NCBI GenBank assembly: GCA_046593995.1
Contig: JBKJQC010001225.1
Coordinates: 1-36,623 of the forward strand
Origin: Polyangiales bacterium
Lineage (GTDB): Bacteria; Myxococcota_A; Polyangia; Polyangiales; JADJMO01
Length of the DNA: 36,623 nt
Direction of reading: 5' to 3'
The notes under the pieces were generated by a model. That model was not told the DNA's origin and did not search any database. It worked only from the letters and a program-made list of their open reading frames with translations. Shown piece after piece: positions 1 through 36,623 of this stretch (positions are counted from its first letter, which is position 1; each line of letters begins with the position of its first letter). The position numbers and the translations under genes were made by a program.

Positions 1-1191
1 CGCTCCGAAGGTCTGCGCCTTGAACTTCGGCGAGATGATCAGCGCGGAGCCGTTCGGGTAGTGGTCGCGCCCCATCGTCAGGTTGATCTGCGGCGTGCGA
101 CAGAACTCGCTCACCACCATGATGTGCGTGTGCTCGGAGAGCTTCGCGCCCGTCTTCGTCGGGTGCGGCGTCGCGTCGAGCGTCTCGATGAGGCGCGCGA
201 ACATGTCGAACATCTCCTGCAGGCGCTGGCCGTGATCGAGGTACGCGTTGTTGTGCGTGTCGAACCCGCCGATGGAGAACGAGACGGTGCGGACGAGGTT
301 CGCCTTCATCGCCTCGACGGCGAACGCGAAGTTCACGCCCGACGCGCCGACCAGCGGCGCTGCGTGGTTGAACCCGGGCTGCGCCGCCTTGAGCTTGTTC
401 GCGTCGAAGAGCGCCTGGATCGACGCCCCCTGCATCTTCTCGAGCGCTTCGAGCTGCAGCTTGAAGCCGAGCATGCTGCCCGGCTCGGCGCTGATCTTCG
501 AGAGGTCGAGCGCCTCCTGCGAGAGCATCGCCGTGACCGCGTTGCGATCCTCGACGGTCATGCGGGTGTTGGTCCGGGCGAGCGAGCGGCCCATCGAGCC
601 GATGCCGTCCACCAGGAGCGGCATCGCGCGCCGATCGAGCGTGCTCCCGACGAACGACGAGGGGAAGCGGACGGAGACGCTCGGGAGGATCTGCGTGGTC
701 CCGAACTCGTGCGCGAGGATGGTGTCGACGCTGCTCGCGGGGACGCGGCCACCCGCGAGGTGACGGCCGGTCGCCGCGAAGACCGTCCCGTCGGTGTGGC
801 TCACGGTGTTCACCGCGATGCCGTTCACGACCGTGATGCGGTCGTGCTTGTCGGCGAGGTCGCCGATCGCGGGCCCGAACACCCGTCCGCCACGCACGAC
901 CGGCGCGAAGCTCTTCTCGCCGGGCGTGATCTCGCCGGTGTCGTCCTTCCAGAGGCGGAGCGACGCGTAGTCCGTGTTGCGCGTCGACGCGGGATCGACG
1001 AGCCCCACCGCCTCGTTGCGCGGATCGGCCCACACCGTGACGTCCCAGCCGCCCGAGGCGTGAACGAGGATGAAGAACTCTTCCTGGCCGGCGGTGGGCT
1101 CGGCGAGGGCGCGGAGGAGCGGCGCGGAGACGCCGACGCCGGCACCTGCGCACCCGAGACACTTGAGGAAAGAACGACGATCGAAGCTCAT
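1..1191 (-). CDS. DUF1501-family protein with Tat signal (3' end runs off the window)
   Basis: Manual translation from ATG at 1191: MSFDRRSFLKCLGCAGAG (twin-arginine RRxFLK), then GGWD, GGFDTH, VSEFCRTP and GRDHYP motifs typical of DUF1501. The frame is open to position 1, so it is missing from the ORF track. Confidence 0.85.
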   Translation of the reverse strand, partial: MSFDRRSFLKCLGCAGAGVGVSAPLLRALAEPTAGQEEFFILVHASGGWDVTVWADPRNEAVGLVDPASTRNTDYASLRLWKDDTGEITPGEKSFAPVVRGGRVFGPAIGDLADKHDRITVVNGIAVNTVSHTDGTVFAATGRHLAGGRVPASSVDTILAHEFGTTQILPSVSVRFPSSFVGSTLDRRAMPLLVDGIGSMGRSLARTNTRMTVEDRNAVTAMLSQEALDLSKISAEPGSMLGFKLQLEALEKMQGASIQALFDANKLKAAQPGFNHAAPLVGASGVNFAFAVEAMKANLVRTVSFSIGGFDTHNNAYLDHGQRLQEMFDMFARLIETLDATPHPTKTGAKLSEHTHIMVVSEFCRTPQINLTMGRDHYPNGSALIISPKFKAQTFGA

Positions 1192-1205
1192 TTTTCGGCT
1201 CGCCT

Positions 1206-1946
1206 TCAGTACGTGTGGAATTCGGGGTGGCGAACGAGGCCGTAGCAGACGGCCGCCCAGCCGGCTTCGGCGGGCGTGAAGCCCTTGGGCGCAGCCGCCG
1301 TGCTGTGGCGCGTGACGGTCTCGTTGTAGAGATCGTAGAAGCGCTTGGTGCGGAGGCCCGCCGTGGTCGACGGCGCGAGGCTCGCGGGGTAGCCGATGAA
1401 CGTGCGGTGCATCACGTCGAAGCGTGCTGCGAACTCTTCGGCGGTGGGCGGGCCCGCCGTGAGGTCGAAAGCGAAGACCGCGCGCTGCTCGAGCCCGACG
1501 AGCGCCGCCGCCTTGATGTCGCGCTCGACGGCGCGATCGCAGAGCGCGATCCCGACGCGCTCGAACGTCGCGAGCATCATCGCGTTCGTCTGGGTGACGC
1601 GACCGATGTCCTTCTCGTAGTCGGGGATCCCGAGCGAGGCGAGGTACTCGCGCCAGGTGTCGAAGATCGCCGTGCCGTCCTTTCCGCGCGCAGCGAGCTC
1701 CGCCGCGAGCGGCGAGATCGCGCCGAAGATGTCGAGGTACGCCTGCATGTAGACCTCGACCGGGAGGAGACGCGGCCCCTCCTTCGGGGTGCGATCCTGC
1801 GCGAGGCTCCCGTGTCCCGGGAGATCCTGCGCGGGGGTCGACTGCACGGCCGGCGTCGGATTCTCGGTCGACTCGGGGTTCTTGGCGCAGGCGAGCAGGG
1901 AGAACGCGGCGAGCGCCAATTGTAGAGAGAGGGCTTTCTTCGACAT
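1206..1946 (-). CDS. Lipoprotein of unknown function, partner of the DUF1585/DUF1501 cluster
   Basis: True start MSKKALSLQLALAAFSLLAC (lipobox LLAC) lies 2 nt after the upstream stop. C-terminus is AAVCYGLVRHPEFHTY. The N-terminal part of the 613-aa track ORF is shadow. Confidence 0.8.
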   Translation of the reverse strand: MSKKALSLQLALAAFSLLACAKNPESTENPTPAVQSTPAQDLPGHGSLAQDRTPKEGPRLLPVEVYMQAYLDIFGAISPLAAELAARGKDGTAIFDTWREYLASLGIPDYEKDIGRVTQTNAMMLATFERVGIALCDRAVERDIKAAALVGLEQRAVFAFDLTAGPPTAEEFAARFDVMHRTFIGYPASLAPSTTAGLRTKRFYDLYNETVTRHSTAAAPKGFTPAEAGWAAVCYGLVRHPEFHTY

Positions 1947-1948
1947 GA

Positions 1949-3895
1949 TCACTGCCCCTCCTGCGCGCGCCAGGCGTCCGAGGTGAGGTTGTTCGCCGAG
2001 GCGTAGGCCCGTTCCTTCACGAGGAGGCGGATCAACGTCCTGAGCTTGAAGCCGCCCTCGACGAACTTCTCTTCGAGCTTCGTCATCATCGGGCCGTCCT
2101 CGGTGCCGAGCTGACGACCGAGGAACGAGCTCGTCACGTTCGAGACCACGCAGCGCGCGAACTCGGGCGACTCGGTGATCTCCTTGCCGAGGCCCGCCGG
2201 TCCGGCGTCGGCGTTGGCCGGCGCGGCGTGCGCGCCGCGGAGGAACGCGTTCGTCGTGGTGACGAACGCCGGATCGTAGTAGTTGCGGCACTGCCCCGAG
2301 ATCTTCTTCGGATCCGCGTTGCGGCAGGTCGCGTTGTCGGCGGGGAAGAGCTCCTTCGGGAGGAACGTCCAGTCCGACTCGAGGACACGCGTGAAGTACG
2401 CGCTCATCGGCTCGAGCTTCGCGTGGCACGTCGCGCAACCGGCGCGCTTCGAGAGATCGGGCTCGTTCGAGGGTTCGAGCTTGACCTCTTCGGCCACGAA
2501 CTGGCGACACTGGAAGACGTTGTAGATGACGTGCGCGCGACCGCGGCGGGTGCCGTACTTCGAGAGGAAGACCGGCATGGTGAGGATGCCGGAGGCCTGC
2601 GGCCCGCGATCGGCGACCATCTTCCACTCGGCGACGTCGTAGGGCGCGAGCGCCGGGAGCTTCGTCGCGTCGACGAGACCTTCCGGGTGCGCGAGGCCGA
2701 ACTGATAGGCGTTGCCGCAGCAGTTCGCGGGCGCGTGGTACTTGTAGAACTGCGTCAGCGGACCGTTCACTGTCGTCCACTTGCCGGTGAGGATCTGGCG
2801 GAAGTCGCGGTCCTCCCTGGCGATGGTCTCGACGTAGCGGACCGCCTCCTGCGACCACCACTGACGGTGCCAAGCGCCGGCCGTCGTCTTCTCGATGCTC
2901 GTCGGCTTGTCGATGCCCATCATCGCGCCCGAGGGGAGCGTGAACGCGTTCGGCTCGGTGCCATTGCCCGCCGCGGGCATGCACTTCTCGAGACCGACGC
3001 CGCAGCCGCACTCGGTCGAGTGCGTGATCGCGGTGCCGCTGTCGCACGCGACCGACTGCCCCTTGTACGTGGTGGCGTAGGTGTCATCGAGCGGCAGCGC
3101 CTGCACGCGCTCGTAGGGAATGGGGGTGCCGGCGACGGGCGCTTTGCGGCCGGTCCAGTAGACGGTGCCGGTGTTCGCGGTCGACGCCTCTTCCTTGCAG
3201 ACGCGGACCTCGGTCGTCGTGGTCGTGCCGTCGGCTTCCGTGAGGAGCTCGGGGATCAGCGCGAACGACGCGTCGGCCGGCGTCCACCCGGTGCCGTACA
3301 GCTTCGTCGGGCTCGCCTCCTTGAAATCCTTGTAGAGCCACCATGGCTTCACCACGGTGGTGTTCGCGTCGAGCGCGGCCTGCGTCGTGTTGATCGGCGT
3401 GCCGATCGCGTTGCCGTTGGTCGTCCACGCGACCCCGGTCTCCTCCTTCGTCAGGCAGAACACGCCGTCGGTCGCCTCGCGCGTGCGGCGCTGCCCGTTG
3501 CGGTAGTAGACGTAGATCTTCTTCCCGTCGGGTCCTTGGAGCGTCTGGCGACGGAGGACCGAAGCGTTCGGCCGGAACGCGAACGTCGACCCGACGTCGA
3601 GCCGCAGGAGGTCCATGTACAAGCGACGGACCCGGCTCGCGTACCCCTGCGACGTCAGCGCCGTGTCGATGAACTTGTCGACGTCGAACGCGGGCTTTTC
3701 GAACGCCACGAGCTCCGCGCGCGACGGGACGCGACCCTGCAGGTCGACCATCAACGCGCGGAAGTAGCGGTACTCGGTCAGCGTCCGGGCAGCGCTCGGC
3801 GCCGCTTCGAGATGGCCGGCGCCGAGCGTGATCGCCGCGAGGGCAGCCGCCGAGACGAGGTGAGGCGCGAGGGAGGTGAGGGGTGAGCGTCGCAT
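1949..3895 (-). CDS. Secreted DUF1549/DUF1588/DUF1585-like protein with one CxxCH putative heme-c motif
   Basis: Signal peptide, RALMVDLQGRVPS N-terminal motif, GILTMPVFL..RGRA, CATCHAKLEP, and C-terminal FARCVV..FLGR..GGFKLRTLIR. Cys-rich. Confidence 0.75.
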   Translation of the reverse strand: MRRSPLTSLAPHLVSAAALAAITLGAGHLEAAPSAARTLTEYRYFRALMVDLQGRVPSRAELVAFEKPAFDVDKFIDTALTSQGYASRVRRLYMDLLRLDVGSTFAFRPNASVLRRQTLQGPDGKKIYVYYRNGQRRTREATDGVFCLTKEETGVAWTTNGNAIGTPINTTQAALDANTTVVKPWWLYKDFKEASPTKLYGTGWTPADASFALIPELLTEADGTTTTTEVRVCKEEASTANTGTVYWTGRKAPVAGTPIPYERVQALPLDDTYATTYKGQSVACDSGTAITHSTECGCGVGLEKCMPAAGNGTEPNAFTLPSGAMMGIDKPTSIEKTTAGAWHRQWWSQEAVRYVETIAREDRDFRQILTGKWTTVNGPLTQFYKYHAPANCCGNAYQFGLAHPEGLVDATKLPALAPYDVAEWKMVADRGPQASGILTMPVFLSKYGTRRGRAHVIYNVFQCRQFVAEEVKLEPSNEPDLSKRAGCATCHAKLEPMSAYFTRVLESDWTFLPKELFPADNATCRNADPKKISGQCRNYYDPAFVTTTNAFLRGAHAAPANADAGPAGLGKEITESPEFARCVVSNVTSSFLGRQLGTEDGPMMTKLEEKFVEGGFKLRTLIRLLVKERAYASANNLTSDAWRAQEGQ

Positions 3896-4074
3896 GACGA
3901 TTCGACTCCAGTGCGAAGGTGATGCCGAGTCGAGTCGACAGCGCTTTCCGCAGTGATCCTCATGGTGTCACGACGATGTGTCGTGGTGATCGGAAGAACG
4001 CGATCCTGAACGTGCGATCGATTCGATCACCCCATGAGCGAACCGATCGTGGGCGGGTGTAGGCTTCTCATCGC

Positions 4075-4506
4075 ATGAAGACCAAGCGCTGGAACGATCC
4101 CGCCGAGCCCGGGTCCGAGGGAGATGGCTCGCGCTTGCTCGTCACGCGCTATCGCCCGCGCGGCGTGAAGAGCGCGGACGAGACGTGGGAGGCCTGGCTC
4201 CCACAGCTCGCACCCAGCAAGGAGTTGCACGCGGCCGCATATGGCAAAGGGCAGGATCCGATCGCCTGGGACGAGTACGTCGCGCGGTATCACCGTGAGA
4301 TGGAGGCGCAGCGATTCTGGATCGACGGCCTCGCGCAGCGCGTCAGAGAGGGCGAGCAGATGACGCTCCTGTGCTCGTCGGCCTGCGTCGATCCGGCCCG
4401 CTGTCATCGCACGCTCTTGCGGGCGCTGATCGAGGGCGCCGTGCACCCGAAGGCTCCGCCGTCGCCTGTCGTCGACGACGCACGCGTCGTTCGCCGCAAG
4501 CGATAG
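4075..4506 (+). CDS. DUF488 (YeaO-like) family protein
   Basis: DGSRLLVTRYRPRGV, WLPQLAPSKEL and CHRTLL motifs. Confidence 0.85.
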   Translation: MKTKRWNDPAEPGSEGDGSRLLVTRYRPRGVKSADETWEAWLPQLAPSKELHAAAYGKGQDPIAWDEYVARYHREMEAQRFWIDGLAQRVREGEQMTLLCSSACVDPARCHRTLLRALIEGAVHPKAPPSPVVDDARVVRRKR

Positions 4507-4546
4507 CTCACTCGTATCGTCTGCGCCTGCGCCTGGCATTCGCGCG

Positions 4547-4696
4547 ATGCTTCGGCTCAGCGGCGGCATCGGAGACGCGTGCGCGAGCCTCGCCGTGCTC
4601 TCGATGGTCGTGCTCTCGATCTTCCTCCGTCAGGAAGGCTCGCCGCAGTCGAAGCTCGTGAACGCCCCGAACGCGGCGACCGGCGACGACGAGTGA
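4547..4696 (+). CDS. Possible 49-aa small membrane protein
   Basis: MLRLSGGIGDACASLAVLSMVVLSIFLRQEGSPQSKLVNAPNAATGDDE: GC3-rich codons, one hydrophobic stretch, fills the gap between genes. No clear RBS. Confidence 0.3.
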   Translation: MLRLSGGIGDACASLAVLSMVVLSIFLRQEGSPQSKLVNAPNAATGDDE

Positions 4697-4707
4697 CCGT
4701 ACCGGGA

Positions 4708-6057
4708 TCAGAAAATCTCGCTCCTGTTCGCGCTCACCGGGTCGGTGGTCTTCGGCTCCGCGTGGACGGCGGTCGGCTCGGGAAGCGCGGCCAGCGCCGG
4801 CACCGCAGACTTCGCTGGTGTCGTCGGCTTTGCCTTTGCGCCCGCGGTCCGTGGTCGCGCGATCGATGCCGAAGGCGCCGTCCGCATGACGGGCGCTGTC
4901 GAGGTGCTCGCGGCGCTCGCGACGGACGGCGGCGCAACCACGATCGACTCGCGCGCGGGGCAGGCAGCCTCGGTCTGCGCGTGTGCGGGCATCGGCGTCC
5001 GCAGCGCCGTCCCGACGCCGACGAGCGCGATCGCAGCGAGGACGAGAGCCGAGACCCACCGCGGAAGGCCGACCCCTCGGGACGCGTGCTCGAAGCTCGG
5101 CGTCGCCGGCGAGGTCGCGACGTACGAGGCCACCGAGTCACGGCCGGACGAGGGGGCGACGCACAGAGCGATGTCCGGCTCCAGAGCCGTAGCGAGCGCA
5201 TCGGCGAACGAGCGCACGTCTGCATGGCGTGCATCGATGGAATGGGCGAACGCCCGAGCGAAGACCTCTTCGACGGCAGGCGGGAGGGAGGGCCGGTGCG
5301 AGCGCGGCGAGGACGGGGTCGTCGTGCAGATCTTCAGCAGCAGCTCGATGGCGCTCTCCGCGTCGAATGCCGGACGTCCCGTCAGGAGCTCGTAGGCGAC
5401 CGCAGCGAGCGCCCATACGTCGACGCGCGCGTCGACGCTCAGACCGCGTGCCTGCTCGGGGCTCATGTACTGCGCAGTTCCGATGAGCACGCCGGCGCGG
5501 GTCGCGTGCGACGACGGCGGGCCGTCGTCCGGATCGCGAACGGTCGCCTTCGCGATGCCGAAGTCGAGCAGCTTGACGATCGGCTTGCCGTCGTCGTCGA
5601 CCGAGATGAAGAGATTGCCCGGCTTCACATCGCGATGAATCACGCCGACCGCATGCGCGACGTGCAGGCCGCGCGCGGCTTGTCGGACGATGTCGATCAC
5701 CTGCGAGGGCCGGAGCGGCCCGTCGATCAATCGCTCCTCGAGGCTCTGGCCTTCGAGCAGCTCCATCACGAGATAGTCGATGTCGCCGTCGCGACCGTTG
5801 TCGATCACGCGCACGACATGACGAGTCTTGCGTGCGAGCTTCGCGGCGACGCGTGCCTCGAGGTCGAAGCGTGACCGCGCCTCTGCGGCGAGATGGGTCG
5901 GGAACGCACCACGATCGAGGATCTTGATCGCGACAGTTTGCCGAAGCGTCACGTGGACGGCGAGCCACACCTCGCCCATGGCGCCCCGACCGAGCTCGCG
6001 CTCGAGGACCCACCTGCCGGCGATGATGCCGCCTTTCGCGAGCCGAGTGCCTGCCAT
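4708..6057 (-). CDS. Membrane-anchored Ser/Thr protein kinase (Hanks type)
   Basis: GRGAMG, VAIK, HRDVKPGN, DFG and YMSPEQ motifs, a TM helix and a Pro/Ala-rich tail. GGAGG 9 nt before the ATG at 6057. Confidence 0.95.
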   Translation of the reverse strand: MAGTRLAKGGIIAGRWVLERELGRGAMGEVWLAVHVTLRQTVAIKILDRGAFPTHLAAEARSRFDLEARVAAKLARKTRHVVRVIDNGRDGDIDYLVMELLEGQSLEERLIDGPLRPSQVIDIVRQAARGLHVAHAVGVIHRDVKPGNLFISVDDDGKPIVKLLDFGIAKATVRDPDDGPPSSHATRAGVLIGTAQYMSPEQARGLSVDARVDVWALAAVAYELLTGRPAFDAESAIELLLKICTTTPSSPRSHRPSLPPAVEEVFARAFAHSIDARHADVRSFADALATALEPDIALCVAPSSGRDSVASYVATSPATPSFEHASRGVGLPRWVSALVLAAIALVGVGTALRTPMPAHAQTEAACPARESIVVAPPSVASAASTSTAPVMRTAPSASIARPRTAGAKAKPTTPAKSAVPALAALPEPTAVHAEPKTTDPVSANRSEIF

Positions 6058-6209
6058 GACGTCCATCCTCCGGAAGCCCCACTTCCGGTAACGACACGTC
6101 GGGTCCGACGCTTAGGTGCCACGCTCCGTGCGGTCACCCGCACGGGTGACGTGGGTCCGCTGCCGACGGTACGGCCGACGTACAGGCAGCCGACCACGTC
6201 GGTGGCGCT

Positions 6210-7043
6210 CTAGAACGCGCCCACGAGCCCGATGAACTGGGGTGAGATCGCGGCGCGGACCTCGACCGGTTTGCGTGTCGCGTGGTCGACGAAGAGCCAG
6301 GTCGAGACGCCGATCGAGACGACGGCGACGCCGAGGGCGACGTCGGCCCAGAGCGCCTTTCGCCGCGCGGGATCGACGTCTACGTCGCTACAGCGTGAGC
6401 CGCAGCGCGCGCGGAGATCGTCGTAGTCGGCGCGCGCGGAGAGGCCGAGCCACGCGAACGTGCCGAGCGACGCGACGCCGATGCCGGCCGCGATCCATGC
6501 CCCGGCGGCTGGGCCGCTGCTCGGCTGGGGTGCGTCGGCGTGCACGTCCACGGGCACCAGCGGCTGCATCGTCACGGGGACGATGCGGCCGTGCTCCCCC
6601 TCGATCACGACGATCGTCGTCTTCACCGCGTGCATGCCCGCGGCTTCGAGGTGCAGCTCGTGCGGACCTGGATCGATCGGCGTTGCCTTGCCGACCAGGC
6701 GCGCGAGGAACGGCTTGCCGTCGACGGTCACCCTGACATCCACGAGATCACCGCCGCCCGCTTCGCGCGCAGCGATCACGATGGTCGGTGTCGCGCGCTC
6801 GAGATCGACGAGGAACTGCGCGCAGTCCTTCCGTACGACGGCGGGGCACACGTCCTTCACGCACACGAGGTACTGCGCGCGGGCGGCGCGGAGCTTCCCC
6901 TCGATGGAGAGCTTCTGCCCTTCCTCGGCGGCATCGACGCATGCATCAGCGTCGCCTTTGGGCGTTGCGCTCGCGCGGTCGCCGCCCAGCAGCGTGAGCG
7001 CAACGGCAAACGAGGCCCAATTCGCCGTGGGGCGGAGGCGCAC
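6210..7043 (-). CDS. Secreted myxobacterial PEGA-like/TPR-like protein
   Basis: Signal peptide, Cys-containing helical N-domain (ACVDAAEEGQ..CPAVVRKDC), PEGA-like VTVDG..IDPGPHEL, and a hydrophobic C-terminus ending GLVGAF. Confidence 0.75.
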   Translation of the reverse strand: MRLRPTANWASFAVALTLLGGDRASATPKGDADACVDAAEEGQKLSIEGKLRAARAQYLVCVKDVCPAVVRKDCAQFLVDLERATPTIVIAAREAGGGDLVDVRVTVDGKPFLARLVGKATPIDPGPHELHLEAAGMHAVKTTIVVIEGEHGRIVPVTMQPLVPVDVHADAPQPSSGPAAGAWIAAGIGVASLGTFAWLGLSARADYDDLRARCGSRCSDVDVDPARRKALWADVALGVAVVSIGVSTWLFVDHATRKPVEVRAAISPQFIGLVGAF

Positions 7044-7095
7044 GGGTCACATCGTAGTCGCCCCACGCGCCGGAACGAAGAGCGGAACGAGGGCT

Positions 7096-8595
7096 TCAGG
7101 GCGGCGCGAGGTGGAGACAGTGTCGTTTGTAGATGCGGCGTCCGAGCGCGTCCCACGTCCAGGGTGGGGTGCAGTCGGCGGCGGCACCGGCTGTCGTGGG
7201 CGCGGGCACGACCGGAACGGATGACGGCGCCGTGGTCGGCTTCGCGTGCGGCTTCACCGTGTGGGGCTTCTTCGGTGCCGCCACAGGGGAAGACCCGATC
7301 GGTGTGAGCTCCTCGATGGTCGCGGACGGGGCGGTGGTGGCGAACGCGCTCACGGAGGGTGCAGGAACGGGTTGCTCGTTCGCGGCGACCGAGACCGTGC
7401 GCGTGCGCATCGCGAACGCGAGCGCCATCAGCGGGACGAACACCAGCAGCGCGACGAGCGCGATCTTGCCGCGCGGACGCTTGGTCGAGGTCGTCGACGC
7501 GTCCTCGGCGCGCGCGACCTCGCCGAGCAAAACCGCGCCCGGTACGGAGCGCGGCGATTCGACCTTGCCCGTGTCCTCCATGCGCGCGAGCACCTTCGCG
7601 CGCGCTTCGAGCAGCTCGAACGCCATACGCTCGACCCACTCGCCGACCTCCATCGCGGGCGCCGCCGGGACGCAGCGCTCGATCGCCATGGCGAGCTCGC
7701 GCGCGTTCTTGAAGCGTCGCTCCGGCTGGCCGTCGAGCGCGCGGAGGAGAGTCTGATCGAGCTCCTCCGGAATCGAGGGATCCCACTTGCTCGGCGGATC
7801 GACCCAGCCGACGAGGATCTGCTCGAGCACCTGTCCTTCGTTGTCGCCCGGGAAGAGACGCCGTCCGGTCAGGAGCTCCCACACGACGACGGCGGCTGCG
7901 TACACGTCGCTCTGTCGCGTGACCTCTCCGCCGCGAATCTGCTCCGGCGCGAGGTAGCCGAGCTTCCCCTTGAGCATCCCGGAGCCCGTGCTCGCCTGCA
8001 GCCGATTGCGCGCCTTTGCGACGCCGAAGTCGAGGACGCGCGTCGTGCCGTCCGCGCCGACGAGCACGTTCTGCGGCGAGACGTCGCGGTGCACGATCCC
8101 GAGCGCGTGGCCCTGCTCGTCGGTCGCCTCGTGGGCGGCGTGCAGCCCGAGCATCATCCCGTTCGCGATCGACGAGGCGATGCGCAGTGGAACGGTGCGC
8201 CCTGCCGCAGTGACCTGCTGCAGGAGATACGAGAGCGGCGCTCCGTGGACGTACTCCATCACCACGAACAGCTCTTCCCCGCCACTCTCGCCGGTGAGCC
8301 CGGTCGAAGACTCGGCGTCCTGGATCGTCGCGACGTCGAGCGTCTGCAGCACGTTCGGGTGGCGCACGCGCGCTGCGAGCCGCGCCTCGTCGACGAACAT
8401 GCGGACGAACGCCTCCTGGCGGGCGAGGTGCGGGTGCATCCGCTTGATCGCGACCGGACGCGCGAAGCCGGCCTCGCCGACCAAGCGGCCGAGGTGCACC
8501 GTGCCCATGCCGCCGGAGGCAATCTCGTCGTGCAGGGCGTATCGACCGAACGTGCGCACGGATCGTCGCGCAGTATGCACCGCCCGAGCCCCCAT
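7096..8595 (-). CDS. Membrane-anchored Ser/Thr protein kinase (Hanks type)
   Basis: IASGGMG, VAIK, HRDVSPQN, DFG and YLAPEQ motifs, TM helix, and C-terminal CTPPWTWDALGRRIYKRHCL. Exact start uncertain. Confidence 0.95.
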   Translation of the reverse strand: MGARAVHTARRSVRTFGRYALHDEIASGGMGTVHLGRLVGEAGFARPVAIKRMHPHLARQEAFVRMFVDEARLAARVRHPNVLQTLDVATIQDAESSTGLTGESGGEELFVVMEYVHGAPLSYLLQQVTAAGRTVPLRIASSIANGMMLGLHAAHEATDEQGHALGIVHRDVSPQNVLVGADGTTRVLDFGVAKARNRLQASTGSGMLKGKLGYLAPEQIRGGEVTRQSDVYAAAVVVWELLTGRRLFPGDNEGQVLEQILVGWVDPPSKWDPSIPEELDQTLLRALDGQPERRFKNARELAMAIERCVPAAPAMEVGEWVERMAFELLEARAKVLARMEDTGKVESPRSVPGAVLLGEVARAEDASTTSTKRPRGKIALVALLVFVPLMALAFAMRTRTVSVAANEQPVPAPSVSAFATTAPSATIEELTPIGSSPVAAPKKPHTVKPHAKPTTAPSSVPVVPAPTTAGAAADCTPPWTWDALGRRIYKRHCLHLAPP

Positions 8596-8620
8596 TGCCC
8601 GCCGGGTGACCTCGAGGGCC

Positions 8621-9991
8621 CTACTTCGTGTGGCGAGACCGGATCATCTGGAAGTACCGGCGGGCGATCCCGCTCGCGGCCGCGGCGCGCCCGACGTTGC
8701 CGCCGTAGCGCGCGAGGACGCGCTCGATGTAGCGACGCTCGAACTCCTCGACGAGCATCTCGCGTGCGCGAGGGAACGCGAGATCCTTCTCCAGCACGTC
8801 CTCGATGGTGTCGCGCCCGACGGTCTCCGGCGGAGGCTCCGGTGTCGCCGCCGAGACCGCAGCGTGCGCGCCGGATGCGTCCGCGAGGCCGACCGTCCCC
8901 TGATCGCCGATCGCGAGGTAGCGAGCGACCGTGTTGTGGAGCTCGCGCACGTTCCCGGGCCACTCGTAGGCCTCGAAGCGCTGCAGGAGATCCGGGGGGA
9001 AGGGGCGGTCGGTGCCGCCGAGCTGACGGAAGAAATGGCGTGCGAGCGCGCCGATGTCTCCTTGCCGACGTCGGAGCGGCGGGAGCTCCACCCGCGTGAC
9101 GGCGAGCCGGTAGAAGAGGTCGTCGCGGAAGCGGCCCGCTTGGATCTCGTGATCGAGATCGCGCCGGGTCGCCGCGATGATCCGCACGTTGACCTTCATC
9201 CACTTCTCGCTGCCGACGCGCTGCACCTCGGAGCGCTCGATCGCGCGCAGGAGCTTCGGCTGGAGCGCGAGATCGAGATCGCCGATCTCGTCGATGAAGA
9301 GCGTGCCGTTGTGCGCGAGCTCGAAGACCCCTTTTCGCGTGGCGACCGCGCCCGTGAACGCGCCGCGCTCGTGCCCGAAGAGCGTCGACTCGGCGAGGTT
9401 CGGGGGTACTGCGGTGCAGTCGATCACGACGAACGCGCCCTGGGCGCGCGGCCCCGCTTCGTGCAGCGCCTCTGCGAGCAGCTCCTTGCCGGTGCCCGTC
9501 TCCCCCTCGATGACGCAGGGGACGTGGCTCTGCGCGATCTTCTCGAGCAGCGGGTAGATGCGCCGCATCTCGGGGCTCGCGCCGACGACGCGACCGAAGC
9601 GCATCGCCGGCGTGAGCGAGGTCGGCGCGGCGCTCGCCTGATCGATGCGGATCGACGTCTCGCCGATGTGCACCACCTCACCGCCACGGAGGAAGGCCTC
9701 GCCGACCTGGACGTCGTTCACGCTCGTGCCGTTGGTCGATCCGAGATCGGTCATACGCACCCGCGCGCCGGAGAGCTCGAGCGCGAGGTGCCGGCGTGAC
9801 ACGTGCGGATCGGCGAGTCGCAGCTCGCACGCGGGGCTCTGTCCGACGAGCAGTCGACCGACGTGCGCACCATCGAGCCGCACCGCTGCGCCGCGATCCG
9901 GCCCCTCGACGACCGTGACCACGAACGCCGCCTGGTCGGCCTCCGACGGCGGAAGCGATCGGCGGAGGACCGTCCTCGTCTCGTCGCTCAT
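8621..9991 (-). CDS. FHA-domain sigma54-dependent transcriptional activator (FHA-AAA+-Fis HTH)
   Basis: FHA motifs (VSRRH, DLGSTNGT), Walker A GETGTGKE, GAFTGA, LFIDEIG, WPGNVREL and a C-terminal HTH. Confidence 0.95.
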   Translation of the reverse strand: MSDETRTVLRRSLPPSEADQAAFVVTVVEGPDRGAAVRLDGAHVGRLLVGQSPACELRLADPHVSRRHLALELSGARVRMTDLGSTNGTSVNDVQVGEAFLRGGEVVHIGETSIRIDQASAAPTSLTPAMRFGRVVGASPEMRRIYPLLEKIAQSHVPCVIEGETGTGKELLAEALHEAGPRAQGAFVVIDCTAVPPNLAESTLFGHERGAFTGAVATRKGVFELAHNGTLFIDEIGDLDLALQPKLLRAIERSEVQRVGSEKWMKVNVRIIAATRRDLDHEIQAGRFRDDLFYRLAVTRVELPPLRRRQGDIGALARHFFRQLGGTDRPFPPDLLQRFEAYEWPGNVRELHNTVARYLAIGDQGTVGLADASGAHAAVSAATPEPPPETVGRDTIEDVLEKDLAFPRAREMLVEEFERRYIERVLARYGGNVGRAAAASGIARRYFQMIRSRHTK

Positions 9992-9997
9992 GAGGGG

Positions 9998-10003
9998 ATT
10001 CTA
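9998..10003 (-). promoter_or_regulatory. -10 box TAGAAT, 6 nt before the ATG (leaderless-type)
   Basis: Reverse strand reads TAGAAT-CCCCTC-ATG; no SD. Confidence 0.55.
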
Positions 10004-10055
10004 GACCACGTCCGCAACGGTCGCGTGCGAACGCCCGCGGCGCTAGGCTCCGACG

Positions 10056-10712
10056 GTGACGTCGCGTCCGGTCGATGGATGGGGAGCAGGCTCTCGCTCG
10101 CCGGCGGATTCGGCTCGCCTCGCAAGAAACGTCGATGACTGTTGGAGGTTCTTCGTGGGAGAGGCCGACGCGCAGAAGGCACTGCGAAAGTTGGTGTCGA
10201 TCCTCGAGGCGGAGCAGGTGCCGTACGCGATCATCGGCGCGCTCGCGCTGAACGAGTACGGACACAAGCGCGTCACGGTCGACGTAGACCTGATCCTTCG
10301 GGAGGAAGATCTCCAGGCCTTCAAGCGTCGTTGGCTCGGACGGGGTTATGCCGAACGCGTCCCGGGGACCGGCAAGCTTCTCGACACCGAGCACAACGTC
10401 CACATCGACGTGCTGACCACCGGGAGGTTCCCGGGCGACGACAAACCGAAACCGATCGCGTTTCCCGATCCGGCGACGACTGCGATCCGCGGCGAGCCCT
10501 TCGCGCTCCTACCGGTCGAGCGATGGATCGAGCTGAAGTTGGCTTCGGGGATGGTCGCACCGCATCGTCTGAAGGATTTGGCAGACGTACAGGAGCTGAT
10601 TCGGGCGGCCAGCCTTCCACGCACGATGGCCGACGACCTCGATCCCTGGGTTCGCGACAAGTTCATGGAGCTCTGGCATGCGGTCGACGCAGCGGGCTCC
10701 GATCCATTCTGA
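10056..10712 (+). CDS. Pol-beta-superfamily nucleotidyltransferase (DUF6036/AbiEii-like)
   Basis: YAIIGALAL..GHKRVTVDVDL catalytic motif, IELKLASG and RLKDLADV. TAGGCT lies 6 nt upstream of the GTG. Confidence 0.75.
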   Translation: MTSRPVDGWGAGSRSPADSARLARNVDDCWRFFVGEADAQKALRKLVSILEAEQVPYAIIGALALNEYGHKRVTVDVDLILREEDLQAFKRRWLGRGYAERVPGTGKLLDTEHNVHIDVLTTGRFPGDDKPKPIAFPDPATTAIRGEPFALLPVERWIELKLASGMVAPHRLKDLADVQELIRAASLPRTMADDLDPWVRDKFMELWHAVDAAGSDPF

Positions 10713-10763
10713 ACGCGCGCCGGTCGACGCGCCGCGTTCGCGAGCGTCCGAAAAAGCACCCCG

Positions 10764-11186
10764 TCAGTGCAGGCGCTCGAGCCGCAGCGCTTCTTCGTCG
10801 GAGCCGTCGTCGTTCTTCAGGTACACGGTCATCGCGTCGGGGCCTTCGATGAGGACGTCGAGCTCGCGCTTCATCGCGGGCTCGTCGATCGCGACGGTCA
10901 ACATGTCCCCCTCTTGGTCGACGATCTCGTACTTGCCGCCGATGCCCACGCTCGGGCCGGCGGAGAGGTTGAAGGTCGTCGCCGTGAACTCCAGCGTCAC
11001 GTCGATCGGGAGCTTCTGCAGGTTCTTCTTCTTCGCGGAGAGCACCCGCCACTTCCCGAGCAGCGAGGCCTTGCCGCGGGTGCGCGCGAAGCTCCAGCGG
11101 GGCGGGACGAAGGCGTTCGCCGGGGTGACCGCGGAGAGGACGACGGCGGAGAGCGCAGAGGCCCCCAGGAGACGAACGAAACGCAT
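10764..11186 (-). CDS. Secreted hypothetical protein (small beta-rich domain)
   Basis: Signal peptide MRFVRLLGASALSAVVLSAVTPANA, LLGKW motif, good codon bias. Confidence 0.65.
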   Translation of the reverse strand: MRFVRLLGASALSAVVLSAVTPANAFVPPRWSFARTRGKASLLGKWRVLSAKKKNLQKLPIDVTLEFTATTFNLSAGPSVGIGGKYEIVDQEGDMLTVAIDEPAMKRELDVLIEGPDAMTVYLKNDDGSDEEALRLERLH

Positions 11187-11222
11187 CGGGAGACCAGCGT
11201 AGCGTGCTATTTCACGAGGTCG

Positions 11223-11609
11223 ATGACGGCTTCCGGCTGGACGGCGATCGTCCTCGGCTCGGCCGTCGTGGTCCTCCTCTGGGCGACCTCGACCCCGCGC
11301 CGCCGCGACGAGCTCGCGCGCGATTTCGCGCGGCAGGTGTTCCTCGTCGACGGCATCGCCGACCGCGACGTGTTCGGGGACCACGTGCGCGCGCTCGTCC
11401 CCTTCCTCGCGCGGAGCGCCCGTGGATCGACGGTCGTCCTCGCGCGCGCGCCCGAGCAGGCCGCGGAGCTCGTCGCGGTCGAGGAAGGAGAGCAGGTCGC
11501 GATCAGCACGCTGCTCGGCCGTCATCGCGTCGTTCGCATCGACGACCGGCGGTGGGCGGTCGCCGTGTTGCCACGTTGGCTCGGCTTCCTCGGGAAGACG
11601 TCGTCATGA
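11223..11609 (+). CDS. Hypothetical protein with N-terminal TM anchor, ATGA-coupled to mutH
   Basis: MTASGWTAIVLGSAVVVLLWAT; the stop overlaps the mutH start (ATGA at 11606-11609). Confidence 0.6.
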   Translation: MTASGWTAIVLGSAVVVLLWATSTPRRRDELARDFARQVFLVDGIADRDVFGDHVRALVPFLARSARGSTVVLARAPEQAAELVAVEEGEQVAISTLLGRHRVVRIDDRRWAVAVLPRWLGFLGKTSS

Positions 11610-12286
11610 CGAACCCGCTGACGAGCCCGCGCGATCTCGACGAGCTGCGGCTCCGCGCGGGAGCGCTCGAAGGGCTCACGCTCGACGACGTCGCGCGGAC
11701 GCTCGGCACCGTCGCACCGAAGGTCAACGTGCACACCAAGGGGAAGGTCGGCGCGCTCGTCGAGCGTGCGCTCGGGGCGACCGGGGGCTCCTCCGCCGTG
11801 CACGATTTCCCGCACCTCGCGGTGGAGCTGAAGACCGTCCCCGTCGTGCGCGCGCCGTCGGGCGAGCTGAAGCCGCGCGAGTCGACCTACGTCTGCCGCA
11901 TCTCGCTCGACGACGCCGACCGCGCGGAGTGGGCCACGTCTTGGGCGCGCGCGAAGCTCTCGCACGTGTTGTTCGTGCCCGTCGTGGACGAGACGACGAT
12001 CGCGCGCCCGGTCTTCTGGAAGCCCACCCTCGACGAAGATGCGTTGCTCCGCGCGGACTTCGAGGAGCTGATGGGCACCATCGGCGCCGGCCGCATCGAG
12101 GAGCTGACCGCGCGTGACGGCGTCGTGCTGCAGGTGCGCCCGAAGGCCAAGGACGGCAGCGTGCGGACGATCGCGTACGACCGCGACGGAGACGTCGTCT
12201 CGACGGTGCCGCGCGGCTTCTATCTCCGAGCGCGCTTCGTCGGCTCGCTCATCCAGACCTCAGCGCGCGACACCGAGCTCGCGTAG
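11606..12286 (+). CDS. mutH: MutH/Sau3AI-family endonuclease, MutH-like
   Basis: 226 aa. KGKVGALVERALGA, DFPHLAVELKTVP (D..ExK), ESTYVC, LQVRPKA and GFYLR match the MutH motifs in order. Confidence 0.85.
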   Translation: MTNPLTSPRDLDELRLRAGALEGLTLDDVARTLGTVAPKVNVHTKGKVGALVERALGATGGSSAVHDFPHLAVELKTVPVVRAPSGELKPRESTYVCRISLDDADRAEWATSWARAKLSHVLFVPVVDETTIARPVFWKPTLDEDALLRADFEELMGTIGAGRIEELTARDGVVLQVRPKAKDGSVRTIAYDRDGDVVSTVPRGFYLRARFVGSLIQTSARDTELA

Positions 12287-13060
12287 CCGATCGGCGAGGG
12301 CGACCATCCCTTCGACGATGTCCCCGAGCGCGCGCTCGTCCGTCGTCTCCAGCAGCACCGCTTCGTACACCGCGCCGAGCGGCGAGAGCGGGGTCGCGGG
12401 TGACAGCTGCAGCTTCGACGGTGCGCGATTCGCCTGGAAGATCCGCGTGCAGTGCGCGAGCACCGCGGAATCGCGCAACACGCCGAGCGCGCGCGGAACG
12501 TCGTCGCTCGCCACCACGACGTCTTCGTCCCATCCGGGCGTGCCGAGATCTGCGACGTTCATCCCGGCGATGCTCGCGCGGAAGGTCACGAACCTTCGCT
12601 TCGTCAGGATCCCGAAGCGGAACTCCGCGGGGGCCTCGACGAGGACGATCACGTGCCAGCTCCCGCCGTTCAGCGCGGCCTGCTGTCGCGACATGGGGAC
12701 GCAGCGCACCTCGATCTCTCGGCCGCCCGGGCTCTCGGTGATCAGACGCGGCTGGATCAGAGGGCGCCCGAGGGTCGGCTTCACGATCGTGCCGCGTCCA
12801 GAAAAGAGCCGCGGCTGCAGGTCAGCGAGCATCGCAAGGATGCGCTCGTCCTTGTGGCGCGAGAGCACGAGCGCCATCGCGGCGAGGCCGATCAGCATCG
12901 CGAGCGGACCGAGACCGAGCGCCATGATGGCCGAGACCACCCGCTCGTCGCGCTTGCGTGTGACGAACGCGAGGACGGCGAACGGCGTCGAGAGCCCGAC
13001 GCCGAGGACGACGAAGAACCCCCAGAGGCAGCCGCTCGCCTTTCGGTCGAAGTCCCTCAC
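12260..13060 (-). CDS. Hypothetical membrane protein (2 N-terminal TM helices)
   Basis: Hydrophobic N-terminal segments; GTGA overlap with the upstream cNMP gene. Confidence 0.6.
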   Translation of the reverse strand: MRDFDRKASGCLWGFFVVLGVGLSTPFAVLAFVTRKRDERVVSAIMALGLGPLAMLIGLAAMALVLSRHKDERILAMLADLQPRLFSGRGTIVKPTLGRPLIQPRLITESPGGREIEVRCVPMSRQQAALNGGSWHVIVLVEAPAEFRFGILTKRRFVTFRASIAGMNVADLGTPGWDEDVVVASDDVPRALGVLRDSAVLAHCTRIFQANRAPSKLQLSPATPLSPLGAVYEAVLLETTDERALGDIVEGMVALADRLRELGVAR

Positions 13061-13935
13061 ACCACGAAGTCGAGCATTTGCACGCGCGTGAGATAGTCGA
13101 CGAGCGCGCGCTTGTAGTCGTCGACCAGGAGATCGAGCTTCACGAGCGTCCGCGCGTCACCGCTCTTCTCGACGGTGCCGCTGATCGGGATCTCGGCGCC
13201 GGGCAGGCAGAGGACCCCGCTCCACGCCTTGCCGGGCGTCCCGACCGCGGCGGCGAAGAAGAGCTGATCCTCGCTGATCTCGCGGACGGCGGCCTTGCGA
13301 CCGTCGTCGAGACGGACGCTCGCTTCGAACGACTTCGGCGGCTCGACGCGGTAGTGGCCGCGCCGGTTGTGCTCGATGAGCTCGTCGAGGTGCGACGCGA
13401 GCTGCTCGGAGAGCTCGGTCTCGGGGCTCTCGAGGACGAGGTCGCGGAGCTTCTTCATCGTCTTCTGCGTGCGGATGATGTTCGCGCGCATCTCGTCGAG
13501 CCGGTGCTCGTCGCGACGGACCTTGTCCGACACGATGGTGAGGAGCGAGTGGTAGAACGGGAATGCCACGTCGCCGCGGCGCTCGAAGAACTCCATCAGC
13601 TTGGGGACCGCCGCGCGCACGACCTCGGAGACCTGCGTCGCGACGGCCTTGACGTTGTGCGCGACGTTGGTGATCGCACCGAGCTCGCCGATGGGGGCCG
13701 GGGGGGAGAGGCGGAACTTGGGCTCCGTCTCGTCGCCCTCGTAGAGCGCGACCTCGCCGCGGACCAGGATCGTGAGGTGCGTCGCAGGATCGCCGGCGCG
13801 GAAGAGCACGTCGCCTTCTTTCAGCGTCTTCCGCTCGAACACGGCGTCGAGCTCTTTCACGTGGGCATCGGTCATGCGCGAGAAGAGCGGGATGGCGCGG
13901 AGGTCTGCGGGCGGCGGAAGGGTGCTCGTGCTCAT
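13057..13935 (-). CDS. Cyclic-nucleotide-binding domain protein with coiled coil and C-terminal PilZ-like domain
   Basis: LRAIPLFS..LFRAGD..GEV..IGELG (cNMP), a helical linker, then NRRGHYRV and REISE (PilZ-like). Start MSTSTLPP chosen at 13935. Confidence 0.75.
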   Translation of the reverse strand: MSTSTLPPPADLRAIPLFSRMTDAHVKELDAVFERKTLKEGDVLFRAGDPATHLTILVRGEVALYEGDETEPKFRLSPPAPIGELGAITNVAHNVKAVATQVSEVVRAAVPKLMEFFERRGDVAFPFYHSLLTIVSDKVRRDEHRLDEMRANIIRTQKTMKKLRDLVLESPETELSEQLASHLDELIEHNRRGHYRVEPPKSFEASVRLDDGRKAAVREISEDQLFFAAAVGTPGKAWSGVLCLPGAEIPISGTVEKSGDARTLVKLDLLVDDYKRALVDYLTRVQMLDFVV

Positions 13936-14153
13936 GGCGAGCCGATGGAACGGCGTGCGCATCGCGCGGTCAATCGGAGACGTCTCCGGGAGCGCGGAAC
14001 CCTGGATGACGCGGGTCGTCGGGTCGGAGGGGCACTGACCAAGCTGTGCCATCGAGCGTGACCGGGGGGTCACAGCGAGCTGCGCCTCCGCTTTGTCCTT
14101 CGTCGATTCTGCGGATTGTCCGCGAGGCGCGCTCCTTGCTCTCGCGCGACTCC

Positions 14154-15842
14154 ATGCTTCGCACGACAGCCGGCCGCCTCGCCCTCGTCTTGATGTTGCT
14201 CCCCGTGACGGCCTGGGTCCGCGACGCCGCGGCGTGCGGCGGTTGTCTCGTCCCGGAGCCGCCCCCTCCGTCGGAGGCCGATGCGTCGACCGTCCAGACG
14301 CCGACGGTCGTGACCGATCATCGGATCGTCGTCGCGCTCACGACGCAGGCGACCACGTTGTGGGATCAGGTCGAGTACGCAGGCGAGCCCGACGAGTTCG
14401 TCTGGGTGCTGCCGATCCGCGGCGACGTCCTCGTCGGCGTCGGCAGCGACGCGTTCATCGACGCCCTCGACGAGCGCACGACCCCGCAGGTGATCGGACC
14501 ACGTGTGTTCTGCAACCCGCCGCCGCAGGCCAATCCCGCGCCGATGCCCGGCGGTGGCGGAGGCGGTTTCGGTGGATCGTCGAGCTCGGGCGACTTCGGG
14601 TGTGGCTGCGGGGCGTCGTCGAGCGATGAAGCGTCGTTGTCCCCCAGTAGCTTCTCCGAAGACGCCGGCGCCTCGGCCAACGCAGAGGACGTCGGCATCC
14701 CCGACGAAGGCGTGACTGTCTCCCACCGGAGCGCGGTCGGCCCCTACGAGACGGTGCAGATCCGCGGCGACGGCACCGAGTCGATCGTGACGTGGCTCCG
14801 TAAAAACAAGTTCGCCATCCCCGCCGACATCGAGCCGATCCTCGGCGAGTACGTGAAGGAGGGGTTCGGGTTCCTCGTCGTGCGCCTGCGGCCGAACGTC
14901 GGCGTCCACGCGATGAAGCCGATCCGCGTGAGCTGGAAGGGGCTCGGCGTGTCGTTCCCCTTGCGGCTCGTGAAGGCCGGCGTCGCGTCGTCGGTCGGCA
15001 TCAAGCTCTTCGTCATCGGCGACGGTCGCTGGCGCGCGAAGAACTTCGGCAACTTCCAGATCACGCCCGAGGAGCTGACGTGGGACTTCAAGCAGTCGCG
15101 CAGCACCTTCACGGAGCTCCGCGACCAGAAGGCCAAGGCGCTCGACAGCCGCGCGTTCGCGATGGAGTCGAGCATCGACATCGTCGGTTCCTCGCTCCCG
15201 ACCAAGGACGACGACACCGTCGACGCCGGTCCGACCGCGCCGGACGCCGCGACGCCGACCGTGGACAGCGCGAAGTCCGACGGGGACGCGGCGAGCACCG
15301 ACTCTGCCGTCGGCGATTCCGCGGTCGACGACGCAGCCGACGGGGACGGCGCGAGCGACTCGCCAGCCTTGAGCGATGCGCCAGCCGTGAGCGACGCGCC
15401 GAGCGTTCCGGCCGACACCGGCGCCGACACCAGCTCGCTCCCGAGCTTCCCGAAGGACGCGAACGACGTGCAGATCGCGTTCGGCACGCGACAGGAACGG
15501 CGCGTGACGCGGCTCCGCGCCGACGTCCCCGTTCGTCACCTCGATCAAGACCTCGTCCTCGAAGCCGACCTCGATCAGTCGACGATCGGCACGCGATACG
15601 CGACCGCCAAGTGGGCGAACACCGCAGGCCTCTGCACCTACGGGGTGTCGTCGGTGACGCCGGCCTCGTTCGACGTGGTCGACGAGGACCCCACGCTCGA
15701 AGCGCCCGCGGGCGGTCTCGAGGGGCGCCCTGCCGCCTGCACCGTCGCCGAGGGAGGCACGCCGCTCCGCGCCCCGCTCCTCGGCCTCTCGCTGCTCGCG
15801 TTCGTCGGCGTCGTCCGCAAGGTGACACGCCGGCGTCGCTGA
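14154..15842 (+). CDS. DUF2330-domain secreted protein with MYXO-CTERM-like C-terminal anchor
   Basis: Signal peptide followed by ACGGC, LWDQVEYAGEPDEFVWVLP, VGPYETV, WLRKNKF and FPLRL. C-terminal Cys, TM segment and RRRR. Confidence 0.8.
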   Translation: MLRTTAGRLALVLMLLPVTAWVRDAAACGGCLVPEPPPPSEADASTVQTPTVVTDHRIVVALTTQATTLWDQVEYAGEPDEFVWVLPIRGDVLVGVGSDAFIDALDERTTPQVIGPRVFCNPPPQANPAPMPGGGGGGFGGSSSSGDFGCGCGASSSDEASLSPSSFSEDAGASANAEDVGIPDEGVTVSHRSAVGPYETVQIRGDGTESIVTWLRKNKFAIPADIEPILGEYVKEGFGFLVVRLRPNVGVHAMKPIRVSWKGLGVSFPLRLVKAGVASSVGIKLFVIGDGRWRAKNFGNFQITPEELTWDFKQSRSTFTELRDQKAKALDSRAFAMESSIDIVGSSLPTKDDDTVDAGPTAPDAATPTVDSAKSDGDAASTDSAVGDSAVDDAADGDGASDSPALSDAPAVSDAPSVPADTGADTSSLPSFPKDANDVQIAFGTRQERRVTRLRADVPVRHLDQDLVLEADLDQSTIGTRYATAKWANTAGLCTYGVSSVTPASFDVVDEDPTLEAPAGGLEGRPAACTVAEGGTPLRAPLLGLSLLAFVGVVRKVTRRRR

Positions 15843-15856
15843 ATGTTCCGACGACC

Positions 15857-17038
15857 TCAGGAGAGCTGGGCCTTCAGCTCGATGCGACCGCGTGCAGCGG
15901 AGACGCTGAGCGAAGGCTCATGCGTGAGGAGGGGAACGGCGTGGCTCACGCAGGACGCGACGTCTTCGCCGGCCCAGCCAGGAGCTGCGATCTCGATCGT
16001 CACGCCGTTCGGGGAGTCGTGCGTCCGAACCTCCAATCCGCTCAAGGCGCTCCGCTCCAACAACCGCCGTGCACCGACCCCGAGCAGCAGGGCGATGGCA
16101 GGCACCAACGTCCGCGCGACAGCGTGGGCGTCGGGGGACGAGAGCAGCTCGACGCGCACACCGCCCACGAGCTTCGTGAGATGCTCGGCGATCGCCTCGG
16201 CGTGGGAGACGCAGAGCGCGATGGGTTTTCGTTGGGCGTTCCGATGGAAGAGTGACTCGAGAGCCCTGATCGAACGGACCAGATGATCCGGCGTCGGACC
16301 GAGCTCTGCGAGGATCGCATCGAGGTCGTCGCCCGCGCGCAGCGTATCCTGCAGGACGGACTCCGCCCGCGTCCGCCCGGCCGAATCGGGCATTCGGAGC
16401 ACGCGCAAGGCTACCTGGAGCTCCGCGTTGCTGACCACGGCCTCGCTGACGCCAAGGCTGAGCGGGATGAGGAGGCTTCGCAGCTCGCCGAAGATCGGCT
16501 CCACCGCATCGACTTCCGCCTCCCAGACTCGGGCGCGCAGCAGTGCAGAAGTGTCACGCTCGAGACGTCGGGAGACCTCGTGAGCGAGCGCTTCGATCTC
16601 CCGGCGCTGGCCTTCCGGTAGGGTTCGCGGCGACGTGTCGACGACGCACAGCGATCCCATCACGACGTCGTGGATCATGAGCGGCGCGCCGAAATACGCT
16701 CGGATTCCATACGCGCTCACCATGCCCTGCGGTGCGCTGTCGTCGAGCGACGCGTCCTCCCATTCGAAGGCCTCGTTGTCCCGGACGATACGCTGACACA
16801 GCGAGACCGATCGATCCGCGCCCCCGATCAGCTGTAGCTCGGCAGGGAGGCCGGTGGAGGCGACGAAGAACTGCGAGCGCTTCCCCATCAACACGATGAG
16901 CGCGATGGGATATCCCGTCGTGTCCGCGGCGCGCCCGATGAATTCCGTCAGATCCGACTTCCGCGCCGCGTCGAGAACCGTCCCGAGGAGCCGCTCGCGC
17001 TCGTCGTTTCTTCCGAGGAGATCGATGCGGTCGGCCAT
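15857..17038 (-). CDS. GAF-domain protein with degenerate histidine-kinase-like C-terminus
   Basis: GAF motifs SLCQRIV, IRAYFGAPL and GSLCVVDTSPR. H-box-like IFGELRSLLIPL lacks the His. Confidence 0.7.
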   Translation of the reverse strand: MADRIDLLGRNDERERLLGTVLDAARKSDLTEFIGRAADTTGYPIALIVLMGKRSQFFVASTGLPAELQLIGGADRSVSLCQRIVRDNEAFEWEDASLDDSAPQGMVSAYGIRAYFGAPLMIHDVVMGSLCVVDTSPRTLPEGQRREIEALAHEVSRRLERDTSALLRARVWEAEVDAVEPIFGELRSLLIPLSLGVSEAVVSNAELQVALRVLRMPDSAGRTRAESVLQDTLRAGDDLDAILAELGPTPDHLVRSIRALESLFHRNAQRKPIALCVSHAEAIAEHLTKLVGGVRVELLSSPDAHAVARTLVPAIALLLGVGARRLLERSALSGLEVRTHDSPNGVTIEIAAPGWAGEDVASCVSHAVPLLTHEPSLSVSAARGRIELKAQLS

Positions 17039-17147
17039 GGCGGCACTATGCCCGAGGTGGGGTCGTCGCGCTCCAGGCATTCACTCGCGTCCCCCGGACG
17101 ACTCGCGTGTGTGTCGCCGCGCTGAGCGTGCGCGGTCCGATGCGGGG

Positions 17148-17153
17148 TACAAT
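17148..17153 (+). promoter_or_regulatory. -10 box TACAAT, 6 nt before the GTG (leaderless-type)
   Basis: Near-consensus hexamer in TA-poor DNA; no SD. Confidence 0.55.
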
Positions 17154-17159
17154 GCCCCG

Positions 17160-17642
17160 GTGGAATCCGCGGAGCTCGACGAGGAGGCGCTCTTCCGCGC
17201 GCTACAGGGATCGGGCGCGCGCTGGCTCCTCATCGGACGACGTGCGCTCGTCGCGCTCGGGATTCCCGTGCTGACCGCGGACTACGATCTCTGGATCGAC
17301 GGAGACGACGCCGCCAAGCTGAATGATGCCGTCCGCGACTGCGGGCTCGCGCCGAACCGCGCACCCGCAGAGGCGCGGAAGGTCGGTCGCTACGTGCTCG
17401 AAGGGGACGAGCACGTCGACGTGCTCGTGGCGAAGCAGGCGTCGACGAAGGACGGCGTACCGCTGCGCTTCGACGACGCGTGGGCTCGTCGCCGCGCAGT
17501 CCCTTTCGGTGACGATCTGGTCGTGTGGGTGCCGAGCCTGCCGGACCTGATCCTCACCAAGAAGTGGTCGATGCGTCGAAAGGACGTCGACGACATCGAC
17601 GCGCTCGAGGCGCTCCTCAGGAGCGAGGAGCAGAAGCCATGA
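17160..17642 (+). CDS. Pol-beta-superfamily nucleotidyltransferase
   Basis: WLLIGRRALVALGIPVLTADYDLW, VPSLPDLILTK and RRKDVDDI motifs. TACAAT lies 6 nt upstream of the GTG at 17160. Confidence 0.75.
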   Translation: MESAELDEEALFRALQGSGARWLLIGRRALVALGIPVLTADYDLWIDGDDAAKLNDAVRDCGLAPNRAPAEARKVGRYVLEGDEHVDVLVAKQASTKDGVPLRFDDAWARRRAVPFGDDLVVWVPSLPDLILTKKWSMRRKDVDDIDALEALLRSEEQKP

Positions 17643-17872
17643 TTCCGAGGCAGCGTCTGCACCCCGCGATCGCCGTGAAGTACGAGCGCGCGCTCACGGC
17701 CGACGAGCTCGCCGAACGCGCAGCGATCCCGCGCACGCGCGAGGAGGACGAAGATCTCCTCGAGCTCGTGCGCTGGTTCAAGGCGCGCTACCCGACCGCG
17801 AAGGAGCGCTTCGCCTACGTGAACCGCAAATACCGCGAGTGGACCCGCGTCCGCCCGGTCGCGAAACCCTGA
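17639..17872 (+). CDS. 77-aa charged hypothetical protein coupled to the nucleotidyltransferase
   Basis: ATGA overlap. MIPRQRLHP..ELVRWFKARYPTAKERFAYVNRKYREW. Confidence 0.7.
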   Translation: MIPRQRLHPAIAVKYERALTADELAERAAIPRTREEDEDLLELVRWFKARYPTAKERFAYVNRKYREWTRVRPVAKP

Positions 17873-17985
17873 GAATCAAAGCCGCTGCGAGCGCTCTCGG
17901 ATCTCCGAGGGTTCGCGCGTATCCTCCCGTCGACGGAACGCGCGGGGCTTGCGCGCGACGACTGGCTCGTAAAGGGGTGAGGACC

Positions 17986-18354
17986 ATGAACGCGAAGTCG
18001 GGACGCCACTGGATCGCCATCGTCGGTGTCGCGCTCGTCGTCGGGTTCTTCCTCCCGTGGGTCGACATCGGCTGGGGACCGTCGGTCTCCGGCCTGCGCA
18101 TCAGCCAAGCAGGGCAGGGGTTCTTCTCCTGGCTCATGCTCGTCCCCGCCGGCGGCGCCCTGATGGCGCTCCTCGCCCTCGGCGGCTCGAAGCACGCGCG
18201 CGTCGTCTCGGCGCTCGGCGGCCTCGGCCTCGTCGGCTACGGCGTCGTCAAGACGGTGCAGACCTTCTTCGCGACCACGGGCTTCGGCCTCTGGCTCGTG
18301 ATCGCCGCCGCGTGCGCCGCGCTCGTCGTGCCCTTCATGTCGAAGGACGACTGA
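17986..18354 (+). CDS. Small 4-TM membrane protein
   Basis: SD-like GAGGA before the ATG, FFLPWV and GFGLWL motifs, four hydrophobic segments. Confidence 0.75.
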
Positions 18355-18357
18355 GCG

Positions 18358-19464
18358 TCAGCCCACGATCTTCGCGAGCACGCTCACCGCTCGCTCGAGC
18401 TCCCGCTCGGGGAGCTGACCCATGTTCGCGATGCGGAAGGCCTTGCTGCGCAGATCTCCCTGGCCAGCGTAGATGACGAACCCTTCGGCGCGCATGAGGT
18501 CGTGCAGCTCTTCGTACGTGCGGCCCTTGGGCATCGCGATGGTGGTGATGGTGTTCGAGCGGAGCTCCGCGGGGAGCCACAGCCGCAGGCCGAGCTTCTC
18601 GACGCCGTCGCGCACGATCTTCGAGTAGCCGCGGTAGCGTTCGAGGCGCTTCGCGACGGTCTCCGCGACGAGCGCGTCGGTCGCGACTCCGAGCGCCATC
18701 AGCACCTGCACTGCGGGCGTGAACGGCGTGTCGCGCTCGTCCTGCTTCTGCAGATAGTTCGGCAGATGGAAGTAGAGCGAGCGCGGCGGATCCTTCGCGA
18801 CGAGCTCGACTGCGCTCCGACGCGTCACCACGAAGCAGATCCCCGGCAGCCCCTCGAAGCACTTGTTCGCGGTGCACGCGGCGGCGTCGACGTGTGCGGC
18901 TTCGAGATCGATCGCCTCGCCGGCGAGGCTCGAGACTGCGTCGAGGAGGAACACGAGCCCGTGCTTCTTCGCGAGCGCGCCGAGCGCGGGGACGGGGTTG
19001 ATCAGCCCCGTGGTCGTCTCGTGGTGCACCGCGGCGAGCGCCGCCGGCCGAGCTCCCTGGGCGCGGGCCTCGACGATGGCGCGCTCGACGGCCGCGAGGT
19101 CGGGGGCCTCGGACGGATCGCTCAGCACTTCGGTCACGGCGATGCCGTGGGCGCGCGCGATCTTCGCGATGCGATCGCCGTAGACGCCGTTCGACACGAC
19201 GATCAACGCGCCGCCCGCGGGGACGAGCGACGAGATCATCGCCTCGACCGCGCAGGTGCCGCTGCCGGTCATGAGGATCGCGGCCCAGGTCTTCGCCTCC
19301 TCGGGGAGATGGAGCCCGAGGGCGCGGACGATGCTCGCGCGCACGTGGTCCTGGAGGACGAAGAACTCGGGCTCGCGATGGCACCAGTCCTCGCCGGCCA
19401 TCGCTGCCTTCACCGCGGGAGAGACGTTGACCGGACCGGGATTGAGGAGGATCGGCTGCGCCAT
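18358..19464 (-). CDS. phnW: Class V PLP aminotransferase, 2-aminoethylphosphonate-pyruvate transaminase-like
   Basis: [62 protein letters not shown] and FRIANMG. Substrate specificity is inferred. Confidence 0.75.
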
Positions 19465-19570
19465 CGGGAGCACACGGCAGCACGGGTACGGCCCGGAGGG
19501 AAGCGCCCTGCAGGGTCTGGAACGCGGCATGGAATCGACGCCGCGCCGGCTCCCTGCTATCCCGGCGCGC

Positions 19571-20572
19571 ATGCACAGGAGGGCACGCTTCGCCTTCGCA
19601 GCCCCTCACGTGATCGCCACGTCGCTCGCGGTGGTGGTCTGTGCGGCGGCGGTCGGCACGATTCGCCCCGCACGCGCGGCGATCGTCGAGCGCATCGTCG
19701 CGGTCGTCGGCGAGCAGCCGATCCTGTTGACCGAGCTGCGCCAGCGCGCGCGCCCCTACCTCCTGAAGATCTACCAGAGCGTGCCGGTGCCCCAGCAGAA
19801 GGTGGCCGAGGCCGAGATGTACAAGGAGTTGCTGCAGAAGCTCGTCGACGAGCGCGTCGTCTCGATCTCCGCCGACAAGCTCAACGTCACGGTCTCGACG
19901 AAAGAGGTCGACGACGCGATCCGTCTCAAGGCGGCAGACCTCAAGGTGCCCGTGGCCGAGCTCCTCGCGGAGGCCGCGAAGCAAGGCTTGTCCGAGGCGG
20001 ACTACCGCGAAGAGGTCCGCCGCGAGCTCCTGTTCGGGAAGATGCTCGAGACGCGCGTGCGGAGCCGCGTCCGCCCGACCGAGGACGACGCGCGCGAGTA
20101 CTTTCTCAAGCTGCAGATGACGGAGCGGAAACAGCAGAACTTCCGCGTCTCGATGATCGCGCTCGCGCTGCCGGAGGGGATCGACAGCAAGCCCGTCCGC
20201 CAGCTCGCCGACAAGCTCGTGAAGCAGGCGCGCGTGAAGGGGACCGACTTCGGAATCCTCGCGAAGCAGAACAGCATCGACGCCTCCGCGATCAAGTGGG
20301 GCGACCTCGGCTACAAGACGGCGTCGGCCTTCGGCAAGGGCATCGACGACGCGATCCTCCGTCAGCCGGAGGGCGGCGTCACCGAGCCGATCGTGAGCGG
20401 CGGCCGCATCCTGATCTTCAAGGTCACCGAGCGTCAGAAGTCGCAGCTCCCCGACTACGAAGAAGTGCAGAACATCGTCCTCGCCCGCGTGCGCGACGAG
20501 ATGCTGCAGAAGCAGATCAAGATCTGGCTCGACGAGCTCAAGGCCGGCGTCTACATCGACATCCGCCTCTGA
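19571..20572 (+). CDS. surA: SurA-family periplasmic chaperone/parvulin PPIase
   Basis: Signal peptide, [15 protein letters not shown], parvulin-like [15 protein letters not shown], and C-terminal [15 protein letters not shown]. Confidence 0.85.
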
Positions 20573-20633
20573 TGTTCGACCGCGCGCGCGCACTCGCCGC
20601 GAGCGCGATGACGGACTCGTTCCGGAGGACGAC

Positions 20634-21548
<915 letters not shown>

Positions 21549-21732
21549 GGCTCGCGCGGCTTGCGCCCTGTCTCGAGCGGTGACGAGTGACGCGCCGCGC
21601 GCGTCCGTGCCGCGCGCCCCAGGTCTGATCGCAGTGGCTCTGCTGTCCCGACCGCGCACGTACGGGTGGACGGACGTCGACGGGAGCGCCCTGGACAGTT
21701 GGCACGCCGAACGCAACAATTTTCAGACGAAC

Positions 21733-22890
21733 ATGCCCCGCAGCGACGCAGAAGACTCGGGTAGCCGACCGTCGGCCCCGGGCATGCGCCGTCGCGACTC
21801 CCTTTACGGCGACGCCGTCGGCCGTGTTTTCAGGGCCCGTCCCGTTCCGCCGCCCCCCTCGTCGCGGATTGCGGCTGGAATGCTCGCGGCGCTCTCGGTC
21901 GTGACCACCTGTTTCGCCATCGCCGCAGGGCGCGCGCTGCACGTGGCCATCGGCGGGATGCTCTTCATCGCCGCCTGGTTCGCCGTCATCGCCATCGCTG
22001 CCTACTTCGGCCCCGGATGGTGGCGCCGCGACATCGAAGTCGTGCTCACCAGCCGCCACGTCATCTGGCGTCGTGGCCGGCTCCGACGTTCGATCGACCG
22101 CCGCGCCATCTCGTTCGCGCGCATCCACTGGCACCCGAAGGTCGCCGGCGTCGGCGATCTCGAGCTCGTGCGTGCCGTGCCGACCGGCGCGCTGCGGCGG
22201 ACGCTCTCGATCACGCTCCCCGATCTCGAGGCGCCGGACGCGGTGTGGGCCGCCATCCGCGGCGTCGATGCGACGTCGGTCCTCGGCGACGGCGCGCGTC
22301 CGCTCGGTCAGCGCCTCGACGCGAACGAGCGCGTGTTGTGGACGGCTCAGCCGCAGACGCTGCGCTGGGACATGTACCGCTTCCTCACGCTCGGGATCTC
22401 GCTCGTCGCGCTGATCAGCACGGTTCGCGCACTGCTCGGCGGCGTGCACGGGCTCCAGATCCTCCTGCGCGGCGGGCTCCGTCCCATCTCCGCGCCCTTC
22501 GGTGCGATGGCCTTCGCGGTCGCCATCTCGGTCGCGGCGGTGTTGGTGACGAGCATCGTGACCGGCTACTACGCGCTCGTGCGCCCCGGCCGCTTGAAGC
22601 TGGCCACGCGCTACGTCGTGACGGATCGTCGCGTGCTCATCCAGCGCGGCTCGCAGGAGCTGCACCTCGATCGCGATCGCATCGTCGACGTCATCGATGC
22701 TCCCCAGGAGAGCGGACTCCACGATCTCTTCCTCGTGGTCGGCGGCAAGAACGCGCACGCGCACGCGCTCGCCGGCGCGTTCGGCGAGAAGGTCTCCGGC
22801 GTGCGGGGCGAGCTCCTGCCCGTGCTGCGCGCCGTGCAGGACAGCGAGACGGTCCGCGCGATCCTCGCCGAAGTGCGCGAAGCCGCCTGA
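21733..22890 (+). CDS. Membrane protein with two bacterial PH-like (bPH_2) domains
   Basis: Two repeated units of TM pair plus VLTSRHVIWRRG / YVVTDRRVLIQRG, and ERVLWTAQP. Start uncertain (21733 or 21784). Confidence 0.7.
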   Translation: MPRSDAEDSGSRPSAPGMRRRDSLYGDAVGRVFRARPVPPPPSSRIAAGMLAALSVVTTCFAIAAGRALHVAIGGMLFIAAWFAVIAIAAYFGPGWWRRDIEVVLTSRHVIWRRGRLRRSIDRRAISFARIHWHPKVAGVGDLELVRAVPTGALRRTLSITLPDLEAPDAVWAAIRGVDATSVLGDGARPLGQRLDANERVLWTAQPQTLRWDMYRFLTLGISLVALISTVRALLGGVHGLQILLRGGLRPISAPFGAMAFAVAISVAAVLVTSIVTGYYALVRPGRLKLATRYVVTDRRVLIQRGSQELHLDRDRIVDVIDAPQESGLHDLFLVVGGKNAHAHALAGAFGEKVSGVRGELLPVLRAVQDSETVRAILAEVREAA

Positions 22891-23544
22891 TCAGGGCGGC
22901 GGCGCGATCAACATCGGGGGCGCCTTTGCGTCCGTCGGCACGATCGCGTCGACGACGATGACGGGCGGCGCGCTCGAGCTGCCGGTCTCGCTCCCGTAGA
23001 CCGCGGCCGGTCCGACGTGCACCTCGGGACCCGCGTCGGTCAGCGGCTTCGGTGCGCCGGTGATCTCGTGCTTCGGCGGATCGGGGCAGTCGAGGAGCAC
23101 GCCGTTCGACGCGACAGGCGCAGCCGCGTCCCCGATCTTCGGGCGCTTGTAGTGATCGGGCAGGTGCCAGTGCGGCGGGTAGTACGCGAGCGCTCCGTTG
23201 GGCATCCGCACGAGCGCCGCCCGCGCGTACTTCCCGTCTGCGGGCGGATCGACCCATCCGCCGGGCTTCCACTCCCACTTGCCGGCGACCGACCCCGGTT
23301 GCCCGCCGCGGCTCCTCCACAACCACTCTCCGTCGATCCAGACGGCCTTGCCTGGAGGGGGCTCGCCCGGCTCCTCGGGTTTCGCCGCGGGAGGAGGGAA
23401 GGGGATGCACGCGGCCTCGGACGCCTGCGGCGGGTGCTCGCCGTAATCGGGCTCTGCGACGCGCGCTCGGCCGCAGGCGCTCGCGGAAGCGAAAGCGACC
23501 GCAGCGGTCGCGAAGGGGATGATCACGGCGAGAGCACGACGCAT
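22891..23544 (-). CDS. Pro-rich lipoprotein with WxxGxW (YXWGXW-like) repeats
   Basis: Signal peptide ending ASAC; VWIDGEWLW and WEWKPGGW. Confidence 0.7.
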   Translation of the reverse strand: MRRALAVIIPFATAAVAFASASACGRARVAEPDYGEHPPQASEAACIPFPPPAAKPEEPGEPPPGKAVWIDGEWLWRSRGGQPGSVAGKWEWKPGGWVDPPADGKYARAALVRMPNGALAYYPPHWHLPDHYKRPKIGDAAAPVASNGVLLDCPDPPKHEITGAPKPLTDAGPEVHVGPAAVYGSETGSSSAPPVIVVDAIVPTDAKAPPMLIAPPP

Positions 23545-23634
23545 CGGCGCCGTGACAGATGATGCGCGACGCGTCTCGTCGCGCGCCACCTTCCCGCTCG
23601 CGCGCTGCCTTGCCGCTCGCGCTCAGGGGCGTCC

Positions 23635-24564
23635 TCACTCGCTCGCGATCCACGCGAACCATTTCACCAAGAAGGTCTTCCCGAACAGCCAGTACTCGAG
23701 CGCTGCGAGGATGAGGAACGGCCCGAACGCGATGCGCGCTCCGCCGAGGCCGGGCTCCGGGGCGAGCGCCACGGGATCCGACTCCGGATCCAGCGGTTCC
23801 CCCGCAGCGAGCGCTGCCTCGCGCTCTTCGGTGACGGCCTCGGGCTCGGCGATCTTCCCGTGGCGCGCGTACACGATCAGCGCGGCGACTGTGCCTTGCA
23901 GCGAGCCTGCGAAGAGGGTGAAGAGCACGCCGGGCCAGCCGAACCACGCGCCGACGAGCGCCTGCAGCTTCGCGTCCCCCATCCCCATGCCCTGCTTCCC
24001 GCGGAGCACACGGTAGAGCGCGATGAACGGCAGATAGATCCCGAAGAAGCCCGCACAGAGCCCGATGGCGCTGTCGGCCACGGTGATCTCGGGCCGCAGC
24101 CCGGTCGTCGCGAACGCGAAGACGGTGCCGCCGATCGTGATCGGATCGGGGAGGTACATGTGATCGAGGTCGATGAACGCCGCGGCGATCAAGCCATAGA
24201 CGAGCGTGAGCTCGGCGAGCGCGAGCGCGGCCGCCATGTGCAGCGGCACGAGCGGCGTCGAGAGCACGAACGCCTCGACCGCGGCCCACGCGACGACGCC
24301 ACCGATCGCCTCCACCAGCGGATAGCGGATCGAGATCGTCGCGCCACAGCAGCGCGCGCGTCCGCGGAGCAGGACCCACGCGAGCACGGGGATGTTGTCG
24401 CGTGGTGCGATGGGCGTGCCGCAGACGCAGTGCGACGGAGGGTGCGAGAGGCTCTCGCCGCGCGGCATGCGCGCGATCACGACGTTCAGGAAGGAGCCGA
24501 TGCAGAGCCCGAACGCGACCGCGAAACCGCGCAGCAGCCAGGGGGGAACGTCGACGACGCGCAT
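23635..24564 (-). CDS. pilD: Type IV prepilin peptidase/N-methyltransferase
   Basis: GSFLNVVIAR.P, DNIP, ISIRYPLVE, FIDLDH.LPD, GMGMGDAKL and IAFGPFL motifs. Confidence 0.93.
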   Translation of the reverse strand: MRVVDVPPWLLRGFAVAFGLCIGSFLNVVIARMPRGESLSHPPSHCVCGTPIAPRDNIPVLAWVLLRGRARCCGATISIRYPLVEAIGGVVAWAAVEAFVLSTPLVPLHMAAALALAELTLVYGLIAAAFIDLDHMYLPDPITIGGTVFAFATTGLRPEITVADSAIGLCAGFFGIYLPFIALYRVLRGKQGMGMGDAKLQALVGAWFGWPGVLFTLFAGSLQGTVAALIVYARHGKIAEPEAVTEEREAALAAGEPLDPESDPVALAPEPGLGGARIAFGPFLILAALEYWLFGKTFLVKWFAWIASE

Positions 24565-24696
24565 GCGGACGGCTGGCCTGGAAGAACGAAGCGAAAGAAC
24601 GGAGCGAGAGCGTCCCGGAGCATAGCCGGTACCGGTTCGGTTTCCGAAGAAGGCTGTCGATCCGGACGAGGGGTGGTTCCGATAGGATGACCTCGC

Positions 24697-26163
24697 ATGG
24701 AGTTCCAATCCGCGTTGCCTCCCCGAGCCGCAGCGATTCGTCGCGCGAAGATCGTCTGCACGATCGGCCCGGCCTCCGAGAGCCCCGAGATGCTCGATGC
24801 GCTGTGCGCAGCGGGCATGGACGTGGCGCGCCTCAACTTCTCGCACGGCACCCACGAGGAGCACGCGGTCCGCGTGCGCAACATCCGCGCGGCCAGTGAG
24901 CGGAACCGGCGGCCGATCGCGATCCTCCAGGATCTCTGCGGCCCGAAGATCCGGGCGGGACGCATGGCCGCCGGTGCCTTCATGGCCCAGGCCGGCGCGA
25001 CGGTCGATCTCGTCGAAGGGGAGACGGAGCCGATCCCGAACGTGATCCCGATCGGCTACTCGGGCCTCGCCGAGGACGTAGCGGTCGGCGACCGCATCCT
25101 CGTCGACGACGGCCGGGTCATGTTCCGCGTCGACGCGATCGTCACCGAGGACGGCATCGCGCGCGTGCGCACGTTCGTCGAGCAGGGCGGCCGCGTGCAG
25201 AGCAAGGCCGGCGTGTTCCTCCCGAGCCGTCGCCTCCGCATCGAATCACTCACCGACAAGGACAAGATCGATCTCGAGTTCGGCCTCTCGCAGGGGGTCG
25301 ACTACGTCGGTCTGTCGTTCGTGCGCTCGGGGAAGGACGTCGATCAGCTGCGGGAGATCTGCGAAGCGTTCGGTCGGCCGACGCCGATCGTCGCGAAGAT
25401 CGAGACGCCGTCCGCGATCGAAGACCTGGACGCGATCGTGCGCGCCTCCGACGCCGTCATGGTCGCCCGCGGCGATCTCGCGGTGGAGATGGCACCCGAG
25501 CAGGTGCCGGTCCTCCAGAAGCGCATCCTCGCCGTCGCGCGCCGTCACCGGAGACCCGTCATCGTCGCGACCGAGATGCTGCACAGCATGGTCAAGAGCA
25601 CCCGGCCGACGCGCGCCGAGGCGAGCGACGTCGCGACCGCGGTCTTCGACGGCACCGACGCGGTCATGCTCTCGGGGGAGACCGCGAGCGGCGATCATCC
25701 GGCGCTCGCGGCGTCGATGATGGCGCGCATCGTCCAGATGGCCGAGGGCTCGCCGTACTTCACGCCGCCCGTCGATCGACTCGAGGTCGGCAAGACGAGC
25801 GTCGCCGAGAGCATCGCGCGCAACGCATGCGACATCGCCATCGAGGTGAAAGCGCGCCTCATCGTGTGCTTCACCCACTCCGGCGACACCGCCCGCCTCG
25901 TCTCGAAGGGACGACCGCCGGTGCCGATCATCGCGTTCTCGCCCATCGAGACGACGCGCCGTCGGCTCGCGCTCGTGTGGGGTGTGGTCCCGCGCACGCT
26001 CGGCGGCACCGCCACGAGCGAGGAGGAGGTGCTCAACCTGGCGACTGCGTACCTGATCTCGAACGGCCTCGCGTCCCCGGGCGACCGCGTGGTGCTCGTC
26101 TACGGCGGACCGCTGAACGTGAAGGGCACGACGAACGTCGTTCGCGTGCACGACGTGCGGTAG
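24697..26163 (+). CDS. pyk: Pyruvate kinase
   Basis: KIVCTIGPAS, ARLNFSHG, DLCGPKIR, AKIE, MVARGDL, ATEML.SM, PTRAE and DAVMLSGETA motifs. Confidence 0.97.
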   Translation: MEFQSALPPRAAAIRRAKIVCTIGPASESPEMLDALCAAGMDVARLNFSHGTHEEHAVRVRNIRAASERNRRPIAILQDLCGPKIRAGRMAAGAFMAQAGATVDLVEGETEPIPNVIPIGYSGLAEDVAVGDRILVDDGRVMFRVDAIVTEDGIARVRTFVEQGGRVQSKAGVFLPSRRLRIESLTDKDKIDLEFGLSQGVDYVGLSFVRSGKDVDQLREICEAFGRPTPIVAKIETPSAIEDLDAIVRASDAVMVARGDLAVEMAPEQVPVLQKRILAVARRHRRPVIVATEMLHSMVKSTRPTRAEASDVATAVFDGTDAVMLSGETASGDHPALAASMMARIVQMAEGSPYFTPPVDRLEVGKTSVAESIARNACDIAIEVKARLIVCFTHSGDTARLVSKGRPPVPIIAFSPIETTRRRLALVWGVVPRTLGGTATSEEEVLNLATAYLISNGLASPGDRVVLVYGGPLNVKGTTNVVRVHDVR

Positions 26164-26165
26164 CC

Positions 26166-27095
26166 ATGCGCTGGCTGGTCTCAGTGGGCGCCTCGGTGGT
26201 GCTCGCGGGGTGCAGCTCCGCCGAGGGCGCGCTCGAGGACCCGTGCGACGGCGGGGTATGCTCCCCGACCGATGCCAGCTCGGACGTGGGGTCAGGCGAC
26301 GCTGCGACCGAGAGCAGTACGCCCGACACGCGTCCGGCCGATGCTGCCGCGGTCGATACTGCCATTGCTGACACGAGGCCGACCGACACCGCCGTCGCGG
26401 ATACGAAGCCGTCGCTCGACCGCAGCCAGTGCGCGCTCGACCCCGACAAGGTCGGCGCGACGACCCGGCAGATGCCGACGAAGCCGCAGAAGTACGTGGC
26501 ATACGTCCCGGCGACCTACGACAAGAACAAGGCGTCCCCGATCGTCCTCGCGCTGCACGGCGCCGGCGACGTCGCGACCAACTACCTGGCCGCCGTGTGG
26601 AAGACGAACGCCGACGCGCGTGGCTTCGTGGTGATCGCACCGGACGGCTCGTGCGCGGCCGGCCCGGGCAACACGTGGTGCAGCGACGACGGCAACCCGA
26701 TCCTCGCGGCGCTCGACGACTTCGAGAAGTGCTACTCGGTCGACCCGAAGCGCCGCATCGTCGATGGGTTCTCGGCCGGCGGGATCATGGCGTACGCGAT
26801 CGGCCTGCAGGCCGCGACGTCGTTCGCCGGCATCTCCATCACCGCCGCGAACCTGGGCAGCGCAGAGGCGCTGTCCGGAAAGAAGCTGCTCCCCGCGCCC
26901 TGGAAGATCCCCGTGAGTCACCACCACGGAACGATGGACATGAACTTCACGATTGCGAGCGCGCGCACGGGCCGAGACCAGTTGCTCGCCGCCGGCCACA
27001 CGGTGTTCTGGCACGAGTTCGACGGAGGCCACACGACGAACGCAGCGTTTGCGCTGGTCCGCTGGGACGACCTCGCCACTTCCCGCGCCCCGTAG
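26166..27095 (+). CDS. Lipoprotein alpha/beta-hydrolase (esterase/PHB-depolymerase-like)
   Basis: Lipobox LAGC, Asp/Thr-rich linker, LHGAG, nucleophile GFSAG, HGTMD and GGH. Confidence 0.85.
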   Translation: MRWLVSVGASVVLAGCSSAEGALEDPCDGGVCSPTDASSDVGSGDAATESSTPDTRPADAAAVDTAIADTRPTDTAVADTKPSLDRSQCALDPDKVGATTRQMPTKPQKYVAYVPATYDKNKASPIVLALHGAGDVATNYLAAVWKTNADARGFVVIAPDGSCAAGPGNTWCSDDGNPILAALDDFEKCYSVDPKRRIVDGFSAGGIMAYAIGLQAATSFAGISITAANLGSAEALSGKKLLPAPWKIPVSHHHGTMDMNFTIASARTGRDQLLAAGHTVFWHEFDGGHTTNAAFALVRWDDLATSRAP

Positions 27096-27201
27096 AACGC
27101 GCACGCGCACGCGAACGCGAAAAATGCGCGACCGCGACAACCCGGGTGGGCGCGCGGTCGCGACTCAGTGCGTTCGATCTCGGCGTCGCCGAGACGGCGG
27201 A

Positions 27202-27834
27202 TCAGAGGTGCACGCCGCCCGAGCCGAAGAGGGTCAGGGCGTTGTCGCCGGTCATCACCATGTAGCGTGCGTCACCACCGACGAAGAAGTTCCCGATCGG
27301 ATAGTGGACGGACGCGCCCGGCGCGACGTACACGCGCGAGTTGGTGTTGGTAGAGTCGGCGACCTGCGCCGCTGCGTTGCCGGACACGCTCTCCCGGCTG
27401 AACGCGTAGCCGAGGCCGACCACCGGGCGAAGGATGACCTTTCCGAGCCCGACGTCGTAGCCAGCCTCCGGACCGAGGTAGTAGCTCCGGGTGCTGATTT
27501 CGGAGCCGGCGTACTCGAGGCTCTTTCCGAAGTGGTAGTTCATGAGACCACCGACATAGATGCGGTTCGGGAACGTGTAGCCGGCCTTGAGACCGGTGCC
27601 GATCCCCATGCGGTCGCTGAACCCGGTACCGAGCATCGCGCCGCCGGAGAAGCCGGTCGGATTGGCGACGAAGTCGCGCTCGTTCTTCCGTGAGAGCTCA
27701 CCGACGTCCGTGCGCGGCTGTTCCGAGCCGGCGGCGGTGTTCACCTTCGGCGTCGTGATCTTGATCTCCTCCGCGACAGCGACGGTGGGGACCGAGAGGG
27801 CGAGAGCAGTGAGTGCGAAGATCATCTTGGACAC
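27202..27834 (-). CDS. Small outer-membrane beta-barrel protein
   Basis: Signal peptide, alternating aromatic/Gly beta-strands (LKAGYTF, YLGPEAGYD, FFVGGDARY), and SD AAAGGA upstream of the GTG. Confidence 0.8.
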   Translation of the reverse strand: MSKMIFALTALALSVPTVAVAEEIKITTPKVNTAAGSEQPRTDVGELSRKNERDFVANPTGFSGGAMLGTGFSDRMGIGTGLKAGYTFPNRIYVGGLMNYHFGKSLEYAGSEISTRSYYLGPEAGYDVGLGKVILRPVVGLGYAFSRESVSGNAAAQVADSTNTNSRVYVAPGASVHYPIGNFFVGGDARYMVMTGDNALTLFGSGGVHL

Positions 27835-27896
27835 GGGCGAAACGTCCTTTCTCGTCCTCCGTAGCTTCGGGGACGGGGCCAGTCGCCAGCCGACAT

Positions 27897-27912
27897 CGCA
27901 AAAGTGGCGCCG
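27897..27912 (-). promoter_or_regulatory. Candidate sigma54 (-24/-12) promoter of the OMP gene
   Basis: Minus strand reads CGGCGCCACTTTTGCG = GG-N10-GC with TTGC, about 60 nt upstream of the start. Confidence 0.45.
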
Positions 27913-28153
27913 GACCCGTTTGCCCGACCCAGCCGCGACCGTTCACGCTCGTCCGTTCACTGATCCGCGCACCCCTCGACCGCACTGCGCGCGTCGGGCT
28001 CACGTCGCGGCCGCTCACTGTCTGACGCGACCGCAGAGGCGTCGTGCACGGCATCTCGGCGAGCTCTGCCATCGGTCCGGTCGTCGCGGGGCTCCCGCGA
28101 GGACCCGTCCGTTACTTCTGCGCGGACCCTATGGCGCAATCGAGTCTTCGCGT

Positions 28154-28159
28154 TAGTAT
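28154..28159 (+). promoter_or_regulatory. -10 box TAGTAT, candidate promoter for the intergenic RNA
   Basis: Near-consensus TANNNT in TA-poor DNA at the start of the structured region; -35 box not convincing. Confidence 0.45.
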
Positions 28160-28165
28160 CTCGAG

Positions 28166-28650
28166 GTCACCACTCGATCGACGCGGCCGGGGGTTCCCCC
28201 TGGGCTAATCCACGAGGCGAACCGACGCCTCGACCACGTCGGAGGCACGCGGATCGTTCGCGCGAGCCTGCCCGTCCTGATGATGGCGCCTTGCAGGTCG
28301 TCCGAGAGATCCCCCCCAGTTGAACGCGCGGTCCGGTCCCCTTCGCGGAGGGCCCTCCCGCGCGCCGGCCTAGCCGGAGGAGGAGAGACATCATGCAGCG
28401 TACCAGTGGCCTCTACTTGGAGGGTCCGACCGCCTGACTCGACGCGGACGCCCCCCGCGCTCTCGTTCGCGTTGCGAACGAAGCGGCGGTGAGGTGCCTG
28501 CGTAGGCGGGTTGCAGTGTCTCTGCCGCGGAACCGATGGAGCCCCTCGGGAACATCGCATCGCGTGCCAGACAGAATACGGACAGCCTCTGTGTGAGGCC
28601 GAAGGACCGGTGGGCGGGTGGCAAGAGCGTCACCCGCCCATCGCTTTTCT
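28166..28650 (+). ncRNA. Putative large structured non-coding RNA or regulatory leader (family not recognised)
   Basis: No credible long ORF. Many nested helices whose wobble pairs are G-U on the + strand. Bounded by a -10 box and an intrinsic terminator. Confidence 0.55.
28608..28650 (+). terminator. Intrinsic terminator-like hairpin
   Basis: CGGTGGGCGGGTGGC-AAGAGC-GTCACCCGCCCATCG forms a 15-bp stem with 2 G-U pairs, followed by CTTTTCT. Confidence 0.7.
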
Positions 28651-28734
28651 GGGCTCACTCGGCGCACGACGGCGCGCATTTTTTTGCTCGGCGAGGGCGA
28701 CGCTCCGGCCCGTCCGTGACATCGAAGGGGCTCC

Positions 28735-29679
28735 ATGTTCGGCCTCGGAGAGCGTTTCGCCATCCCTCGCTACGACGCGGCGTTCTGGCGCGCCCTCGCC
28801 GCGTGGGGCGCGACGAAGCTCCCGCGCTACGTGCTCCGCTACTCGCCGGCCCCGATCGCGATCTCGGTCGGCCTCGCGCAGAAGCACCTCCGAACCCAAA
28901 TCCGCGAGAACCTGCGGCTGGTGCACGGCGTCCGCGCAGCGCCGATCGAAGCCCTCGACATCGCGTCGACGCTCTCGACCTATGGGCATTGCTTCGGGGA
29001 AGGGCTCGCCGCGGCCGGGGAGAATCCGCCCCCGTTCCGCTACAGCGTCGAGGGACGCGAGCACTTGTTCCGCGCGCGCGACAGCGGACGCGGCGCGATC
29101 CTCGTGACGTCGCACACCGGCTCGTGGGACGTGGCCGGTGGCGTCATGAACCTCCGCGGTTTCGATCTCGCGATCGCGATGGCGCCCGAGCGCGACCCAG
29201 AGGCGCGCCGCATCAGCGACGCCGCGCGGAAGAAGATGGGCGTGACCGTCTTCCACGTCGGCGACGATCCGCTCTCGGCCCTGCCGCTCGCGCAGCACGT
29301 TCGACGGGGCGGCGCGGTCGCCTTGCAAATCGATCGCGTCCCGCCGGGGATGCGTACGCGCGTCTCGACGTTCTTCGGCAAGCCCTGGCACGTGCCGCTC
29401 GGCCCGTTCCAGCTGGCGCAGGTGACGGGCGCGCCGCTCATCCCCGTGTTCACCGCGCGGCTCGGCTTCGCGCACCACCTCGTGCGCGCCGAAGCGCCGA
29501 TCGCGGTCCCTCGGCGCGCATCGGGCGCAGAGCTCGATCGCGCGATCACCCAGGCGATGCAGGCGATCGAGCGCTTCGTGCGCCGCTTCCCGACGCAGTG
29601 GTTCCACTACGTCCCGCATCCCCTCGCCGAGGATGCCGCGTCCGACTTCCTCGCCGGGGACGACGCGAAGTCGGCCTGA
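28735..29679 (+). CDS. Lysophospholipid/lipid A late acyltransferase family (LpxL/HtrB-like)
   Basis: VEGREHL, GAILVTSHTGSWD (HxxxxD), FFGK, GPFQLA..TGAPLIP and RRFPTQW motifs. Confidence 0.85.
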   Translation: MFGLGERFAIPRYDAAFWRALAAWGATKLPRYVLRYSPAPIAISVGLAQKHLRTQIRENLRLVHGVRAAPIEALDIASTLSTYGHCFGEGLAAAGENPPPFRYSVEGREHLFRARDSGRGAILVTSHTGSWDVAGGVMNLRGFDLAIAMAPERDPEARRISDAARKKMGVTVFHVGDDPLSALPLAQHVRRGGAVALQIDRVPPGMRTRVSTFFGKPWHVPLGPFQLAQVTGAPLIPVFTARLGFAHHLVRAEAPIAVPRRASGAELDRAITQAMQAIERFVRRFPTQWFHYVPHPLAEDAASDFLAGDDAKSA

Positions 29680-29689
29680 TCAGTCGATG

Positions 29690-29737
29690 GCTCATCTGTC
29701 GACGCGCTCATCTGTCGACGCGCTCATCTGTCGACGC
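29690..29737. repeat. Perfect 16-bp tandem repeat x3 (GCTCATCTGTCGACGC)
   Basis: Copies at 29690-29705, 29706-29721 and 29722-29737. The unit is the last codons plus TGA stop of the minus-strand lipoprotein gene. Confidence 0.95.
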
Positions 29738-30059
29738 ATTGGCCCTGCTCACACTGCATGCTCATCGGGCAGTGCGCGCCGCACACGCCGCAGTTGCCGC
29801 CGCTCACCATCAGGTCCACACATCGGTCCCCGCAGCGCGTGAGCCCCTCGGGACAGGCGACGCCGTCGTTGCCGGGGTCGTCGAACGTCCCGCCATCGGT
29901 GACGGGGTCGGGGATGGGCTCCGGAATGGAGGGGCGCGTCGCGCCCGCGTCGCTCGCGGTTGCCGAGCTCGCAAGCGGATCCTCAGCCGTGCCGCAGCCT
30001 GCGAGCAGCAGCGCGACGCCGGTGGCGACGGCAGTGACGATGGCGAGACGTGAGCGCAC
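29724..30059 (-). CDS. Small Cys-rich lipoprotein (myxobacterial Stig1-like Cys motif)
   Basis: SD GGAGG before the GTG at 30059, lipobox LAGC, and CPEGLTRCGDRCVDL...NCGVCGAHC...CEQGQC. Confidence 0.8.
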   Translation of the reverse strand: MRSRLAIVTAVATGVALLLAGCGTAEDPLASSATASDAGATRPSIPEPIPDPVTDGGTFDDPGNDGVACPEGLTRCGDRCVDLMVSGGNCGVCGAHCPMSMQCEQGQCVDR

Positions 30060-30101
30060 GGAGCACCTCCCTCGCGCGAGATGCTGCAACGCGTGAGCCG
30101 C

Positions 30102-31607
30102 TCAGGACGCGATCGGCAGAGACATGCGGCGCGGCGGCTTCGGGAGGGCCGCGAACGCCTTGCGATACGCCGCGAACGTGCCTCCACCCTGCACGGCGTC
30201 GTAGACGGCGCGGCCTTCGGTGCCTCCGCCCTTGGCGAGGACCGCCTCGACCCAAGCCCACTTCGCGCTCGTCGCGCGGACGTCGGCGCGCCCCTTGAGA
30301 CCACGGCGGAGTCGATCGAGCCGACGGTCGACGACGTCGATGCCGGCGAACTCGGCGTCGACGAGCGGCGTATTTCGCTTCGGGCAGAAGGGCGCGATCC
30401 CGAGGGCGACGGGCACGATCCGCGACAGCTCGGTCGTGAACTTCACGCACTCGTCGACGTCTTCGTCGGTCTCCGTCGGGATGCCGAGCATGAGGTAGAG
30501 CTTGAGGCGGTCCATCTTTGCGGCGCGCGCGTTCTCGGCTGCTTTGACGAGGTGGCGCTCCTCGGCCCGACGATCGAGCAGCTTGCGCACGCGCTCGCTC
30601 GGGCCGTCCATCGCGGTCGTCAGCGTGCGATAACCGGCGTCCTTCAGCGTCTGCACGAACTCCGGCTTGAGCTTGTCCGGACGGAGCGACGACAGCCCGA
30701 CCTCGCACCCCCGATCCACGAGCGCGCGCACGACCTCGACGATCTTCGGATGATCGCTGACCGCGGCGCCGACCAGCCCCACGCGGCGCGCGTCGAGCGG
30801 GATGCGATCGAGGATCACGTCCATCGGAACGATGCGCATGCCGCCGTTCGTCGACCGACGCATCACGCAGTACGTGCAGCCGCGCGAGCAGCCGCGCGAG
30901 GTCTCGACGAGGAACATCGAGGAGAGCGCGGTCTCCGCGGCGCGGATCCCGCCCCAGGCCGGCAGATCCTCGTCGTGGATCTGCGCGAGCGAAGGGAGCC
31001 GATCGCCGTGGTGCTCGGGCACCCAGACGTGGTCCATCTTTGCGAGCGCCGCGAGGCGATCCTCGTGCTTCGGCGTCGACGCGATCACGTTCGCGACCTC
31101 GATCACCAGGTTCTCGGCCTCGCCGAGGATCACTGCGTCGCAGTAAGGCGCGAGGGGCGTGGGGTTCGAGAACGTGAGCGGACCGCCGGCCAAGACGAAC
31201 GGATGACGCTCGTCGCGCTGATCGCGGAAGGCCGGGATGTTCGCAGCCTCGAGCACCTGGATCACGCCGGAGAGCTCGAGCTCGTACGCGACGCTCAGGG
31301 CCACCAGCGGGAAGTCCGACACCGGCCGCAGCGTCTCGTACGTCAGCAGGATCGGCTGCGGCTGGCCTGGCTTCGCGTCGTCGTCGAGGAACGCGCGCTC
31401 GCAGCAGAGCCCTGGCGACTCCTGGAAGGAGCGGTAGATGCGCTGGAACCCGAGCGACGACATCCCGACCGTGTACGGAGACGGGTACACGAGCGCGCAG
31501 GCGAACGGTGCCTGCTTCGGGATCGCGCCGACCTCGGAGCCGAGCCGCCGCCGCACCTTGTCGCGGAACGAGGTGCCTCCTCGCGAAGCGGGTGACGGGT
31601 GGGACAT
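30102..31607 (-). CDS. Radical SAM protein (B12-binding-like N-domain)
   Basis: YPSPY.VGMSSLG, ETSRGCSRGCTYC (CxxxCxxC), SLRPD, KLYLMLG.P and PF.PK.NTP motifs. Confidence 0.9.
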   Translation of the reverse strand: MSHPSPASRGGTSFRDKVRRRLGSEVGAIPKQAPFACALVYPSPYTVGMSSLGFQRIYRSFQESPGLCCERAFLDDDAKPGQPQPILLTYETLRPVSDFPLVALSVAYELELSGVIQVLEAANIPAFRDQRDERHPFVLAGGPLTFSNPTPLAPYCDAVILGEAENLVIEVANVIASTPKHEDRLAALAKMDHVWVPEHHGDRLPSLAQIHDEDLPAWGGIRAAETALSSMFLVETSRGCSRGCTYCVMRRSTNGGMRIVPMDVILDRIPLDARRVGLVGAAVSDHPKIVEVVRALVDRGCEVGLSSLRPDKLKPEFVQTLKDAGYRTLTTAMDGPSERVRKLLDRRAEERHLVKAAENARAAKMDRLKLYLMLGIPTETDEDVDECVKFTTELSRIVPVALGIAPFCPKRNTPLVDAEFAGIDVVDRRLDRLRRGLKGRADVRATSAKWAWVEAVLAKGGGTEGRAVYDAVQGGGTFAAYRKAFAALPKPPRRMSLPIAS

Positions 31608-31631
31608 CTACTGAGGCTGCAACCTAGGCGA

Positions 31632-32198
31632 TTATACGGGACCCGCAAGGGCGGCAGCGTCCCGCACGGCCGCGATCACCCCGGACAGGTCCGTGGGATC
31701 GCCGGCCTCGCTGGCCGCGTGCTGCATGGTGACGTGCCCGCCGCGCGAGAGCGGAGACACGACGACGATGCCCCCCTGCTGCCACGGATCGCCCATGTTC
31801 TTCCGCTGTCGGTGCCCGCCGCGCAGCGCACGCACCGCGTGGAGCGCGGACTTCGGACCGAGCGTGCGCAACACGCCGCGCTTCATCCCAGCGCGGCGGT
31901 AGGCCTCGAGCGTCGGGTCGGTGACGATCGGCGACACGAGGTTCTCCTCGGTGGCGAATCGCTTGGCCTGGCTCGGCGTGCCCGAACCGACGACCACCAG
32001 CTCGCCGCCGGCGTCGTGGATCTTCGTGATCTCGTCGCGCGCCCGCGCGACCTCCTCTCGGCAGAAGAGTCACCCGAAGTGACGCACGAAGAGGAGGGCT
32101 GCCGGACGGTCCTCGAAGAAGCTGCCGAGCTTCTTCGAGTCCCCTTCGACGGTGAGCACGTCGGCCTCTGCGAGGTCGCGGACGAACGGATCGGTCAC
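31632..32198 (-). CDS. Peroxiredoxin-like (AhpC/TSA_2, SelU/PRXL2-like) selenoprotein with UxxC motif; in-frame UGA at 32070-32072
   Basis: Manual translation: MTDPFVRDLAEADVLTVEGDSKKLGSFFEDRPAALLFVRHFG-U-LFCREEVARARDEITKIHDAGGELVVVGSG...QQGG. The UGA is codon 43, at the first Cys position of the family motif RHFGCxFCRE, and a hairpin follows it. Confidence 0.85.
32034..32069 (-). promoter_or_regulatory. Bacterial SECIS-like element
   Basis: After the UGA: an 18-nt spacer, then a perfect 7-bp stem GTCGCGC-GGGC-GCGCGAC (32034-32051) with G-first apical loop 25 nt from the UGA. Confidence 0.7.
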
Positions 32199-32217
32199 AC
32201 CCCGACCTTAGCACCGT

Positions 32218-32517
32218 TCACGTCCGGAACCCTTCCATGCGCACGGGTTCGTCGTCCCAGCCATGCAGCGACAAGGTCTTCTTCGCCTCCCAGAGTCCCG
32301 CGCGTACGTACTCGGCGTTGCCCGCATGGGCGGCCTCGATCGCGCTCCGGATTCCGTTGCGCGCGTGCGACCGATCCTGGGCCCCCTTGATCTCGTCGAC
32401 CACGCGCATGCATGCCGCTTCGATCTCTTCCATCGACCCTTCGGGGATCGGCCAGCCGATGCTCCGCGCGGCCTCCAAGAGGGTGCGGGCCGCTTCACTG
32501 ATGCGCGATTCGTCCAT
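32218..32517 (-). CDS. Hypothetical 99-aa helical protein
   Basis: Plausible amino-acid composition and codon bias; fills the gap between the selenoprotein and GH13 genes. Confidence 0.55.
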   Translation of the reverse strand: MDESRISEAARTLLEAARSIGWPIPEGSMEEIEAACMRVVDEIKGAQDRSHARNGIRSAIEAAHAGNAEYVRAGLWEAKKTLSLHGWDDEPVRMEGFRT

Positions 32518-32610
32518 GCCCTTGGTAGAGGCAAGCTACACACCGAGGCAGCGATGGCAGAGGCACGCCTGCGCCGCGTCCACGGCCGCGGTCGCGCATC
32601 ACAGGCCGCC

Positions 32611-34218
32611 ATGCCCGACTCGCATCACTGGTGGCAGACCGGCGTCATCTACGAGGCTTATGTCCGTTCCTTCCAGGACTCGAACGGCGACGGGATCGGC
32701 GATCTGAGAGGTGTGCGTGATCGGCTCGGGTACCTCCAGTGGCTCGGCGTCGACATCCTCTGGCTCACGCCGATCTACAAGTCACCGATGGTGGAGTTCG
32801 GCTACGACATCGCTGACTACGTCGACGTCGATCCGCTCTTCGGTACGATGGGCGAGTTCGAGCTCCTCTTGAAAGAGGCGCACGCACGCGACATCCGCGT
32901 GGTGCTCGACATCGCGCCGAACCACACCTCCGATCAGCACGCGTGGTTCGAGGAGTCACGTTCGTCGCGCGAGAACCCCAAGGCCGACTGGTACCTGTGG
33001 CGCGACGCGGGACCGGACGGGAAGTGCCCGAACAACTGGCTCAGCGCGTTCGGCGGCGGCAGCGCGTGGGAGTGGGAGCCGAAGCGGAATCAGTTCTACT
33101 ACCACGCGTTCATGACGGAGCAGCCGGACCTGAACTGGCGCAATCCCGAGGTCGAGAAGGCGTTCTTCGACTGTCTCCGCTTCTGGCTCGCGAAGGGCAT
33201 CGACGGCTTCCGTATCGATGTGATGTGGCACCTCTTGAAGGACGACCACTTCCGCGACAACCCGCCGAATCGCGGCTACGACCCCAAGAAGGATCCGTCG
33301 AACGACCGCCAGCGATACCTGTACAACGCCGATCGCCCCGAGGTGATCGACGTCGTCGTGCGCATGCGCGACGTGCTCCAGGAGTTCGAAGGAGAGCGCC
33401 TGATGATCGGCGAGCTCTATCACTCCTCCGATCGCATCGTGAATTACTACGGCGCGAAGGGGGAGGGCGCGCAGGTCCCCCACAACCAGATGTTGATCCT
33501 GCTCCCATGGAACGCGGACGCGCTGCGCGACGAGATCGAGAAGTACCTCGGCGCGCTCCCGGTCCACACCTGGCCGAACTGGGTGCTGAGCAACCACGAC
33601 AAGCCGCGCATCGCCACGCGCGCAGGGAGCCAGGCGCAGGCCCGCGTCGCGCGCATGCTGCTGCTCACGCTGCGCGGCACTCCGACGCTCTACTACGGCG
33701 ACGAGCTCGGGATGGAGAACGTGCCCCTGCGCCCCGATCAGATCAAGGATCCGTTCGAGAAGCTCGACCCCGGGCGTGGCCAAGGGCGCGATCCGCAGCG
33801 CACGCCGATGCAGTGGGACCGCTCGAAGCACGCAGGCTTCACCAAGGGCGAGCCGTGGCTCCCGGTGGCGGAGGATTACGCGGACGTGAACGTCGAGGCG
33901 CAGAAGGACGATCCGCGCTCGATGCTGAACCTCACGCGTGCGATCGTCGCGCTGCGTCGCAAGGAACACGCGCTGAGCATCGGCGAGCACCGAATGGTGC
34001 TGAACGAAGGCCCGGTCATCGCCTACCGCCGCGAGCACGCGAGCGGATCCTTCCTCGTCGCGCTCAACCTCTCTCACGACTACGCGGAGCTCGAGTTGCC
34101 GCACGGTTACGAGCGCCTCGAGCCGGCGCTCTCCACGCACGCGACGCTCCCCGAGAAGGTCGAGAAGAAGCTCCTCCTTCGTCCGGACGAGGGGCTCATC
34201 CTGCGCCGGCTCGCCTGA
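32611..34218 (+). CDS. GH13 alpha-glucosidase/oligo-1,6-glucosidase family
   Basis: WWQTGVIYE.Y.RSFQDSNGDGIGDL, PNHTSDQH, QPDLNWRN, catalytic GFRIDV / MIGE / SNHD, and GRDPQRTPMQW. Confidence 0.95.
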   Translation: MPDSHHWWQTGVIYEAYVRSFQDSNGDGIGDLRGVRDRLGYLQWLGVDILWLTPIYKSPMVEFGYDIADYVDVDPLFGTMGEFELLLKEAHARDIRVVLDIAPNHTSDQHAWFEESRSSRENPKADWYLWRDAGPDGKCPNNWLSAFGGGSAWEWEPKRNQFYYHAFMTEQPDLNWRNPEVEKAFFDCLRFWLAKGIDGFRIDVMWHLLKDDHFRDNPPNRGYDPKKDPSNDRQRYLYNADRPEVIDVVVRMRDVLQEFEGERLMIGELYHSSDRIVNYYGAKGEGAQVPHNQMLILLPWNADALRDEIEKYLGALPVHTWPNWVLSNHDKPRIATRAGSQAQARVARMLLLTLRGTPTLYYGDELGMENVPLRPDQIKDPFEKLDPGRGQGRDPQRTPMQWDRSKHAGFTKGEPWLPVAEDYADVNVEAQKDDPRSMLNLTRAIVALRRKEHALSIGEHRMVLNEGPVIAYRREHASGSFLVALNLSHDYAELELPHGYERLEPALSTHATLPEKVEKKLLLRPDEGLILRRLA

Positions 34219-34398
34219 GCGGAATGCCCGGAGCGCCTGAGCTACAGCACGAGAGTGCCAGCGGCACGTCGGGCGCCCCCGATGCGAACAGGCGACCATC
34301 GGTGCATGGTCGATCATGCGCCCGTCGCTACGACCTCGAAAAACGGGGCCAGATTTTCGCCAACGGCACTAGCGACTGCCCCCGAGAGCACAGTTCCC

Positions 34399-35058
34399 TC
34401 ACCGATCCGCCCAGAGATCGTCGACCCGCAGCACGAACCCCGGGAGCACCGGATTGCCCGAGACCGACGCGGGCTCCTCCAGCACCTCCGGCTCGACGTT
34501 CGGCCGGTGCACGTGCACGCGCCGTTCGAACGGATCGATCAGCCACCCGAGGCGCACGCCGTTCCCGATCCACTCCTCCATCTTCTCGATCAGATCGGCC
34601 AGCTCGTCGCTCGGGGAGCGAAGCTCGATGATGAAGTCGGGCACGATGGGCGGGAACTTCGCGCGCTTCTCGGGAGGGAGCGCGAACCACCGCTCCTTGG
34701 TGATCCACGCCGCGTCGGGCGCGCGCTGCGCCCGGTTCGGGAGGATGAAGCCAGTCGAAGAATCGAACCCGAGCCCGGAGCCGTCCTGCTTGGCCCATTG
34801 CCCGAGGGCTACGGCGATCTCGAAGTTGCGATTCCCGGTCTCCCCTCCGGTCGGCGGCATGACGATCAGCTCCCCTTCTCGCGTCCGCTCGATCCGCAGA
34901 TCGGCGTTCTGGTGGCAGAACTCGAAGAGGTCGTCGTCGTCCATTTCCACGATGGGTCGGATCACGATCGGGAGCAGATCCCACCGCGCGACGATGTTCA
35001 CCGAGCCGGGGGCCGGATCGTCGGGTCGACGTGAGCGCGGGTGGAGTGCGATAGCCAC
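34399..35058 (-). CDS. Uma2-family (PD-(D/E)xK) endonuclease
   Basis: RIERTREGELIVMPP, FDSSTGF.LP, RAPDAAW, PDFIIELRSPSD, KMEEW..NGVRLGWLIDP and LPGF. Start uncertain; GTG 35058 follows TACGCT by 7 nt. Confidence 0.9.
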   Translation of the reverse strand: MAIALHPRSRRPDDPAPGSVNIVARWDLLPIVIRPIVEMDDDDLFEFCHQNADLRIERTREGELIVMPPTGGETGNRNFEIAVALGQWAKQDGSGLGFDSSTGFILPNRAQRAPDAAWITKERWFALPPEKRAKFPPIVPDFIIELRSPSDELADLIEKMEEWIGNGVRLGWLIDPFERRVHVHRPNVEPEVLEEPASVSGNPVLPGFVLRVDDLWADR

Positions 35059-35397
35059 GGTCAAGAGCGTAGCTCCGGGTCAGAGGGGGCGACGACGCCT
35101 CGACTAGGGTCGACACGAGAGCGGCCGCAGTTGCGCGCTCCACCCGAGGTCGCGTGGTAGATCCCCGGAGGCGGCGGCCGGTGATCGCGTCATCGCCGCG
35201 AGCTGAGCTTGGCCATGGTGCCGAGCGTACGCACGCTGCACGTCTCGGTCGCGCCGCTGCGACAGGCTCCTCTTCATGCTGATCAATGTAGCTGAATTGG
35301 CGCGCCCCGCGTCCGCCGTCGAGCGGCAAGCCAGGCACCAAGCCCGCTTCCGGCCGGTGGCGACGGCGGCTTCCAAGGCACGGTACGCTGTTCGACG

Positions 35398-35937
35398 ATG
35401 ACGACCGACCTGCTCTCCCGAGAGAGCATCATCGCGGCGCTCGCAGCGGTGGCTACGGAGCTCGTCGCCGCGGGCGTCGAGGCGGAGATCGTCGTCGTGG
35501 GCGGTGCAGCGCTGGCGCTCGCATACAACGCTCGCTCGGCCACCCGTGACGTCGATGTGCTGCACACGAACACGCCGGCCGTTTGGGACGCCGCGCGTCG
35601 CGTAGCGGCTCGCCTCTCGCTTTCCCCCGACTGGCTGAACGATCACGTTCGACGGGTCTACACGAACGACGAGGTCACGCGATCAGCGGTCCTCCTCCAG
35701 CATCCAGGACTCACGGTTTGCGCCGCATTGCCGTTCCAGCTCTTGGCGATGAAGCTGTGCGCGTTCCGCGACGACGTCGACGCTTCGGACGCACGGCTGC
35801 TCCTGTCGGAAGCGCCTCGCCACCTGGATCGCGAGACCGCATGGGCGCAACTCGAGCGCTATCTCATTCGTGGGCGAGAGCGCTTCGCTCGCGAGAACTT
35901 CGACGATCTGTGGGAGGCACGACATGGGTCTGGATGA
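35398..35937 (+). CDS. DUF6036-like nucleotidyltransferase (candidate TA component)
   Basis: VVVGGAALAL.YNAR.ATRDVD, L.PDWLND and LLAMKL.A.R..D..D motifs. Confidence 0.8.
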   Translation: MTTDLLSRESIIAALAAVATELVAAGVEAEIVVVGGAALALAYNARSATRDVDVLHTNTPAVWDAARRVAARLSLSPDWLNDHVRRVYTNDEVTRSAVLLQHPGLTVCAALPFQLLAMKLCAFRDDVDASDARLLLSEAPRHLDRETAWAQLERYLIRGRERFARENFDDLWEARHGSG

Positions 35938-36271
35938 TCTGGTCCGCGCGGTCACGAGTGGCGACGCGCTCGGCGCTCGGCAGTGGGTCGTCGACCACGC
36001 TGACATCGATTGGTCTCGCGTCCCGCAGCCGTCCTTCACGTCGCAGCGTGACCTCGCGATCGCTGCCGGTCTCGCGGAGCTGCTAGCGTCACGGGCCGGC
36101 AAGCCACCTCCTCCGTGGGCTGCATCGGTTGGACCGGCGGACGAGGACATCCATCTCGTGCGCGCCACCGCGACGCTGCCTCGCTTCCGAAGGCGTGTCG
36201 AAGCCGAGAGCCCCGAGCCGCTTCGCAGCCGGCGGATCTTCGCGCCAGCGAACTATCTCACGGCGGCGTGA
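35924..36271 (+). CDS. 115-aa partner protein overlapping the nucleotidyltransferase
   Basis: SD GGAGG, 14-nt overlap, AAGLAELLA....PPPW and SPEPLRSRRIF motifs. Confidence 0.7.
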   Translation: MGLDDLVRAVTSGDALGARQWVVDHADIDWSRVPQPSFTSQRDLAIAAGLAELLASRAGKPPPPWAASVGPADEDIHLVRATATLPRFRRRVEAESPEPLRSRRIFAPANYLTAA

Positions 36272-36307
36272 CGCCTGTGCTGGCCGGCACCCCGCCGCGA
36301 CGTCTGG

Positions 36308-36622
36308 TCACAAGGCGAGGACGCGTACGGTGGGAAAGAAGGCCCGCAGTCGCTCGAGATCGTCGAAGTCGCTCGTGTAGACGATGTCGCCCCGAGACGC
36401 GGCGGATGCCATGACGATCGCGTCGACGACGGTCGCGTCGGTCACCTTCGCGAGGGCCTCGCCTGCGAGCTCGGCGAGCGAGTCGGACAGCCATTCGACG
36501 ACGAGCCCGCTCTTCACGTGCTCGCGACCGTCGGTGCGTCCGCGCCACCATTCGGCGATGACCGGCGAGGGCACCGTGATCCGGACCTTGGCGTCGCGTG
36601 CGGCGCGGTACACGTTCCACGC
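36308..36622 (-). CDS. PIN-domain (VapC-like) protein, 5' end outside the window
   Basis: VPSPVIAEWWRG, VVDAIVMASA and VYTSDFDDL acidic PIN motifs; the frame is open to the window edge. Confidence 0.8.
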   Translation of the reverse strand, partial: AWNVYRAARDAKVRITVPSPVIAEWWRGRTDGREHVKSGLVVEWLSDSLAELAGEALAKVTDATVVDAIVMASAASRGDIVYTSDFDDLERLRAFFPTVRVLAL

Positions 36623-36623
36623 G

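Follow-up and report, generated by a model that had tools for sequence, protein, structure and literature searches.

A free-standing, heavily folded small RNA gene with a predicted 14-codon reading frame in Polyangiales

The window analyzed here, a 36,623-nucleotide contig of a Polyangiales bacterium (JBKJQC010001225.1), contains an intergenic gap next to an acyltransferase gene for which an earlier note, made from the sequence, had reported dense folding of the + strand and no credible coding sequence, and the question raised by this locus is what the gap encodes. It contains the gene for a heavily folded small RNA, absent from earlier catalogues, that carries a reading frame of 14 codons. 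The transcription unit is free-standing, being neither purely non-coding nor the leader of the acyltransferase gene, and it is composed, from 5' to 3', of a four-way junction, the stacked hairpins P1 and P2, a Shine-Dalgarno (SD) site, the 14-codon open reading frame (ORF), a 3' rod, and a terminator (Table 1). The RNA is approximately 480 nt long in the window and 290-550 nt in other lineages. The features named in the earlier note (TAGTAT box, helices, rod, and terminator; 28154-28650) could each be located on the + strand; its helix GAGGCG/CGCCTC, the P1 region (28325-28364), and CCGGC/GCCGG are found in the minimum free energy (MFE) structure as well as in the consensus fold of nine members, and its rod helix appears in the MFE structure. 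The supposed lack of a coding sequence has to be revised, as the 14-codon ORF follows the SD tract GGAGGAGGAG. Longer ORFs in the gap, of 70 amino acids on the + strand and 135 on the - strand, had no Pfam match and are disrupted by indels of arbitrary length across relatives.

Table 1. Features of the RNA gene and its flanks (positions in the window).
Feature	Position	Strand	Details and basis
-35-like hexamer TGGCGC	28132-28137	+	Read from sequence; putative promoter element
-10-like box TAGTAT	28154-28159	+	Read from sequence; 16 nt downstream of TGGCGC
5' four-way junction	28179-28241	+	H1 28179-28186/28234-28241, H2 28189-28200, H3 28201-28212, H4 28214-28231
Variable linker with local hairpins	28242-28321	+	Helices in MFE only
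GAACG motif and hairpin P1	28322-28364	+	Outer stem 28325-28330/28359-28364; inner stem variable
Hairpin P2, CCGGC-CUA-GCCGG	28365-28377	+	Abuts both P1 and the SD site
SD tract GGAGGAGGAG	28376-28385	+	Read from sequence
Long-range helix, 5' strand	28384-28399	+	Covers SD-AUG spacer and start codon; partner 28510-28523; MFE
14-codon mini-ORF MQRTSGLYLEGPTA	28393-28437	+	AUG start, stop TGA; translation predicted
ORF arms	28407-28423	+	28407-28413/28595-28601 and 28420-28423/28586-28589; RNAalifold on the window's family
Variable 3' region	28438-28584	+	Apical part of the rod, includes 28510-28523; poorly conserved
Pre-terminator hairpin GCCUC...GAGGC	28585-28601	+	Arms complementary to the ORF arms; sequence kept in 9/9 family members
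Intrinsic terminator and T tract	28608-28650	+	Stem 28608-28643 with 15 pairs (11 G-C), loop of 6, then CTTTTCT

The + strand has a predicted MFE of -250.2 kcal/mol versus -226.2 ± 6.5 kcal/mol for shuffled sequences (z -3.69), a value that none of 100 shuffles reached, while the - strand is unremarkable (z -1.79, 3 of 100 shuffles as good). RNAalifold predicted all four helices of the junction on the nine members from the window's family, with compensatory changes in H4 and H1, and the same topology is seen in other families, in which 15 of the 19 pairs carry double changes and the nucleotides vary from family to family. Covariation counts were made on alignments that were themselves fitted to the models: in the junction alignment (n=24) 84.4% was paired with a covariation score of 0.384 versus 0.178 ± 0.017 in shuffles, and in the core alignment (n=59) 94.9% of the cells were paired, 12 of 16 pairs had double changes, and the score was 0.352 versus 0.167 ± 0.009 in shuffles and at most 0.116 in slid controls. 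On an unfitted MAFFT alignment the junction still scored 0.263 versus 0.180 in shuffles (0/500). Owing to misalignment of the inner P1 stem, RNAalifold detected no compensatory pairs on the MAFFT alignment of the core. Model R2, built on the junction of other families, had matches at E <= 1 in 24 of the 61 sources but in none of the loci of the window's family nor in Sorangium; the junction therefore differs between sub-lineages. Since R2 gave no score for the window's own copy, the junction assignment in the window is based on the nine-member RNAalifold prediction and on reading of the sequence. A search for extra copies of the junction in five genomes returned the known locus only, besides three matches at E 0.2-0.85.

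Downstream of the junction, the linker varies in length by tens of bases even inside the family, and the structure becomes strongly constrained at P1 and P2. The six pairs of the P1 outer stem were 98.3% paired, and all six displayed double changes (n=59). The CCGG/CCGG pairs of P2 are invariant or nearly so in 59/59 sequences; its fifth pair changes from C-G to U-A in one genus, and in more distant relatives at the class level P2 reads CUGGC/GCCAG. Both ends of the unit are delimited by putative expression signals. The TGGCGC-N16-TAnnnT layout is common to all four genera of the family in the alignment, with a TGGCCA variant in one genus and TAACAT, TAATAT, TATGCT, or TACACT at the -10-like position in relatives, and a simple sigma-70 consensus scan called no promoter at TGGCGC/TAGTAT. 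The terminator displays compensatory changes within the family (RNAalifold alignment pairs 547-574, 549-570, and 556-563).

Judged from model matches in genome sequences, the RNA is conserved across the order Polyangiales. The region is kept in all eight other genomes of the window's family, and a first model matched 48 of the 151 sampled genomes of the order. A broader model detected the core in 106 of these 151 genomes at E <= 1e-6, and in 76 of 114 among high-quality genomes. Matches occurred on the + strand only and nearly always once per genome. Those of model R3 outside the order (E 1e-5 to 1e-2) are probably noise. Exact patterns were less discriminating: the initial genome scan returned the eight known genomes of the family and three chance matches, and among the 68 stretches retrieved by a metagenome scan, three were true members and 65 were chance matches inside coding regions. 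The exact motif is also carried by cultured Sorangium, Minicystis, and Byssovorax.

In metatranscriptomes from soil, roots, and mangrove, the Sorangium homologue is found as a discrete RNA that extends for approximately 490-515 nt from junction to terminator. Its locus was present in 20 of the 24 runs listed, from 19 studies (11 recorded as RNA). In the four runs examined, contigs started at position 3295/3296 of the Sorangium stretch, at the foot of the junction, and contig ends fell at 3743-3809 in the terminator region; contigs in an RNA library do not by themselves prove transcription, and shared contig stops are a weak hint. Moreover, adapter sequence adjoins positions 3295 and 3768, a poly(A) tail adjoins 3809 in the T tract of the terminator, and one contig of 489 nt consists of the Sorangium RNA alone. 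The flanks at 3140-3274 and 3815-3940 had a depth of 0 in 4/4 runs, which contrasts with the covered RNA and is no proof of absence. On assembly, soil metatranscriptomes with a few hundred million bases yielded a clean contig of the RNA.

The most conserved part of this RNA family is, on comparison of genomes, its SD-led mini-ORF of 12-16 predicted codons. In the window, the SD tract can form six contiguous Watson-Crick pairs, or eight when G-U pairs are counted, with the 16S tail as read from relatives, and in 53 of the 60 unique ribosome binding site (RBS) regions of the family the AUG lies 7-10 nt from the SD. An in-frame stop closes the frame in 76 of 77 instances, which represent 64 unique ORFs; these have 14 (38 ORFs), 16 (12), 13 (8), or 15 (6) codons and end at a homologous place in TAG (35), TGA (17), or TAA (12). 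Indels within the mini-ORF measure 3 and 6 nt and keep the frame, the distance from AUG to the purine block is divisible by three in 55 of the 64 unique ORFs, and conservation falls off directly past the stop. The peptide sequence drifts while start, frame, and stop stay: codon-position entropies are flat (1.04, 1.18, and 1.19 in the 38 fourteen-codon ORFs), and the peptide is therefore without visible purifying selection. The conserved codons fall on helix arms. The SD was predicted to be moderately accessible (median unpaired probability 0.395, n=50) with partners that vary by lineage, which argues against a conserved on/off switch at the RBS. Sequestration of the SD by an anti-SD, CUCCCCC, located upstream of P1 and seen by eye in one family, was unsupported in partition-function folding of 50 RNAs.

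These properties bear on two opposite explanations of the frame. The RNA could be a very small and highly expressed mRNA that acts through its peptide of 12-16 residues, with folded untranslated regions serving only stability and translational control. The strong SD at optimal spacing, the kept frame and stop, and the abundance in metatranscriptomes fit such an mRNA, as do the recurrence within the order of the N-terminus M-[HQD]-S-T and of Ser/Thr/Cys-rich residues 3-5, and rare codons ending in A or T past the AUG, which would leave the start region open. However, variation in the frame lacks three-base periodicity, the conserved residues coincide with arms of RNA helices, no partner genes are consistently adjacent, and outside the order the peptides are unrelated (MGNPSVLLTRCRIR, MPSTERRSEEDRP, MKRNCTSSMEASS) though the RNA elements persist, so that an effector peptide is considered unlikely. 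Conversely, the RNA could be a purely non-coding regulator that binds protein or base-pairs with targets, the SD-like tract and the ORF being untranslated by-products of RNA conservation. The flat entropy and the overlap of ORF conservation with helices would be expected of such an RNA, the invariant single-stranded AUGCAYAGUAC offers a possible seed, and abundance combined with single copy recalls housekeeping RNAs. This explanation is nevertheless regarded as rather improbable, as one position within a variable stretch is occupied by any of the stops TAG, TGA, and TAA, insertions and deletions separating the AUG from the conserved arms measure three or six nucleotides, SD spacing lies within the functional range in 53/60 regions, and the ORF measures 12-16 codons even where its sequence is unrelated.

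Pairing of the ORF with the 3' region is predicted by folding. All four genera of the window's family retain GUGUCUC in the partner strand of the long-range helix, a case of conservation and not of covariation. The ORF arms may alternatively form a local hairpin, P3 (28410-28413 with 28420-28423), and ORF-to-3' pairing is dominant in short-type RNAs of other families. In some lineages the rod reaches about 20 contiguous pairs. The duplex between ORF and 3' region was significant in 17 of 44 lineages and no better than shuffles in the other 27 and for the window itself (z -0.01). In one genus, a GAG to AAG change in the ORF is matched by CUC to CUU in the 3' arm. Stop and terminator are separated by about 55 to 400 nt, depending on the family member.

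The explanation put forward here, to which roughly an even chance is given, is a free-standing, single-copy, abundant small RNA conserved across Polyangiales, in which a mini-ORF read by ribosomes toggles the molecule between a rod and a two-hairpin state. Ribosomes would initiate at the exposed SD-AUG and read 14 codons, of which codons 5-11 are thought to be base-paired with both arms of the pre-terminator hairpin, and in the window's family the start region may in addition be paired with 28510-28523. With the ORF and start region held in the rod, translation would have to melt it; at each round the 3' arms would refold into their local hairpin, and the RNA would thus toggle between rod and two-hairpin state depending on translation. 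This toggling, rather than the peptide, most likely sets the stability of the RNA or its activity on other partners, and a modulating protein or small ligand may bind at the four-way junction.

The genomic neighborhood does not point to regulation of one particular gene. In the window's genus, the acyltransferase gene (28735-29679; Pfam Lip_A_acyltrans, E 8e-24) starts 85 nt past the terminator on the same strand, and the 14-codon ORF followed by a terminator resembles trpL-type attenuators, which together could suggest a cis-acting leader, either a riboswitch or a leader-peptide attenuator, of a lipid A-type acyltransferase gene. The acyltransferase gene is, however, upstream and divergent in a sister genus and 4-5 kb away in two others, and the next gene varies across the family, with a convergent orientation at 19 of the 47 loci for which one was called. 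Because synteny differs in this way between lineages, the leader explanation is already largely refuted, and it is regarded as highly improbable: the folds contain no antiterminator pairing to the terminator, the ORF lacks a run of one regulatory codon, and in Sorangium contigs stop at 3743-3809 with no cover from 3815. Among the 64 unique ORFs no regulatory codon class was repeated beyond the loose Ser/Thr/Cys enrichment at residues 3-5. The riboswitch-like leader considered in the earlier note is likewise unsupported, given the RNA's own terminator, the variable next gene, and the presence of the 5' domain at a single locus in five genomes. With respect to riboswitches in general the observations point both ways: the junction covaries, but it occupies one locus per genome, its nucleotides differ between families, and folding predicted no helix that consistently sequesters the SD. 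The neighbors included no universal partner gene; ychF, pyruvate kinase, an MBL-fold hydrolase, and tRNA-Gly are each found next to the RNA in some lineages only.

Besides the neighboring genes, known RNA classes were compared with this RNA. At gathering thresholds Rfam 15 gave no match in the window, and in 15 relatives only two tRNAs were matched, in agreement with the large multi-domain RNA outside described classes that the earlier note had proposed for the + strand. In E-value mode, the region had seven chance matches (E 0.17-9.2), all far under gathering, and the best match at the Sorangium locus (E 0.14) was also under it. The note had moreover set the RNA apart from tmRNA, RNase P, SRP, and 6S, and these RNAs were indeed found at other loci in the sampled relatives: among five genomes, matches above cut-off were obtained for tmRNA (RF00023) in four, 6S (RF00013) in three, SRP (RF00169) in four, and RNase P (RF00010) in five, with none of the latter three at this locus. 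In the window's own genome, which is 86% complete, tmRNA gave sub-threshold matches only, on other contigs. In tmRNA the two ends of the molecule, 5' and 3', together make up a tRNA-like domain, and the tag ORF lacks SD and AUG. tmRNA is similar to the RNA described here in being a single-copy, abundant, structured RNA of a few hundred nucleotides with a short frame between folded domains. Unlike tmRNA, the present RNA has no tRNA-like acceptor/T-arm (ARAGORN was negative in the window), it has a canonical SD and AUG instead of a resume codon, and its peptide ends without a degradation tag.

Dual-function sRNAs, such as RNAIII/hld, SgrS/SgrT, SR1/SR1P, and rnTrpL/peTrpL, of which peTrpL has 14 residues, are likewise independent transcripts of sRNA size that fold and encode a small peptide, the latter by prediction in the present case; none of them is known to have the architecture of this RNA, of which the peptide is not conserved beyond the order. 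The trpL-type attenuators, and the cyanobacterial Downstream-peptide/glutamine-II motif, which is a riboswitch-plus-sORF element, share with it an intrinsic terminator located behind a structured 5' element or a short ORF. They differ in that no conserved regulated gene lies downstream here, codon runs are absent, and the 5' domain occurs at a single locus; Rfam matches to attenuator or glutamine-II families were absent at E <= 10 in the window and at E <= 1 in the 15 relatives.

Closest in kind are rreB and rreR of Alphaproteobacteria, which Hahn et al. (2016, RNA Biol 14:1353, PMC5711450) describe as conserved, well-expressed small mRNAs with their own promoter and terminator; their defining trait is a stretch of 16-17 nt that is perfectly complementary to the 16S rRNA 3' end. 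According to the same paper, rreB measures 165 nt, starts with GUG, encodes a 14-residue sORF, and adjoins tRNA-Gly, and the function of these RNAs is elusive, regulation being thought to occur at the ribosome (PMC5711450). The present RNA belongs with them in kind, being a free-standing small transcript that has a promoter-like box, a terminator, and an sORF of 13-16 codons in 64/64 unique complete ORFs, and in one family it also adjoins tRNA-Gly. It could thus be a ribosome-tethering mini-mRNA of the rre type, which would bind the 30S subunit tightly through its SD and be regulated in its expression at the ribosome. The complementarity of at least 16 nt is lacking, however: with the 16S tail read from five loci of four relatives, the longest Watson-Crick run in 60 unique RBS regions was 5 nt (29 regions), 6 nt (21), 7 nt (8), or 8 nt (2), and in the window it was 6 nt. 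In addition, the start codon is AUG and not GUG, the RNA is 2-3 times longer (290-550 nt), and its four-way junction, P1/P2 hairpins, and placement of the ORF in a rod set it apart from rreB, which together make rre-type tethering very unlikely. As the RNAs belong to different phyla, sequence similarity is not expected and the comparison is by features only. As a best guess, the RNA is a regulatory RNA coupled to translation or a mini-mRNA, with rreB/rreR as its nearest counterparts although it lacks their hallmark. It would constitute a well-supported addition to the handful of free-standing mini-mRNAs in which the frame is conserved and the peptide is not.

Literature searches, including term-matched passages of PMC11109978, PMC10128143, and PMC8538405, returned no description of the RNA or the peptide, and within the passages on myxobacterial RNA that were retrieved, a 2021 genomics review included, only Pxr and a Myxococcus non-coding RNA survey turned up. 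A more far-reaching version of the toggling RNA, which is viewed as doubtful, would make it a near-universal fifth housekeeping-grade RNA in Polyangiales and some neighboring Myxococcota, acting as a ribosome-read sensor in which the junction binds a signal, ribosomes flip the rod, and the RNA reports translational capacity. The mini-ORF would then serve the passage of ribosomes and not the peptide, with output via RNase III decay, a bound protein, or trans targets. If true, it would stand beside tmRNA, RNase P, SRP, and 6S; we know of no described RNA class that operates as a ribosome-read conformational sensor. A central role of the RNA is likely because of its single copy, its order-wide conservation, and an abundance that suffices for assembly of a clean contig. 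Polyangiales are abundant soil predators and include Sorangium, a major microbial source of natural products such as epothilone, and to our knowledge their RNA biology is almost unexplored. The models from this analysis could annotate several hundred genomes and so account for an intergenic gap that is recurrently left 'empty'. Because cultured and genetically tractable Sorangium strains carry a member of the RNA family, the question can be tested directly, and the genomes matched by the models include Sorangium cellulosum So ce56, Minicystis, and Byssovorax.

The layout of the + strand RNA proposed in the earlier note was recovered as described there: the -10-like box, the local helices, the rod (the long-range pairing of the 3' part) and the terminator were all found where that note had placed them. 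The + strand of 28154-28650 folded with a minimum free energy (MFE) of -250.2 kcal/mol, compared with -226.2 +/- 6.5 for dinucleotide shuffles (z -3.69, 0 of 100 shuffles as good), whereas the reverse strand reached a z of only -1.79, with 3 of 100 shuffles equally good. Hence, the fold exceeds what 70% G+C leads one to expect, and it is strand-specific. A simple sigma-70 scan of the region called no promoter, and alignment of the window's family revealed a common promoter-like layout, TGGCGC-N16-TAnnnT.

Features of the RNA in the window; H1 to H4 are the helices of the 5' four-way junction, P1 and P2 the abutting hairpins before the Shine-Dalgarno (SD) tract
Feature	Position	Strand	Basis
-10-like box TAGTAT	28154-28159	+	sequence reading
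Junction helix H1	28179-28186 with 28234-28241	+	RNAalifold
Junction helix H2	28189-28200	+	RNAalifold
Junction helix H3	28201-28212	+	RNAalifold
Junction helix H4	28214-28231	+	RNAalifold
Helix GAGGCG/CGCCTC	28214-28231	+	sequence reading
Hairpin P1	28325-28364	+	sequence reading
Hairpin P2, CCGGC/GCCGG	28365-28377	+	sequence reading
Long-range helix	28384-28399 with 28510-28523	+	sequence and MFE fold
Intrinsic terminator stem, 15 pairs (11 G-C), loop of 6, then CTTTTCT	28608-28643	+	terminator scan

In agreement with the earlier note, which could not match the RNA to a known class, Rfam 15 yielded no match in the whole window at gathering thresholds, no match at threshold in the Sorangium locus, and nothing but two neighbouring tRNAs in 15 diverse homologous loci. 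In E-value mode the region gave seven matches (E 0.17-9.2), all to microRNA or sRNA models far under threshold. Identity with tmRNA, 6S, SRP RNA or RNase P was rejected: ARAGORN detected neither tRNA nor tmRNA in the window, and in five genomes carrying the RNA the matches above cut-off to tmRNA (4/5), 6S (3/5), SRP RNA (4/5) and RNase P (5/5) were located at other loci. The window's own assembly (86% complete) has RNase P at another locus; tmRNA and SRP RNA were not found in it. No description of the RNA or its peptide was found in the literature searched. The RNA is filed here as a new family within a known kind, the free-standing structured small RNA with a mini-ORF.

Conservation in relatives could be established by several searches. 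A DNA search of 41 relatives matched 11 genomes, including all 8 others of the window's family, and the two matches beyond that family were short (46-55 nt); a family-wide search found a single locus in each of the 9 genomes, split across two contig ends in one of them. An exact-motif genome scan placed the family in uncultured Myxococcota/Polyangiales MAGs, and of the 68 stretches returned by a metagenome scan, three were further members and 65 chance matches. Model R1, built from 11 sequences of the core (P1, P2, SD and ORF), matched over its full length in 48 of 151 genomes sampled from the order and in 8 of 151 sampled phylum-wide. Its rebuild from 59 matches, R3, detected the core at E <= 1e-6 in 106 of the 151 order genomes (105 of 150 without G122, a genome flagged as unpublished) and in 76 of the 114 with completeness of 90% or more and contamination of 5% or less; nearly all positive genomes have exactly one match. 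Positives per family of the order were 8/8 in f1 (the window's family), 13/15 in f3, 9/10 in f7, 22/23 in f9, 4/4 in f14, 14/23 in f17, 17/23 in f22, 3/23 in f16 and 0/3 in f8. In the phylum sample R3 matched 50 of 151 genomes at E <= 0.01, of which 23 had E < 1e-7 and the weaker matches were taken as noise; six of the 23 come from beyond the order, two from a second order of its class and four from a single family of a different class, and the four of these that were inspected have the full layout. Finally, a degenerate exact pattern found 61 stretches in 185,579 species genomes, 54 of them in Myxococcota or 'delta-proteobacterial' records, with Sorangium cellulosum So ce56, So0157-2, So ce26 and So ceGT47, many Sorangium sp., Minicystis rosea and Byssovorax cruenta among the carriers; the remaining 7, from unrelated phyla, look like chance.

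The family alignment contains three conserved blocks (28184-28264, 28322-28428 and the terminator region) separated by variable stretches, including the linker between the junction and GAACG/P1. The most conserved block comprises the two hairpins, GGAGGAGGAG, and ATG plus 14 codons, and conservation ends at the stop codon. P1 comes with a GAACG motif, and all six of its outer pairs covary (98.3% paired in 59 sequences), and the CCGG/CCGG pairs of the adjoining P2 are invariant. The earlier note had called for a covariation analysis, and both domains scored above their shuffles. For the whole core, in a model-fitted alignment, 94.9% of cells were paired, double changes occurred in 12 of 16 pairs, and the score was 0.352 against 0.167 +/- 0.009 for shuffles and at most 0.116 for slid controls. 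For the junction, RNAalifold on 9 family members predicted H1 to H4 with double changes in H4 and H1, and other families have the form GAU-GGGC..GCCC-CGGAUUGGUCCG-AAA-hairpin-AUC, the nucleotides varying from sub-lineage to sub-lineage. An unfitted MAFFT alignment of 15 junctions scored 0.263 versus 0.180, better than 500 of 500 shuffles, and a model-fitted alignment of 24 reached 0.384 versus 0.178 +/- 0.017 (slid controls at most 0.10), with 84.4% of cells paired and double changes in 15 of 19 pairs. The junction model matched 24 of 61 sources; the window's own junction and that of Sorangium were not scored by it.

The SD tract starts within the final bases of P2, and the last GGAG(G) lies 7-10 nt from the AUG in 53 of 60 unique ribosome-binding site (RBS) regions. 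The earlier statement that the gap has no credible CDS holds for a long one, which is excluded by indels of arbitrary length between the conserved blocks, but not for the 14-codon ORF. An in-frame stop is present in 76 of 77 instances, which represent 64 unique ORFs of 14 (38), 16 (12), 13 (8) or 15 (6) codons, ending in TAG (35), TGA (17) or TAA (12) at a homologous position in an otherwise variable stretch. ORF length changes by indels of 3 and 6 nt that fall after the AUG and before the conserved arm, and the conserved purine block lies 21, 24, 27, 30 or 33 nt from the AUG in 55 of the 64, the other 9 being regex matches at shifted places. As read from the alignments, these traits are signatures of a maintained reading frame. 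Other traits speak against a conserved peptide: entropy per codon position is flat (1.04, 1.18, 1.19), out-of-order peptides are unrelated in sequence but retained in length, helix arms coincide with the best-conserved codons, and Polyangiaceae ORFs are rich in A/T-ending codons, which are rare in a 70% G+C genome. Translation of the mini-ORF appears to matter, and its peptide product probably does not.

In the short-type RNAs (~300 nt), codons 6-12 pair with both arms of the pre-terminator hairpin and the stop codon lies near the rod tip. In the window's family the predicted pairings are 28407-28413 with 28595-28601 and 28420-28423 with 28586-28589, with about 150 variable bases between, and in the window's fold the SD-AUG spacer and start codon additionally take part in the long-range helix. 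Since the ORF arms have nearly the same sequence as the hairpin arms, two local hairpins or one long rod could form; in one lineage GAG of the ORF is replaced by AAG and CUC of the 3' arm by CUU, which favours the long-range form. The ORF-to-3' duplex was significant (at most 5 of 100 shuffled 3' regions as good) in 17 of 44 lineages, with a z of -0.01 for the window itself. An intrinsic terminator follows in most loci, 55-400 nt past the stop.

Expression data are available for the homologue of Sorangium cellulosum So ce56 (locus L183, coordinates below), of which a 601-nt stretch served as query. Among the 24 runs listed, 20 contain part of the stretch and 16 at least half its words; these runs, metatranscriptomes of 80-1100 million letters from soil, roots, rhizosphere and mangrove, stem from 19 studies, and 11 have RNA as their recorded type. 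Four of them, each from a different study, were mapped on 3140-3940. Contigs start at 3295/3296 in all four, and depth is 0 in all four over the flanks 3140-3274 and 3815-3940. Run X1 yielded a single 489-nt contig (3296-3784), in X3 adapter sequence adjoins 3295 and 3768, in the oligo-dT library X6 a poly(A) stretch adjoins 3809 within the terminator T tract, and in X5 the summed depth over the core (3410-3490) reached 1745, with contigs from related species. Contigs by themselves do not prove transcription, and shared stops are a weak hint; even so, the adapter and poly(A) sequence adjoining the predicted ends, the empty flanks and the recovery from small metatranscriptomes together argue for a discrete, abundant RNA of ~490-515 nt with its 5' end at the junction foot. 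This end lies 14-15 nt past the best -10-like box (TACGCT, in the stretch 3275-3296), farther than usual, and may thus be generated by processing at the junction foot. Because the RNA is widespread and abundant and a cultured model organism carries it, experimental follow-up is well worthwhile.

Folding of 50 RNAs gave median unpaired probabilities of 0.395 for the SD and 0.525 for the AUG, with varying predicted partners, and no conserved SD-sequestering switch emerged. What is conserved instead is an open, strong RBS presented by P1/P2 and an ORF body held in a rod by pairing with the pre-terminator hairpin, which led us to propose that translation of the mini-ORF would melt the rod and allow its 3' arms to refold. 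The state of the RNA would then follow ribosome traffic and could set how stable the RNA is, since RNase III might plausibly act on the rod, or how it acts on partners; a protein or ligand could dock at the four-way junction. The nearest kind is represented by rreB/rreR, conserved small mRNAs found in Alphaproteobacteria, whose sORF has 14 or 18 residues and whose SD sequence has 17 nt; PMC5711450 describes them as binding 30S strongly and having an unknown function, with rreB of Bradyrhizobium adjoining a tRNA-Gly gene. Their hallmark fails here, as the longest Watson-Crick run to the 16S tail (taken from five loci of four relatives) is 5-8 nt in 60 of 60 unique RBS regions. With tmRNA, dual-function sRNAs, leader-peptide attenuators and riboswitch-plus-sORF motifs the RNA has no more than single traits in common.

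The alternative of a riboswitch-like leader, also raised in the earlier note, is suggested by the window's genus, in which a lipid A-type acyltransferase (28735-29679, Pfam E 8e-24) comes next on the same strand. The acyltransferase is upstream and divergent in a sister genus and 4-5 kb off in two other genera, and a role as its leader was largely rejected. Over 65 loci the next gene, by crude GC3-based calls, is on the same strand in 28, convergent in 19 and not called in 18, and differs between lineages, and in five genomes searched the junction is confined to the locus of the RNA; these observations speak against a leader and for a free-standing RNA.

Which genes recur next to the RNA depends on the lineage; they are ychF, pyruvate kinase, an MBL-fold/PDEase_II-like hydrolase and tRNA-Gly. 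The gene ychF, encoding a ribosome-associated ATPase, lies directly upstream in several families (L110, with YchF-GTPase_C at E 1e-39, L111, L116, L135, L149 and L175), and pyruvate kinase (24697-26163) takes its place in the window's family. The hydrolase (260 aa, Lactamase_B_2 E 1e-19, PDEase_II-like) is a neighbour of the RNA at 13 loci from several families, including L130:1996-2778 (-) and L136:571-1347 (+), and lies downstream in convergent orientation or upstream in the same orientation. In one family a tRNA gene, with a CCC (Gly) anticodon loop by eye, lies within a few hundred bases in either orientation (L115:811-883, L119:1911-1983, and downstream in L128). In the window, the 'OMP' gene (27202-27834, -) has a sub-threshold Pfam Autotransporter beta-domain match (E 0.007, 16.6 bits, cut-off 26), occurs only in the window's genus, where it and an alpha/beta hydrolase form an insertion that separates the RNA from pyruvate kinase. 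A 504-aa + strand ORF (30081-31595) without Pfam match was rejected as a gene; the real gene, on the opposite strand (30105-31607, -), encodes a 501-aa B12-binding radical SAM protein (Radical_SAM_N2 E 8.7e-34, Radical_SAM E 1.2e-21) and forms with the acyltransferase a block that moves together and is inverted in a sister genus. Moreover, the terminator hairpin and flank are present in 3-4 tandem repeats 0-350 nt downstream of the core match in L130, and a short GTCGACA-type tandem repeat directly follows the terminator in L066.
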